Assembly (NCBI GenBank): GCA_963765575.1
Contig: CAVXWZ010000011.1
Coordinates: 64,001 to 128,000, forward strand
From: an uncultured cyanobacterium
Lineage (GTDB): Bacteria; Cyanobacteriota; Cyanobacteriia; PCC-6307; Cyanobiaceae
DNA length: 64,000 nt
Reading direction: 5' to 3'
Positions 1-64,000 of the stretch are shown here, piece after piece. The notes beneath the pieces are model-generated. The model had not been told where the DNA came from and searched no databases. It was given only the letters and a program-made list of their open reading frames with translations. Made by a program: the position numbers and the translations under genes. The stretch's first letter is position 1. The number at the start of each line of letters is the position of its first letter.

Positions 1-1
1 G

Positions 2-1225
2 ATCCCCGGCGGCATCACCGCACCGGCCGGCTTCCGGGCCGCTGCTGTCACCGCCGGCCTCAAGCCGTCGGGCAACCCCGACCTGGCCCTGCTGCTGGCC
101 CCCGAGGGGGCCGTGTGCGCCGGCACCTTCACCACCTCGCGGGTGCGGGCGGCCTGTGTGGATCTCTGCGCCGAGCGGCTGCACGCCAGCGGCGGCCGCG
201 CCCGGGCGGTGCTCACCAATTCCGGCCAGGCCAACGCCTGCACGGGCGAGCGCGGCCTGGCCGACAGCCTGCGCGCCACCGCGGCCCTGGCCGATCGTCT
301 GGGCCTGGCCGCCGAGCAGGTGCTGATCTGCTCCACCGGCGTGATCGGCGTGCCGATCCCCATGGCCACCCTGGAGGCGGGCCTCGATCCCCTGGTGGCG
401 GCCCTGGGCCCGGCCGGCGGTCCGGCAGCGGCCCAGGCCATCCTCACCACCGATCTGGTCGCCAAGGAGATCGCCCTGGAGGCCGAGTTGGGTGGCCGCT
501 GCGTGCGCCTGGGCGGTATGGCCAAGGGCTCGGGGATGATCCACCCCGCCATGGCCACGATGCTCGGCTATCTCAGCTGTGATGCCGCTGTGCCGGCCGA
601 GCTCTGGCAGGCGATGGTGCGGCGGGCGGTGGAGCGCTCCTTCAACGCGATCACGGTGGATGGCGACACCAGCACCAACGACACCCTGCTGGCCTTCGCC
701 GCCGGCGAGCCCCTCGAGCCGGAGCACCTGGCTGCCCTGGAGGCGGGGCTGACGCAGGCTCTGCAGCACCTGGCCCGGGCGATCGCCCGCGACGGCGAGG
801 GCGCCACCTGCCTGATCGAAGTGCGCGTGCAGGGTGCCCCGGATGACGCCGGCGCCCGCACCATCGCCCGCACCGTCTGCGGCTCATCCCTGGTGAAGTG
901 CGCCGTGCACGGCCGCGACCCCAACTGGGGCCGGATCGTGGCTGCCGCCGGCCGCGCCGGGGTGGCCTTCGATCCCGGGGCGGTGGCCCTGTGGCTGGGC
1001 GAGCACCAGCTGATGGCGCGGGGGGAGCCGCTGCCCTTCGATCGGGCCGCGGCCTCCGCCTACCTGCGCGAGCGGGCCGCCGGCGCCTACCTGGGCGGCA
1101 GCGGCCCCGGCGGGGACACCGTGCTGATCCGCCTGCGGCTGGGCGATGGCGCCACTGAGGGGGTGGCCTGGGGCTGTGATCTCTCCGATCAATACGTGCG
1201 CATCAACGCCGATTACACGACCTAA
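2..1225 (+). CDS. argJ: Bifunctional glutamate N-acetyltransferase/amino-acid acetyltransferase ArgJ (5' truncated by window)
   Basis: Frame open from base 2 (IPGGITAPAGF...); motifs NSGQANACTG, GMAKGSGMIHP, DGDTSTND, C-terminal INADYTT. Confidence 0.95.
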   Translation: MPGGITAPAGFRAAAVTAGLKPSGNPDLALLLAPEGAVCAGTFTTSRVRAACVDLCAERLHASGGRARAVLTNSGQANACTGERGLADSLRATAALADRLGLAAEQVLICSTGVIGVPIPMATLEAGLDPLVAALGPAGGPAAAQAILTTDLVAKEIALEAELGGRCVRLGGMAKGSGMIHPAMATMLGYLSCDAAVPAELWQAMVRRAVERSFNAITVDGDTSTNDTLLAFAAGEPLEPEHLAALEAGLTQALQHLARAIARDGEGATCLIEVRVQGAPDDAGARTIARTVCGSSLVKCAVHGRDPNWGRIVAAAGRAGVAFDPGAVALWLGEHQLMARGEPLPFDRAAASAYLRERAAGAYLGGSGPGGDTVLIRLRLGDGATEGVAWGCDLSDQYVRINADYTT

Positions 1226-1235
1226 CCTCCCCTCC

Positions 1236-1778
1236 ATGGAGAGTCCCATCCCGGCAGGCCGCGCCCGCGCCTCCCGCCCCCCCCGGTTGCCCTTGGCCCA
1301 GAGCTGGCGGTTGCCGCTGCTGGCGGGCCTTTGCTTCGGTCTGGGCTACACGGTGGTGCAGCGGCTGATGGTCATGGAGCTGCCCAGGGGAGACCAGCTG
1401 GTGGAGTCGTTCCGGATGCGTGAGTTCCCCGGCACCACCCTGGAGAGCCTGCGCCTGAAGCTGGGGGAGGCCGCGCGACCGGTCCGGGGCGATCTCGGTG
1501 GCCTGGAGCGCGCAGAGCAGCAGCGCAAGGCCGAGGCCGAGCGGCGCAAGCGTGACCAGGAGCTGGAAGCCGAACGCCAGCGTGAGCGCCTGGCGGCTCC
1601 CCTCAGCCGCGAGCTGGAGCCCATTCCTGCCCCCGCCCCGCTGCCCCCGCCCCGCAGCGCGCCCGCACCAGCACCCGCCCCCCGCCCCGCACCGCCGCCA
1701 GCGCCGGTGCCCGCCACCCCGCCCGCACCGCTGCCAACGCCGCCGCCGCCGCCGTCGCCCGCTGCGCCCGCCCCCTGA
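1236..1778 (+). CDS. Hypothetical membrane-anchored protein with coiled coil and Pro-rich tail
   Basis: ATG at 1236; TM segment LLAGLCFGLGY; Pro/Ala-rich C-terminus. Confidence 0.65.
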   Translation: MESPIPAGRARASRPPRLPLAQSWRLPLLAGLCFGLGYTVVQRLMVMELPRGDQLVESFRMREFPGTTLESLRLKLGEAARPVRGDLGGLERAEQQRKAEAERRKRDQELEAERQRERLAAPLSRELEPIPAPAPLPPPRSAPAPAPAPRPAPPPAPVPATPPAPLPTPPPPPSPAAPAP

Positions 1779-1820
1779 GGGCTCCATCTGCCACAGTTCC
1801 CCCAGCTGCGGTCGGCCCCG

Positions 1821-2141
1821 ATGCCTGCTCCCCAGACCCTGATGCAGGCGGCCATCGCCCGGCTCGGTGCCCGCCTCGGCAGCGGTCTCCTGGATGCGGC
1901 CGCCAATGCCGCCGTGGCGTTGCAGGACGCGCCGGAGCAGGTGCGCCGGGAGGTGCGGCTGTTCTGGGATGAGGTGGAGCAGGAGGCCGAGCGGCTCGAG
2001 CGGGGCTCCTCCGACTCCGACCTGTCCACGCCCGATTGGTCCCACCAGGGCCCGCCGGCTCCTGCGGACCTGCAGGCCCACATCGATGCCCTGCGCGCCC
2101 AGGTGGCCGCGTTCGGCCGCCGCCTCGACCAGCCGTCGTGA
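1821..2141 (+). CDS. Conserved cyanobacterial hypothetical protein
   Basis: 106 aa ORF (FWDEVEQEAERL, IDALRAQVA) overlapping the start of the ABC1 kinase gene. Confidence 0.7.
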   Translation: MPAPQTLMQAAIARLGARLGSGLLDAAANAAVALQDAPEQVRREVRLFWDEVEQEAERLERGSSDSDLSTPDWSHQGPPAPADLQAHIDALRAQVAAFGRRLDQPS

Positions 2142-3824
2142 TCGGCCGGCCCCTCTTCTGGCGGCCGCTGCGCATCTGGTGGCTGGCGCTGCGTCTGAGC
2201 CTGGGGCTGTGGTGGGACGGCCGCAGCTGGAGCTACCCCGGGGGGCCCACCCCCGAGCGCCGTTCCCAGCGGGCACGACGGCGGGCCCGCTGGCTCACCG
2301 CCGAGTTCCTGGCCCTGGGATCGGCCTTCATCAAGCTCGGCCAGCTGCTCTCGGCCCGCCCCGACGTGCTGCCGGCCGAACTGGTGGAGGAACTGGCGCT
2401 GCTGCAGGACAGCGTGCCCGCCTTCCCCTTCTCCGTGGTGCAGGAGCTGCTGGAGGAGGGCCTGGGCGAGCGCTGCGCCGAGATCATCGACCTCGATCCC
2501 ACGCCGCTGGGCTCGGCCAGCCTGGCCCAGGTGCACCGCGCCAGCCTGCGCAGCGGCCGCCAGGTGGTGCTGAAGGTGCAGCGGCCGGGGCTGGAGCACC
2601 TGTTTCGCCTGGATCTGGAGGTGCTGCAGCAGGTGGCGGCGCTGGTGCAGCGCCATCCCCGCTGGGGCCAGGGGCCGCGACTGGGTGGGCATCGCCAAGG
2701 AGTGCCGGCGGGTGCTGCTGCGGGAGCTGGATTTCCGGCTGGAGGCCGAGCATGCCGCCCGCTTCCGCCAGCAGTTTCTCGACGACCCCGGCATCCGCAT
2801 CCCGGCGGTGATCTGGGAGCTCAGCTCCCGGCGCGTGCTCTGCCTCGACTACGTGCCCGGGATCAAGGTGACCGATCGCCAGGCCCTGCTCACGGCGGGG
2901 ATCGACCCGGCGGCGGTGGCCGAGAAGGGCGCCGCCAGCTACCTGCAGCAGCTGGTGCGCTTCGGCTTCTTCCACGCCGATCCCCACCCCGGCAACCTGG
3001 CGGTGGCGGCCGATGGCGCCCTCATCTACTACGACTTCGGGATGATGGGCCAGCTCTCCGGCGGCCTGCGCTCACGCCTGGGCCGGATGGTGCGGGCCGC
3101 CGCTGGCCGCGATGCCGCTGGTCTGGTGCAGGAGCTGCAGGCGGCCGGCGTGATCGCCGCGGGGGTGGATCCGGGGCCGGTGCGGCGCCTGGTGCGGGTG
3201 ATGCTCACCGAGGCGCTGACGCCGCCGTTTTCGGCCAACGTGATCGGCAAGCTCTCGGGGGATCTCTATTCCCTGGTCTACGGCCAGCCGTTCCGGCTGC
3301 CGCCGGAGCTGATCTTCGTGATGCGGGCCCTCTCCACCTTCGAGGGGGTGGGCCGCAGCCTCGATCCCGGCTTTAGCCTGGTGTCGATTGCCCGCCCCTA
3401 CCTGCTGCCCCTGATGACTTCGAGCGGTGGACCCGGTGGTACCGGCGGCGGAGCGGGAGGTTCCGATCTCTTCGGCGAGATCTCGCGCCAGGCGGCTGCG
3501 GTGGGCAGCCGGGCGCTGGGCATCCCCCGGCGCCTGGACGACAGCCTGGCGCGCATCGAGCAGGGCGACCTGCAGGTGCAGATCCGCGCCGGCGAGACCG
3601 ACCGCCTGCTGCGTCGCCTGGCCCTCGCCCAGCAGGTGGCCGGCCAGTCGATGCTGCTGGCCGGCCTGGCGGTGGCGGCCGCGCTGCTGGCCGTGAGCGC
3701 CCGGCCGGCGCTGGTGGCCGTGCCCCTGGTGCTGGGCGCACCGGTGAGCCTGAGCTGGCTGAAACTGCAGGGCCGGCTGCGCCGCGACGGCCGCCTTGAT
3801 CAGTTGCCGGGGATGGGCGGCTGA
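2138..3824 (+). CDS. ABC1/UbiB (AarF) family atypical kinase, frameshifted near 2670
   Basis: LGSAFIKLGQLLSARPD and ASLAQVH in one frame; ELDFRLEA, FFHADPHPGN and DFGMMG in the next; shift at a G run. Confidence 0.9.
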
Positions 3825-3948
3825 CCGGTTGCGCCCACGGCCAGCTGCTGACCGGCGGTTGTCCCGCCTCCGCGAATTGCTCGCCACCCAATCAGGCGAC
3901 CCCGCGGCGCAGATCTCCGGCAATCGAGGGATGTCAGCAACGAGAGAA

Positions 3949-3989
3949 TAAAAAACCCCTGCCGTTTCCTGGGATGGAACGGCAAGGGA
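3949..3989 (-). terminator. Probable intrinsic terminator
   Basis: A-run followed by hairpin cctgccgttt...gaacggcaagg on + strand, downstream of the minus-strand exported-protein gene. Confidence 0.5.
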
Positions 3990-4029
3990 TCTGCTGAGCT
4001 GGATTGAAGACAACCGGGACTTAAACCGT

Positions 4030-6493
<2,464 letters not shown>

Positions 6494-6587
6494 TCACCCC
6501 CACGCCCACCGCTGCGGTCACCGCCCTGCCCACAATGGCCCCAGGCGGAAGCCCAGTCCGCCCGTGTCCCCCCACACCCCTGCGCCC

Positions 6588-6986
6588 ATGCGACTGCTGC
6601 ACACCATGCTCCGGGTGGGCGATCTGGAGCGTTCGCTCGCCTTCTACACCGATGTGCTCGGCATGCGCCTGCTGCGCCGCAAGGACTACCCCAGCGGCCG
6701 CTTCACCCTGGCCTTCGTGGGCTATGGCGAGGAGAGCGACCACTCGGTGCTGGAGCTCACCCACAACTGGGACACCAGCAGCTACGAGCTGGGCGAGGGC
6801 TACGGCCACATCGCCCTGGGGGTCGACGACATCCACGCGGTCTGCGCTCAGATCCGCGCCAAGGGCGGCCGGGTGGTGCGCGAACCCGGGGCGATGAAGC
6901 ACGGCAGCACCGTGATCGCCTTCGTGGAAGATCCCGACGGCTACAAGGTGGAGCTGATCCAGCTCTCCTCCCGTGCCGCCGCCTGA
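6588..6986 (+). CDS. gloA: Lactoylglutathione lyase (glyoxalase I)
   Basis: [43 protein letters not shown]. Confidence 0.95.
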
Positions 6987-6987
6987 G

Positions 6988-9738
6988 ATGTCCAGCCCGT
7001 CGTCCACCCTCACCGGCGCCGAGCCCCGCGGCAGCCTCACCGGCGACCCCGATCGCTTCAGCGACGACGCCTGGGAGCTGCTGCTGGCCGCCCAGGAGAG
7101 CGCCCGGCGCTGGCGCCATGGCGCCATGGACGTGGAGCACCTGCTCCAGGCCCTGCTGCAGGAACGGCGCTTCGGCGGCTGGCTCGAGCGGCTGCCGATC
7201 GATGCCGACCGGGTGCTCGACGCCGTGGAGACCTTCTGCACCGAACAGCCCGGCGGCCAGGGCCGGGAGCTCTACATCGGCGATGCCCTGGAGGATCTGC
7301 TGGAGCAGGCCGACCGGCGCCGGGCGGCCTGGGGCTCGCGGCTGATCGACCTGCCCCACCTGCTCCTGGCCCTGCTGGAGGAACCCCGTCTCGGCGCCGC
7401 CGTGCTGGCGAACGAGGGGCTGGGGGAGGAGCAGTTGCTGCGCCACCTGCGCCCCGGGGTGGCCGCTCCCGAGCCGGCGCGGGCCGATGCCTGGATTGAT
7501 TCCCCCGCCCCGCCAGCCCCAGCCGCGCCCCCTGGCCGCAGCGGCGAGCGCAGGACCACCGCTGCCGAACCGCAGCTGAGCCTGGAGGCCGAGGCGGTTG
7601 AGGAGGCCGAGCCCACCGCCCTGGAGCGCTACGGCCGCGACCTCACCGCCGCCGCCCGCGCCGCCGAGCTCGATCCGGTGATCGGCCGCGACGTTGAGAT
7701 CCGCCGGCTGATCCAGGTGCTCTCGCGCCGCAGCAAGAACAATCCGGTGCTGCTGGGCGACCCCGGCGTGGGCAAGACCGCCGTGGTGGAGTCCCTGGCC
7801 CAGCGCATCGTCGCCGGCGAGGTGCCCGAGGCCCTGCTCGGCCAGCGCCTGGTGGCCCTCGATCTGGGGGCCCTGATCGCCGGGGCCAAGTTCCGCGGTC
7901 AGTTTGAGGAACGCCTGCGCGGCGTGCTGGCGGAGGTGCGGGACGCCGACCCCGGCGTGATCCTGTTCATCGATGAGCTGCACACGGTGGTGAGCAGCGA
8001 CCGCTCCAGTGCCGATGCCGGCAGCATCCTCAAGCCCGCCCTGGCCCGGGGTGAGTTGCGCTGCATCGGTGCCACCACACCGGAGGAATACCGCCGCAGC
8101 GTCGCCAAGGATCCGGCCCTGGAGCGCCGCTTCCAGCAGCTGGTGGTGCGCGAGCCCGACCTCGAGACCAGCGTGGCGATCCTGCGCGGACTCAAGGAGC
8201 GCTACGAGCTGCACCACGGCGTCACCATCAGCGATGGGTCGCTGGTGGCGGCCGCCCGGCTCGCCGACCGCTACATCAGCGACCGCAGCCTGCCCGATTC
8301 CGCCATCGACCTGATCGATGAGGCCGCCGCCCAGCTGCGCATGGAGGTGACCTCCAAGCCCCAGCCGGTGGAGGCCGCCGAGGCCGAGCTGCGCCGGGTG
8401 GAGCTGGGCCTGCTCTCCGCCGAAGCGGCGCCCCAGGCCGAGCGGGTGGCCCTGCAGCAACAGCGGCAGCGGGCCAGCGAGGTGCTGCTGGCGGTGCAGG
8501 AGCGCTGGCGGCGGGAGCGGGAGCAGCTCGCCGAGCTGCACGAGCTGTTCCAGCAGGAGGAGGATCTGCGCCAGGCCATCGCCGAGGCCGAGCGCGACGG
8601 TGCCTGGGAGGAGGCGGCCCGGCTGCAGGTGGACCGGCTGCAGGCCGTGCAGCAGCGCCGCGAGACCCTCGAAGCCGAGCAGCTGGCGGACCAGCGCAGC
8701 GGCGAGTCGATCCTGCGCGAGCAGGTGGAGGCGGGCGACATCGCCGATGTGGTGGGCCGCTGGACCGGCATCCCCGTGCAGCGCCTGCTGGCGGGCGAAC
8801 GCCAGAAGCTGCTGGAGCTGGAGAGCAGCCTCGAGGAGCGGGTGATCGGCCAGGCGGAGGCGGTGACGGCGGTGGCGGCGGCGATCCGCCGCGCCCGGGC
8901 GGGCATGCAGGCCCCCACCCGCCCGGTGGGCTCCTTTCTGTTCCTCGGCCCCACCGGCGTGGGCAAGACCGAACTGGCCAAGGCCCTGGCGGCGGCCCTC
9001 TTCGACGAGGACGACGCCCTGGTGCGGCTGGACATGAGCGAGTTCATGGAGCGCAACGCCGTGGCGCGGCTGGTGGGGGCGCCCCCCGGCTATGTGGGCT
9101 ACGAGGAGGGCGGCCAGCTCACCGAGGCCGTGCGCCGCCGCCCCTACGCCGTGCTGCTGCTCGATGAGGTGGAGAAGGCCCACCCGGAGGTGTTCAACCT
9201 CTTGCTGCAGGTGCTCGACGACGGCCGCCTCACCGACTCCCAGGGCCGCACCGTGGATTTCCGCCACACCGTGGTGATCATGACCAGCAACCTGGCCAGC
9301 CGGGCGATCCTCGAGAACGCCCGCGCCGGGGGGGATCCCGAGGTCCGGGAACGGCAGCTGGAGCAGGCGGTGGAGGCCGCCCTGGCCAGCCACTTCCGGC
9401 CGGAGTTTCTCAACCGCATCGATGAGCTGATCCGCTTCCGGCCCCTGGCGGCCGCCGACCTGCAGCGCATCGTGCGCCTGCAGCTGGCGGAGCTGGGCTC
9501 CCTGCTGGCCGAGCAGGGGCTGCAGCTGGTGGTGGAGGAGCCGGTGGTGCAGGCCCTGGCCAGGCAGGGCTACGAGCCGGAATACGGGGCCCGGCCGCTG
9601 CGGCGGGTGCTGCGCCGCCGCCTGGAGAATCCCCTGGCCACCGAGCTGCTGGCGGAGCACTTCAGCGGCGCCCACGGCGTCCAGGTGGAGCTGGTTGCCG
9701 AGGGCGGCGATGAACTCAGGTTCAAGGCCCTCCGGTAG
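6988..9738 (+). CDS. clpB: ClpB-family AAA+ chaperone
   Basis: Two Walker A motifs ([16 protein letters not shown]), middle coiled coil, GARPLRR. Confidence 0.9.
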
Positions 9739-9820
9739 GGTGAGAGATTGTCCACACGCCTCGGCGCCTGCGGCGTCGCGATTCACCACCCCAGCCGAGC
9801 CCACCCCAACCCGATTCGCC

Positions 9821-10129
9821 GTGGAGCCCGACTCCCTCCAACCTGCCCAGTCCCGAGAGGAGGCCGCAACGGCCACCGAACCCGCCCCCGCAGCCGGGGC
9901 CGATGGGGATGGTGCAACCGCTGGTGATGGCGCGCCCCTCTCCAGCGCCGCCCAGCCCGCCAGCTTCGCCGCGGCCACCCTCGATGAGCTGCGCAAGGTG
10001 GTCTGGCCCAGCCGTCAGCAACTGTTCAGTGAGTCGGTGGCGGTGATCCTGATGGTGGGCCTGTCGGCTGCGGCGATCGCCGCCATCGACCGCTTCTTCG
10101 GCTGGGCCGCCTCCCAGGTGTTCAGCTGA
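9821..10129 (+). CDS. secE: Preprotein translocase subunit SecE
   Basis: ELRKVVWPSRQQLFSESVAV plus TM helix; upstream of nusG; start uncertain. Confidence 0.9.
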   Translation: MEPDSLQPAQSREEAATATEPAPAAGADGDGATAGDGAPLSSAAQPASFAAATLDELRKVVWPSRQQLFSESVAVILMVGLSAAAIAAIDRFFGWAASQVFS

Positions 10130-10176
10130 GCACCGCCCCCACCGTCCTCCCCCCAATCGCCGCCGACCGTCTTTCC

Positions 10177-10905
10177 GTGAGTCCCGTGTCCGAGTTTCTG
10201 CCCGAGAGCCCCACCCCCACCGCCGCCAGCGATGCCCCCCTCAGCGATGTGGTCGTCGCTGCCGCTGCAGATGCGGGTGCCGCTTCAGCCGCCAGTGCCG
10301 AGGCCCTGGAGGCTGTCGCCGCTGAGCAGGCTGAGAAGCGTCAGGTGGCCCGCTGGTATGCCGTGCAGGTGGCCTCCAGCTGCGAGAAGAAGGTGAAGGC
10401 CACCCTGGAGCAGCGGGCCGTGACCCTGGGCGTGGACAACCGCATCCTTGAGATCGAGATCCCCCAGACCCCTGGGGTGAAGATCAAGAAGGATGGCAAC
10501 CGCGCCACCATCGAAGAGAAGGTGTTCCCCGGCTATGTGCTGGTGCGCATGGTGCTCGACGAGGACACGATGATGGCGGTGCGCAGCACCCCCAACGTGA
10601 TCAATTTCGTGGGGGCGGAGGAGCGCCGCGCCACGGCCCGCGCCCGCGGCCACATCAAGCCCCGGCCCCTGAGCCGCCAGGAGGTGGACCGCATCTTCAA
10701 GCGCGCCGCCGAGAAGAAGCCTGTGGTGAAGGTTGATCTCAGCGAAGGCGACCAGATCCTGGTCACCGCTGGGCCGTTCAAGGACTTCCAGGGCGAGGTG
10801 ATTGAGGTGTCCGGCGACCGCAACAAGCTCAAGGCCCTGCTCTCGATCTTCGGCCGGGAAACCCCGGTGGAGCTGGAGTTTGCCCAGATCAGCAAGCACA
10901 CCTGA
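10177..10905 (+). CDS. nusG: Transcription termination/antitermination factor NusG
   Basis: RWYAVQVASSCE, FPGYVLVRM, KOW motif GPFKDFQG, IFGRETPVEL. Confidence 0.97.
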   Translation: MSPVSEFLPESPTPTAASDAPLSDVVVAAAADAGAASAASAEALEAVAAEQAEKRQVARWYAVQVASSCEKKVKATLEQRAVTLGVDNRILEIEIPQTPGVKIKKDGNRATIEEKVFPGYVLVRMVLDEDTMMAVRSTPNVINFVGAEERRATARARGHIKPRPLSRQEVDRIFKRAAEKKPVVKVDLSEGDQILVTAGPFKDFQGEVIEVSGDRNKLKALLSIFGRETPVELEFAQISKHT

Positions 10906-11008
10906 GGCGCCACCGGCGCAGCGGCCGTCTCCCTGCGGAGGGCGGCCGTCTTCCGACATACCCCCGGCGATGGGGGTCATCCGCAGATCCGCCCCCTAGC
11001 CCCAGACG

Positions 11009-11434
11009 ATGGCCAAGAAAGTCGTTGCCGTAATCAAGCTGGCCCTCGATGCCGGCAAAGCCAACCCCGCGCCGCCGGTGGGTCCTGCCCTCGGTCAGCA
11101 CGGCGTCAATATCATGGCGTTCTGCAAGGAGTACAACGCCCGCACCCAGGAGAAAGCCGGCTATGTGATTCCGGTGGAGATCTCGGTCTTTGAAGACCGC
11201 AGCTTCACCTTCATCACCAAGACTCCGCCCGCCTCGGTGCTGATCTCCAAGGCCGCCGGCATTGAGAAGGGCGCCGCCACCTCCGCCATGGGGTCGGTGG
11301 GTGCCATCAGCCGCGCCCAGCTCGAGGAGATCGCCAAGACCAAGCTGCCCGACCTCAACTGCACCAGTGTGGAGTCGGCCATGCGCATCATCGAAGGCAC
11401 CGCCCGCAACATGGGCGTCGCCGTCAACGACTGA
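11009..11434 (+). CDS. rplK: 50S ribosomal protein L11
   Basis: [29 protein letters not shown]. Confidence 0.98.
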
Positions 11435-11534
11435 GCGAGCGGGCCCCCAGGGTTGCGTTGCTCTCCGTCCATTCCGATCCTTCTTATCCACTCAGCGGGG
11501 GAGACCCACCGGTCGCCTGCACCCCATTCCTGCC

Positions 11535-12242
11535 ATGCCCAAGCTGTCCAAGCGCTATTCCGACCTGGCCGCCAAGGTCGATGAGCGGTCCTACGCCCCG
11601 CTCGAGGCCATCGAGCTGGTGAAGGCCAACGCCACGGCCAAGTTCGACGAGACGATCGAGGCCCACGTGCGCCTCGGCATCGATCCCAAGTACACCGACC
11701 AGCAACTGCGCACCACCGTGGCCCTGCCCCACGGCACCGGCCAGGCCATCCGCATCGCCGTGATCGCCCGCGGTGAAGCCGTGGCCGCCGCCAAGGCCGC
11801 CGGTGCGGATCTCTCCGGCGACGACGACCTGGTGGAGGCCATCGCCAAGGGGGAGATGGACTTCGACCTGCTGATCGCCACCCCGGACATGATGCCCAAG
11901 GTGGCCAAGCTCGGCCGCGTGCTCGGCCCCCGCGGTCTGATGCCCAACCCCAAGGCCGGCACCGTGACCACCGACCTGGCCGGCGCCATCGGCGACTTCA
12001 AGGCCGGCAAGCTGGAGTTCCGCGCCGACCGCAGCGGCATCGTGCACGTGCGCTTCGGCAAGGCCAGCTTCGAGCCCGCCAAGTTGCTCGACAACCTCAA
12101 GGCCCTGCAGGAAACCATCGACCGCCAGAAGCCCAGTGGCGCCAAGGGCCGCTACTGGCGCTCCCTCTACGTCACCTCCACCATGGGTCCCTCGGTGCAG
12201 GTGGACTTCGCCGCCCTGCAGGACATCAAGCAGGAGGGTTGA
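11535..12242 (+). CDS. rplA: 50S ribosomal protein L1
   Basis: [37 protein letters not shown]. Confidence 0.98.
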
Positions 12243-12439
12243 GGCCGAGAGGAGGGCGAGGCGGCGCGGCTGCTTCCCAGGCCCTGCCTGCTTCGATGAC
12301 CGTGACGCACAGTGGCCACGGATGGCCTGGTGCCGCTGACCCCGCCGCGCTAGCGGCAGCTGGCTCCAGGCAGGCGGCAACCTTGCGGCTCTCCTGCAGC
12401 TGTTCTTTCAGGGTTGGGAGGAGGAAGCTCCCGAGGCGG

Positions 12440-13862
12440 AGGTGATCTGGAGCACCGAGGGGTCCGTGCGGCGGCGCGAGTCTGACCTCGGCGGTACGCG
12501 AGGCCCGGCGGCAGCTGGCCAGCTGTGGATGTTGGCCGGGCCGCCGCCATGTGGGTCTTTACCTCGGAGACGACAGTCCCAACCTCGTGGCTGGGTTGGC
12601 CTTCTTTCTCGATGGCCATTGCCAGATCGTGCTGCCCCAGCACGCCCCCCGTGATCAACTGAGCCAGCAGCTCATCACCATGGGCTGTGATCGGATCCTC
12701 AGCGACCAGCCTGACTTCGTGCCATCAGGCTGGCAGCCCAGGGCGACTCTGGCCTGGGCTGGCGGCCGGCTCCAGCTGCTCTGCCCTGAAGCTGAAGAGC
12801 CGCCGGGGCCAGGCTGCGCCGGATCCGGACCTCGCCTCTGCCGCGTTTCAGATCCTCTCCTCGGGAACCACCACGGGGCTTCCTTCGCTGCAGAGCCGCA
12901 CGTTTTTCTCGCTGCTCAGCTACGCCACCGCTGGCGAAGACTGGCTCTACTACACGCCCAGGCGCCTGGTGTGGCGCAACCTGCAGTTTCCCGGGCCCCG
13001 GGCCCAGCTGCTCAACCTGATCCTGGCCGGTGGCTGCCTCTGCTGGTTCTGCGCTGAGCAGGAGGATCAGCTCGGGGAGCTCTATGGCCGTAGTGGTGCC
13101 ACCCGCCTCCATCTCTTCGTGCCGCTGCTGCGGCGGCTGGTGGCCCAACAGGCCCTGCTGCGCTTCCCCGCTGAGCTGCAGTTGCTGGTCGGCACCGACC
13201 GGGTGCCAACGGCCCTGCGCGCTGCCGTGCACCGCCAGCGCCCGTCCAGCCTGGCCATCACCTACTCCACCAGCCAGTGCGGGCCGATCACGTACCTGCC
13301 CGCCAACCGGGCGCTGGAGCAGCCGGAATCGGTGGGCTGGCCGCTGCCCAACGTCCAGGTGGGGTTCATGGCGCCGCCAGACCGTGATGGGGCTGCCGAG
13401 ATCGTGGTCGACAAGACCATCACCCTGGCCTATCCCTCGCCGCTGGTCGGCTGGCAAGAGCACACCCAGTCCGTGGCGGCACTTCGCCCTGGCGATCGGT
13501 TGCGCAAACTGGACGATGGCCAGTTTCTCTATGCCGGCAGGGCCAATGATGTTTTCCTGCTGCGGGGGGTGCTGGTGTCGCCCCACGAACTGGAGGCCTT
13601 CCTGGAAGCCCAGCCCGGGGTGCTCGAGGCGGTGGCCTTCGGCGCCGAATCGAGCACCTATGGCGCGGTGCCCATGGCGGTAGTCCAGCTGGCGCCAGGA
13701 TTGGACCCCACGACAACGGCCCAGCAGCTGCAACGGCGCTCCCGGCAGCTCTTTGGTTTCCGAGGTCTCTATGCCGTTCACATCAACCAGGAGGTGCCTC
13801 GGGGAGTGGGAGGCAAGCCGCTGCGGCGGCAGCTCGCCCAGATCTACCGGCTGAACGCCTGA
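12440..13862 (+). CDS. Adenylate-forming (AMP-binding, acyl-CoA synthetase-like) enzyme 1, frameshifted, start uncertain
   Basis: SSGTTTGLP P-loop, YSTSQ, PGD, GRAND, C-terminal PRGVGGKPLRR; N-terminal part lies in the frame of ORF 12551..13057. Confidence 0.75.
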
Positions 13863-13878
13863 CCCTGCAGGCAGGGGC

Positions 13879-14382
13879 TCAGCCGCCGGGTCGTTTCAGA
13901 AAGCGCAGGGCTTCGGCACGGAATCCCCGCCGTTCATAGAAGCGGTGGGCGTCGTGGTTGGCGAATTTGGAGAACAATTGAAAGGCCCTGGCACCCCTGG
14001 CCGCCATGAACTCCTCGGAGTGAGCGAGCAGACGGTTGCCGATGCCCTTGCCGCGGTGCTCCGGGGCGACAGCCAGGGCCAGGATCCAGCCCATGGGTTC
14101 ATCACAGGTGTAAACCGGAAGCAGGATCAGGCCAATGAACCCCGTCAGCTCGCCGTTGTTGTCGGCCACGAAGCACTTGTAGAGGTGGTCGGGCATGGCC
14201 TCCAGCCGCCGCTGGATCGCCCCGGGGGTGGAGGGATAGCCGAGGCTGCCCACCAGGCAGGCGATGGCGGGGAGGTCGCTGTCGCGCAGGTCACGGATCA
14301 GGCCGGCACAGGCCGCATGGCTTTCACCGCCGCCTCCGCTTTCTGGACGGTTGTCCCAGGGCAGCTGGGCAGGAGCTGTCAC
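13879..14382 (-). CDS. GNAT family N-acetyltransferase
   Basis: Motif A LAVAPEHRGKGIGNRLL and motif B AHRFYERRGF. Confidence 0.9.
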   Translation of the reverse strand: MTAPAQLPWDNRPESGGGGESHAACAGLIRDLRDSDLPAIACLVGSLGYPSTPGAIQRRLEAMPDHLYKCFVADNNGELTGFIGLILLPVYTCDEPMGWILALAVAPEHRGKGIGNRLLAHSEEFMAARGARAFQLFSKFANHDAHRFYERRGFRAEALRFLKRPGG

Positions 14383-15970
14383 GACCTCAGGGCAAACTGC
14401 TCGGCCAACACACGCCGCAGGGGTTTGCCCGTGGGTCCGCGGGGGACATCCTCCACGATGACGACCTGCTTGGCCGAGCGAAAACCGAGCAACTCACGAC
14501 AGTGGTCCCGAAGCTGGGCGGCGATCTCCCTTGAGACCTCCGCTTCCGCTTCACCCACGGCCGCCCGGGCCGCTACGGCTGCACGGGCAGAGCCGCTCAG
14601 CATCACAGCGGCCATCGGGATGGCTCCGTAGGGGCTGGCCGGGGCGCCGAAGGCCACGCAGTCGGCCACGTCCGGTCGCTCTCGCAGCACGTCCTCGATC
14701 TCGAATGGAGACACCAGCACGCCACAGAACAGGAACACGTCATTGGAGCGACCCCCAAATCGGATCTGTCCGGTAGAGGATCGGGCCAGCAGATCGCCGG
14801 GGTTGAAGCTGCTGGTGTCCTCAAGCAGCTCGATCCTCCCAACTGCCATCGTTCCGGGGCAACCGCAGCCAGCGGCTCTTCCGAATCACCATTTCGTGAT
14901 AATCAAGCCCCTGCTTGTGCAGCAGCGCTGGACCATGGGGTTGGAAGCTCACACTCTCAAGGGGAAAACCCACCGATTCCACCTCGTCCAGCAGCTGCTC
15001 CGGAGGTAACCAGGTGAGCGGCCCCGTCTGGCTGGTGGCATAGGTGATGCCGAGCCGCAGCTTGCCGAGAGCTCGCCACCGCTCGACGCAGGTCCATGGG
15101 GATGTGGTCCGAGCCGGTAATGCAGAGAAATCCTTCCGGAAAACGACCGAGCTGTCCCTGCTGGAGCAGGCGCCGCAGGGTCAGGGGCGGGCAGGAGAAG
15201 CCGCTGGTGTTCGGGGGCAGCGAGCTGGGATCGAGCCCATGCCCGTCGCGCACCACGATGGGCTGGCCCCGCAGCAGGTAGCGCAGCTTGAACACCCGGG
15301 AGCTGTAGTCCTGCAGGCCCGGGCCCAGCAAGGGCTGCTCCAGGAGGTCGAAGGGCGACCAGTTCAGCCCCTGCTGCAGGGAGGCCATCCTCAGAAAGCT
15401 GATCCGGTGGATGCCCGGTCGACCGGAGGTGGTGCCTGACGTGATCGACAGAAAGGCGGCCGCATCGGCTCCCGCCTCGGCACCATCGTGATCCTTGTCG
15501 AAACCCGCCCCACGCCGATCCGATGGCCCTGGATCACGGATCTCAAGCAGCTGCAGACCCTCGGCGGTGATCCCCAAAGGGCGCACCTCCGCTTCGTCCA
15601 GGGGGCACTCTCCCTCGACGAGCAGGTGGGTGAGCTCCAGCCGCCGGATCAGTTCACGCCGTTCCCGCGCTGGGGCATAGCGGGCCAGCACGGCTTGGCT
15701 CATGCCAGCCCATACCAGCGCCAGCATGGCGATCAGATGCCGGGGGGAATCGCTGGCGTGAACCCCGACCCGGATCGGCCGGGACCTGGAGCAGCCTGAC
15801 AATGGATCCTGGAGCGCCCTGCCTTCCTGACGTAGCCGCTGCAGCAACTCCAGTCCAGTGATTCCAGGCAGATCGCCCCAGTCGATGACAACAATGTCTG
15901 AGGCGGCGACGAGCCGTTGCTCGAGCTCACCACGAAGCGTGTGGATTGCAAGGTCGCACCCGCAGCTCAT
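14379..15970 (-). CDS. Adenylate-forming enzyme 2, split by frameshifts (14957..15970 + 14379..14849)
   Basis: TSGTTSGRPG, ITGSD, NPGDL, GGRSNDVF, VSPFEIE, PRGPTGKPLRR; overlaps GNAT start and HExxH stop. Confidence 0.8.
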
Positions 15971-16995
15971 ACCGCCGGCTGTGGGCTCAGTTCGAGGCGG
16001 TCACAACAGATCTGCATAATCTGATGTCCCAGGGCGGTGAGACGACCATGCCGCTGAATGGCACCCAGGGACGACTGCGTGAGTTCCTGCACAGAGGAGC
16101 GCAGTGTCTGCAGCTCCACGACCAGCTGGTCTCGGTCGGAGCGCCAGGGCATCGGGTGGCGGATAGCGGCGTCGAGAAAGGCCACCAGCCGCGCCGCCAC
16201 ATAAAAGGAATGGAGGATGCCGTTCATCGGCCTTGGATCGCGGCGAATCAGCACGCTGTAGCGCTCCTGGTCGGTGTTGGTGCACATCAGCTCGTTCTGG
16301 GAGAGCACGAACAGTTCGGCATGGGCGTATTCGTGGATCAGGGTCACAACCCAGGCGCAAAATGTACGCTCCATTGCCGCATTGATGATGCTGCCTCCCC
16401 TGAAGAAGAAGGTGGTGGCACTGCCGAACCATTGTCCCGCCTCCCTGGCGGCCGGTCCTGGCTCGGCCAAGATCACCACGGCTTGCAGGGCTTCCATGCC
16501 CCGTGCCAGAGGGGCATCGATTTTGCCAATGAAGTCGCGAGCTTCGCTGATGATGGCTGCCTGGGTGGTGCAACGGGCCGGAGCTGGGCTCTCGAGATCG
16601 AGCAGGAAATCGCCTCCTTCCGAGAAGAGTCCCACCAGCAGATCCCAGTGCTGGAGCGGCCGCGACTCCGCTCCATAGGCCAGGACCGTCAGTGGGGGCA
16701 GGAGATGTCTGATCTCCAGCCGCAGTGCTTCGATGAGGTCCGCAGCTGGGATGGCGTCAGGGTTTTGCAGCAGGATGCGGCCGATCTTCCAGTAGAAGAG
16801 ATACACCCATGGGCTCAGGGTGTTCTGGGCTTGCTGTTCAAAACGATCCTGCAGGGCTGCTGCCAACTGTGCTTCTGCCAGTGCAGGGGAATGGCCCTCA
16901 AAGGCCTGTATTGACCAGAGCAGATCAGATCGTCCGAGTGCCAACAGCTCAACGATCGACGCTACCTCAGGTGAGGTGTCGGATTTGAGAGTCAA
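15967..16995 (-). CDS. HExxH-motif putative peptide-modifying protein (aKG-HExxH type) 2
   Basis: FGSATTFFFRGG, LIHEYAHAELF, YSVLIRRDPRPMNGILHSFYV, LTALG. Confidence 0.85.
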   Translation of the reverse strand: MTLKSDTSPEVASIVELLALGRSDLLWSIQAFEGHSPALAEAQLAAALQDRFEQQAQNTLSPWVYLFYWKIGRILLQNPDAIPAADLIEALRLEIRHLLPPLTVLAYGAESRPLQHWDLLVGLFSEGGDFLLDLESPAPARCTTQAAIISEARDFIGKIDAPLARGMEALQAVVILAEPGPAAREAGQWFGSATTFFFRGGSIINAAMERTFCAWVVTLIHEYAHAELFVLSQNELMCTNTDQERYSVLIRRDPRPMNGILHSFYVAARLVAFLDAAIRHPMPWRSDRDQLVVELQTLRSSVQELTQSSLGAIQRHGRLTALGHQIMQICCDRLELSPQPAV

Positions 16996-17177
16996 GCAGC
17001 ATTTCCACCATTGCCGGATTCGCCTTCACCCACTTTGGCCGAAAGGTGCGACTGGCAGGTGGGAACCGAGGCCGAGTTGCTGTGGTCGGGATCAATGAAT
17101 GGATCAGAGGGCTCTGCGCCTGAATTGGCTAGTGCCAAAGCTGCGAGTCGAAAACCGAAGAGATGACTGAGTTGCAT
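16992..17177 (-). CDS. Putative precursor peptide (61 aa), divergent family member
   Basis: MQLSHLFGFRLAALALANSGAEPSDPFIDPDHSNSASVPTCQSHLSAKVGEGESGNGGNAA; shares LFGF and KVG; stop overlaps HExxH-2 start. Confidence 0.7.
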   Translation of the reverse strand: MQLSHLFGFRLAALALANSGAEPSDPFIDPDHSNSASVPTCQSHLSAKVGEGESGNGGNAA

Positions 17178-17399
17178 GGTTGGCACAACAATAGTGGTGA
17201 AAAGGAGAACAAGCCTGGCAGCATCACCGGTCCGCCTCTCCTTCACTCACTTTGGCCGATAGCTGGGATGGGGATGTGTCGACCGCGACAGCTAGGTGCG
17301 TCACGGTGGCCTCCCCGAGGGTGGCTGGGCTGAGGCTGGGCCCACGGTTGACATCACGTATCAGATTGCGAGAAGGTCCCATGCTGACGAGTAGCCAGT

Positions 17400-17678
17400 T
17401 TGAGCCACGACCCAGCCCCAGACCGCGAGCTCGCCATGATCGGCAGCGCCCTGCGCTCCCTCTCCCTGCCGCCGCAGGATCTTGAGGGGCTTGAGGCTGA
17501 GCTGCGTCGTGACCACGCCAGTCTGCCGATCGAGCACCTGGGGCTGGACAGCCTCGGCCGCATGGAGTTCTGCATCCACCTGGAGCTCGACCACGGGGTG
17601 GTGATCACTCCGGAAACCCTGATCACGCTGAAGACGGTGGCGGCGTTGATCGAGTCGATCCAGGCCCAGTTGGTCTGA
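17400..17678 (+). CDS. Acyl/peptidyl carrier protein
   Basis: LGLDSLGRMEF phosphopantetheine Ser motif, acidic ~80-92 aa, TVAALIE; alternative ATG at 17436. Confidence 0.85.
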   Translation: MSHDPAPDRELAMIGSALRSLSLPPQDLEGLEAELRRDHASLPIEHLGLDSLGRMEFCIHLELDHGVVITPETLITLKTVAALIESIQAQLV

Positions 17679-17682
17679 ATAG

Positions 17683-18718
17683 CTAGCCCGCCAGCTCTTC
17701 GGCCCCCACATCCCAGGCCAGGGGATCCAGGCCCTCTGAAGCCTCGTCTTGGCGAGCCTCGGTTCGCAGCAGGCTGGGCATGGCCTGCTCCAGATTCACC
17801 CCCTGCAGGAGCAGGTCGTGGAACAGGGTGTGGTGGGTGCAGCCCCTGTAGACGCGTCCACTGATCCTGCTCTGGCGCCGGTGCTGCTGCTGGTAGTAGC
17901 TGGCGATCGAGCCAGCGCAGGAGCGATCGGCGGCGTTGTGTTCGGGGTAGGCGAGCACCAGGCGGGTGCGCGGCCATCGCGGCCACCAGCTGCCGATGCC
18001 GCCGTGGGCCCTGGCCACGGCGCCGCCGGGCCGGAAGGTTTGGGGTTCACCACCTGCACCGATGGCCACACCCTGGGCCAGCCCCAGCTGCTGAGCCACC
18101 ACCAAAGCGGCCAGGCCGCCGGCGCTGGTGCCCAGGGTCTGCACCTGGGAGCGGCGCAGGCCACTGCGGCTGAGCCTGCCGAGGTGCTGACGCAGATGAC
18201 GGGTGATGTCTCGCAACACCTCGCCCTGGTGATGGAAATAGCCCTCGAGAGTATGGCGCCTGCACCAGCAGAAGATCGTGCCCGATTGTGCCGAGCGCCG
18301 AGAGGATGTAGGGCGTCGGCGCCATCAGCAGCCCCACATTGCCGGTGAAGCCGATCAGCACAGGCCGGGGCGGGCCATCGGAATCCGGAAGCGGAGCGGC
18401 TTGATAATGAATGATCTCGTGATACTTTCCCGGGTGTACCCGCCGGCTATAGCGGGCTGTGGCCGTCCTGTAGGAGGGCGAAAATCGTTTGGCTTTCTGT
18501 CGCCATCGCTTGAAATCGGAACTGGCGCCTGAATCGCGACGGGCCAGCCGCAACAGCGCTGCCAGCTCGCTGCCAGTGGCGAAGCGATCGATCAGCATCT
18601 GGTGCTGGTTGATGCGATTGGTGTTCAGCGCTTTGAGTCGCTCATACCACTGCGCCGGGGATTCGGCGCGCAGCTCTCGCTCCAGCTCCTCCCAGGGAAG
18701 TTGGGGGGGGCTGGTCAT
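17683..18718 (-). CDS. Alpha/beta-hydrolase-like protein, frameshifted near 18250
   Basis: N-part MTSPPQLPWEE...VLIGFTGNVGLLM; C-part LGTSAGGLAALVVA (GxSxG) and GCTHH; ATG overlaps the upstream stop. Confidence 0.55.
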
Positions 18719-21164
18719 GTCTGCAGGGCGTACTGCTCGCTGAGCAGCCGGCGCAGGGGCTTCCCGGTTGGGCCTGCGGGAATGGCATCGAGCGCCATGA
18801 TCCGGCGGGGACGGCGCTGGCCGAGGCCAGCGCGGGCCAGCTGGTCGAGTTCGGCAAGAACAGCGGGAGCTTGATGGCCGGTCCGCAGGCGCACGGCGGC
18901 CATCGGCACGCCCCCATAGCGCTTGGATTGGGCGCCGAAGGCCACGCATTGCTCCACGGCCTCGTGCTGGCTGAGCACCTCCTCGATCTCGTAGGGAGAG
19001 ATCAGCACGCTGGCGAACAGGAAGATGTCATTGGAGCGCCCCCCGAAGATCACCTGGCCCGATGCCGAGAAGGCCAGCAGGTCGCCCGGGTTGAAGGGGC
19101 TGTAGCCGGGCGCGCACACGATCACCTCACGGAAGCTGAGTCCGTCCCGTTCGTAGCGCACCGGACCGGTGGGCTCGAGCGTGACGCCCCGCAGGGGCCA
19201 GCCCACCGAATCCTTCTCCGCCAGCAGCGCTTCCGGGGGCAACCAGGTGAGCGGCCCGCTCTGGCTGGTGGCGTAGGTGATGCCCAGGCGCACGGTGCCG
19301 ATCGCCGCCACGGCCTGCCGCAGGTCCATCGGCACCCGGTCGCTGCCGCTGATCAGCAGAAACCCTGGCGGGCAGTGGCGCAGGTCGTCCCAGGCCAGAT
19401 GCAGCCGCAGCCCGTTGGGCGGCATCGGCATGCCATCGCAGTGCTCCGGGATGCTGCCGGCGGCGAACGGGGTGTCGCTGGAGCGAATCACCAGACCGCT
19501 TCCCTTGAGCAACACCACAAACTTGAACAGGCGGGCACTCCAGTTCTGGAGCCCCTCGCCCAGCAACGGCGAACGCAGCAGGTGGAAGGGGGAGTGAGCG
19601 TCTCCTGGATGCAGCATGGAGATGGCCTTCGCCTCCACCAGCCCCGGACGGCCTGAGCTGGTGCCCGAGGTGGTGCCGATCAAGAGCACGGGATTGCTGC
19701 CAGGCGCCTCGCCACAGACTTCAGGCGTGCTCTGGCGCTGCCAGCAGCCCAGGCCCGAGGGCAGGGAGCCGAGGCGGATCCAGTCCCCGGCGGTCTGGGG
19801 AGCCGGTGGCCGATGCGGTGGGTGAGGGCGAGGCGGTGTTCGAGCGCCTCCTGCTCGCGGGTGGTGGCGGTGATGGGCAGGATGGTCTGGGGCAGGGCCG
19901 AGAGCATCAGCGCCATCCCCGTGATCAGATTCACGGGGCCGTCTTCGATCTGAATGCCCACCCGGGCGGTGACTCCCCAGGTCTTGAGGGGGATGAGGGT
20001 GTGCAGTTCGCGCCGCTCGTTGGCGACCCGTTCGGCGAGGTTGTTGTAGCTGATGCTGTGTCCCAGCCAGTCGATGGCGGTGGCATCGGGCTCGGCACGG
20101 GTCAGCTCCCGCCAGCGCTCGTTGAGCTGCTCCTGCACGGGTTGCAGTGTCCCAGCCTCAACGGCGCTGGGCAGGGATACGGTGCCCCGGCCGCACCGCT
20201 CCAGCCGTTGGGCGGCAGCGTCCACCACCACCTCGCCGATGGGGGTGAGCCTGGCGTGCTCGCGCACCACTGCCAAAGAGGAGAGGCCCTGGGCCAGCTG
20301 TTGCTCCCGCAGTTGCTGAAAGGCGGCCAGGTCCTCCGGGCCAGTGAGGAGATCCATCGGCGGCTGGCTGAGGATCGTGTCGATCACGCCGATCACCCGC
20401 GAGACCACATGCAGGGAATGGAGGATGCCGTGCATCGGGCGGGGATCGGCGCGGATCAGCACCTGGTGGCGCTCCTCGTCGCGGTTGAGGCAGAGCACCT
20501 GCTCCTGCCCCAGGGCAAACAGCTCGCCGTGGGCATACTCATGCACCAGCACCTCCACGGTGGCAGCGAGGCTGCGCGGCAGCGAGGCGTTGAGCACACT
20601 GGCGCCACGAAAGAAGAAGGCTGTGACTCCGCCGAACGACTCTCCTCGCCGTTGGGAGCGGGGCCCGGGGATCGCCAGCACAAGCAGCCGCTGAAGCCGC
20701 AGCATCAAGCCATGCAGGTCAGGGTCGACCAGGGCAATCAGACGGCGTGCGGTCTGGATTTCCTGCTTCAGGGCGTCCAGGTGCAGCGCTGAGGGGGCAG
20801 AGAGATCCTCGACGAAGTCGCCACCTTCCTGCAGCACTGCCAGCAGGGTGGTCCACATCTGCGGGGACGCCTGATCGGAATCCCCGAACGCCACAACAGT
20901 GGGCCCTTGTGCAGGTGAGCCCCTCTCAGCAACGTGACTGTCGTGAGCCAGCCCATGCTCGGCCAGGGCCAATGCGGTGGTGAAGGCCCGCTGCCGTGCC
21001 TGGGAGCCAACCGGCAGATCGGACAGCACCACTTTGCCGAGCTCGTAGTAACCGAGATAGAGCCAGGGAGAGAGGGAGGTTGGCTGGTCCTCGATCCTTT
21101 GTTGAACTGTCTGCGGCAGTAAACCCCAGCCCAGCGATGGATCATGGGCGCTCAGCAAGGACAC
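18715..21164 (-). CDS. HExxH domain protein 1 continuing into adenylate-forming domain 3 (apparent fusion; frameshift ~19700-19830)
   Basis: LVHEYAHGELF...IRADPRPMHGILHSLHV, then PDATAIDWLGHSISYNNL; after shift TTSGTSSGRPG, YATSQ, NPGDL, GRSND, PAGPTGKPLRR. Confidence 0.8.
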
Positions 21165-21345
21165 AGAGTCGGCTGAACTGCCGGTGGGCTGTATTCACCG
21201 CTCTGTGCACGCTGGAAGCGAGGTGGTTTTCGCCTGCGATCACGGGGAGAAGCTGCTTGGGGCTAGCCGAGTGGTTGAGTTGTGGCAGACAGTTTTACTT
21301 CAGCGTGGAAAAGGTTTGTTCAAGCGGGATCGAAGCTTGGGTTGG

Positions 21346-21498
21346 TTAATTTGGAATCATTTCAACGTTGATTCCCCGATGAGGGATGTCGATCTCATAT
21401 TCTCTACCCTCTCCGCCAATTTTTGGCTGAGTGCTGGAGGGGATGGCGTCGTGAGGCGCGAAGCCAAAAAGCTCGGTGATGAGAGCGGTATTGGTCAT
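21346..21498 (-). CDS. Putative precursor peptide A (50 aa)
   Basis: MTNTALITELFGFAPHDAIPSSTQPKIGGEGREYEIDIPHRGINVEMIPN*. Confidence 0.8.
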   Translation of the reverse strand: MTNTALITELFGFAPHDAIPSSTQPKIGGEGREYEIDIPHRGINVEMIPN

Positions 21499-21661
21499 GG
21501 AACTGTGGAGATGTGAATTCGAAGAGAATCGATTGAAGGCGTCATGATCGAGATATTGACGCTTCTACTTAATCAAACGAGAAACTGTTGCTAGCTGGTC
21601 TTTGCGGGTGGATGAATCCAGCTGGGAGGCCGAAGCGTGGTGGCTTCGTGACCTTTAAGGC

Positions 21662-21823
21662 TCACCAGATTTCAATCGGGGGCCACGGCTTTTCTACGCC
21701 GACGTGCTCAGTGGGAAACAATGGACGTCCAACTTTCGGCTGAGTGCTGGAGGAAATGGTGTGCTGACGGGCGAAACCAAAGAGGCAACCCGCGAGAGAA
21801 ACGTTGTCAGAGAGGATGGCCAT
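21662..21823 (-). CDS. Putative precursor peptide B (53 aa)
   Basis: MAILSDNVSLAGCLFGFARQHTISSSTQPKVGRPLFPTEHVGVEKPWPPIEIW*. Confidence 0.8.
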   Translation of the reverse strand: MAILSDNVSLAGCLFGFARQHTISSSTQPKVGRPLFPTEHVGVEKPWPPIEIW

Positions 21824-22058
21824 TGAACAGCAAATCACAATGTGACGCATTTTTGCTGGGTTGCCAGAGTTTGTCAAGCCCCAGATCCGGGACGCCATTG
21901 ATCTCCCCGTCGCTCCCCGGGTTGACAGGCGATGAAGGCGAGCTGAGGGTAGGGCTAAGGCTTGATTTTGCCCGATGGGGTTCGGTCTGATCCACCTCTG
22001 CCCTCGGCCAGGGGCTCGCCGAACGACTGAATGCTGCCAGCCACGCCAGAGCTGGTCT

Positions 22059-22196
22059 TTAGGCTGGAATGGCTTCGTATCCGGGCGGCATGGGTTGAAC
22101 TGGGATGCCATTACCCATCTTGGGCTGGATACTGGAAGGAATGCTGTATTGACGGGCGAACCCGAAAAGCTTGTTTGCGAGGGCGGGATTGGTCAT
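22059..22196 (-). CDS. Putative precursor peptide C (45 aa)
   Basis: MTNPALANKLFGFARQYSIPSSIQPKMGNGIPVQPMPPGYEAIPA*. Confidence 0.85.
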   Translation of the reverse strand: MTNPALANKLFGFARQYSIPSSIQPKMGNGIPVQPMPPGYEAIPA

Positions 22197-22538
22197 GGGT
22201 TAAATGAAGTGAGAGGGCTGAAGTGAAGGTGGTTTGGCTGAGGTGGCTTCAACACTTAAAGATTTCGCTCTGCCAGGGAGGGGAGGTGCGTATCATAGGC
22301 AATCTAGAGCTGAAGAGATCTCAGCGGCTCAAAAGATCAGAGACGAGTTGCTTGACCCGCCTCCTTTTCAGATTCTAATTTCGCTCTTTCCCCCGAGATT
22401 GTCAAGCAGGAGCTGAGATCGCGAGGGGAGTATTTCAACAGGACTGACGGTTCTCTTCCCATGGCGCAGCGGGGGGGGCCGCCGGACAGCCTTCCAGAAA
22501 CAGTCAGCACAGAAAGGTAAGAATGCTATTCATCAGAC

Positions 22539-22566
22539 AAACCTCTGAGCAATTGCTCAGAGGTTT
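22539..22566. repeat. Perfect 28-bp palindrome
   Basis: aaacctctgagcaattgctcagaggttt. Confidence 0.9.
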
Positions 22567-22621
22567 TTACTGCTACTGATTTTGGGAATCAATTGGCGAC
22601 CTCTAACCCGTGGCACTCACC

Positions 22622-22915
22622 ATGCGCTGCTTTGCTGGGATCGACATGATCACCAACCGGACCCCGGACGGGACTACGATTCTGGCGTTTCAGGGCCCCA
22701 TGGTTGACGATGTGGCAGGGCATCGGAAAGTGGCCAGATATGGGTGACAGCAAGACGGAGTTCAGGATCGCCTTGCGGCCTGGGCACCGCAAGGAACTGC
22801 CTGATACGGCCTAGGACAGGTTGAGCATGCCTTCCCGGTGGTTAATCAGCAGTATTGCTTTGAGAAGACATGGACTCGGGCCATGGAGAAAACCGTTGCA
22901 AGGAGATCCTGCTGA
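22622..22915 (+). mobile_element. Degenerate IS5-family transposase remnant
   Basis: MRCFAGIDMITNRTPDGTTILAF / WQGIGKWPDMGDSKTEFRIALRPGHRKELPDT / EHAFPVVNQQYCFEKT resemble IS5 segments PDETTILxF, AMRPGKR and VEHPFRVIKQQFG. Confidence 0.7.
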
Positions 22916-23247
22916 CTGCACGACCAAGAAATCTGGCCTAAATGCTCAACATTCAGCCAGCGGACGTTGGCTTTGACAAGCTGTTTGGTTGACGGAGTTG
23001 AGCGGACCATGTTGCAGATAACTTCAGCAACTGCGGCTGTGTGGTAACCAAAGTTCTGTACCTGCGGGCCTTGAGATGCTTCCCGCAGGCGATCGGAGGA
23101 ACAGGGACCGGATGGGTTCCGCCAAAGCAGTAGTTGTTGAAAAATGGAGTATTAGACGCTCGCTTTTTTAGAGCGGACTAGTCCGAATTTAAGACTAATG
23201 TACTCAACTTTGCGCTCTTGAAGCTAACTCTAAGTTTCCGGGTAGTT

Positions 23248-23399
23248 TTAGTTTTCTATGATTTCGCCTGGAGGGAGAGGATTCTTTGGGCCGACATGCA
23301 CTGAGCTCTCCAATTTTGGGCTGTGTGCTGGAGGGAATCGTGTGCTGACGGGCGAAGCCGAAAGAGGCCATCGACAAGAAGCGAGCTTGAATAAGGCAT
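23248..23399 (-). CDS. Putative precursor peptide D (two apparent +1 frameshifts)
   Basis: MPYSSSLLVDGL / FGFARQHTIPSSTQPKIGE / SVHVGPKNPLPPGEIIEN*; span is 152 nt = 150+2. Confidence 0.65.
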
Positions 23400-23672
23400 A
23401 GTCACGGCAATGTGGATGGAATTGTAGTCACCATGCATTTGCTGCCCGAATTCGACAAGCCCCCGATCCGGGCCGCCAACGGGCTCTCTGGGGGTGCCTG
23501 ACATGGTGAAAGCTTCTGGCCTAATCACCAACTCCAAAGGCGTCGCAGACCATTTGGGGCGGGTCTCAAGCCTGACTCCCCCCGATGCTGCTCTAGTGTG
23601 ATCCAACTCTGACCTTGGACAGGGGGCTCGGCGAATGACTGAACGCTGCCAGGCCCCCCCCAGAGCTGATGT

Positions 23673-23810
23673 TTACTCTGGATTGGCTTCGTAGGCGGGG
23701 GACCTGGGTCTGAAGTCTGGGCCACCACCGATCTTGGGCTGAGTGCTGGAGGGGGTGGTGTATTGAGGTGCGAAGCCAAAAAGCTTGGGGATGAGAGCGG
23801 TATTGGACAT
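23673..23810 (-). CDS. Putative precursor peptide E (45 aa)
   Basis: MSNTALIPKLFGFAPQYTTPSSTQPKIGGGPDFRPRSPAYEANPE*. Confidence 0.85.
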   Translation of the reverse strand: MSNTALIPKLFGFAPQYTTPSSTQPKIGGGPDFRPRSPAYEANPE

Positions 23811-24028
23811 GGAATTGCAGGAATGTGATTCGAAGGTGACCGAAAAAAGAGGCGTCGTGATCGAGATATTGATACTTTTGCTTGATCAAGCGAGAGTGTC
23901 TTTGTCGCGCTGACCTTCCCGGGGGGATGAATACAGCGTACAGATAAGGAGGGCCCCCTAGTGCCCTATGGAGTGTTGAAAGCAAGCCTCAGAGTAATTT
24001 TAGCGGTACTCTGCTTCCATCGGGGGCT

Positions 24029-24148
24029 TCACTCGCGGCGTGCACGGCGACCCCCAACTTTCGGCTGAATGCTGGAGGGAATGGTGTGCTGACGCGCGAA
24101 ACCAAAGAGGTTGGTCACGAGAGCAGGATTTCCTGAAAGCTTTGCCAC
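24029..24148 (-). CDS. Putative precursor peptide F (39 aa as read; C-terminus uncertain at a G5 run)
   Basis: (GTG)MAKLSGNPALVTNLFGFARQHTIPSSIQPKVGGRRARRE*. Confidence 0.75.
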   Translation of the reverse strand: MAKLSGNPALVTNLFGFARQHTIPSSIQPKVGGRRARRE

Positions 24149-24419
24149 TGGAGGAATTACTATGACTCCTCTCACCTTGGCCTGGTTGCCAGGGTTTGTG
24201 CAACCCCAATATCCGGGACGCCATCGACCTCTCTGGAGATCCCTGCCGACCCTGGCAGTACTCACCATTGCTCCGCGGGGCAGAGAGGCGCTGAAGCCGA
24301 GCTGAGGGCAGGGCTCAGGCTTGATATCGACCGATCGGGTGCGGTGCTGATCAGCCTCTGCCTTCGGCCAGGTGCTGGCCACGCGAGTGAACTGCTGTCA
24401 GCCACGCCAAAGCTGGTCT

Positions 24420-24548
24420 TTAGGTTGGATTGGCTTCGTAGGGGGGTTGAACTGGCGTGCCCACACCCATCTTGGGCTGAGTGCTGGAGGGGATGGTGTA
24501 TTGACGGGAGAAGCCAAACAGCTTGTTGACGAAGATGGGATTGGCCAT
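24420..24548 (-). CDS. Putative precursor peptide G (42 aa)
   Basis: MANPIFVNKLFGFSRQYTIPSSTQPKMGVGTPVQPPYEANPT*. Confidence 0.85.
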   Translation of the reverse strand: MANPIFVNKLFGFSRQYTIPSSTQPKMGVGTPVQPPYEANPT

Positions 24549-24904
24549 GGGATGCATCGATTGGGTGAGATAGTTGGCAAAGATGTCGGGCTTGGAGCTG
24601 AATCAAGTGAGTCCACCGAATCGCAACTGAAGCGCCAGTTCAGGCAGAAATCCAATGATCCCGGCTCAGAGCGGTGCAGGCTTGATCTTGGCAAATCGCT
24701 TATTTACTTTAATTGTATCTTCCCTCTTTGTCAATTTAACGATCAGTCTCCTGGGCCAGGGGCCCAGCCCGCCGCGAGGTGACGCCACCGGGGCCGATGG
24801 GTTCAGCATGCCGCTGTGCGCCGGGTCCTGGGACGGTCCAGGGTCTTTCTTGAGGGTAGGCTGCTATGGTGATGAGCTGGCTTCGGCCAGACGGGCACGC
24901 GCCC

Positions 24905-24976
24905 GACCCCAGACAGCAGGTTGGACAAGGCTCCGGTTCGCCGGTGAATCCTTATTCGTAAGCCCTGCCGAGGTGA
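24905..24976 (+). promoter_or_regulatory. Ribosomal protein L10 leader (autoregulatory RNA)
   Basis: AGACAGCAGG...CCCTGCCGAGG pair typical of L10 leaders, upstream of rplJ. Confidence 0.75.
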
Positions 24977-25142
24977 ACGCGACAGGTTTCAGCCTCCAGT
25001 GCACCAGCGGCCTCCTGCCGCCGGCGAGCTGGTCGGGCCCGGAGCATGCAGCGGCCTCGCCACCAGTTCTGAGCCGTTTCCCGGCGCAGACGGTGTCCCA
25101 GGGCCGCGTACCCCGCTTGTTCCCCCGATCCGTTCCTTCCCT

Positions 25143-25676
25143 ATGGGCCGCACGCTGGAGAGCAAGCAACAGATCGTCGAAGAGCTCAAGGGGCTCCTCG
25201 GTGACGCCGAAATGGCGCTGGTCCTTGATTACAAGGGCCTGTCCATCAAGGAGATGTCTGACCTGCGGACCCGTCTGCAGGCCAGCAACGGTGTCTGCAA
25301 GGTGACCAAGAACACCTTGATGCGCCGGGCCATTGATGGCGACAGCGCCTGGTCGGAACTCGATTCCCTGCTCACTGGCACCAACGCCTTCGTGCTCATC
25401 AAGGGCGACGTGGGTGGTGCGGTGAAGGCCCTGCAGTCCTTCCAGAAGGACAGCAAGAAATCGGAAACGAAAGGAGGCCTGTTCGAAGGCAAGCTCCTCT
25501 CGCAAGCCGAAATCCAGGCCATCGGGGATCTGCCCTCCAAGGAGGTGCTCATGGCCCAGATCGCCGGTGCGATCAATGCCGTGGCCACCCAACTGGCGGT
25601 GGGCATCAACGAAGTTCCCTCCGGCCTCGCCCGGGCGCTCCAGCAGCACGCCGATGGCGACGGTTCGGCCTCCTGA
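25143..25676 (+). CDS. rplJ: 50S ribosomal protein L10
   Basis: [44 protein letters not shown]. Confidence 0.97.
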
Positions 25677-25750
25677 GGCCAACCCGCGATCGGCCCTGCA
25701 GGGCTCCTCGATTCGACTGTTTCCCACAGATCTGTTGCTGATTCTCAACC

Positions 25751-26140
25751 ATGACCGCTACCACTGACCAGATTCTCGACCAGCTCAAAACCCTCTCCCT
25801 GCTGGAAGCTTCCGAGCTCGTCAAGCAGATCGAAGAGGCCTTCGGTGTGTCTGCCGCCGCCTCCGCCGGGGTGGTGATGGCCGCTCCCGGCGCCGGCGGT
25901 GCCGCCGCTGAAGCCGTGGAGGAGCAAACCGAATTCGATGTGATCCTCGACGGTTTCGACGCCGCCGCCAAGATCAAGGTGCTCAAGGCCGTGCGCGAAG
26001 CCACCGGCCTCGGCCTCGGCGATGCCAAGGCCCTGGTGGAGGCCGCTCCCAAGGCGGTCAAGGAAGGCATCACCAAAGACGACGCCGAAGCCCTCAAGAA
26101 GGCCATCGAGGAGGTGGGCGGCAAGGTCACCATCAAGTGA
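25751..26140 (+). CDS. rplL: 50S ribosomal protein L7/L12
   Basis: [43 protein letters not shown]. Confidence 0.98.
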
Positions 26141-26173
26141 TCAGCTGCTGATGCCTCAGCCCCGGCTGAGCCC

Positions 26174-26199
26174 GCCGGCCCCCAGGGGCCGGTTTTTTT
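26174..26199 (+). terminator. Intrinsic terminator of rplJL
   Basis: ccggcccc-caggggccgg hairpin followed by T7. Confidence 0.8.
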
Positions 26200-26226
26200 A
26201 TGGCAGCCTGCGCCAAAAGCCGGCAC

Positions 26227-26327
26227 AAAAAAAACCCCGCCGAAGGCGGGGCTCAGGGCTTGGAACGGTTTCCGGGAGTCTGTCCTCGTTTCGACCCCGG
26301 AATGGTCGTTCCGCACTCCTCACACCC
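26227..26327 (-). ncRNA. Yfr2-family (Cyano-1) small RNA with terminator
   Basis: Minus strand begins GGGTGTGAGGAGTG, has GAAAC/GGAAAC loop motifs, ends in ccccgcc-ttc-ggcgggg-T8. Confidence 0.75.
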
Positions 26328-26388
26328 CATGAACATAAAAGATGGTGAGGTGTGCAGCAAGGCTTGGGGGACACTCCTGCGATTGGTC

Positions 26389-27222
26389 TCAGGGCCGATA
26401 GGGCACCACCTGCAGGGCGATCACGCCGCCGGCCTCCGCCTCGGCGCTCGTGTTCTCCTGCGACCAGGCGCGAGCCCCCGGGCGGCCCAGGCGCAGGCTC
26501 TCCAGCCGGGCCAGGCGGGACTGGCTCGTGCTCGACCGGGAGACTCCCCTGGAGTCCCTGGAGCTGCGGGAGCTGGCGGCCCTGGCGGTGGCGGTGTCCA
26601 GCGCGCTGGGGGGCGGCGGCGGTGTGGCCAGGCCGAGCAGGGGGTCGCCACCGGCGTTCGCCCGGGCCAGCAGCACCGGCAGCGGCTCCGCGTTGCTCAC
26701 ATAGAGGTGTTGGAGGCTCTGGCCGCCGAACACGCGACGCTCGAAGGCCCAGCCTTCAGCCAGTTGCAGCTCCACCAAGCCGTCGCCGCTGGGCTCGGCG
26801 CTGCCCACCACCAGGGGGCTGGACTGCTCGGGGCTGCTGGCCAGCAGCTCCAGGCGCCCGCCGCGGCTCTCCACCCGCAGGCGCCAGGGATGGCTGAGGT
26901 CGTCGCCGGCGATGCGCAGAGAGTAGGCGCTGCTGGAGGAGTAGAGGCCGCAGCTGGTGGCGGGCAGGTCCTTCTCGTAGGTGGCCACCGAGCCGTCGTC
27001 GAAGCGACGCCAGCAGGGGCGGGTTGGTTCGAGCTGCTCGAGCACGACCAGGTTCCAGCGGTTGCCGCTGAGGGGCTGGGCCAGGGCCATGGTGCGCTCG
27101 GCCTCCACCGGGGCGCTGTCGAAGCGCGCGGCCGCCCGGGCCCACTGCTGGGGCAGGACAGCGGCCGCGAGGCTCACTGCCCCTGCGGCTGCCAGGTAGC
27201 GTCGCTTCAGCCTCAAGGTCAT
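26389..27222 (-). CDS. DUF3747-like exported protein
   Basis: Signal peptide; WNLVVLEQL...PCW, SSAYSLRIAGDDL, LQHLYVSN; usual position between rplL and rnhA. Confidence 0.8.
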   Translation of the reverse strand: MTLRLKRRYLAAAGAVSLAAAVLPQQWARAAARFDSAPVEAERTMALAQPLSGNRWNLVVLEQLEPTRPCWRRFDDGSVATYEKDLPATSCGLYSSSSAYSLRIAGDDLSHPWRLRVESRGGRLELLASSPEQSSPLVVGSAEPSGDGLVELQLAEGWAFERRVFGGQSLQHLYVSNAEPLPVLLARANAGGDPLLGLATPPPPPSALDTATARAASSRSSRDSRGVSRSSTSQSRLARLESLRLGRPGARAWSQENTSAEAEAGGVIALQVVPYRP

Positions 27223-27296
27223 CGCCGTGCTCCTGTCCCCGTGGGGGACGTGGACAGATCAGAGGGATTGTCTAGCGGAGATCGACATGTTGTCCA

Positions 27297-28082
27297 GTGG
27301 CGGATGAGCCGGTGAGGGTTGTGGCAGCGGCCTGTGACGGCGCCTGCAGTGGCAACCCGGGGCCCGGGGGCTGGGGCGCCTTGATGCGTTTCGAGGACGG
27401 CTCGGTGCGGGAACTGGGCGGAGCCGATGCCGCCACCACCAACAACCGCATGGAGCTCACGGCGGCTCTGGCGCTGATGCAGGCGCTGCGTTCCCTGCCG
27501 CGGCACCCCGATCTGGTGCTGCGCACCGACAGTCGCTACCTGATCGACGGCCTGGGCCGCTGGATCCAGGGCTGGAAGCGCAAGGGCTGGCGCACCGCCT
27601 CTGGCGGTCCGGTGCTCAACCGCGACCTCTGGGAGCAGCTCGACCGCGCCCGCCTGGCGGACGTGCCCCTGCGCCACGTGCGTGGCCACAGCGGCGATCC
27701 CGACAACGACCGCTGCGACACGATCGCCGTGGCCTTCTCCCGGGGCGGGCAGCCCCGCCTCGCTGATCGCCTCTGCCAAGGCGGTGGTGATCCAGGGGGT
27801 GATCCCGGTGGCGATCCCGCCGATCCAGCTGGCGATCCCCTTCTGGAGGCCGCCCCCGCCGAACTTCAGCGCCTGCTCAGCCGCCTGGAGCTGGCCGATC
27901 GCCTGGCCCGCGGCGGCCATGGCCTCAGCCTGGTGGAGCTGGCCCAGCTGGTGCAGCAGCCCCTCAGCCGCCTCGAGGGTCGCAGTGCCTCCTGGTGCTG
28001 GCGCGACTGGCAGGTGGAACCCCTGGAGGGGGGGCGCTGGCGCCTGCGACGTGGGACGTCAGGATTGCCTCAGCAGGAGTGA
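27297..28082 (+). CDS. rnhA: Ribonuclease HI with C-terminal extension
   Basis: [44 protein letters not shown]. Confidence 0.93.
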
Positions 28083-28099
28083 CGGCAGGAGTGAAGGAG

Positions 28100-29269
28100 G
28101 TGACAGAAGCAGGCGGCACCGGGCCGCTGTACGAACGGCTGGTGGGGCCCCTGCTCAGCCGCGATGAGGGAGCTGATGCCGAGCAGCTCAGCCAGATCAG
28201 CCTGGCGGCCCTGGGCCAGGCCTGCCTGCGGCGCGAGTGGCCCCTGGTGAGCGGGGTTCTGGCCGGGCTCGGGGCTGAACTACGCCACCAGGACCCCCGG
28301 CTGGCCCAGACCCTCTTTGGTTGCCGCTTCGCCAATCCGGTGGGTCTGGCCGCCGGCTTCGACAAAAACGGTGTCGCCGCGGCCATCTGGCATCTGTTTG
28401 GTTTCGGCTTCGCCGAGGTGGGCACGATCACCGCCCAGGGCCAGCCAGGCAACCCACGCCCCCGCCTGTTCCGCCTGGCGGCGGAGCGGGCGGCCCTCAA
28501 CCGCATGGGCTTCAACAACCGCGGCGCCCAGGCCTGCCGCCGCCTGCTGGAGCGCCAGCGCCTGGCACCGCCCGGCCAGCGTCCGGCGGTGCTGGGCATC
28601 AACCTGGGCAAGTCGAAGCTCACGCCGCTGGAGCAGGCCCCCGACGACTACGCCGCGTCGCTGGAGCTGCTGGCCCCCCTGGCCGACTACGCGGTGATCA
28701 ATGTGAGCTCGCCCAACACCCCCGGGTTGCGCGACCTGCAGGATGAGGTGCTGCTGCGCCGGCTGGTGGAGCGGCTGCGGCGCCTGCCCGGCTGCCCGCC
28801 GCTGCTGGTGAAGATCGCCCCCGATCTGGAGGACGACGCCATCGATGCCATCGCCCGCCTGGCTTACCAGGAGGGGCTGGCCGGGGTGATCGCGGTGAAC
28901 ACCAGCCTCGACCGCCTCGGGCTTGAGGGGCGTCGCCTCCCCCAGACGGGCCGCACCCTCGCCGAGGAGGCCGGTGGGCTCAGCGGCGCACCCCTGCGCC
29001 AGCGGGCCCTGGAGGTGCTCAGGCGCCTGCGCGCCACCGCCGGCCCGGCGCTGCCCCTGATCGGCGTGGGCGGGATCGACTCGCCCGAAGTGGCCTGGGA
29101 GCGGATCACCGCCGGGGCCTCCCTGGTGCAGCTCTACACCGGCTGGATCTACCGCGGCCCCGGCCTGGTACCCGAGATCCTGAAGGGGATCAGCCAGCAG
29201 CTCGACCGCCATAGCCTTGGCCACATTGGTGAAGCTGTGGGATCGTCTCTGGCGTGGAGAGAAAACTAA
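28100..29269 (+). CDS. pyrD: Quinone-dependent dihydroorotate dehydrogenase
   Basis: [38 protein letters not shown]. Confidence 0.95.
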
Positions 29270-29302
29270 GCTAATTTCAGTACGCGTTCGCGCTGCGACC
29301 GC

Positions 29303-30184
29303 TTGGTGCTGGCGGGACTCCAGGAGAAGTTTCTGCCGCTGCGGGCCGAGCTGTTCCCTGACATCGTGCTGCTCGACTTCAGCCATCCGCAGCTGCTGAT
29401 CGGCCAGGGCCTCAAGGGCGGCCAGCCCGCCGAGCCGCTCTGGACCGCCCCAGTACCGGCCCGCACCCTGCGCGATGGCATTCCGATCGTGGCCGATGCC
29501 CTCGGCGATTTCATCGGCGATCTGCTGCTGGAGCACAGCCGTCCCTACGCCGGCCTGGTGGTGGCGCTGCCCTGGGCGCTTGGCCAGTGGCGGGTGATCG
29601 AGTGGCCCGGCGGCCGGCAACCCAGCGACCCCCGCGCAGCCCTCGGCGCTCGCGGCGCCGAACTGGGCGCGCCCTTCGGCCTCAATGACGCCTGTTTCGA
29701 TCTCCAGCCCTTGATGGGATCGGGGGCCTGTTCGCTGTTGGCCGGCGCCCCACGCCAGGCGGTGGAGGCCTGGATCGATGTGTTCGCCATCGCCGGTGGC
29801 AGCTTGCGCCACCTCTTCCCCTCCCAGACGGTGCTGATGGCCGCCCTGCAAACGGAGCTGGAGGAGGCGCCGGCGGGCGAGCTGGTGGTGCTGCTGCAGC
29901 CCACCATCAGCGACTGCCAGCTGGTGGTGTGGCGGGAGGGTATCCCGGAATACGAGCGCACCCTGCCCCTGGCGATCGACCAGCTGATCCCCGTGCTGCG
30001 TCAGGTGCTCGGGTTCTGCCGCAGCTGCCTCGGCGCTTCCGGGGTGCGCCTGATCCTGGGCGAAGCGCTGGAGGGCAGTGAGGCCATCGGCGAGCAGCTG
30101 GGCCTGCCCCTGACCATCGCCGACCGGGGCGACTACGGATCCCTGCATCTCCAGGGCCTCGGACAGTTGGAGCTGGCGTCATGA
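29303..30184 (+). CDS. PilM-like type IV pilus assembly protein
   Basis: First gene of a pilMNOQ-like operon; GIPEYER motif; assignment largely positional. Confidence 0.6.
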   Translation: MVLAGLQEKFLPLRAELFPDIVLLDFSHPQLLIGQGLKGGQPAEPLWTAPVPARTLRDGIPIVADALGDFIGDLLLEHSRPYAGLVVALPWALGQWRVIEWPGGRQPSDPRAALGARGAELGAPFGLNDACFDLQPLMGSGACSLLAGAPRQAVEAWIDVFAIAGGSLRHLFPSQTVLMAALQTELEEAPAGELVVLLQPTISDCQLVVWREGIPEYERTLPLAIDQLIPVLRQVLGFCRSCLGASGVRLILGEALEGSEAIGEQLGLPLTIADRGDYGSLHLQGLGQLELAS

Positions 30185-30888
30185 GCAGCACACCGTTTGA
30201 CCTGCTGCGCGAGAAGCGCGAAGAACTGGGCCTCCTGGAACCGGCCGAGGCCACGGCCGAGGCCCGCGAGACGCTGCTCAAGGGGGTGGTGATCGGCGCC
30301 GTCCTGCTGGGCCTGATGCTCGGAGTGGCAGTGCTGCTGGCCCTGCGCGCCTCCATGCAGGCCTCACGACTGCAGCAGCTCAAGATCGTGGAGGCGGAGG
30401 TGGAGCAGTTTGAATCCCGCCTCGAGGCCGAGCGTTCCAGGCTTACGAAGCTCAACAGCGCCAATCAGGAGTTGGTGAAGGGTCTGGTGAGCTCCCGCTC
30501 CGGTTCGGCCCTGATGCGCGACCTGCAGCTGCGGGTGCCCCAGGGCGTCCAGCTCACCGAGGCCACGGAGCAGGGCAATGGGCTCAACCTCAAGGGTCAG
30601 GCGCGTGATCCCCAGGCTTTCGAGCGCATCAACGCCCTGCAGCTCGATCTCAAGCGCTCCCCCCTGGTGGATTCCAACCAAGTGCGCTTGGTGAAGGGGT
30701 CCCGCCAGTTGCAGACCGCCGGCTCCGGCGGCAAGGCCGCATCGGCGGAGATGGTCGACTTCGAGCTTCAGGTGGGATTCCGCCCCTCGATCCCGCCGGC
30801 GGCCGAGAAGGCGATCCTCGAGGAGCTGGGATCCGATGGCCTGGCGCGGCGACTGGACCTGCTGGAGCAGGAGGGGGTGCTGCAATGA
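30181..30888 (+). CDS. PilN domain protein
   Basis: TM plus coiled coil, RVPQGVQLT, RINALQLDLKRSPL. Confidence 0.8.
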   Translation: MSSTPFDLLREKREELGLLEPAEATAEARETLLKGVVIGAVLLGLMLGVAVLLALRASMQASRLQQLKIVEAEVEQFESRLEAERSRLTKLNSANQELVKGLVSSRSGSALMRDLQLRVPQGVQLTEATEQGNGLNLKGQARDPQAFERINALQLDLKRSPLVDSNQVRLVKGSRQLQTAGSGGKAASAEMVDFELQVGFRPSIPPAAEKAILEELGSDGLARRLDLLEQEGVLQ

Positions 30889-31640
30889 CCAACTTCCAGC
30901 AGGCCGCCAACCGCGATCAGCAACGGCTACAGCAGCGCCTGCTGTTGGGCCTTCCCATCGCTGTCGGCGCCGTCCTGGCGGCGTTGGTGCTCGGCTTTGC
31001 GGTGGTGCCCCAGTGGCTGGCGCTGCGGGGCAACCGTGAGCGCATCGACCGGATCGAAGAGCTGGAGCAGAGCCTGCCCCTGCTGCGCGACCAGCTGGCC
31101 AAAACCTCGGCGGACCAGGAGCAGGCCAGCAGCCGCCGCGAGCAGATCCTCACCCTCATCCAGGGCAGCGGCGAGTTCAACACTTTCCTGGCCCAGCTGG
31201 ACCGGGAGGCGCGCCGCAACCGGGTGCAGCTCGACTTGTTCGAGCCCGTTGTGGCCTCAGAGCCGGCTGCAGAGGATGCCGACGGGCAACGTGGCGGCGA
31301 CTCTGAGGATGCAGCCCAGGAGCCGCTGGAGGCGGCGGGGCTGTCGTCCCAGGCGATACTGCTCACCGCCCAGGGATCCTATCCAAATTTGCTGGCCTTC
31401 ATGAGGGCTGTCGAGAGGCTCAGTTTGCTTGTGGTGCCTAGCAATTTCGCCATCGCGCTGGTGGAACTTCCCACTCCACCGGGAGCCCCCGACCGGCCGG
31501 CGACGGCCCCGCCGCCCACCACACCCCAGCTGAAAGTGCAGCTCAAGTACTACACCCCATCTCCGGGTAATGGAACTTCAGCTGATTCTGCCCAGACTGG
31601 TGAATCTGCCAGCCCTGGAGATTCAGAACCGGAAACCTGA
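30885..31640 (+). CDS. PilO-like protein
   Basis: TM plus coiled coil, GSYPNLLAFMRAVERL. Confidence 0.7.
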   Translation: MTNFQQAANRDQQRLQQRLLLGLPIAVGAVLAALVLGFAVVPQWLALRGNRERIDRIEELEQSLPLLRDQLAKTSADQEQASSRREQILTLIQGSGEFNTFLAQLDREARRNRVQLDLFEPVVASEPAAEDADGQRGGDSEDAAQEPLEAAGLSSQAILLTAQGSYPNLLAFMRAVERLSLLVVPSNFAIALVELPTPPGAPDRPATAPPPTTPQLKVQLKYYTPSPGNGTSADSAQTGESASPGDSEPET

Positions 31641-31760
31641 AGAAATCAGTCGGCCCAGCGGTTGAATCCCATGCACTCTCGGTACAATTTTGCAACGATG
31701 TGTTTTTTAGCAGTGGCCAGATCAGGGCGCAGCAACAGACCACGCCCCACGCGCGCCCTG

Positions 31761-34331
31761 ATGGCGGCCGTTGCTGCTTCTGCTCTCGCTCTGCCCCTGG
31801 TTGGTGGTCAGGCCCGAGCTGAGGCCGTGGAGGGCGGAGAAGCCGCTGCGCCGCTGCTGGCCACTGCGCAGCTGTTAGCCCAAGCCAGCACCACTCCGAG
31901 CCGCGGCCCCCTGCAGCTGCGCGTGCGCCGCCTGCCGGACGCGGTGGAACTGGTGATCGAAGGCACCGGTCCCGGCCCCCAGCTGCAGCAATCCACCTCC
32001 GGTTCAGGTTGGCAGGGTCGCCTGTTCACGGGTGCTCCTTCCGGGTTGAAGGTGGGTCCGCAGCGGATCTCCATGCCGGAGGTGGGTCTGCAGTCCATCG
32101 CCTTCGATGGCGCTGACAGCGCCTACACCCTGTCGGTCACGCCGGCGCCCGGCGTCAATCTGGGCCGGCCGGTGGTGAGTGCCGATGGCCGCGACCTGAT
32201 CCTCACCTTTGCCTCACCCGTGCCCCAGGCCAGGCTGCAGGTCAACCGCTTCAACATGGCCCAACCCGGTGCGGTGCCGCTGCCCACCTATGCCCCGCCG
32301 CTCCAGGCCCGGGCCACGGCCCCACCGTTGGGCGACATGGCCGTGGGCACGATGACCATGCGTGGTGCCGGTTCTCTCAATCTCTCCGGTCCACCGGTGA
32401 CGATGACCCTCAAGAATGCGCCCGCCAAGGATGCACTGATGGCTCTGGCCCAGCTGGGTGGCTATGGCTTTGCCTATGTGGATGACCATGCCAATGCTGC
32501 CCAGCAGAGCGCTGGCGCGGGACTCGCCGGTGTGCCAGGGGGCCCTGGCTTCCCCGGTGCCTCGCTCGGAGATCGGCCGATTTCCATCGCCTTTCGCAAT
32601 GAGAGCTATGCAACGGCCATCAACACCACCCTCCTCTCGGCTGGGCTTCAGGGCCGCCGCGAAGGCAATGTGATCTTTGCCGGTCCAAAGGCCATGGGCG
32701 CGGCTATCGGCCCCCAGGTGTCCAAGGTCTATCGGCTGAACCAGGTGAGCCCGGCCGACGCCGCGCGCTACCTCGCCAACCTGGGCGCCATCGTGGTGCG
32801 CACCAAGATTGAGCGCGAATCCACAACCCAGGGCATTGCCAATGCGGCGGTGGTGTTCGGCTCCACCGCATCGCAGACCACGGCCTCGACCGAAACGGTG
32901 AGTGTGGAGGAGTTCGGGGCCAGCCGCGGGCCGTTGCTGGGGTTACGGGCCACCACCGACAACCGCCTGGGCACGATCACCATGGTGGGCTCCCCGGACA
33001 TCGTGGGCATCGGCGAGCAGTATCTGAAGCAGCTTGATCTGCGGCAGCGGCAGGTGGCTCTGAATGTGAAAATTCTGGATGTCAATCTGGATAACGTATC
33101 GGAAGTCGACAATTCATTCGCCTTCCGTTTCGGCAATAATTTTATTGTCAATAACAGCGGCCAATTGCTGGGGGCATTCGGCAATAATCTGCCTCCCCAG
33201 GAGGATGCTTTTGGGCGCTTCCAGCCTGAATCGATTGAATTCGACGGTGAAGAGTTCACCACCGAAGGTGGCCCGCCAAACCAAGGGCTTACTGCCAGGG
33301 GGTTCACAAGGGGCATTCAGATTGATGTCAACCGAGGCCGCAACCTCAACCGCAACACGCTGCGGACCTTGGGCCGTCTGACTGGCTCGGAACTGCAGAC
33401 CACAGTGGATCCTGTGACCGGCAATGTGACATCGATCACCATCCCGACGGATTCCAATAGCCGCGGCCTGCAGAGGGAGATCAACAGGATTGTCGGCAGG
33501 GATGCCACGGTTTCTCGCTTTCGCTCAAATACCTCCGGCGGAATTGACCTACTCAGCACGCCCCGTAATCCTGGCAGCAATTTCGAAGAGAACACATTTT
33601 ACAATTTTGTCCGCGCTCAGATCGTCTCCGGTTCCACCAAGCTTCTGGCCAGTCCCACATTAATTCTGCAGGAGAATACCTCGCTGCTTCGCGATGCGTC
33701 ATCAGCGGCGTCGCCATTTGTGTCGGGTAATCAAGGGCTTGGTGAATTCAATATCGATTCCCCCATCGGCCGGGCCCGGGCCAATGAAGGTGTGGTTCGT
33801 GTCGGCACCAACGTTGTCACCAATTACGAAACCGAAAGCCCCGAGGGCGGCGGCAATGTCATCTGCACGCCCGTCCTCTCCACCGCTGGCCTGGTTCTCG
33901 GCGCCCGTGTGGAGAAGATTGACGACAATGGTTTTGTCACGTTCACCTTGTCGCCGAGCGTATCTGCCGTCACCGGTCAGGAGCCAGCTCCGCCGGCCTG
34001 CGGATCACCTCTCAACATTCTCAGCGTCCGCAGCCTCGATACGGGTGCTCTGCGCGTCCGCGAAGGCCAAACCCTGATCATGACCGGTGTGATCTCCGAA
34101 TTTGACCGGGAGCAAGTGAGCAAGTGGCCGATTCTCGGCGATATTCCGATCATTGGTCAGTTCTTCAGATTTTCAGGGCGTAGCCGTGAGAAACGCGAAC
34201 TCGTGATCATGGTCACACCGCGAATCGTTGATGATAGTGATGGTGGTCTTTATGGATATGGCTACCAGCCCGGCACCAGCCAGGGCCGAGACTTCTTCGG
34301 CTCTGCCCTGCAGACCGGCAATGGGTTCTAG
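31761..34331 (+). CDS. Secretin (PilQ/GspD family)
   Basis: LDLRQRQVALNVKILDV, KLLASPTL, KWPILGDIPIIGQFFR, RELVIMVTPRIV. Confidence 0.9.
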   Translation: MAAVAASALALPLVGGQARAEAVEGGEAAAPLLATAQLLAQASTTPSRGPLQLRVRRLPDAVELVIEGTGPGPQLQQSTSGSGWQGRLFTGAPSGLKVGPQRISMPEVGLQSIAFDGADSAYTLSVTPAPGVNLGRPVVSADGRDLILTFASPVPQARLQVNRFNMAQPGAVPLPTYAPPLQARATAPPLGDMAVGTMTMRGAGSLNLSGPPVTMTLKNAPAKDALMALAQLGGYGFAYVDDHANAAQQSAGAGLAGVPGGPGFPGASLGDRPISIAFRNESYATAINTTLLSAGLQGRREGNVIFAGPKAMGAAIGPQVSKVYRLNQVSPADAARYLANLGAIVVRTKIERESTTQGIANAAVVFGSTASQTTASTETVSVEEFGASRGPLLGLRATTDNRLGTITMVGSPDIVGIGEQYLKQLDLRQRQVALNVKILDVNLDNVSEVDNSFAFRFGNNFIVNNSGQLLGAFGNNLPPQEDAFGRFQPESIEFDGEEFTTEGGPPNQGLTARGFTRGIQIDVNRGRNLNRNTLRTLGRLTGSELQTTVDPVTGNVTSITIPTDSNSRGLQREINRIVGRDATVSRFRSNTSGGIDLLSTPRNPGSNFEENTFYNFVRAQIVSGSTKLLASPTLILQENTSLLRDASSAASPFVSGNQGLGEFNIDSPIGRARANEGVVRVGTNVVTNYETESPEGGGNVICTPVLSTAGLVLGARVEKIDDNGFVTFTLSPSVSAVTGQEPAPPACGSPLNILSVRSLDTGALRVREGQTLIMTGVISEFDREQVSKWPILGDIPIIGQFFRFSGRSREKRELVIMVTPRIVDDSDGGLYGYGYQPGTSQGRDFFGSALQTGNGF

Positions 34332-34410
34332 GCGAGCATGTCTTGCTGGTGCTTGCACCTCTTCGTGCTCACTCCCCTTCGGCCAGGTGTGGTTTTGCGC
34401 CGCTTGATCC

Positions 34411-35223
34411 TTGCTTGATTCGATGATCGAGGAGCCCGAAGATCAGGATCTCTCCACCGAGGCCCTTGAGCAGGAACTCCAACGCGTCAAGGCCGAGCTG
34501 GAGGAGTATCAGGGGCTGATCGAGGAGCTGCCGTCGATCTACGAGGGCAAGTTTCACCACCAGCTGCGGGATGTGGCCCAGGACATCCGCCGGTTGCTCG
34601 ATGAACGCCAGGCCCTCCAGCGCCAGATTGACCATGCCCTCGAGGGCGGCCCTGAGGCGATGGCCCTGCCCGAGGCCACGACGGCGATGGCTGAGGAGCG
34701 GCGTCCCGACACCCCCTTCCTCGACGCGGATGAGGCCGGCGAGGCGCCTGCGGCACGCAATGCTCAGCCCCGGCTGATCCTGCTCTCTGCGCTCACGATG
34801 CTGGCGGTGGCCGGGCTCGTTGGGGCCCTGGGGCTCTGGATCCGGTCGCGCGCCCCCCAGCTCGCCACTCCAGCGGAGGTTGAGGCGCCGGCACCGGAGC
34901 CGGCCGCCGAGGCCTCGGCGCCTGGCCCCGATGCCGAAACTCCGGCCGCCACACCCAGCCCTGGGAGCCTGCGCCTGCGGGCCCGGGGCGACTGCTGGGT
35001 GGAGGTGCAGACCCTCGATGGCCGGCGGCTGTTCATGGGCATGCTGATCGGCGACGAGGAACGCAGCCTGGCGCTGGGGGAGGGGCTGCGCCTGCTGGCG
35101 GGGCGCCCCGACCTGCTTGAGGTGGCGGCTGGCACGGATGACTTCCGCACCCTGGGCTCCATCGAGGCGGTGGAGTGGACCACCTTTGTGCCTCCTGCCG
35201 CTCCCGAGCGTCCGGCCAGCTGA
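34411..35223 (+). CDS. Coiled-coil/TM protein with RodZ-C-like (DUF4115) domain
   Basis: ELPSIYEGKF coil, TM helix, CWVEVQTLDG...LLAGRPDLLEV. Confidence 0.7.
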   Translation: MLDSMIEEPEDQDLSTEALEQELQRVKAELEEYQGLIEELPSIYEGKFHHQLRDVAQDIRRLLDERQALQRQIDHALEGGPEAMALPEATTAMAEERRPDTPFLDADEAGEAPAARNAQPRLILLSALTMLAVAGLVGALGLWIRSRAPQLATPAEVEAPAPEPAAEASAPGPDAETPAATPSPGSLRLRARGDCWVEVQTLDGRRLFMGMLIGDEERSLALGEGLRLLAGRPDLLEVAAGTDDFRTLGSIEAVEWTTFVPPAAPERPAS

Positions 35224-36296
35224 TGGCCGCCCCAGTTCTGGTCACCGGCGCCGCCGGCTTCATCGGTGCCGCCGTCTGTGAGCGCCTGCTGGGCCGAGGC
35301 GAGCGGGTGATCGGCCTCGACAACCTCAACGCCTACTACGAGCCCGCCCTCAAGCGGGCCCGGCTGGATCGGGTCGCCGCCACAGCCAAGGCCACGGTGG
35401 GCGCCCAGGGATCTCCCGGCTGGGACTTCCACGCCCTCGACATCACCGATGCCCCGGCCGTGATGGAGCTGTTCAGGCGGGAGCGGCCCGACCGGGTGAT
35501 CCATCTGGCGGCCCAGGCGGGCGTGCGCCACTCGATCGACAACCCCGGCGTGTACATCCAGAGCAATCTGGTGGGCTTCGGCACCATCCTCGAGGCCTGC
35601 CGCCACCACGCCGTGCGCCATCTGGTGTATGGCTCCAGCAGCTCGGTGTATGGCGGCAACACCAACCTGCCCTTCAGCGAGCGCCAGCCGGTGAACCATC
35701 CGGTGAGCCTCTATGCGGCTACCAAGAAGGCCAACGAATTGATGGCCCACAGCTACAGCCATCTCTATGGCCTGAGTGCCACGGGGCTGCGCTTCTTCAC
35801 CGTGTATGGCCCCTGGGGCCGCCCTGACATGGCGCCGATGCTGTTCGCCAGGGCGATCCTCGCCGGTGAACCGATCAAGGTGTTCAACCACGGACAGATG
35901 CGGCGCGACTTCACCTACATCGACGATGTGGTGGAGGGGGTGATCCGCTGCCTCGACAAGCCGGCGACGGCCGATCCCGGTTTCGATGCGTCTGCCCCCG
36001 ATCCGGCCACCAGCTGGGCGCCGCATCGGATCTTCAACATCGGCAACAGCCAGCCGGTGCAGCTGCTGGCCTTCATCGGCGCCCTGGAGCAGGCCCTGGG
36101 GAGGGAGGCGATCAAGACCTTCCTGCCCCTGCAGCCCGGCGACGTGGAGGCCACCGCCGCCGATACGGCGCTGCTGGAGGCGTGGGTGGGCTTCCGGCCA
36201 TGCACGCCGCTGCAGGAGGGTGTGGAGCACTTCGCGGCCTGGTACCAGCAGCACCGGGGACTGACAATCCTTCCGGAAGGTGCCGTGATGAATTGA
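35223..36296 (+). CDS. NAD-dependent epimerase (UDP-glucuronate 4-epimerase type)
   Basis: GAAGFIG, HLAAQAGVR, YAATKKANE, FFTVYGPWGRPDMA. Confidence 0.92.
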   Translation: MAAPVLVTGAAGFIGAAVCERLLGRGERVIGLDNLNAYYEPALKRARLDRVAATAKATVGAQGSPGWDFHALDITDAPAVMELFRRERPDRVIHLAAQAGVRHSIDNPGVYIQSNLVGFGTILEACRHHAVRHLVYGSSSSVYGGNTNLPFSERQPVNHPVSLYAATKKANELMAHSYSHLYGLSATGLRFFTVYGPWGRPDMAPMLFARAILAGEPIKVFNHGQMRRDFTYIDDVVEGVIRCLDKPATADPGFDASAPDPATSWAPHRIFNIGNSQPVQLLAFIGALEQALGREAIKTFLPLQPGDVEATAADTALLEAWVGFRPCTPLQEGVEHFAAWYQQHRGLTILPEGAVMN

Positions 36297-36364
36297 AGAC
36301 AACGCCCTCGCGCGGGCAATTCCCATGGGAAGCTATTTCGACTCCAGGAATCAACAGAAAATCA

Positions 36365-37828
36365 ATGGCGGCAGGGCGGAATATTCATTCAATTTGCTGT
36401 ATCGGTGCTGGTTACGTGGGTGGGCCCACCATGGCCGTGATTGCCGATCGCTGTCCGCATATCCAGGTCACCGTTGTTGATCTGAACGAGGCGCGGATTG
36501 CCGCCTGGAATGATGACGATCTGGGCAAATTGCCGGTGTATGAACCCGGTCTGGATGTGGTGGTGGGCCGGGCGCGGGGCCGCAACCTGCACTTCAGCAC
36601 CGCGGTGGATGCTGCCATCGCAGCCGCCGACATGGTGTTCCTGTCGGTGAACACGCCCACCAAGCTGCGCGGCGTGGGCGCTGGGCAGGCGAGCGATCTG
36701 CGCTGGATCGAGGCTTCGGCGCGGCAGGTGGCGGCGGCGGCCAGCGGCCACACGATCGTGGTGGAGAAGAGCACCCTGCCGGTGCGCACCGCCGAAGCGG
36801 TGAAGACGATCCTGGACGCTGCCGAGGACAACGCTGCCGCAGGCATCGCTGCAGCAGGCAATGCGGCGGGGGGGAAGACTTTCTCGGTGCTCTCCAATCC
36901 GGAGTTTCTGGCCGAGGGCACGGCCATCAAGGATCTGGAGGCGCCGGATCGGGTGCTGATCGGCGGCGAGGACGACGACGCGATCGAGGCCCTGGCCCAG
37001 GTGTATTCAGCCTGGGTGCCGCAGCAGCGCATTCTGCGCACCAATCTGTGGAGCAGCGAGCTGAGCAAGCTCACCGCCAACGCCTTCCTGGCCCAGCGGG
37101 TGTCGTCGATCAACGGCATCGCCGCGCTGTGCGAGGCCACCGGCGCCGATGTGCGCGAAGTGGCGCGGGCGATCGGCACCGACTCGCGCATCGGGCCGAA
37201 GTTTCTGCAGGCCGGGCCGGGCTTCGGCGGCAGTTGCTTCCAGAAGGACATCCTCAACCTCGTGTATCTCTGCCGCCACTACCGGCTGGAGGAGGTGGCC
37301 AGCTACTGGGAGTCGGTGGTGGGGCTGAACAGCTGGCAGCAGCACCGCATCGCCCGGCTGGTGGTGAACAGCCTGTTCGGCACGGTGAGCGGCAAGCGCC
37401 TGGCGGTGCTGGGTTTCGCCTTCAAGGCCGACACCAACGACACCCGCGAGGCGCCGGCGATCCGCATCTGCCGCGACCTGATCGAGGAGGGGGCCCAGCT
37501 GGCGATCGTGGACCCGAAGGTGGAGCAGAGCCAGATCAGCCGCGACCTGGGCTGTGGACCGCTCGACGCCGATCCCTCCGCCGCGTCCGCCTACCGGCTG
37601 TTGGCGGGTGACGGGGGCTGGTTCCCGGCCCTCAACCCGCACGAGGCCGCCCGCGGGGCCGATGCCGTGCTGATCCTCACCGAGTGGGAGCAGTACCACC
37701 GCCTCGACTGGAGTGGCATCGCCGCGGTGATGCGGCGGCCGTCGTGGCTGTTCGATGCCCGGGCGATCGCCGATGCGCCTGAGGCGCGGGCGGCGGGCCT
37801 GACTGTGTGGCGCGTGGGGGAGGGCTGA
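36365..37828 (+). CDS. ugd: UDP-glucose 6-dehydrogenase
   Basis: GAGYVGGPT, EKSTLPV, SNPEFLAEG, GFGGSCFQKD. Confidence 0.95.
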   Translation: MAAGRNIHSICCIGAGYVGGPTMAVIADRCPHIQVTVVDLNEARIAAWNDDDLGKLPVYEPGLDVVVGRARGRNLHFSTAVDAAIAAADMVFLSVNTPTKLRGVGAGQASDLRWIEASARQVAAAASGHTIVVEKSTLPVRTAEAVKTILDAAEDNAAAGIAAAGNAAGGKTFSVLSNPEFLAEGTAIKDLEAPDRVLIGGEDDDAIEALAQVYSAWVPQQRILRTNLWSSELSKLTANAFLAQRVSSINGIAALCEATGADVREVARAIGTDSRIGPKFLQAGPGFGGSCFQKDILNLVYLCRHYRLEEVASYWESVVGLNSWQQHRIARLVVNSLFGTVSGKRLAVLGFAFKADTNDTREAPAIRICRDLIEEGAQLAIVDPKVEQSQISRDLGCGPLDADPSAASAYRLLAGDGGWFPALNPHEAARGADAVLILTEWEQYHRLDWSGIAAVMRRPSWLFDARAIADAPEARAAGLTVWRVGEG

Positions 37829-37831
37829 GCC

Positions 37832-38778
<947 letters not shown>

Positions 38779-38782
<4 letters not shown>

Positions 38783-39816
38783 AGCTGCTGGTGACTGGTG
38801 GAGCCGGCTACATCGGCAGCCACACCGTGCGCGCCCTGCAGCGGGCCGGCCACAGCCCGATCGTGCTCGACAACCTCGTGTATGGCCATCGCCGCATCGT
38901 GGAGGAGGTGCTGAAGGTGCCTTTGGTGGAGGGCCAGCTCGGCGACCGGGAGCTGATCGATCAGCTGCTCAGCGGCGGCCATCCGGCCTGCGGCGGCGAG
39001 CGGGTGCAGGCGGTGCTGCATTTCGCCGCCTATGCCTACGTGGGCGAGTCGGTGCAGGATCCGGCCAGGTATTACCGCAACAACCTCGGGGATTCCCTGG
39101 TGCTGCTGGAGGCCCTGGTGGAGCCAGTGCGGGCCGGCAGCGGCCCGGCGATTCCGATCGTGTTCTCCTCCACCTGTGCCACCTACGGCATCCCGGAGAC
39201 GGTGCCGATCACCGAAGACACCCCCCAGCAGCCAATCAATCCCTACGGCCGCAGCAAGTGGATGGTGGAGCAGCTGCTGGCTGACTTCGGTGCCGCCTAC
39301 GGCCTGCCGAGCGTGATCTTCCGCTATTTCAATGCCGCCGGCGCCGATCCCGCCGGCGACCTGGGGGAGGATCACAGGCCGGAAACGCACCTGATCCCGC
39401 TGGTGCTGGAGGCGATGGCGGGCCGCCGGCCGGGAGTGCAGGTGTTCGGCGACGACTACCCCACTCCCGATGGCACCTGCATCCGCGACTACATCCACGT
39501 GAGCGATCTCGCCGATGCCCACGTGCTGGGGCTGCAGCAGCTGCTGGAGGGTGGCGGCCAGCACATTTACAACCTGGGCAACGGCACCGGCTACTCCGTG
39601 CAACAGGTGCTGGATGTGGCCCGCCAGGTGACGGGTCGCGGGCTGCTGGCCGATGTGGCCCCACGGCGCGCCGGCGATCCGCCCGCGCTGGTGGCCAGTG
39701 CCGGCAAAGCGCGGGCGGAGCTCCACTGGCGGCCGGCCTATCCAGACCTCGAGACGATCATTGCCCACGCCTGGGCCTGGCATCAGCGGGCCTCGGGCCC
39801 CACATCCGTTGGCTGA
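38779..39816 (+). CDS. galE: UDP-glucose 4-epimerase
   Basis: [42 protein letters not shown]. Confidence 0.95.
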
Positions 39817-40311
39817 ACGCTACCCAAAGCGGCCAAACCGGGGCCTACGGGCCCACCCCTTGCGCCATGGGTCTGCAACCCACCACAGCCACGGCCGGCC
39901 TGCGGCTGCGAGTGTCAACGGATGCCGCTGGCCCTGGCCTCCATCTGCTCTGAAGCAGCCGAAGCAGGCAGGAAGCGACGGGTCCCGTCACGGGGCCTGC
40001 CGCGCCGATGTTCTTGCCAATGGGCTTGGAGTTGAGCAAGGCGATGTGCTCCGCCCTGGGAATACAAGCCCTCACCCAGAGGCCCCATGCCTCAACCATC
40101 TCCAGCAGCCAGGCGGGAGGTGAGCTGTCGGTGCGGATGCAGTTCACCCCAAGCTCGCGCGCCTGGCGAAATCCCTGAGCACCTGTTGCGGCGGACGGCC
40201 CCCAGGCAGGAATGTTGATCTGTCGTTGACTCCGATTCCTGTTCTCGCTCTTTTCCTGTCTGCGCCGTCAGATGCCTGCAGGCAGACTCGTGCCCACCCG
40301 AGCTCTCCGGT

Positions 40312-41595
40312 TTGTCTTCGCTCCAGAGCCTGCGCGGCATGGTCGACCTGCTGCCCGACGCCACCGCGCTCTGGCAGCACGTGGAGGCCACGGCCCGCGA
40401 GCACTTCCGCCGCGCCGCCGTCGCCGAGATCCGCACGCCGCTGCTGGAGGTCACAGAGCTGTTTGCCCGCGGCATCGGTGTTGCCACCGACGTGGTGGGC
40501 AAGGAGATGTACACCTTCCTCGACCGCGGCGAGCGCAGCTGCACCCTGCGGCCCGAGGGCACGGCCTCGGTGGTGCGGGCCGCCATCCAGCACGGCCTGC
40601 TCAACCAGGGGCCCCAGCGGCTCTGGTACGGCGGCCCGATGTTTCGCTACGAGCGGCCCCAGGCCGGCCGCCAGCGCCAGTTCCACCAGATCGGCCTGGA
40701 GCTGCTGGGCGTCGCCGATCCCCGCAGCGACGTGGAGGCGATCGCCATCGCCTGGGACCTGCTCGCCGAGCTGGGCGTGGGCGGCCTGGCCCTGGAGCTC
40801 AACACCCTCGGCAGCCCCGACGACCGGGCCCGTTACCGAACCGAACTGGTGGCCTGGCTGGAGGCCCACCGCGAGCAGCTCGATCCCGACTCCCAGGCCC
40901 GCATCGCCACCAACCCCCTGCGGGTGCTCGACAGCAAGAATCCCGACACCCAGGCCCTGCTGGCCGGAGCCCCCACCCTCGCCGATGCCCTCAGCGGCGA
41001 GAGCCACGAGCGCTTCGCGCGGGTGCGGCAGGGGCTGGAGGCCCTCGCCATCCCCTTCCAGCTCAACCCGCGCCTGGTGCGTGGCCTCGACTACTACAGC
41101 CACACCGCTTTTGAGATCACCAGCAGCCAGCTCGGCGCCCAGGCCACCGTGTGCGGCGGTGGCCGCTACGACGGCCTCGTGCAGCAGCTGGGCGGACCGC
41201 CCACACCGGCGATCGGCTGGGCCCTGGGCATGGAGCGGTTGGTGCTGCTGCTCAGCCAGGCCGATCACCCCGTGGCGCCGGCCGCCGGCCCCGATCTCTA
41301 TGTGGTGAGCCGCGGTGAGGCGGCCGAGGCCCTGGCCCTGCCGCTGGCCCGCCGCTGCCGTGCCGCCGGTCTGGTGGTGGATCTCGATGCCAGCGCTGCC
41401 GCCTTCGCCAAGCAGCTGCGCCGCGCCGACCGCTGCGGCGCTCGCTTCGCCGCCGTGATCGGCGAGGCCGAGGCCGCCGCCGGGGAGGTGGTGCTCAAGG
41501 ACCTGCGCGGCGATGCCGCGGAGCAGCGTCTGGGCAGCGAAGCGCTGGTGCGTGCCCTGCGGGCGCGGCCGGTGAGCGGGGAGTCGATGGCATGA
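40312..41595 (+). CDS. hisS: Histidyl-tRNA synthetase
   Basis: [39 protein letters not shown]. Confidence 0.97.
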
Positions 41596-41680
41596 CGCCC
41601 GAGCACCTGTCCACTGATGCCGGCAGCGGTCCGGCTCCGGGCTGTTGACTGCTGGCACTCCGCCTGAGCAACCGGCCCGG

Positions 41681-42511
41681 ATGGGAGATCCCACCCTCGC
41701 CATCATCGCCGGTTCTGGAGGGCTGCCCCGCATGCTCTCCCGCGCCCTGGAGGCTTCCGGTCGCCCCCACCTCTGCTGCCACCCCCATGGCCTGGAGGTG
41801 GAGCTGGAGGAAGCCGAGGAGTTTTATTTCGAGCGTTCGATCTCCTTCTTCCGCTCGCTGGAGCAGCGCGGCATCCGCCAGGTGGTGATGGTGGGCAAGT
41901 TCCACCGTCCCCGGGCCCTCAACATCCTGCGCTTCGAGGGATCCACGCTGATGGCGGCGCCCCGGATCCTGGCTTCGCTGCGCAAGGGCGACGATGCGTC
42001 GCTGCGTTCCCTGGCCGAGATCGTCGAGGAGCTCGGCCTGGAGGTGGTGGGGGTGGAAGACGTGGCGCCCAAGCTGCTGCCCGAACCAGGGCTCTATGCC
42101 AGCCGCCTGCCCAGTGAGGCCGACCGGGCCGATGTGGAGCGCGCCGCCCACATCGTCGAGGCGATCTCGATGGTGGATGTGGGCCAGGGCGCCGTGGTGG
42201 CGGGGGGGTTGTGTCTGGCCACCGAAGCCCTCCCTGGCACGGACGCCATGCTCGAGTGGGTGGCCAGCAACCGGGCCCTGCCGCCGGAGGCCCCCCGTTC
42301 CGGCGTGCTCTACAAAGCCCCCAAACTCCAGCAGGATCGGCGCATGGATCTGCCGGCCATCGGCCCCACCACGGTGGCGAAGGCGGCGGCGGCCGGACTC
42401 TCCGGCATCGCCTGGGAGGCCCGCGGCGCCCTGCTGCTCGATGCCGAGCGCACCATGGCCGATGCCGAGCGCCTGGGGCTGTTCCTCTGGGCGCGGCAGC
42501 AGATCCGCTGA
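41681..42511 (+). CDS. lpxI: LpxI-family UDP-2,3-diacylglucosamine diphosphatase
   Basis: LAIIAGSGGLP, GDDASLR, DVGQGAVV, EALPGTDAML, KAPKLQQDRRMDLPAIGPTT. Confidence 0.85.
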   Translation: MGDPTLAIIAGSGGLPRMLSRALEASGRPHLCCHPHGLEVELEEAEEFYFERSISFFRSLEQRGIRQVVMVGKFHRPRALNILRFEGSTLMAAPRILASLRKGDDASLRSLAEIVEELGLEVVGVEDVAPKLLPEPGLYASRLPSEADRADVERAAHIVEAISMVDVGQGAVVAGGLCLATEALPGTDAMLEWVASNRALPPEAPRSGVLYKAPKLQQDRRMDLPAIGPTTVAKAAAAGLSGIAWEARGALLLDAERTMADAERLGLFLWARQQIR

Positions 42512-42531
42512 GGACATTTCTGGCTGTTGGC

Positions 42532-43167
42532 TCAGGCGCCGGCCCGCTCCAGCACCCCCTTGCTGCTGGGAATGGCGCCGGCGCGGCGCGGATCGCGTTC
42601 GGTGGCCAGCCGCAGGGCGCGGGCGAAGGCCTTGAAGCAGGCCTCCACGATGTGGTGGGAGTTGGCGCCGTCGAGCTGGCGGATGTGCAGGGTGAGGCCG
42701 GCGTTGTTCACCACCGCCACGAAGAATTCCTTCACCAGCTCGGTGTCGTAGCTGCCGATCCTCTGGGCGGGAATCTGCAGGCCGTAGCTGAGGTGGGGCC
42801 GGCCGGAGCAGTCGAGGGCCACCTGCACCAGGGCCTCGTCGAGGGGGGCCACGAAGTGGCCGAAGCGGTGGATGCCGCGGCGGTCGCCGAGGGCCTGGGC
42901 GAGGGCCTGGCCCACGGCGATGCCCACGTCTTCGTTGGTGTGGTGGTCGTCGATGTGGGTGTCGCCCTCGGCGCTGATCTCCAGGTCGAGCAGGCCGTGG
43001 CTGGCGAGCTGGTGGAGCATGTGGTCGAGGAAGGGCACGCCCGTGCCCGCGTGACAGCGGCCCGTGCCGTCGAGGCTGAGCTTCACGCGCACATCGGTTT
43101 CGCCGGTGACGCGGTGGATGCTGCCGTGGCGATCGCCGCTGCTGCCGGGGGTCAGGGGGGCGGACAC
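42532..43167 (-). CDS. hisB: Imidazoleglycerol-phosphate dehydratase
   Basis: [36 protein letters not shown]. Confidence 0.96.
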
Positions 43168-43250
43168 GGGTGAGAGGCGAGAACTGTGCCAATCATGCCG
43201 AAAGCATCGGCCCCGCCAGAGCACAATCAGCTGCCTCTGTCCATCCCCGC

Positions 43251-43871
43251 GTGACCAACTGCCCGGAAACGGTGCTGGCCGAGCTGCGGGATGGCCACAA
43301 CCGCTTCCTGCGCGGCGAGTCGCTCCATCCCCACAGCAGCCGCGAACGCATGCTGGAGGTGGAAACGGGCCAGCACCCCATCGCGGCCGTGCTGGGCTGC
43401 GCCGATTCCCGCGTGCCCGTGGAGCTGCTGTTTGACACGGGCTTCGGGGATCTGTTCGTGGTGCGCAACGCCGGCACCGTCTCCACCACGGCGGCCATCG
43501 CCTCCCTGGAATACGCCGTGGCCCATCTGGGCGTGCCCGTGATCGTGGTGCTGGGCCACGCCTGCTGCGGTGCCGTTGAGGCGGCCCTCAACCCGGCCCT
43601 GACCCTCACCCCCAACCTGGCCCAGCTGGTGGGGCAGTTGCGCATGGAGCTGTTCAGCCTGGGGGGCAAGGACGACCTGGAGCAGGCCTCCCGCCACCAC
43701 ACCCTGAACGCGGCCCGCAACCTGGTGGACTCCAGCGTGCTGCTCACCGACCTGCTGCGCAGCGGCCGCCTGCAGGTGGTGGCCGGTTTCTACAACCTGC
43801 ACACCACCGCGATCGACTGGATGGGATCGGTGATGCCGATGCGCACCGAGGACCTGCTCACATCCCCGTGA
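43251..43871 (+). CDS. Beta-class carbonic anhydrase
   Basis: [27 protein letters not shown] zinc ligands. Confidence 0.92.
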
Positions 43872-44641
43872 TGCAGTAGCCGGCATCCACGTAGATCACC
43901 TGGCCGGTGATGCCGGAGGCCAGGGGGCTGGCCAGGAAGGCGGCGGTGGCGCCGACTTCGTCTTGCGTGACGGTGCGCTTGAGCGGGGCCTTCTCCTCCA
44001 CGTTGTGGATCATCTCGAGGATGCCGCCGATGGCGGAGCTGGCCAGGGTGCGGATCGGCCCGGCGCTGATGGCGTTCACCCGCACCTGCTGCTCGGGGCC
44101 GAGCTCGGCGGCCAGGTAGCGCACCGAGGCCTCCAGGGCCGCCTTGGCCACCCCCATCACGTTGTAGTTGGGGATGGCGCGCTCGGAGCCCAGGTAGCTG
44201 AGGGTGATCACGCTGGCCCCCTGGGCTGAACAGGGGCTTGGCGTGGCGGCAGAGGGGGGCCAGGGAGTAGGCGCTCACCTCCAGGGCCCGGGCGAAGCCC
44301 TCGGGGCTGATGGCGGAGTAGTCGCCGATCAGCTCCTCCTTGCCGGCGAAGGCCAGGCAGTGGATCAGCACATCGATCTGCCCCCACTGGGCCTTCACCT
44401 GCTCGAACACCGCTTCGATCTGGGCGGGGTCCTGCACGTTCAGGGGCTCGAACAGGGTGGGGTTCAGCGGCGCGGTGAGCTCCCGCACCTTGGCCTCGAA
44501 GCGGCCCTTTTCATCGGGCAGGTAGGTGACCCCCAGCTCACAGCCGGCGGCGGCGAGCTGCTGGGCGATGCCCCAGGCGATCGAGCGGTTGTTGGCGATG
44601 CCGGTGACGAGGGCCTTCTTGCCGCGCAGATCGAGGAGCAT
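43858..44641 (-). CDS. fabI: Enoyl-ACP reductase, frameshifted near 44220
   Basis: [18 protein letters not shown] / [25 protein letters not shown]. Confidence 0.93.
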
Positions 44642-45468
44642 GGAGGGGGTTTGCAGAAATTGGGCTCCGAACCGGTGGCCTGAGGCAAAGCCCAGCGGCC
44701 ACCGGTGCGTTCGGGCGATTCTCTCCCAGTGGATGGCTCTGTCGAGCTGAAGGGCGAGACGGATCGATCGCCTGGGGGATTGACGGCGAAGCCGGATGGC
44801 CGTGTTGGGCGGCAGTGCGCTGGTGGCGAGCAGCTACCCGCCTTGTGCCCGCCTTGGTGTTCCTCTTGGTCGTCGGTGTCGGCTTCCTGACGACATGGCG
44901 CCGGCGGTCTCAGCGCTGCGATTCGATCGTTGTCGTTGGCAATGACCCCTTCAACTTGAGCGGTGGCGGTAAGAACGGCCATGTGAATCCATTCAGGCTG
45001 GATGCCAGTTCGACATCCGATCGGCAATGTCCCTTGCGGCAGCTTGGACAGCTTGAGCCGATGCCGAGCCATGCCTTTAGAAAGCAGCGGCGAGGACGAT
45101 GCTGTGCGAAGAGCTTGATGGGACCTGCGAATGTCCAGTCATGATTGGATGGAGTTTTCTTTCGGGCTGATGGCATCGATGGTTCAGCCCCTACGGCTTG
45201 GGCCTTGGCCGTGGCACGGTTCTCTCAGAGACTGGGCTGCCAAGCACTCTGGAGATCGCGCCAGGTTGTTGATCCGCCATTGCTGGTTGTTCTTGCTCCA
45301 TTGGCAGGGTGGGCTCGTTCTCCCGTGATGAGTGCTCCTCGCCATCGACTTCCGCCTGGTTTTATCCTTAAAGGTGCTGATGCCGCCTGACGCTTGAACC
45401 GAAGCAACTGAAGTAATTGAACTGAAAAAGTCAAGTGGAAGTAACTGGTCTGAAGTCGTCGAGCTGCA

Positions 45469-46152
45469 GTGATTGAAAAGCGCGATCTCACTCCCACCCC
45501 ATGGCATCTGGCCATCTCCGCGCCGGATCTCCTGGCGTCCCTTGACTGGACCGCCCAGAGTGATAGTCACCTGCTCCTGTGCGTGGATCGGCGCGATGGC
45601 CTCGATCCAGCACGGCGTGCTGACTTGAGCGGCAGCCTTTCGGCAACGGAGCAGCGGCGCCACGACGGCTATCACCGCCGCGACGACCGGGACCGTTTTC
45701 TGCTCGGCCGTGGCCTGATGCGCCGGTTGTTGGCGTTCTGGATGCAGCAGCCGCCCCAGACCATCACCATCGCGCTGGGCCCCCATGGCAAGCCCCATTG
45801 CCCCGGCGGCCCGCAGTTCAACGTCAGCCACTCTGGTGATCTGATCCTGCTGGCCGTGCACCGCTGCCGGCCCGTGGGGGTGGATGTGGAGCAGGAGCGG
45901 CCCGGTATCGACTGGGAACCCATCGCCCGCCGGGTGTTGAGCAGCGCCGAGGTTGAGGGCCTGCTGAGCCGCCCCGAGCCAGAGCGGCAAGCTGCCTTCC
46001 TGCAGGCCTGGTGTCGGCTGGAGGCCGAGCTCAAGGCCGGTGGCTGGGGCCTGGCGGCGCCACCGCGGCCGGGTGCGCGCGAGCGGATCTGCCATTGGTC
46101 ACTCTCCCTGAGACCTGGCTATGTCGGCGCCTTGGCGTTGGTGCAGCCCTAG
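45469..46152 (+). CDS. Sfp-type 4'-phosphopantetheinyl transferase
   Basis: GPHGKP, FNVSHSG, VGVDVE, WCRLEAELKA. Confidence 0.9.
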   Translation: MIEKRDLTPTPWHLAISAPDLLASLDWTAQSDSHLLLCVDRRDGLDPARRADLSGSLSATEQRRHDGYHRRDDRDRFLLGRGLMRRLLAFWMQQPPQTITIALGPHGKPHCPGGPQFNVSHSGDLILLAVHRCRPVGVDVEQERPGIDWEPIARRVLSSAEVEGLLSRPEPERQAAFLQAWCRLEAELKAGGWGLAAPPRPGARERICHWSLSLRPGYVGALALVQP

Positions 46153-46201
46153 TGGCCGCCAACGGGATCGAGCTGCAGCGGCCCTCGCCAGTCTGTGCTT
46201 G

Positions 46202-47524
46202 ATGAACCCATCCCATCGGCGCCCCGTGGCCCAACCCGACTCCGATCTGCCCCGGCCGATCCGTGGTGGCCCAGCGGCCGCCAGGGCGCGGCTGGCCCAG
46301 CTCGACCCCCTCGCCTACGGCCGCAGCCGCAACCACCTCGATGGCGCCGTCACCGGCCTCTCGCCCTATCTCCGCCATGGCGTGCTCACCCTGGCGGAGG
46401 TGCGCGATGCCGTGTTCGCTTGGCTGCGCGACCGTGGCTATGCAAGCCCCGAGCGCCGGGACGAGGGGCGCCGCGTGGCCAGCAAGCTGATCAGCGAGCT
46501 GGGCTGGCGGGATTACTGGCAGCGGCTCTGGCTCCTGCTCGGTGATGGCATCTGGCACAACCTCGAGCCCCTCAAGACCGGCCATGCCGCCTCGGCCTAC
46601 GCCCCCGATCTGCCGGCCGACCTGGCCGCGGCCAGCACCGGCCTGCGCTGCATCGATGCCTTTGCCGCCGAGCTGATGGCCACGGGTTGGCTGCACAACC
46701 ACGCCCGCATGTGGCTCGCCAGCTACCTGGTGCACTGGCGCCGGGTGCAGTGGCAAGCGGGGGCGCGCTGGTTCCTGCAGCACCTGCTCGACGGCGATCC
46801 GGCCAGCAACAACCTCAGCTGGCAGTGGGTGGCCAGCAGTTTCAGCAGCAAGCCCTACATCTTCAATCGCGACAACCTCGAACGCTTCAGTGGCGGGCGG
46901 TACTGCCGCGTCTGTCCCCGCGCCGGGCGCGATTGCCCCTTCGAGGCCAGCTACGAGCAGCTCCAGGCGCACCTGTTTCCCCAAGCCGGCGATGAGGGCA
47001 TGCCCCCGGGGGGGCCACCATCGTTCCTGTCGGCTGCCCTGTCCCCGGCCCCGCCGCCCCTCGGCCCGGCCCCACCGCTGCAGCGGCCGGTGGTGTGGAT
47101 CCATGACGGCGCCCTGGGCCCGGCGAACCCTGCCTTGCGTGCCCACCCGGATGCCCGGGCCCTGTTCGTGTTCGACCAGGCCCTGATCGCTGGCGAGGTC
47201 CCGCCGGCTCCGGGTTTCAGCGGCAAGCGGCTGGGCTTCCTGGAGGACTGCCTGCAGGAGCTGCCCGTCACCGCCGCCAGCGGAGATGGGGCTGCCGCGG
47301 TCCTTGCGTTCGCGGCCCGCCACGGCGCCGATGGGGTTGTGACCAGTGCCGGTGTAGCGCCCCGCTTCTGGCAGATCGCCACCTCGATTGCCGCCCAGCT
47401 GCCACTGCGGGTGCTGCCGGCCGACCCCTTCGTGACCCTCGACATCCCCCCGGCCGAGCTGCGCCGTTTCTCGCGTTACTGGCGCCGGGCCGAGCCATTG
47501 GTCTGGTCGGGGTTCAGCAGCTGA
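46202..47524 (+). CDS. Photolyase/cryptochrome FAD-binding domain protein
   Basis: YGRSRNHLDGAVTGLSPYLRHG, GWLHNHARMWLAS, LLDGDPASNNLSWQWVA. Confidence 0.85.
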   Translation: MNPSHRRPVAQPDSDLPRPIRGGPAAARARLAQLDPLAYGRSRNHLDGAVTGLSPYLRHGVLTLAEVRDAVFAWLRDRGYASPERRDEGRRVASKLISELGWRDYWQRLWLLLGDGIWHNLEPLKTGHAASAYAPDLPADLAAASTGLRCIDAFAAELMATGWLHNHARMWLASYLVHWRRVQWQAGARWFLQHLLDGDPASNNLSWQWVASSFSSKPYIFNRDNLERFSGGRYCRVCPRAGRDCPFEASYEQLQAHLFPQAGDEGMPPGGPPSFLSAALSPAPPPLGPAPPLQRPVVWIHDGALGPANPALRAHPDARALFVFDQALIAGEVPPAPGFSGKRLGFLEDCLQELPVTAASGDGAAAVLAFAARHGADGVVTSAGVAPRFWQIATSIAAQLPLRVLPADPFVTLDIPPAELRRFSRYWRRAEPLVWSGFSS

Positions 47525-47598
47525 TCCTCCTGTTCCTGCACGACCTCGGGATCGCTGAGCAGGTCCTCCTCCTGCAGCAGCGGGCAAGGTCTCGGCTC

Positions 47599-48033
47599 TC
47601 ACCTCGCTGGCCTTGCGGGGTGGCTCCAGCCAGCGGAAGCTGCGGCGGGGATCGCGGCTGCGGCAGAGGGCCTCGCTCTCGCGCCGCAGGGCGCTGCGCA
47701 CCGGTTGGCGCGGCCATCGCTGCGAAGAACTCCTCGCGGCTGGCCAGGCCTGAGCTGAACGGTGCCGTGCCGTTGCCGTTGAACAGCCGCGCCGCGTCCG
47801 GGCTCCAGCGCGGCGTGCAGACGCCGCTCTGGCTGGTGTCGGTGTCGATCCAGATGTGCAGGCCGAAGCCGTCGGGCTGGTTCACCACCGCCAGACCGTC
47901 GTGGGGCGCTGCGGCGCTGCAGTGGATAGATGGCCCAGGTGGGATGGCGATGGGCCGGCACGCAGCCGGCGGCCAGCAGCGCGGCTGGCGCCAACGCCAG
48001 CCAGGGCCCCGGCGGAGCCGCCGGGCGCGACAT
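47599..48033 (-). CDS. Conserved hypothetical lipoprotein (frameshifted)
   Basis: LLAAGC lipobox; VNQPDGFGLHIWIDTD and CTPRW in a second frame. Confidence 0.55.
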   Translation of the reverse strand: MSRPAAPPGPWLALAPAALLAAGCVPAHRHPTWAIYPLQRRSAPRRSGGGEPARRLRPAHLDRHRHQPERRLHAALEPGRGAAVQRQRHGTVQLRPGQPRGVLRSDGRANRCAAPCGARARPSAAAAIPAAASAGWSHPARPAR

Positions 48034-48072
48034 CCCTAATTTGGCGGCTGGCATTGCTTGCGGAACGGCCCC

Positions 48073-48712
48073 ATGGCGCTGACGCCCTCCACCATGCTTC
48101 CCCTGGGAACGGCGCTGCCGTTCACCACGATCGCTGCGGAGCTGGCGGCGGGCCATGCCCGCCAGGTGAGCGGTGAGCCACTGCAGACTCGAGAGGCCGG
48201 GGTCTGGGCCCCTGCTGGTGTTGTTTCTCTGCGCCCACTGTCCGTTCGTGAAGCACGTGGAGCCGGAGATCACCCGCCTGCAGGCCGATTTTGCCACCCC
48301 CGCCGCCCGCGGTTCCGGCGCCGCCCCTGACCCTGCTGGCGATCTCCAGCAACAGCACCATCACCCACCCCCAGGACGGCCCCGAGGGCCTGCGACGCCC
48401 AGGCCGAGCGCGCAAGGCTGGCGGTTCCCCTACCTGTTCGATGCGCGCCAGCAGCTGGCGCGATCCTTCCGGGCCGCCTGCACCCCCGATCCCTTCCTGT
48501 TCGCCCCCGCCGCCGATGGTGAGCTGCGTCTGGCGTACCGGGGCCAGTTGGATGCCAGCCGCCCCGGCAACGGCGAGCCCCTCGATGGCCGTGACATCCG
48601 CGCCGCCATTGAGGCGGTGCTCGCCGGGGAGCCGCTGGCGGCCGAGCAGCGGCCGGCGATCGGCTGCAACATCAAGTGGCATCCAGGTGAGGAACCGGAA
48701 TGGGCCCGCTGA
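48073..48712 (+). CDS. Thioredoxin/AhpC-TSA family protein (frameshifted)
   Basis: MALTPSTMLPLG, FLCAHCPFVKH, AISSN, AACTPD, YRGQLDASRP, IGCNIKW. Confidence 0.85.
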
Positions 48713-48745
48713 CCGCCATCGACCAGGCCCTTTAATGTCACTCGC

Positions 48746-49934
48746 ATGACTGTGCCTCCCTTCAGCCTGGGCGAGCAGATCCAGGAGCTCGGTGAAGCCC
48801 TCGATCAGGCCGTGCTGGAGGTGCTGCGCAGCGGTCAGTACATCGGCGGGGCGGTGACGGCCGGTTTCGAGCGCGACTTCGCCGCCGCCTGCGGCGTGCC
48901 TCACGCGGTGGGCTGCAACAGCGGCACCGATGCCCTGGTGCTGGCCCTGCGCGGGCCTGGGGATCGGCCCCGGTGATGAGGTGATCACCGCCTCCTTCAG
49001 TTTCTTCGCCACCGCCGAGGCGATCAGCGCCGTGGGCGCCACGCCGGTGTTCGTGGATGTGCTGGAGAACAGCTATCTGATCGATCTCGACCAGCTCGAG
49101 GCGGCGATCACCCCCGCCACCCGCGCCCTGCTGCCGGTGCACCTCTTCGGCCGGCCGGTGGACATGGAGCGCGTGTGCGCCCTCGCCGCGCGCCATGGCC
49201 TGAAGGTGGTGGAAGACTGCGCCCAGGCCACCGGCGCCAGCTGGGCGGGCCGGCCGGTGGGCAGTTGGGGCGATGCCGGTTGTTTCAGCTTCTTTCCCAC
49301 CAAAAACCTCGGCGGCGCCGGCGATGGCGGTGCTGTGACCTGCCGCGATCCGGAGCTGGCCCAGCGGGTGCGGGAGCTGGCGGTGCACGGCATGCCGCGC
49401 CGTTATCTGCACACGGCCCTCGGCTACAACAGCCGCCTCGACGCCCTGCAGGCGGCCGTGCTCAGCGTCAAGCTGCCCCACCTGGAGCGCTGGCTGGAGG
49501 CCCGCCGCCAGCTGGCGGCGGGCTATGGCCTGCGGCTTGCCGGCCTGCCCGGCATCGCCCTGCCTGAGCCCGGTCCGGCCGGGCACAGCTGGAACCAGTT
49601 CGTGCTGCGGGTCACGCCCTGTGCCTCCCAGCGCCGCTGCGACGGCCCAGCGGCCTCCGCCTGCCCGGGAAGCACGCCGCGCTGCCGGGACTGGCTCAAG
49701 CAGCAGCTGCAGGACGCCGGCGTCAACACGATCATCTACTACCCGATCCCGATCCACCGCCAGCCCGCCTACGCCGACCTCGGCTATGGCCCCGGCTCGC
49801 TGCCGGTCACCGAGCGCCTTTGCGACGAGGTGCTCAGCCTGCCGATCTTCCCGGAGCTGGGGGAGGCGCGCCAGCAGCAGGTGATCGAGGGGCTGCTCGG
49901 CCTGGTGGAAGCCCAGCAGGCCCTGGCGGCCTGA
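48746..49934 (+). CDS. DegT/DnrJ/EryC1/StrS aminotransferase (frameshift ~48950)
   Basis: CNSGTDAL, PVHLFG, EDCAQATG, SFFPTKNLG, GYNSRLDALQAA. Confidence 0.92.
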
Positions 49935-49977
49935 TTCCCATCCCCCAGATTCTCTTGCCCCTGATGGCCGCGAATCT

Positions 49978-51528
49978 CTAGCCCCTGATGGCGGCATAGA
50001 GGGCCTTGAAGCGGGCCTGCTGCTCCCGGTGGTTCACCAGGGGGGCCGGATACCCGCGCCGTTCCAGGGGGGGGATCGTGCCGCTGATCAGGTCGGCGGT
50101 GGCCACGTGCCGCAGCTCCGGCAGCCAGGTGCGGATGTAGCGGGCCTCGGTGTCGTAGCGGGCTGCCTGGGTGGCCGGGTTGAAGATGCGCAGCGGTTTG
50201 GGGTCCATGCCGCTGCTGGCGCTCCACTGCCAGCCGCCGTTGTTGGCTGCCAGATCGCCGTCCACCAGCTGGGCCATGAAGGCGGCTTCGCCCCAGCGCC
50301 AGTCGCAGATCAGGTCCTTGACCAGGAAGGAGGCCACGATCATGCGGCAGCGGTTGTGCATCCAGCCGCTCTGGTTGAGCTGGCGCATGGCGGCATCGAC
50401 GATCGGCATGCCCGTGAGCCCCTGGCGCCAGGCCTCAAACCAGGCCGGATCGTTCTGCCAGGGAAAGGCGCGCCACTGGGGCCGGTAAGGCCCCTCGGCC
50501 AGTTCGGGACAGTGGAACAGCGCCTGCTGGTAGAACTCGCGCCAGGCCAGCTCCTGCTCCCACACCTCGATCGCCGCCAGCGACTCCTCGGCTCCGCCCA
50601 GGGCGGCCACCGTGGCGCGGGCCCGCTGGGCGGCCGCCCAGGCCTGCCGTGGGCTGAGGGTGCCGAACTTGAGCGCGGCGCTCAGCCCCGAGGTGCCCGC
50701 CTCCCCCGGCAGGTTGCGTCCCTCGCCATAGCCCAGCAGGGGGGCGTTGCGGCCGCCGCCGCTGCCCCCGCAGAAGGCGGCCAGTTGCGCCTGCGCCGCG
50801 GCCTCGCCGGGCCGGCAGGGGCAGAGCTCCACGCCGCTGAAGCCATGGTCCAGCCAGGCCGGCGGCGCTGGTTTCGCCCCGGCCCCCAGCTCCGGCTCAG
50901 CGCTCAGGATCGGCAGGCCCGCCAGAGCGGCGGGATCGCAGTCGATCAGGGAGTGCGGGGCCGGCAGTGGATCGAGGCCGCCCGAGGCAGCCGATCCCAG
51001 CGCGGCCATCGCCTCCAGCCGCCGGCGCCAGCTCCGCCAATAGGGGCCGTAGACCCGGTAGGGCGCGCCGGCGCCGGTGCGCAGCGCCTCCGGTTCCACC
51101 AGCAGCTGGTCCCAGTCCGCCAGCACCCGGTGCCCCTCGGCCTGCAGCGCCCGGGCCACGCCGCGGTCGCGCTCCCGCCCATAGGGCTCCACGTCGCGGT
51201 TCCAGGCCACCACCTCGGCGCCGAGGGAGCGGGCGATCTGCGGCAGCAGCTGCAGCGGATCGCCCCGCAGGATCAGCAGCCGGCTGCCGGCGCTGCGCCA
51301 GGCCCGCTGCAGCTCCTGCAGGCTCTCGCCCAGAAACCACAGCCGTGCCGGTGCCTGGGCGGCCAGGCCTCCCGGCACTGCCGCCGCCGGCTCGGCCTGC
51401 AGGATCCCCGGATCGAGCACGAACACGCCCGTGACCGCCGGGGTGCTGGCGGCAGCGGCCGCCAGACCGAGGTTGTCGGCCAGGCGCAGGTCACGGCGGT
51501 GCCAGAACAGCCAGCGGGGTGGGTTCAT
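49978..51528 (-). CDS. phrB: Deoxyribodipyrimidine photolyase (class I CPD type)
   Basis: WHRRDLRLADN, LAWREFY, GWMHNRCRM, DGDLAANNGGWQW, RIFNP. Confidence 0.9.
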   Translation of the reverse strand: MNPPRWLFWHRRDLRLADNLGLAAAAASTPAVTGVFVLDPGILQAEPAAAVPGGLAAQAPARLWFLGESLQELQRAWRSAGSRLLILRGDPLQLLPQIARSLGAEVVAWNRDVEPYGRERDRGVARALQAEGHRVLADWDQLLVEPEALRTGAGAPYRVYGPYWRSWRRRLEAMAALGSAASGGLDPLPAPHSLIDCDPAALAGLPILSAEPELGAGAKPAPPAWLDHGFSGVELCPCRPGEAAAQAQLAAFCGGSGGGRNAPLLGYGEGRNLPGEAGTSGLSAALKFGTLSPRQAWAAAQRARATVAALGGAEESLAAIEVWEQELAWREFYQQALFHCPELAEGPYRPQWRAFPWQNDPAWFEAWRQGLTGMPIVDAAMRQLNQSGWMHNRCRMIVASFLVKDLICDWRWGEAAFMAQLVDGDLAANNGGWQWSASSGMDPKPLRIFNPATQAARYDTEARYIRTWLPELRHVATADLISGTIPPLERRGYPAPLVNHREQQARFKALYAAIRG

Positions 51529-51548
51529 CGGTGCGCTGAAGGTGGAGA

Positions 51549-52109
51549 TCAGAGCCCGAGCACCTGCTTGGCCCGCAGCCAGGCGGTCACGCTCTTGCCG
51601 TCCAGGTGCTCATCGCCGCTGGCCAGGGCCGCGTCCAGCTGCTCCGGGGTCATCAGCAGCACCTCCAGGTCCTCGTCGTCGTCGCCGGCGGGCGGCTGGG
51701 CCAGGGGGGTGAGCTCGCGGGCCAGAAACAGGTGGATCACCTCGTCGGAATACCCCGGGCAGGGCAGCATCGTCCCCAGCGGATCCCAGCGTGCGGCGCT
51801 GTAGCCCGCCTCCTCCTGCAGCTCCCGCCGCATGGTGGCCAGGGGCGTCTCGCCGGGATCGAGGGTGCCGGCTGGAAACTCCAGCAAGCGGGCGGCCACC
51901 GCAAAGCGGTACTGGCGCAGGATCACCACGCGGCCGTCGGCCAGCAGCGGCACCGCCAGGGAGGCGCCGGGGTGGCGAATCACTCCGAAGTGCCCCTCCA
52001 CCCCCATCGGCAGCTGCACCCGGTTGACCTCGAAGCGGATCTTGCCCGCGTCCAGCACGGCGGTGGTTTCGAGATGGCGCGCGGGTTCGGGGGCGGGCAG
52101 GGGCGCCAT
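51549..52109 (-). CDS. NUDIX hydrolase (ADP-ribose pyrophosphatase type)
   Basis: RQYRF, EFPAGTLDPGE...RELQEEAG Nudix box; own ATG at 52109. Confidence 0.9.
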   Translation of the reverse strand: MAPLPAPEPARHLETTAVLDAGKIRFEVNRVQLPMGVEGHFGVIRHPGASLAVPLLADGRVVILRQYRFAVAARLLEFPAGTLDPGETPLATMRRELQEEAGYSAARWDPLGTMLPCPGYSDEVIHLFLARELTPLAQPPAGDDDEDLEVLLMTPEQLDAALASGDEHLDGKSVTAWLRAKQVLGL

Positions 52110-52179
52110 GGCGGTGGTGGGGCTGACACCAGCATCGTTGCTGATCAGGACCGTCCGCCAGCGGCCGTCCAGCACCGAC

Positions 52180-52751
52180 TCGGGCCAGCCGGCCTGGGGC
52201 GCCAGCCGCTGCGGCGGCGGACTGCCGTGATCAGGCGGCGCGGCCAACAGGTCGGCCAGCAGCTCGCTGACCCGGCGCCCCGCACCCGGTGGCACCAGCT
52301 CCGGCGCCAGGGCCGCCAGCGGCGCCAGCACGAAGGTCCGCCCCAAATACAGCGGATGGGGCAGCCAGAGGGCGGCGCTCTGCCGCTGGTGGGCGCCGCA
52401 CCAGAGCAGGTCGAGATCGAGGCTGCGCGGGCCCCAGGGCTGCAGCCGCTGGCGGCCGAACGCCGCCTCCAGGCTCTGCAGCGCCAACAGCAGCAGCAGC
52501 GGCTGCTGTGGGGGAGCGCCGCTGGCCAGCAGCACCGCATTGAGATAGGGCGGCTGGCCGGCTGGTCCCCCCACCGGCGCCGTGCGGAACAGGGGCGACC
52601 ACTGCAGCCGCAGCTCCGGCAGCGCGGCCTTGGCGGCCCAGCGCTGCAGCACCTGAGTCAGCAGCGGCCGCACAGCCGTGAGCGTGGCGAGCGGGTCGCC
52701 GAGGTTGGCCCCCAGGGCGATGGCCGTGGTGGCCTCAGGCGCCGCCGCCAC
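52180..52751 (-). CDS. folK: 2-amino-4-hydroxy-6-hydroxymethyldihydropteridine diphosphokinase
   Basis: IALGANLGD, QPPYLNAV, WGPRSLDLDLL, LPHP; reads through in frame into NUDIX. Confidence 0.9.
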
Positions 52752-53261
52752 TCAGGGCTCGCCGAGGAAATCGCGCTTGCCGAGCACCACGCCGTTGTGG
52801 CGCAGGATCGCGTAGGCGGTGGTGGTGTGGAAGTAGACGTTGGGCAGCACGAAGCCGCTGAGGAAAGGCCACCCCACCATCGTGATCGTCTGGTCCCGGC
52901 CCACCGGCACGCTCACCTCCCGCGCAGCGCTTCCCTCCAGTTGCTCGGCCGTGTAGCCGCCCAGCTCGGCGCTCGCCGCCTGCAGGCGCTCGATCAACTC
53001 GGAAAAGCTGGTTTCGTCATCGGCCACGGCGGCGGCCTCCCGCCCCGCCAGCCGGGCCACGCCGCGGCGGGCGATGTCGGCGGCGATCTGCACCTGCCGG
53101 GTCAGGGGGAACATGTCCGGGTAGAGGCGGCTGGCCAGCAGCACGGCCGGATCGATGCCGCCAGCTTCGGCGTGGGCCTGCCCCTTGGCCAGCACCGCCG
53201 CCAGGTTGGTGAGCGTGCGCTGCAGGGGGGGCACGGCGGCCGCGTGCATGGAGAGGGACAT
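52752..53261 (-). CDS. DUF1993 family protein
   Basis: [40 protein letters not shown]. Confidence 0.9.
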
Positions 53262-53368
53262 GGGCGGAGCCGGCGGCGCAGCGGTGGGCCGAGGCTAGGG
53301 GCCAGGCTTGCGGAGCTTCCGCATCGGCCAGACTGCCCCCCTCACCCGTTCTCCCCGCCACCGGCTCC

Positions 53369-55499
53369 ATGGTTGTCAGCGGCTCAGCAGCGTCCCCGGC
53401 CCAGGCTGGCCAGGCCGCGGCCCGCTCCTTTCCGCTGGCGGCGATCACCGGCCACGGCACCCTCAAGCTGGCCCTGCTGCTGGCGGCCGTGGACCCCGGC
53501 CTTGGCGGCGTGGTGATCGCCGGCGGCCGCGGCACCGGCAAGTCGGTGCTGGCCCGGGGCCTGCACGCCCTGCTGCCGCCCATCGACGTGCTCGATCTGG
53601 GCGGCGCGGCGGTGCAGGCCCTCAACGTGGATCCCCAGCGCCCCGACGACTGGAACGAGGCCGTGCGCGAGCGGCTGCAGCAGCTGGGCGCCGACCCCAG
53701 TGGCCGCGACACCCAGGCCCTGCTGCCCACCCGCGTGATCCCCGCCCCCTTCGTGCAGGTGCCGCTGGGCGTCACCGAAGACCGGCTGCTGGGCTCGGTG
53801 GATGTGGCCGCCTCCCTGGCCAGCGGCCAGGCGGTGTTCCAGCCGGGGCTGCTGGCCGAGGCCCACCGTGGCGTGGTGTACGTGGATGAGCTCAACCTGC
53901 TCGACGACGGCGTCACCAACCTGCTGCTGGCGGCGGTGGGCAGCGGCGAGAACCGCATCGAGCGCGAGGGCCTCAGCCTCGGCCCACCCCTGCCGCTGCC
54001 TGCTGATCGCCACCTTCAACCCCGAGGAGGGGGCGGTGCGCGACCACCTGCTCGATCGCTTCGCCATCTGCCTCAGTGCCAACCAGGCACTGGAGCTGGA
54101 GCAGCGGGTGGCCATCACCCGCTCCGCCCTCGACCATGCCGAGTCGGGCCAGGACTTCCGGGGCCGCTGGCAGGAGGAGACCGACGCCCTCGCCACCCAG
54201 CTGCTGCTGGCCCGCCAGTGGCTGCCCGATGTGCAGATCAGCCGCGAGCAGATCGCCTACCTGGTGACCGAGGCCCTGCGCGGCGGTGTGGAGGGCCACC
54301 GCTCCGAGCTCTACGCCGTGCGCGTGGCCCGCGCCCATGCCGCCCTCAGCGGCCGCGATCGCGTCGAGGCCGACGACCTGCAGGTGGCCGTGCGGCTGGT
54401 GATCGCCCCGCGGGCCCTGCCAGCTGCCGCCGCCCGATCCCGACCAGCCCCTGGAGCCGCCGCCGCCACCGCCGCCCCAGGGCGAGCAGCCGCCGGAGCA
54501 GCCGCCCGAACCCGACCAGAGCGAGCCGGAGCCCGAGGAGCGGACAGCGACCCCGAGCAGCCCGACCAGGAGGACGACACCCCGGAGGACCAGGCGCCCC
54601 CCTCGGTGCCGGAGGAGTTCATGCTCGATCCGGAGGCCGTGGCGATCGATCCTGAGCTGCTGCTGTTCGGGGCCGCCAAGGCCAAGAGCGGCGGCAGCGG
54701 CAGCCGGGCCGTGGTGTTCAGCGACTCCCGCGGCCGCTACGTCAAGCCGATGCTGCCCCGCGGCCCGGTGAAGCGCATCGCCGTCGACGCCACCCTGCGC
54801 GCCGCCGCCCCGTACCAGAAGAGCCGCCGCGAGCGCCAGCCCCACCGCAAGGTGGTGGTGGAGGACGGCGACCTGCGGGCCAAGCAGCTGCAGCGCAAGG
54901 CCGGTGCCCTGGTGATCTTCCTGGTGGATGCCAGCGGTTCGATGGCCCTCAACCGCATGCAGAGCGCCAAGGGTGCCGTGATCCGCCTGCTCACCGAGGC
55001 CTATGAAAACCGCGACGAAGTCGCCCTGATCCCCTTCCGCGGCGAGCAGGCCGAGGTGCTGCTGCCGCCCACCCGCTCGATCACCGCCGCCCGCCGGCGG
55101 CTGGAAGCGATGGCCTGCGGCGGCGGCTCACCCCTGGCCCACGGCCTCTCCCAGGCGGCGCGGGTGGGGGCCAACGCCCTGGCCACGGGCGACCTGGGCC
55201 AGGTGGTGGTGGTGGCGATCACCGATGGCCGCGGCAACGTGCCCCTGGGCCGCTCCCTGGGGCAGCCGGAGCTGGAGGGGGAGCAGCCGGTGGACCTCAA
55301 GGAGGAGGTGAAGCAGGTGGCCAGCCGCTACCGCGCCCTCGGCCTCAAGCTGCTGGTGATCGACACCGAGCGCAAGTTCATCGGCAGCGGCATGGGCAAG
55401 GAGCTGGCCGAGGCGGCCGGCGGCAAGTACGTGCAGCTGCCCAAGGCCAGCGATCAGGCCATCGCCGCCATCGCCATGGAGGCGATCAACGCGGTGTAA
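53369..55499 (+). CDS. chlD: Magnesium chelatase subunit D (several frameshifts)
   Basis: [23 protein letters not shown], Pro/acidic linker, v[13 protein letters not shown]. Confidence 0.93.
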
Positions 55500-56520
55500 G
55501 CGGGGCAGCCCCTGCCCCTGGCGGTGACTCCGATTGGGCGTCTGTGGCCGTGCCGGTACCCGAGTCCTGGCCCGCCTCGCGTTCCGCCCGCTCCCGTGCC
55601 GCCCCGGTCTGAGCGGGGTAGAGCTCCTCGAAGAATTCGCCCAGCCCCACCGACAGGCTGCGCAGTCCGTTCATGAAGCCGGGGTCGCCGGTGAGTTTCT
55701 CCACGTCCCCCCCCACCGCCTGCCACTGGGCCGTGAGCCGCTCGGCATTGGCCACCGTCTGGCGCAGATCGGCGACCATCGTGGGGTCGTCGAGGCGGGT
55801 CATCAGCTGCCGTAGCTGGACGGAGCTGGCGTTGATGTTGGCGATGGTGGGTTGCACCCCTTGCACCGAACCCTCCAGGTCGCCTAACAGCGACTGACCC
55901 CGGCGCACGAGGCCACTGCCGTCCTGCACCAGAGCGCGGCTCTCGCGCAGGAAGACATCGGCCTGCTGGGCCGTGTCCTCCACGCTGCTAGCCACTCCGG
56001 CCATCTTGCTCAGCAATTCCTCCTGATCGGCCTGGCTCAGCAACTCGTAGAGCAGGGTGGTCACGGAGGCCAGGCTGGCCCCCTCATTGCCGCTGATGCT
56101 GGCGCCGTCGCAGAGCATGCGCTCGGGCACGCAGTCGCGGGAGCGGGGGCTGGGAGCGTCAGCGGGCAAAGTTTCGCCCTCGCTTTTGAGCACCACCTGG
56201 GCCTCCCCCCCCAGCAGCGACACCTGGCCGATCTCGGCCACCGCCGGCTGGGCCAGCCGGATGGATGGATTGGTGATCTCCAGCTGGGCAATCACCGCCT
56301 CCGGTGTGATTTCCACCGAGCGCACGCTGCCCACGATCACGCCACGGAACACCACCGGCGAGCGCACGGCCAGGCCGCTGGCCTCGTTGAAGCGCGCCTC
56401 CACCGTCCAGTACTGGCGGGTGATCGACAGCCCCCGCAGCCACAGCCCCAGGCCCACGGCACTGGTGATCGCGGCCAGCAGGGAGAAGCCCACGATCGCC
56501 TCACGCACGGAGCGGCGCAT
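55486..56520 (-). CDS. MlaD/MCE family protein
   Basis: [34 protein letters not shown] domain. Confidence 0.88.
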
Positions 56521-56523
56521 CGT

Positions 56524-57336
56524 TCAGGCCTCCGCCGGCTGGATGGGTCCGTGCAGACTACCGCTGCGGAACTGCACCACATAGGGATTGTCGGTGCTGC
56601 GGTAGCTCTGCAGATCCCCCTGCCAGCGAAAGCGGCCCTCGTAGAGCAGCACCACCCGCTGCGCGGTGCGCTCGATCGTGCTGTGCACGTGGCTCACGAT
56701 CACCGAGCTGGCACCGGCCAGGTCGGTGGTGCGCACGATCAGGTCTTCGATGCGCGTGCAGGCCACAGGATCGAGCCCTGCAGTGGGTTCGTCAAACAGC
56801 AGCAGCGGCATGCGATCGCTCGGCTGGCTGGGGTCCTGGATCAGGGCACGGGCGAAGCTCACCCGCTTCTGCATGCCGCCGCTGAGCTCGCCCGGCATCT
56901 GCTGCTCGATCCCCCCCAGCCCCACGGCCTCAAGGGCCTGGCGCACCCGTTCGCGGACCTCTCCCTTGCCGAGACGGCTGAAGCGGTAGAGCAGGAAACC
57001 CACGTTCTGCTCCACTGTGAGCGAGGCCAGCAGGGCGGGGTTCTGGAACACCAGCCGCACGTCCGGAGGCCGCTGCTGATCCAGGCGCAGGTAGCGCTGG
57101 GCGTCACCGTGCAGCAGCACGCTGCCCCGGCTGGGGAGCAGCAGTCCGGCCAACAGGCGCAGGATGGTGGATTTGCCCGACCCTGACGGTCCCACCACCA
57201 CGAGCTGTTCGCCCCGCTCCAGGCTGAGGTTCACCGCGTCGAGCACACGGTTTGACCCCCACTGCATGGTCACGTCTCGGAGCTCGGCCAGGGGGCTTGC
57301 CGGCTGGTTCAGGGCTGCAACCCGATGCCACCCCAT
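56524..57336 (-). CDS. ABC transporter ATP-binding protein (MlaF/Mkl type), start uncertain
   Basis: GPSGSGKST, ELSGGMQKRVSFARA, DEPTAGLDP. Confidence 0.9.
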   Translation of the reverse strand: MGWHRVAALNQPASPLAELRDVTMQWGSNRVLDAVNLSLERGEQLVVVGPSGSGKSTILRLLAGLLLPSRGSVLLHGDAQRYLRLDQQRPPDVRLVFQNPALLASLTVEQNVGFLLYRFSRLGKGEVRERVRQALEAVGLGGIEQQMPGELSGGMQKRVSFARALIQDPSQPSDRMPLLLFDEPTAGLDPVACTRIEDLIVRTTDLAGASSVIVSHVHSTIERTAQRVVLLYEGRFRWQGDLQSYRSTDNPYVVQFRSGSLHGPIQPAEA

Positions 57337-57522
57337 CCTGCCAGGACCGATGAGGGGGGTGGATGTCCTGCCTACAGTTTGGGCACGACGTTGCCAGTCC
57401 CCCCTCCCCGGTCCGGCCCACCCTTGCCTCCTTCCGCCTCGCCCCCCCCGCCGCGCCGGCTGCGACACCCGCGATCCCAGCCCGGCTGGGTGGGCAGAGG
57501 CGATCGCCGTCAGCGCGACCTG

Positions 57523-58884
57523 GTGAGCCGTTCGCGCCGGGCGGTGCGCTGGCTGCAGCCCGGTCTGGTGGTGAAGCGCTGGGTGGTCACCTCGGGCCTG
57601 GGCCTGCTGATCGCCCTGATCGGGGCCGCCGTGTGGGCCGATCTGCAGCCGATCTACTGGAGCCTGGCCGGCATCCAGTGGCTGCTGCAGAGCATCACCC
57701 GGGTGCTGCCCCGGGAGATCACCGGTCCGCTGGTGCTCGCCATTGGTGCGGCGCTGATCTGGCTGGGTCAGAGCCGCAGCTTCGGCTCGATTCAAAAGGC
57801 TCTGGCTCCCGATCGCGACACCCTGCTGGTGGATGCACTCGCCGCCCAGGGCCGGCTCAACCGTGGCCCCAACATCGTGGCCATCGGCGGTGGCACGGGC
57901 CTCTCCACCCTGCTCAGCGGCCTCAAGCGCTACAGCTCCAACATCACCGCCATCGTCACCGTGGCTGATGACGGCGGCAGCAGCGGCGTGCTGCGCCGCG
58001 AGCTGGGGGTGCAGCCCCCCGGCGACATCCGCAACTGCCTGGCGGCCCTGGCCCGGGAGGAGCCACTGCTCACCCGCCTGTTCCAATACCGCTTCCCGGC
58101 CGGCACCGGCCTGGAGGGCCACAGCTTCGGCAACCTCTTTCTCACCTCGCTCTCCGCCATCACCGGCAGCCTGGAGGCGGCGATCACCGCCTCCAGCCGG
58201 GTGCTGGCGGTGCAGGGCCAGGTGGTGCCGGCCACCACCGCCGATGTGCGCCTCTGGGCCGAGCTCGAGAACGGGGAGCGCATCGAGGGGGAATCGCGCA
58301 TCAGCCGGGCCCCCAGCCCGATCGTCCGCCTCGGCTGCCTGCCGGAGCGGCCACCGGCGTTGCCGCGGGCGATCGAGGCCATCGCCCACGCCGACCTGAT
58401 CCTGCTCGGGCCTGGCAGCCTCTACACCTCGCTGCTGCCCAACCTGCTGGTGCCCGAACTGGTGGAGGCCATCGCCCGCAGCAAGGCGCCGCGGCTGTAC
58501 GTCTGCAACCTGATGACCCAACCGGGGGAAACCGACGGCCTGGACGTCTCAGGCCACCTGCGGGCGATCGAAGCCCAGCTGGCCAGCCTGGGGGTGGAGA
58601 AGCGCCTGTTCACGGCGGTGCTGGCCCAGGAGGCCCTGCCCCACACCGAGCTCCTCGATCAGTACCGCCGCAAGGGTGCTCAGCCGGTCAGCTGCGACGC
58701 CCGCGCTCTGCGCCGCCAGGGCTATGCGGTGATGGAGGCACCCCTGAACGGGGGCCGGCCCATGACCTCCCTGCGCCACGACCCCCGCAGCCTGGCGCTG
58801 GCGGTGATGCGCTTCTACCGCAACACCCGCAACCGCCAGGCGCCCGTCTGGCCGGTGGCCGAGGCAGATCAGCACGATCCCTAG
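57523..58884 (+). CDS. YvcK/GlmR family protein
   Basis: IGGGTGLS, VADDGGSSG, PPGDIRNC, GPGSLYTS, NLMTQPGET. Confidence 0.92.
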   Translation: MSRSRRAVRWLQPGLVVKRWVVTSGLGLLIALIGAAVWADLQPIYWSLAGIQWLLQSITRVLPREITGPLVLAIGAALIWLGQSRSFGSIQKALAPDRDTLLVDALAAQGRLNRGPNIVAIGGGTGLSTLLSGLKRYSSNITAIVTVADDGGSSGVLRRELGVQPPGDIRNCLAALAREEPLLTRLFQYRFPAGTGLEGHSFGNLFLTSLSAITGSLEAAITASSRVLAVQGQVVPATTADVRLWAELENGERIEGESRISRAPSPIVRLGCLPERPPALPRAIEAIAHADLILLGPGSLYTSLLPNLLVPELVEAIARSKAPRLYVCNLMTQPGETDGLDVSGHLRAIEAQLASLGVEKRLFTAVLAQEALPHTELLDQYRRKGAQPVSCDARALRRQGYAVMEAPLNGGRPMTSLRHDPRSLALAVMRFYRNTRNRQAPVWPVAEADQHDP

Positions 58885-58897
58885 GCCCAAGCGCCGA

Positions 58898-59485
58898 TCA
58901 GTAGGCGTCCTGCATCTCGTAGAAGTCGGGCTGGACGTAGTCCTTGCGCAGCGGCCAACCTTTCCAGTCCTCGGGCATCAGCAGGCGCTTGGGATGGGGA
59001 TGGCCCTCAAAGTGAATGCCGAACATGTCGAAGGTTTCGCGCTCCTGCCAGTCGGCGCCTCGGAACAGGCCGTAGAGGGTGGGGATGGTGAGGTCGCCGT
59101 CGCGCTCCAGGAACACCTTCAGGCGCACCTCCTGCGGTTTGACCTCGGCCCCGAGATGGGGCACGCCGGCACTCAGATCGGCCAGAACCCCGAGTTTGAC
59201 GAGGTGATAGAAGCTCACCAGCCGTCCCCCGGGGCCCTCGTCATAGCCGCCCTGGCATTGCAGGTAGTCGAAACCGTCGGCCTTGAGGGCTGTGGCCAGC
59301 AGGGGCAGGAACGCCGGCTCGACGCCGATCACTTCCACCCCCAGGTGGTCGCTCGGCAGCACCTGGTGCTCGAAGCCCTGGCCGCTCAGCCACTGGCTCA
59401 CCGCACCGGCAACGGTGGTGGGCGTGGCTTCGGCAGCGGCGGCGGGGGTGGCTGCGGCAGCCGGGGTGGGGGTGTCCTCAGGCAT
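58898..59485 (-). CDS. ndhJ: NDH-1 subunit J
   Basis: [31 protein letters not shown]. Confidence 0.96.
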
Positions 59486-59489
59486 CGAT

Positions 59490-60314
59490 TCAGGTGCGGG
59501 GGGTGGCTGCGGACGAAGTGCCAGCGGGGTCGGGTGCCACCGCCATCTCGGCCTGGGTGATCTCCCCCTCGGCCGCCAGGGCGCCAAGGGGGAGGCCGGC
59601 GGCGGCGGCCAGGGCGGCCTGCTGGGTTTCAGCGCGCAGATAGCGGCCGTTGACGAGCGGTTCGACGGGCACCAACCGGTGCGGCACGGTGCAATAACGG
59701 TGGGTGGGCAGCAGGTTGCCGCGTTCGGCCAGGGCCTCGTTGCCCACCTTCTTGCGCAGCTTGATCACCGCGTCGAAGATCGCCTCCGGCCGCGGCGGGC
59801 AGCCGGGCAGGTAGAGATCCACCGGAATCAGCTTGTCCACGCCGCGCACGGCGGTGGTGGAGTCGGCACTGAACATGCCGCCGGTGATCGTGCAGGCGCC
59901 CATGGCGATCACGTACTTCGGCTCGGGCATCTGCTCGTAGAGGCGCACCAGGGCCGGGGCCATCTTCATCGTGACGGTGCCGGCGATGATCAGCAGATCC
60001 GCCTGGCGAGGGCTGGAGCGGGGCACCAGGCCGAAACGGTCGAAGTCGAACCGGGAGCCGAGCAGGGCGGCGAATTCGATGAAGCAGCAGGCCGTGCCGT
60101 AGAGCAAGGGCCAGAGGCTGCTCAGCCGCGCCCAGTTGTGGATGTCATCGAGGGTCGTGAGGATCACGTTCTCGGAGAGATCCGAGGTCACGGTGGGGGA
60201 ACCCACCGGTCCGCAGCTGGCGGCCCGCAGGTCTTTGAGCGCCTGGATCGAGGGCGCCTCCCCCAGGCCGGGGCTGCCCAGGGTGGCGTTGGCAGGTGGG
60301 GTGGGGGGGGTCAT
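59490..60314 (-). CDS. ndhK: NDH-1 subunit K
   Basis: [27 protein letters not shown]. Confidence 0.97.
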
Positions 60315-60386
60315 GGATTCGACGGGGCGAGGTGCTCGGCGGATCTGAGAGGACGCCGGATCGGGGGGGATCGGCTCAGGCCGGTA

Positions 60387-60749
60387 TCAGCTCCATTCCA
60401 GCGCGCCTTTGCGCCAGGCGTAGGCCAGGGCCACCACCAGGATGGCAATGAACACCAGGGCCTCGATGAAGGCCAGCAGCCCGAGCCGGTGAAAGGCCAC
60501 TGCCCAGGGGTAGAGGAACACCGTTTCCACGTCGAAGATCACGAAGACCAGGGCGAACATGTAATAACGAATGTTGAACTGAATCCAGGCACCGCCAATG
60601 GGCTCCATGCCGGATTCATAGGTGAGCTGCCGCTCACCGGCCCGGCTTTTCGGCGCCAGCAGCTTGTTGGCCACGATTGCCAGCACGGGCACGGCCGCCG
60701 AGATCAGCAGAAAGCCGAGGAAGGCGTCGTAGCCGGAGAGCACGAACAT
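60387..60749 (-). CDS. ndhC: NDH-1 subunit 3
   Basis: [33 protein letters not shown]. Confidence 0.97.
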
Positions 60750-60822
60750 CGGGCGGCCCAAGTTGGGCGGCAGTCTGGCACCTGCGGCGATCACTAGAGT
60801 CGTTGGGCCTGGCCTGATCCCG

Positions 60823-61293
60823 GTGACCGACGAGACGACCGCCGACAGCTCCCGCCCCGGGACGAGCCCACCGCTCGACCAGCAGCTCGATCCGGCGCCT
60901 GACCCGTCGCCCGGCCAGGCGCCCGACCCGTTGGCCGCCCAGCCTGGCGATGCCGCGGGTGCCGCCGAAGCCGACGATCCCGCCAGCCACCGCTTCGAGT
61001 GCCGCAGCTGCGGCTACGTCTACGACCCTGCCGAGGGCGTCAAAAAGGTGGGGATCAAGCCGGGGACTCCGTTCCTGGAGCTCGATCCAGCCGGCTTCCG
61101 CTGCCCGGTGTGCCGCAGCCGCATCGCCGCCTTCAACGACATCGGTCCCCGCAGCAAGCCCAGTGGCTTCGAGGAGAACCTCAACTTCGGTCTGGGGGTG
61201 AACCGGCTCACCCCGGGCCAGAAGAATGTGCTGATCTTCGGCGCCTTCGCCCTGGCGGTCGCCTTCTTCCTGTCCCTCTACTCCCTGCGTTGA
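60823..61293 (+). CDS. rubA: Membrane-anchored rubredoxin
   Basis: [10 protein letters not shown] and CPVC; C-terminal TM; upstream of ycf48. Confidence 0.93.
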
Positions 61294-62312
61294 TGAAGCC
61301 TGCCCTCCTCGCGTCCCTGCGGCGGCGGCTCTCGCCCCTGTTCAGCCTGGTGTTGGTGATCGGCCTGGGCTTCGCCCTCGGCGGTTGCGTCACCACCGGC
61401 CTGCCGGTGGCCGACACCAGCCCCTGGCAGCCGGTGCCCCTGGACACCCGCTCCAATCCCCTGGCCGTGGCTTTCTCCGATGACAGCCACGGCTTCCTCG
61501 TGGGCAGCAATCGGTTGATCCTGGAGACCAACGACGGCGGTGCCCACTGGGAGGAGCGCGCCCTCGACTTGCCCGAGGAGGAGAACTTCCGGCTGATCAG
61601 CATCGACTTCGATGGCCAGGAGGGCTGGATCGCCGGCCAACCAGGACTGCTTCTGCACAGCACCGATGCCGGCAGCAACTGGAGCCGGCTGTTCCTGGAC
61701 ACCAAACTGCCTGGCGAGCCTTACCTGATTACGGCCCTGGGCCGCAGCAGGGCGGAACTGGCCACCACTGTCGGCGCCGTCTACGAGACCGCCGACGGGG
61801 GCAACAGCTGGCAGGCGCGGGTGGAGGACGCCGCCGGTTCCGTGCGCGAGCTGCGCCGCAACCCCGAGGGCCGCTACGTGAGCGTGAGCAGCCTGGGCAA
61901 CTTCTTCTCCACCTGGGACCCGGGTCAGCCCACCTGGCAGGTGCACCAGCGCGTCAGCAGCCAGCGGCTGCAGTCGATGGGCTTCCAGCCCGACGGGGCG
62001 CTGTGGATGCTGGCCCGCGGCGCCCAGTTGCGCTTCGGCCCTGAGGTGGGTGAACCCGAAACCTGGGGCAAGGCGATCATCCCGATCACCAACGGCTACG
62101 GCTACCTCGATCTGGCCTGGGATCCCAAGGGCACCATCTGGACCGGGGGCGGCAGCGGCACCCTGCTGGCCAGCGACGACGGCGGCAGCAGCTGGCGCCG
62201 GGATCCGGTGGGGGAGCAGGAGCCCTCCAACTTCACCCGCCTGGTGTTCACCCGCGACGGCAAGGGCTTTGTGCTCGGTGAGCGCGGTTCGCTGCTGCGC
62301 TGGGTGGGCTGA
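61293..62312 (+). CDS. ycf48: Photosystem II assembly factor Ycf48/HCF136
   Basis: Lipoprotein signal, BNR repeats (TNDGG, TDAG, TADGG), VSSLGNFF. Confidence 0.95.
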   Translation: MKPALLASLRRRLSPLFSLVLVIGLGFALGGCVTTGLPVADTSPWQPVPLDTRSNPLAVAFSDDSHGFLVGSNRLILETNDGGAHWEERALDLPEEENFRLISIDFDGQEGWIAGQPGLLLHSTDAGSNWSRLFLDTKLPGEPYLITALGRSRAELATTVGAVYETADGGNSWQARVEDAAGSVRELRRNPEGRYVSVSSLGNFFSTWDPGQPTWQVHQRVSSQRLQSMGFQPDGALWMLARGAQLRFGPEVGEPETWGKAIIPITNGYGYLDLAWDPKGTIWTGGGSGTLLASDDGGSSWRRDPVGEQEPSNFTRLVFTRDGKGFVLGERGSLLRWVG

Positions 62313-62410
62313 GCCGGGGCGCTCCCGCCAACTTCTGTAACCATGGCCCGTCCCTGCTCCCGAGCCCTCAGGGCCTGCCCCTAGGATTCGACAGCTGAAC
62401 GCTTGTTGCC

Positions 62411-62659
62411 ATGGCTGCCGGCTCCACAGGAGAACGCCCGTTCTTCGAAATCATCACCAGCATTCGTTACTGGGTGATCCACGCGGTCACACTGCCCGCG
62501 ATCTTCCTCGCTGGATTCCTGTTCGTCTCCACCGGTCTGGCCTACGACGCCTTCGGTACCCCCCGTCCTGACGCCTATTTCCAGGCCCAGGAAAGCAAGG
62601 CCCCCGTGGTCAGTGAGCGCTACGAGGGCAGGAGTCAGCTTGACCTGCGCCTGCAATAA
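62411..62659 (+). CDS. psbE: Cytochrome b559 alpha subunit
   Basis: [21 protein letters not shown]. Confidence 0.98.
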
Positions 62660-62662
62660 CCC

Positions 62663-62800
62663 ATGACCCAGTCCCCCGTCTCCACCACTCCGCGCAACTA
62701 CCCGATTTTCACGGTGCGCTGGCTCTCGGTTCACGCCCTCGGCATCCCCACGGTGTTCTTCCTGGGGGCCCTGGCGGCGATGCAATTCGTCCGCCGCTAA
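62663..62800 (+). CDS. psbF: Cytochrome b559 beta subunit
   Basis: Manual translation [45 protein letters not shown]. Confidence 0.97.
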
Positions 62801-62830
62801 ACATCCACCGCTGAACGCCACCCCAACGTC

Positions 62831-62956
62831 ATGGGTCTGCAACGCAACACCAACCCCAACAACCTGCCGGTTGAGCTGAACCGCACGAGCCTTTACCTGG
62901 GCCTGCTGCTGGTGTTCGTCACCGGCGTGCTCTTCACCAGCTACTTCTTCAACTGA
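62831..62956 (+). CDS. psbL: Photosystem II protein L
   Basis: Manual translation [41 protein letters not shown]. Confidence 0.97.
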
Positions 62957-62972
62957 CTCAGGAGCCCATCCG

Positions 62973-63173
62973 ATGAGCGGCAAGAAATCCACCCTGCCTG
63001 ACGGCCGCATCCCTGATCGGCTGCCCGATGGTCGTCCGGCCGTGGCCTGGCGCTCCCGCTGGACCGAGGGCGTTCTGCCCCTCTGGCTGGTCGCGACCGC
63101 CGGCGGCATGGCCGTGATCTTCGTGGTCGGCCTGTTCTTCTATGGCTCCTATGCCGGCGTGGGTTCCGCCTGA
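62973..63173 (+). CDS. psbJ: Photosystem II protein J
   Basis: [11 protein letters not shown]...[11 protein letters not shown]. Confidence 0.96.
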
Positions 63174-63248
63174 GTCCGGCGCCAGTGCTGAAGCCTGGAC
63201 ACGCCTGAATCCAAGCTGCTGCCCGCGGCGGTTTCAGGCCATCAGCCT

Positions 63249-63956
63249 GTGAAGAAGCGCAACCTGCTGCAAAACCCTGTCCTCTCCTGGCTGGCGGGCG
63301 CTCTCCTCTATGCCTACGGGCAGCTGGTGATGGGCACCTCCGCCATCCGGGTGTGGGCGAATCCAGAGACCGAAGCCCTGGTGCTGCAGCGGCAGGTGCC
63401 GGTGATCTACGTCCTCTGGCACTGCCACGTTTTTTTTCTGCCGTTGTTGGGCAGCCATGCCCGCCGGCGGCTGGCGGTGCTGCTCAGCAGCCATCGCGAT
63501 GCGCGCATCGTGGGGGTTGCGGCTCGGCTGCGCGGGGTGGAGCTGGTGGAGGGTTCCTCCACCCGCGGCGGCCTGACGGCCTACCGCAACCTGTTGCAGC
63601 GCCTGCGCCGGGGGCAGTCGGTGTGCATCACCCCTGACGGCCCCCGGGGGCCGGCGAAGGAGGTGAAGGCGGGGGTGCTGCACCTGGCCTGGCTCTCTGG
63701 CTGCGCCGTGGTGCCGGTGGGTCTGGCGCTCAGCCGCCGGCGGCGCCTGGGCTCCTGGGACCGCTCCGTGCTGCCCCTGCCCTTCGGCCGGGTCGTGCTG
63801 GCCCTGGGCGCCCCTGTCTACGTGGCCGCGGCTGGCGCTGGCGAACCGCGGCGCCGGGGTGACAGCCGTTTCCCCCACCAGGCCGACACCCTGGCGGCGG
63901 CCCTGGATGCCACCAGTGGCGAGGCGGCCCTGCGGCTGCACCGGGGCCGCCCCTGA
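63249..63956 (+). CDS. DUF374/lysophospholipid acyltransferase family protein
   Basis: LWH, LLSSHRDA, GSSTRGG, ITPDGPRGP, SWDRSVLPLPFG. Confidence 0.88.
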   Translation: MKKRNLLQNPVLSWLAGALLYAYGQLVMGTSAIRVWANPETEALVLQRQVPVIYVLWHCHVFFLPLLGSHARRRLAVLLSSHRDARIVGVAARLRGVELVEGSSTRGGLTAYRNLLQRLRRGQSVCITPDGPRGPAKEVKAGVLHLAWLSGCAVVPVGLALSRRRRLGSWDRSVLPLPFGRVVLALGAPVYVAAAGAGEPRRRGDSRFPHQADTLAAALDATSGEAALRLHRGRP

Positions 63957-64000
63957 TGGCTTTGCGGGGCCAGGCACTGCTGCTCAGCTACCGCCTGCTG

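Follow-up and report, generated by a model that had tools for sequence, protein, structure and literature searches.

To our knowledge, carrier-protein acyl relays in RiPPs are known from thiopeptides only. In nosiheptide (NosI/NosJ/NosK) and lactocillin (LclJ/LclI/LclK), an adenylating enzyme, a stand-alone carrier, and an α/β-hydrolase act for a ribosomal precursor and set the precedent for such a relay; in the part of the NosK study available, acyl transfer onto the precursor was not observed (PMC5585349). A second group of systems uses aKG-HExxH oxygenases (TIGR04267), which include ChlH, PflC/PosC, PesO, and BpmH. According to the accessible sections of PMC13060819, HExxH enzymes hydroxylate His, Asp, Phe, Gln, and Pro, the reactions of family members are still impossible to predict, and none of the characterized enzymes in the literature examined has Lys as its substrate. 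Two other classes bear comparison: the selidamides (KspN-type), cyanobacterial RiPPs with acylated Lys/Orn, and the graspetides (microviridins and others), with their short Phe-rich leader, repeated cores, and conserved Ser/Thr and Lys. In picocyanobacteria, genomes are small and few peptide natural products are known.

The window, by which we mean the whole 64,000-nucleotide stretch analyzed, carries between rplA and rplJ two aKG-HExxH genes, three genes for adenylate-forming enzymes, an ACP, a GNAT, and an α/β-hydrolase gene, and eight genes for peptides with an LFGF...K[VIM]G motif. Every part of the inventory that the original prediction had drawn up for positions 12440–24548 was found: HMM searches matched TIGR04267, AMP-binding/AMP-binding_C (in pieces of three genes), PP-binding, and GNAT, and the 4-bp stop/start overlaps that it described are present, four in number (TTGA, ATGA, GTGA, and ATGA). 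The locus had no Rfam match, its promoter and terminator counts were at chance level (2 versus 2.0 and 6 versus 8.4, respectively), and a single-protein scan of genome contigs returned no matches.

Seven of the eight short ORFs are arrayed on the minus strand at 21346–24548: p1 (24420–24548; core SSTQPKMG), p2 (24029–24148; SSIQPKVG, with a GTG start and a tail probably frameshifted after KVG), p3 (23673–23810; SSTQPKIG), p4 (23204–23402; broken by an additional base within LFGF at about 23360), p5 (22059–22196; SSIQPKMG), p6 (21662–21823; SSTQPKVG), and p7 (21346–21498; SSTQPKIG). The eighth, p8 (16992–17177, minus strand), overlaps the start of an HExxH gene and is canonical, with an LFGFRL leader and an SHLSAKVG core. 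When all six frames of the 2.71-Mb genome were scanned, the LFGF-type motif was confined to this locus, and pairwise differences per codon position among the array copies (n = 7) are 0.12/0.09/0.395, as expected for translated genes. Precursors are 45–80 residues long and combine a short leader of the xFGF type with one to four cores that match S-x-[LVIT]-x-x-K-[VIMF]-G. The Lys is invariant, and a Ser five residues before it, Ser(-5), which the original prediction had missed, occurs in 24 of 25 distinct cores; over 41 cores the S-x4-K spacing, which lies outside the selection pattern, is kept with Ser in 40 and Thr in 1, and position +2 after the Lys is Gly in 37, Ser in 3, and Ala in 1. A Lys–Glu lactam was rejected because acidic residues vary in position across cores, and no conserved Cys was found in the core alignment. 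NCBIfam models gave no name to any of 14 precursors scanned. The proposal that these peptides are RiPP-type precursors is supported, and homologous clusters, whose lack of such peptides the original prediction had named as refuting it, bear it out: in 19 of 21 homologous loci an LFGF/KVG peptide lies beside the HExxH gene, so that a conserved, gene-encoded leader/core precursor with codon-position bias adjoins modifying enzymes.

In intact relatives the system comprises a precursor, an HExxH enzyme, a ligase, a Ser-Asp-His hydrolase, and an ACP, and it spans the rplA–rplJ interval in 11 loci. Over the 21 loci, besides the 19 with a peptide beside HExxH, a ligase is present in 17 and the hydrolase and the ACP in 13 each; both peptide-less loci are on contigs that start inside the HExxH gene, and absences of partner genes coincide with contig ends in every locus except one (L013), in whose genome the ACP and the hydrolase, its triad intact, are adjacent at another site. 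The ligase, the ACP, and the hydrolase are conserved partners across loci. In picocyanobacteria of several genera, both freshwater and marine, the cluster occupies a single chromosomal site, five of its genes have dN/dS of 0.23–0.32, and in compact clusters every gene is accounted for. Three ligases and eight peptides are a local expansion and not the basic plan, the genome here holding two old paralogous modules and an enlarged peptide array. No conserved protease or transporter was found between rplA and rplJ; a leader-removing protease or an exporter may be encoded elsewhere, or the hydrolase or the HExxH enzyme may cut.

The HExxH proteins H1 (15967–16995, minus strand; intact; 70.7 bits) and H2 (20190–21243, minus strand; 74 bits) are the only matches in the genome to TIGR04267, for which the curated cut-off is 40 bits. 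Both contain HExxH...RxDPRP..G.LH, and score and metal/aKG motif place them in the aKG-HExxH peptide oxygenase family. H2 groups with the HExxH protein of the related genome G007, apart from H1, and the nearest solved structure to the family profile is ChlH (8s5f, E 6e-6). A complex prediction, run without alignments, for the HExxH protein of a second relative, G101, and its own precursor scored 0.02. The wider family counts 906 HExxH representatives at E ≤ 1e-10. A weak search for longer fused HExxH forms found none among 8000 scored. Plasmid HExxH matches (Xenorhabdus and Pantoea) were set aside, as they lie beside MFS transporters without a ligase, ACP, or LFGF/KVG peptide, and matches in two further genomes (G679 and G618) belong to other systems.

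The three adenylate-forming enzymes are A1 (12382–13862, plus strand; Pfam AMP-binding; first in-frame start not before 12442; 62% identity to the intact G101 copy), A2 (14379–15970, minus strand; AMP-binding domain), and A3 (18715–20140, minus strand; ANL fold; 67% identity to the G007 copy), of which A1 is accessory and A3 is the core enzyme. The ligase retains catalytic residues Lys-465, Arg-373, and Asp-358 and has invariant Gln-203 and Arg-208. The canonical ANL A5 motif usually ends in Glu; here it reads YATSQ, with Gln at that position, and ligase activity is thus only assumed. By fold it lies closest to aryl- and di-acid ligases, with oxalate- and succinylbenzoate-CoA ligases among the top matches, and the lipid substrate originally proposed is not supported, although a long-chain acyl-CoA ligase HMM scores the same as MenE. 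There are also weak matches, far below cut-off, to the 2-oxoglutaryl-ACP pair AmcH/AmcB. The ACP (17400–17678, plus strand; PF00550, 32.2 bits) is stand-alone and intact, with an LGLDSL motif and with Ser-51 and Cys-58 invariant in an alignment of 14. The GTSAGG gene (17683–18718, minus strand) encodes an α/β-hydrolase with 74% identity to the intact G007 copy and a Ser-198/Asp-264/His-296 triad invariant in 19 rows. Its best structure match (Z 15.9, rmsd 3.7, 210 residues aligned) is tied among generic esterases, the matches listed include S9 peptidases and no close solved relative, and NosK, to which it may nonetheless be related, is not among them. Relatives were found in G101 only in a 400-genome class sample and in no plasmid. 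We consider this hydrolase, a putative acyltransferase, to be the likely transferase, a role overlooked in the original prediction; it could instead be a peptidase or a proofreading thioesterase. The GNAT gene (13879–14382, minus strand; PF00583, 77.9 bits) is intact and accessory and travels with A1; related copies exist in G007 and G101 only.

Sister clusters retain the leader and the K[IV]G core, but in them the partner of HExxH is a fused ligase-ACP-thioesterase or an ATP-grasp ligase. Among more distant HExxH branches, HExxH adjoins a fused AMP-ACP-thioesterase-like gene and four precursors in L048, and in P0134 a single protein combines HExxH, AMP, ACP, thioesterase, and sulfotransferase. 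Of the sister-cluster and phage precursors that could be read in frame, 12 of 12 have K[IV]G, and the leader/core peptide accompanies HExxH even where there is no ACP (ATP-grasp clusters and phage). Ser(-5) is found in only 3 of 13 sister and phage cores, the phage tag included, versus 24 of 25 in this subfamily; because these three occur without the hydrolase and the cores are related, covariation of Ser(-5) with the hydrolase is loose. In one cyanophage, an xFGF/K[VI]G tag is fused to a virion protein.

As in nosiheptide and lactocillin, an ANL enzyme, a carrier, and a catalytic-triad hydrolase are encoded together here. Unlike nosiheptide, the cluster lacks thiopeptide machinery (no thiopeptide YcaO, split LanB, or pyridine synthase among its ORFs), an acid-making gene, and a conserved core Cys, its cores are not of the Ser/Thr/Cys-rich kind, and it has an aKG-HExxH partner. 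With ChlH, PflC/PosC, PesO, and BpmH it shares the TIGR04267 family above cut-off and the HExxH...R.D.RP..G.LH signature, but it forms a stand-alone branch with a different precursor and without a radical SAM (no SPASM cyclophane synthase as in ChlBH-type triceptides), MNIO, or Asn-synthetase partner; linkage to acyl-transfer genes is described for no TIGR04267 system in the literature examined. Like the selidamide clusters, this copy has a GNAT; here, however, the GNAT is accessory (1 of 21 loci plus G101) and not the defining acyltransferase, LanM, an NHLP/Nif11 leader, and a Gly-Gly site are absent, and a ligase, an ACP, and a hydrolase are dedicated to the system. With graspetides the system shares the short Phe-rich leader and the repeated cores with conserved Ser/Thr and Lys, and sister clusters use ATP-grasp ligases as well; this locus lacks ATP-grasp, and a fixed Asp/Glu core partner is absent. 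In agreement with the original prediction, no named RiPP class or pathway matching this gene combination was found in the literature searched, nor was a paper on the cluster, although a published HExxH genome-neighborhood table could contain it; the text of PMC8939145 has no mention of AMP-, acyl carrier, Synechococcus, or Cyanobium. This is apparently an undescribed, conserved gene set of small cyanobacteria.

On gene content, we give about an even chance to a picocyanobacterial RiPP in which HExxH would oxidize the core and a NosI/NosJ/NosK-like relay would acylate it with a small acid. The precursor, with its leader and cores, is present as sequence. The Fe/aKG HExxH enzyme would bind the leader and oxidize the core on the Lys or adjacent to it, most probably by β-hydroxylation; the ANL enzyme would adenylate a small acid drawn from primary metabolism and load it onto the phosphopantetheine of the dedicated ACP, both families being identified; and the hydrolase would move the acyl group to the peptide, as proposed for NosK in nosiheptide, presumably onto Ser(-5), the hydroxyl newly formed, or the amine of the Lys. 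A1 and the GNAT would form an optional second acylation module, and leader removal and export would fall to genes elsewhere. The same logic in the distant branches (L048 and P0134) counts in favor of this reading.

Alternatively, though improbably, Ser(-5) and Lys are bridged into a six-residue ring, either by the hydrolase esterifying a diacid to Ser(-5) with an amide link to Lys or by HExxH oxidizing the Ser, the product being closed onto Lys. The S-x4-K spacing in 40 of 41 cores, the oxalate-/succinylbenzoate-CoA ligase and AmcH/AmcB matches, and the invariant Gln-203/Arg-208 are consistent with such a staple, as is the conversion of Ser to an aldehyde by PosC (PMC12636437); however, two activations would be needed, whereas one ligase is the rule in most clusters, the case for a diacid comes from weak HMM scores, and sister clusters operate without Ser(-5). 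Likewise improbable is a wider proposal: that xFGF/K[VI]G is a portable modification tag read by an HExxH branch of its own, whose ATP-dependent ligases are interchangeable, that in this subfamily Ser(-5) is stapled to Lys by a diacid delivered on the ACP, and that the tag also works at the N terminus of a folded protein, as the phage fusion suggests. We know of no RiPP macrocyclized by a Ser–Lys diacid staple.

It is quite unlikely that HExxH cuts the backbone at the small residue of K-[VIM]-G (or at A-K), freeing amidated cores, with the hydrolase as peptidase or cyclase. PflC/PosC cut at Ala or Gly (PMC12636437), in keeping with the residues at +2, and the repeated cores, the missing protease gene, and the S9 peptidase look-alikes would fit; but the ligase and ACP are left unexplained, the hydrolase moves with the ACP, and the phage virion protein would lose its tag. 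A GNAT-made lipopeptide, as first proposed, with a fatty acid placed selidamide-like on the invariant Lys, is unlikely and has a poor chance of being correct: GNAT acylation of Lys/Orn is the selidamide hallmark in the available part of PMC13647313, the GNAT is intact here, and the long-chain ligase HMM shares the best score, but the GNAT is rare across loci, the G101 copy is interrupted at the 5' end, and the selidamide LanM and leader are missing. Least probable is a small molecule built on the ACP, oxidized by HExxH while bound and released by the hydrolase, with the peptides serving as unmodified regulators or scaffolds, for although the P0134-type AMP-ACP-thioesterase-sulfotransferase fusions resemble small-molecule assembly lines and NosN acts on a carrier-bound substrate (available part of PMC5585349), the peptide follows HExxH where the ACP is absent, and HExxH enzymes in the literature examined all act on peptides.

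In this cluster, an oxygenase family defined recently is combined with a carrier-protein acyl relay. Because intact five-gene versions are ~4.5 kb and only a PPTase is needed in addition, the pathway can be tested directly in E. coli, and the short tolerant leader, repeatable cores, and natural protein fusion would make a useful tagging tool.

Finally, we note that the assembly of this copy contains seven frameshifts, which the original prediction had missed: in A1 (about 12478 and 12810), A2 (about 15073 and 14830), A3 (about 19803), the hydrolase (about 18260), and the 5' end of H2 (about 21171). H2 also has no stop and reads on into A3, the 5' part of which is in frame with H2. An environmental contig of 155 nt, which shows 2 differences, does not have the extra base at 14829 in A2, and the base missing from A3 is present in an environmental contig. 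We somewhat favor decay of this copy, leaving a smaller but sizeable chance that it is merely mis-assembled. Two further compensating shifts in A2 appeared against one relative (L009) alone and were judged to be alignment artifacts.

The cluster occupies the whole gap between the genes that we take, by recognition of their sequences, to be rplA (ending at 12242) and rplJ (about 25110), in a source genome of 2.71 Mb on 11 contigs. The original prediction listed an HExxH pair, three AMP-binding enzymes, an ACP, and a GNAT, and all of these were found: two ORFs in the window passed the aKG-HExxH model TIGR04267, with no further match in the genome, and a Pfam scan recovered pieces of three AMP-binding genes, one ACP, and one GNAT. 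The eight related LFGF-type peptide ORFs are likewise present, and a whole-genome scan confined their motif to the cluster. The stop/start coupling noted there was borne out by four 4-bp overlaps, which join the precursor p8, the HExxH gene H1, the ligase gene A2, and the GNAT gene to one another and the core ligase gene A3 to the hydrolase gene. The genome also holds a PPTase-family gene, and the homologues of its HExxH genes (H1 and the second one, H2) bear Cyanobium and Synechococcaceae protein names. The other seven peptides form an array made by tandem duplication, as seen from a repeat of about 800 bp with 70% identity and from alignment, and the differences among these copies lie mostly at the third codon position (0.12/0.09/0.395). 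The array is broken up by a 28-bp perfect palindrome (22539-22566) and by a 74-bp piece (22618-22691) for which contigs C1 and C9 hold matches of 79-85%; these are possibly a mobile-element remnant.

H1 had matches in 4 of 31 other genomes of the genus. A profile search across 400 family genomes hit 10, of which five scored ≤1e-122, one was a fragment, and four were distant. Profile scans gave 21 loci (8 genome and 13 metagenome), of which three repeat known loci and several are near-identical. When these HExxH neighborhoods were scanned for such peptides, as the original prediction had proposed, a peptide adjoined the HExxH gene in 19 of 21, and the contigs of the remaining two begin inside the HExxH gene. 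The ligase was found in 17 loci, the hydrolase and the ACP in 13 each, and the GNAT in one; both rplA and rplJ were reached in nine loci and likewise in genomes G019 and G101. L013 is the sole gap-spanning locus without hydrolase and ACP, which its genome carries together at another site with the triad intact. In the tree, H1 and H2 fall in separate branches, with H2 grouping with genome G007 (support 97/94), and this genome therefore contains two old modules. Further, in G101 only, a fused amino-acid ABC binding/permease-like gene (L046:10997-12538) lies between precursor and rplJ.

Sampling by K-[VIMF]-[GSA] gave 41 cores from 28 distinct peptides, with up to four cores in a single precursor. 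At positions outside this selection, the residue five before the core Lys was Ser in 40 cores and Thr in one, and position -3 was Leu, Val, Thr, or Ile in all 41. After thinning to 20 peptides, Ser(-5) occurred in 24 of 25 distinct cores versus 8% Ser elsewhere in the same peptides, a comparison among related cores and hence not an independent test. Turning to the enzymes, the hydrolase model (pLDDT 87) is an alpha/beta-hydrolase whose best hits tie among esterases (Z 15.9, rmsd 3.7, 210 aligned), with Ser-198, Asp-264, and His-296 invariant in a 19-row alignment; scans against Pfam and NCBIfam assigned it to no family, and the clusters of unnamed proteins resembling it in structure are mostly from Pseudomonadota. 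The ligase model (pLDDT 86.5) has the ANL fold, nearest to CahJ and the oxalate-, chlorobenzoate-, and succinylbenzoate-CoA ligases (17-20% identity), and keeps Lys-465, Arg-373, and Asp-358, with Gln in the A5 motif. The ACP keeps Ser-51 and has an unusual Cys-58.

The HExxH profile matched 2,253 representatives, and 906 of these reached E ≤ 1e-10; a gap in scores lies beneath the cyanobacterial branch. Five distant cyanobacterial loci from the wider branch all have xGF-leader peptides upstream. L048:7326-13728, in which this family has a second gene arrangement, combines four YGFS-leader/AKIG-type precursors, an HExxH gene, a fused AMP-ACP-thioesterase-like gene whose nucleophile position reads GxCxA, and an ATP-grasp gene, with two glycosyltransferases in its upstream flank. 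In L047:7759-11558, L049:7220-10334, and L119:7855-11806, HExxH and xGF-leader precursors accompany a large ATP-grasp-like ligase (Pfam calls for L047 and L049, resemblance only for L119), which replaces the ANL/ACP/hydrolase trio of window-type clusters; these loci and L050:9117-11419 (HExxH, a partner gene without Pfam hit, and a Lys/Gly-rich peptide) are a further undescribed subtype. P0134 unites HExxH, AMP, ACP, thioesterase, and sulfotransferase domains in one protein, and HExxH is likewise fused to TPR-sulfotransferase domains in P0180 and to glycosyltransferase domains in P0076. These fusions hint at more than one kind of decoration on the new hydroxyl. The plasmid HExxH and MFS transporter cassettes of Xenorhabdus and Pantoea (L052:9851-12180 and L053:9006-11731), without an LFGF-type peptide, are a different small system. 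On an 89-kb viral, cyanophage-like contig (L081:9749-11514), an HExxH gene overlaps a virion structural gene that has gained an N-terminal tag: residues 1-30 make up a complete leader and core (LFGY leader, SVVSPKVG), fused to an S-TIM5-like protein. The arrangement suggests that a protein of the phage particle undergoes RiPP-type modification, and the other 32 loci of this protein carry neither tag nor HExxH (1/33). K[IV]G is constant across the sister clusters and the phage, but Ser(-5) occurs in only 3 of 13 cores there (one spurious match removed, L050 lying outside the in-frame reading).

Because HExxH and K[VI]G are the constant pair, the HExxH enzyme most likely recognizes the leader and then oxidizes at or near the core Lys; known HExxH targets are His, Asp, Phe, Gln, and Pro, according to excerpts of PMC13060819. 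The partner of this pair varies but in almost every cluster is an ATP-dependent carboxylate activator, so that an acyl group is probably added, for which Ser(-5), an extra conserved residue of the window-type subfamily, could be the natural acceptor or a second anchor. The ligase-ACP-hydrolase trio has the same composition as NosI/NosJ/NosK of nosiheptide (PMC5585349, in excerpt), and by analogy the cluster may work like a NosIJK relay combined with an aKG-HExxH RiPP. In this scheme the families, residues, and linkage are observed, and the substrates, the sites, and the order of steps are inferred. Four rival readings compete with it. A Ser-Lys staple would use the Ser(-5) of window-type cores and would lack it in most sister cores. 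Oxidative backbone cleavage, as excerpts of PMC12636437 describe for PflC/PosC, could suit the HExxH enzyme by analogy and would leave the carboxylate activators without a part. A GNAT-made lipopeptide has precedent in excerpts of PMC13647313, set against a GNAT in one of the 21 loci. A small-molecule pathway might employ the ligase and ACP and fits poorly with the adjoining peptides. Membership tests placed the cluster in none of the thiopeptide, selidamide, graspetide, and triceptide classes. Literature searches brought up no description of it, which subscription papers or unseen supplements could already contain; a term search for HEXXH, AMP, and acyl carrier gave 0 hits in the main text of a marine Synechococcus RiPP-cluster survey (PMC10783134), and the consulted portion of a graspetide survey (PMC8939145) does not name Synechococcus or Cyanobium. 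Overall, the cluster is real and conserved and makes an apparently undescribed candidate RiPP class.

Frameshift-aware alignment to intact homologues revealed seven shifts in the window copy, six of +1 and one of -1, and no premature stops in the damaged genes. The accessory ligase gene A1 and A2 have two shifts apiece, whereas A3, the hydrolase gene, and H2 have a single one. H2 has no stop and reads on in frame into A3 (19680-21164), which would make an HExxH-ligase fusion should the shift near 19803 prove to be an error of assembly. Summed gene lengths give 7 shifts per about 2,760 codons, versus 0.68 expected (P about 7e-6) from a control of 11 shifts in 44,929 codons (121 genes, 400 kb of G019; nine are +1, and four lie near N-termini and may be artifacts); no shift was present in 18 flanking genes (5,984 codons). 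Three environmental contigs (single, low-depth, about 89-99% identical) lack the window's shifts at 12814, 14829, and 19806. As the excess is local to the cluster, we favor recent decay as the somewhat likelier explanation. Assembly error is only somewhat less likely, because the +1 bias is common to the control, nonsense changes are absent, and housekeeping-like genes are affected: +1 frameshifts lie at C1:328256 and C2:630658, in genes that look like those for a threonine synthase (thrC) and an MgtE transporter (mgtE). The assembly may contain an indel in roughly every 12 kb that it codes, a rate that bears on other findings in this genome. The dN/dS of 0.23-0.32 in five cluster genes indicates that long-term selection on them was purifying. 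The accessory module is also damaged elsewhere: A1 survives only as fragments in G007, and the GNAT gene of G101 is split by an inserted ORF, which we take to be transposase-like.

Follow-up and report, generated by a model that had tools for sequence, protein, structure and literature searches.

Enzymes of the aKG-HExxH type were recognised recently and have already been credited with several chemistries; those characterised mostly perform beta-hydroxylation, according to the available part of PMC13060819. In triceptide pathways, the domains ChlBH/ChlH and SjiH (PDB 8s5f and 22ob; family TIGR04267) partner a radical SAM enzyme and act on a pre-formed cyclophane, as described in the accessible sections of PMC12636437. 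The same sections present the Pseudomonas pfl and pos enzymes PflC and PosC as stand-alone HExxH proteins, encoded near a GNAT, that depend on a leader and act on a short motif some distance from it. These clusters feature an NHLP leader, a Gln run, ARMD and an MNIO-nitroreductase, and no ANL ligase, ACP or hydrolase appears in that part of the account (PMC12636437). PesO of the nitrilobacillins, which hydroxylates Pro, and BpmH are likewise stand-alone HExxH hydroxylases acting on short precursors, from MNIO-centred clusters with other precursor motifs (excerpts of PMC13060819 and PMC12257519). Among acylated RiPPs, the selidamides and goadvionins combine hydroxylation with acylation of (hydroxy)ornithine or (hydroxy)lysine; the acyl group is transferred by a GNAT, NHLP/Nif11 precursors are the substrates of lanthionine synthetases, and goadvionins use an ACP-bound acyl donor (PMC8784127, as far as available).

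The window analysed here, the whole 64,000-nucleotide stretch of a Cyanobiaceae contig, encodes two HExxH proteins, HExxH-1 and HExxH-2, and a set of short peptides that includes p8 (Table 1). HExxH-2 scores 70.7 bits against TIGR04267 (cut-off 40), and its predicted fold (model pLDDT 92) matches ChlH 8s5f with E 2.8e-12 and TM 0.70. It shares with ChlBH/ChlH and SjiH the HExxH signature, the third His and the RP..G.LH motif, and residues H221, E222, H225 and H262 are invariant in 44 sequences. From sequence and modelled fold, this putative oxygenase would use Fe, aKG and O2 to oxidise a peptide. Unlike the triceptide systems, the cluster has no radical SAM/SPASM maturase among the ORFs scanned. 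HExxH-2 resembles PflC/PosC in standing alone with a GNAT nearby, and leader-dependent action on a distant short motif is predicted for it too, but NHLP leader, Gln run, ARMD and MNIO-nitroreductase were all absent from the p8 cluster. PesO and BpmH differ in their cluster context and precursor motifs; the string 'FGF' occurs nowhere in the main texts of PMC13060819 and PMC12257519, although the Pro hydroxylation by PesO may bear on the seven QPKxG paralogues of p8. The cluster also departs from the selidamides, since its GNAT is accessory and it has no LanM; the selidamide hallmark, in which a GNAT of the selidamide clade serves as core enzyme for an NHLP/Nif11 precursor, was not found there.

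As a short ORF with a conserved recognition motif and a co-occurring modifying enzyme, p8 has the general features of a RiPP precursor. Neither p8 nor four paralogues matched any NCBIfam/Pfam precursor family (NHLP, Nif11, FxSxx and others), and 12 relatives of p8 gave no NCBIfam match; the ESM Atlas returned no usable match to p8. A literature search that omitted most subscription papers turned up no description of this peptide/HExxH/ligase family and no characterised member of this HExxH clade. The p8/HExxH-2 system is a putative, uncharacterised variation on aKG-HExxH RiPP chemistry.

Table 1. Features of the p8 locus, numbered in the window.
Feature	Position	Strand	Basis or remark
p8 precursor peptide gene, 61 aa, family-typical	16992..17177	-	translation, motif matrix, relatives-only profile
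LFGFRL motif, p8 residues 6-11, predicted leader/recognition element	17145..17162	-	motif matrix, complex model
S-H-L-S-A-K-V-G motif, p8 residues 43-50, placed above the Fe site by prediction	17028..17051	-	motif matrix, complex model
HExxH-2, intact aKG-HExxH oxygenase (HEYAH 221-225, H262), 342 aa from TTG	15967..16995	-	TIGR04267, fold
HExxH-1, frameshifted in first ~25 codons	20199..21243	-	frame comparison
Seven divergent paralogues, (L)FGF[AS]..S-S-[TI]-Q-P-K-[IVM]-G	21346..24557	-	at 24557, 24148, 23810, 23371, 22196, 21823, 21498
Ninth, leaderless ORF, S-Q-L-S-A-K-V-S-E-G-E	17224..17382	-	49-nt 76% repeat of p8 3' part
AMP ligase 1, frameshifted near 19790; 5' part in frame with HExxH-1	18715..20138	-
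AMP ligase 2 (ANL family), three reading frames, breaks near 15065 and 14850	14379..15970	-
AMP ligase 3, two frames, break near 12750	12317..13862	+
GNAT, intact; accessory	13879..14382	-	paired with AMP ligase 3 in L012, L020
Acyl carrier protein (GLDSLG), intact, divergent from p8	17400..17678	+
Alpha/beta hydrolase (GTSxGG), frameshifted near 18250	17683..18718	-
rplA, left flank of conserved insertion site	11535..12242	+
rplJ, right flank of conserved insertion site	25139..25676	+

The earlier note, which named no strand, had placed a peptide here whose TGA overlaps the start of HExxH-2, and both statements were borne out. Translation of the minus strand gave exactly the quoted 61 residues, and the plus strand contains internal stops. 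The p8 stop codon (16994-16992) shares bases with a TTG (16995-16993) in the string TTGA. This TTG, the probable start, opens a frame of 342 codons and is the sole in-frame start ahead of a conserved helix; the following one is TTG 16944. The overlap is not a family trait: it was seen in none of 12 relatives checked, where the gaps span 4-219 nt, and in L018 and L021 the peptide gene lies downstream of HExxH. Conserved translational coupling of peptide and enzyme was rejected on this count.

Recognition of p8 as a family member did not depend on this genome. With a profile built from 24 relatives' peptides, none of them from this genome, p8 ranked first among 47,529 stop-to-stop genome segments (E 3.8e-7); the next-best segment reached E 0.097 and the p8 paralogues 0.1 or worse. 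A six-frame search over 2.7 Mb yielded a single LFGF[RKQ]L. In 18 genes, the motifs are conserved at the amino-acid level and not at the DNA level: synonymous positions vary, the motif Gly uses all four codons, and the Ser five residues before the Lys (K-5) is encoded by both TCN and AGY.

Peptide and enzyme also travel together. Their pairing would be coincidental if, as the earlier note put it, homologous HExxH genes elsewhere had no upstream peptide, and that is not what was found. Alignment of HExxH fetched 21 related loci (8 from genomes, 13 from metagenomes), and peptides of the type LFGF[RKQ]L...S-x-[LVI]-[ST]-[AST]-K-[VIM]-G are present in 19 of them; the two loci lacking one, L034 and L036, start inside the HExxH gene. 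The peptide was also found at L011, L012 and L016, and three more loci, which repeat the peptides of L018, L020 and L021, were counted once. According to the tree, the close loci represent about nine lineages, with many close kin. Among 401 genomes of the family, the HExxH profile picked out 11 and the peptide profile 8, every one of the 8 being HExxH-positive. This count is circular in that the peptide profile contains their own peptides, but none of the 390 remaining genomes matches it.

The other three HExxH-positive genomes carry divergent GF..KxG peptides, recognised by eye. Together with L015 and L047 they form the sister clade of the close HExxH clade, and all five loci have a related peptide, whose leader is L[LH]GF or QYGF and whose target motif is mostly AK[IV]G. 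In L065 an LLGFRL leader goes with K-x-G repeats. The gene following HExxH encodes an AMP ligase in every close locus that extends far enough. In the five distant loci it encodes a cyanophycin-synthetase-like ATP-grasp (3/5), an AMP ligase (1) or an unassigned protein (1), so that an ATP-dependent carboxylate-activating enzyme comes next in 4/5. No such peptide accompanies the HExxH gene in three cyanobacterial loci linked to a radical SAM gene (L050, below the family cut-off, was excluded from this control). Four plasmid hits resembled the distant clade (25-33% identity across half the length), and the three that were read showed no GF..KxG peptide; no locus outside cyanobacteria in this set carries one. 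The peptide thus co-occurs with this HExxH clade, and does so with a conserved gene order. In a set of representatives clustered at 50% identity, the clade counts 107 proteins at E up to 1e-30.

Some distant loci hold several precursors. Five tandem LLGF...[EA][VIA]QAKI[GS] peptide genes precede HExxH and a cyanophycin-synthetase-like ATP-grasp in L047 (5855-6961). L063 (4326-6041) has four, with QYGF leaders, GEGG repeats and LI[AS]KIG; HExxH follows, then an AMP ligase of 849 aa and an ATP-grasp-like gene. Distant HExxH domains were seen by eye in the fusion proteins P0147, P0193 and P0094, joined respectively to an adenylation/carrier/thioesterase-like module, to TPR and sulfotransferase-like parts and to a glycosyltransferase-like part.

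That p8 is a chance ORF, or a DNA or RNA motif misread as protein, could be argued from the promoter/terminator scan, which found neither a promoter-like site nor a terminator, and from the unconserved start/stop overlap. The profile score, the synonymous codon variation and the peptides of 19/21 loci effectively refute such a reading, to which we assign a negligible chance. In our estimate p8 is, with high probability, a real precursor recognised by HExxH-2. Many relatives have its motifs next to this type of iron enzyme, and p8 therefore likely serves as the natural substrate in a peptide-modifying pathway not yet described.

Comparison with relatives changed the view of which peptide is the unusual one. 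The leader of the close clade reads L-F-G-F-[RK]-L in 34 distinct peptides, and the target reads S-x-[LVI]-[ST]-[AST]-K-[VIM]-G-[EG] in 66 motifs. K, [VIM] and G belonged to the search pattern, so that their conservation is partly built in. The Ser at K-5, which the earlier note had missed, lay outside the pattern and is present in 64 of the 66; position K-1 is more varied (A 33, S 21, T 6, P 3, D 3). Each leader is followed by 1-4 K motifs, the first at a spacing of 15-42, the tails after the motif Gly are hypervariable, and conservation does not extend beyond the motifs. Conservation of Ser(K-5) is not shared by the distant clade (3/15 motifs). One leader with three or four SSLT[ST]KVGE repeats is seen in the low-GC precursors L027:49-255, L031:453-686 and P0062; the tails of L027 and L031 hold little beyond repeats of the K motif.

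With a scoring matrix derived from relatives, p8 obtains 23.6 and 23.8 bits on the two motifs, where the relatives' medians are 23.3 and 24.3. Six of the seven QPKxG paralogues were scored, and these reach 10.5-12.9 and 6.6-14.3 bits, about half the p8 score or less. The description of p8 as the divergent copy that keeps only LFGF and xKVG is thereby inverted: it retains LFGFRL and S-H-L-S-A-K-V-G-E and, judged by sequence, p8 is a typical family member, the divergence lying with the seven QPKxG copies. Nor does p8 define a minimal motif, since with p8 at the family median and its paralogues low the minimal code is longer than LFGF plus KxG and includes the Ser at K-5. Its much longer spacer did hold up, with an L-to-K distance of 42 versus 16 in the six scored paralogues; the L018 peptide, whose gene is also divergent from an ACP gene, shares the spacing of 42. 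The ninth, leaderless ORF, located where p8 and the ACP gene diverge, may be either a remnant or a substrate in trans.

Structure prediction of the p8/HExxH-2 complex, a check proposed in the earlier note, gave a score of 0.91, and the best of three controls reached 0.07. The same mark was attained by 116 of 157 solved pairs and 2 of 215 mismatched pairs, counts that apply only roughly here; the complex model used custom alignments and an iron ligand, unlike the calibration. Runs shared at least 62% of contacts, with a partner pLDDT of at least 58. The score may reflect likeness to solved zincin-peptide complexes, with their characteristic strand geometry. In the model, LFGFRL packs against the N-terminal helices of HExxH-2, and F7, G8 and F9 of p8 contact G21, L25, S28, Y68, G72, F196, F197 and Q233, a pocket holding 4 of the 7 near-invariant residues of the N-terminal domain. 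Residues 20-39 make no confident contact. Residues 40-52 pair with strand 189-197 and contact H225, N258 and H262, over the metal site. Conservation of interface residues averages 0.75 compared with 0.53 overall, a figure that is not independent of the alignment fed to the model. p8 is thus predicted to bind HExxH-2 with its 20-39 spacer looped out. The suggestion that LFGF is an enzyme-recognition element agrees with its conservation in all related peptides and with its modelled place in a conserved pocket. The proposal that K(I/V/M)G is the site of modification or cleavage stands as far as the site is concerned, this region being repeated up to four times per leader and modelled over the metal; either chemistry is compatible with it.

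P0002, the database entry for HExxH-2, has 279 aa and matches from residue 62 onward, and so lacks the predicted leader-binding helix. In HExxH-1, a frame change near the 5' end (21100-21250) splits most of the helix from the catalytic domain, leaving an open frame without most of the first helix.

In related genomes the genes form a recurring cassette (rplJ / peptide > HExxH > AMP ligase > hydrolase >< ACP / rplA). A cassette lies between rplA and rplJ (here 12243-25000) in nearly all close loci with enough flank; this site is conserved (L011, L012, L016-L037), yet the peptide profile matches only 8/401 family genomes. The hydrolase has an esterase fold with S9/esterase-like structural neighbours and the invariant residues S198 (in GTSxGG), D264 and H296. 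The ACP keeps the DSL serine; of the ANL motifs, a P-loop variant and the catalytic Lys are present in the AMP ligase.

Two sub-modules had been proposed for this locus, each made of peptide, HExxH, adenylation enzyme and a tailoring gene (GNAT or hydrolase). The first three genes do form a unit: L017 has peptide, HExxH and ligase only, the content of module 2, with neither hydrolase nor ACP. The GNAT, matched in just two related loci, forms a convergent pair with the third AMP ligase in the single-module loci L012 and L020 and so is not the tailoring gene of module 2. What is conserved is the series peptide > HExxH > AMP ligase, to which a hydrolase and an ACP are usually added; the GNAT is accessory.

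HExxH-1 and HExxH-2 are 37% identical and not sisters; HExxH-1 groups with L020 (support 100/100), HExxH-2 is unplaced, its nearest relative being L017, and recent tandem duplication of the two modules was rejected on these placements. Module 1 as a whole is nearest L020 (ligase and hydrolase ~71% identical), and module 2 looks, from the sequences, like a second unit inserted between ACP and GNAT. A separate genome, L087, has genes resembling AMP ligase 3 and the hydrolase but nothing that matches this HExxH clade. L017 and L087 show that oxygenase and acyl kit do not strictly go together.

Five partner genes overlooked as broken in the earlier note are frameshifted: HExxH-1, the hydrolase and AMP ligases 1, 2 and 3. 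Relative to intact relatives, the frame changes in ligase 1, the hydrolase, ligase 2 (twice) and ligase 3, and HExxH-1, after its change in the first 25 codons, reads through into ligase 1 without a stop. p8 and HExxH-2 remain the sole intact precursor-oxygenase pair at the locus. Frame changes were found in none of 10 flanking genes and none of 27 matched loci outside the cluster, a coarse control on which assembly-wide indel error was rejected as the cause of the breaks, and another genome (L085) has an interrupted ligase at the same site. The pathway is likely decaying in this strain, to judge from these reading frames, and with ligases and hydrolase frameshifted the route likely stops after the oxygenase step.

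In the proposed mechanism, the adjacent HExxH-2 would likely receive LFGFRL of p8 on its N-terminal helices. Its next action would likely be to hydroxylate SxLSAKVG at or next to the Lys, presumably by Fe/alpha-ketoglutarate-dependent beta-hydroxylation. The AMP ligase would adenylate a carboxylic acid and load it onto the ACP, and the Ser hydrolase would move the acyl group onto the (hydroxy)lysine or the conserved Ser. Hydroxylation followed by acylation is favoured because both clades have an unvarying Lys and because HExxH is almost always followed by a gene for a carboxylate-activating enzyme, and the selidamides, in which hydroxylation comes ahead of acylation, offer a precedent (PMC8784127, available part). 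As a full account of the chemistry, hydroxylation at or beside Lys and then acylation is a serious candidate, if somewhat short of an even chance. An unlikely competitor has HExxH-2 oxidise the alpha carbon of a small residue and cleave the backbone to leave a C-terminal amide, as PflC/PosC do at ARMD. AKVG is superficially like ARMD, the cassette has no dedicated protease gene, and hypervariable tails after the motif Gly would suit such a cut. PosC cuts at Ala and partly at Gly, and not at Ser, Val or Gln, in the accessible text of PMC12636437; the target would be the Gly of K-V-G and less likely the Ala before K, where the variety of K-1 residues is unfit for cleavage. Amidation, however, explains neither the fixed Lys nor the obligatory ligase, and the NHLP leader and Gln run of PflA are both absent from p8.

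An AMP ligase, an ACP and a Ser hydrolase together embody the logic of small-molecule assembly, which fits the rather improbable idea that the peptide is a scaffold or carrier: a small molecule would be built on its Lys, Ser or C-terminus and released by the hydrolase. The swap of ligase type between clades with K-x-G kept, and the absence of conservation outside the motifs, point the same way, but arrays of up to 7 variant genes and motif repeats within peptides resemble multi-core RiPP precursors. More improbable still, the alpha/beta hydrolase could be a leader peptidase with K-V-G as its cut site and the variable tail as the core, N-acylated after release. Its S9/esterase-like neighbours are in keeping with this, as are the goadvionins, N-terminally acylated after leader removal (PMC8784127, same part). 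Against it, loci without a hydrolase (L017 and the ATP-grasp clade) keep the motif, and the tails of L027 and L031 are hardly more than motif repeats.

Taken beyond p8, the hydroxylation-acylation proposal might describe a new RiPP class, a tentative idea that we doubt rather more than we trust. One leader/core code, L[FLH]GF...K[VI]G, with up to four repeats per precursor, would serve one oxygenase clade and interchangeable ATP-dependent ligases. Picocyanobacterial enzymes (adenylating enzyme, ACP and Ser hydrolase) would acylate the freshly hydroxylated Lys, and outside picocyanobacteria a cyanophycin-synthetase-like ATP-grasp would perform the ligation. If so, within the literature searched, no HExxH enzyme directed at lysine would precede this one, and no ribosomal lipopeptide would have had an acyltransferase of the hydrolase type before.

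p8, and not the QPKxG array, is now the representative peptide, and with HExxH-2 it makes a two-gene test pair containing the only intact oxygenase at the locus; the model supplies residue-level predictions for leader pocket and target motif. Ligases, broken in this strain, should come from intact relatives. If the predictions are true, a six-residue leader that tolerates spacers of 15 to 42 residues and serves repeated motifs would make a convenient peptide-tagging tool.

The peptide array (21000-24500) has 52-60% GC compared with ~69% for the contig, and 74 nt between its peptides (22618-22691) match contig C9 at 85%, possibly as a mobile-element remnant. Elsewhere in the window, the enolase frame (4493-6478, minus strand) extends well beyond the C-terminus expected from the usual length of enolase.
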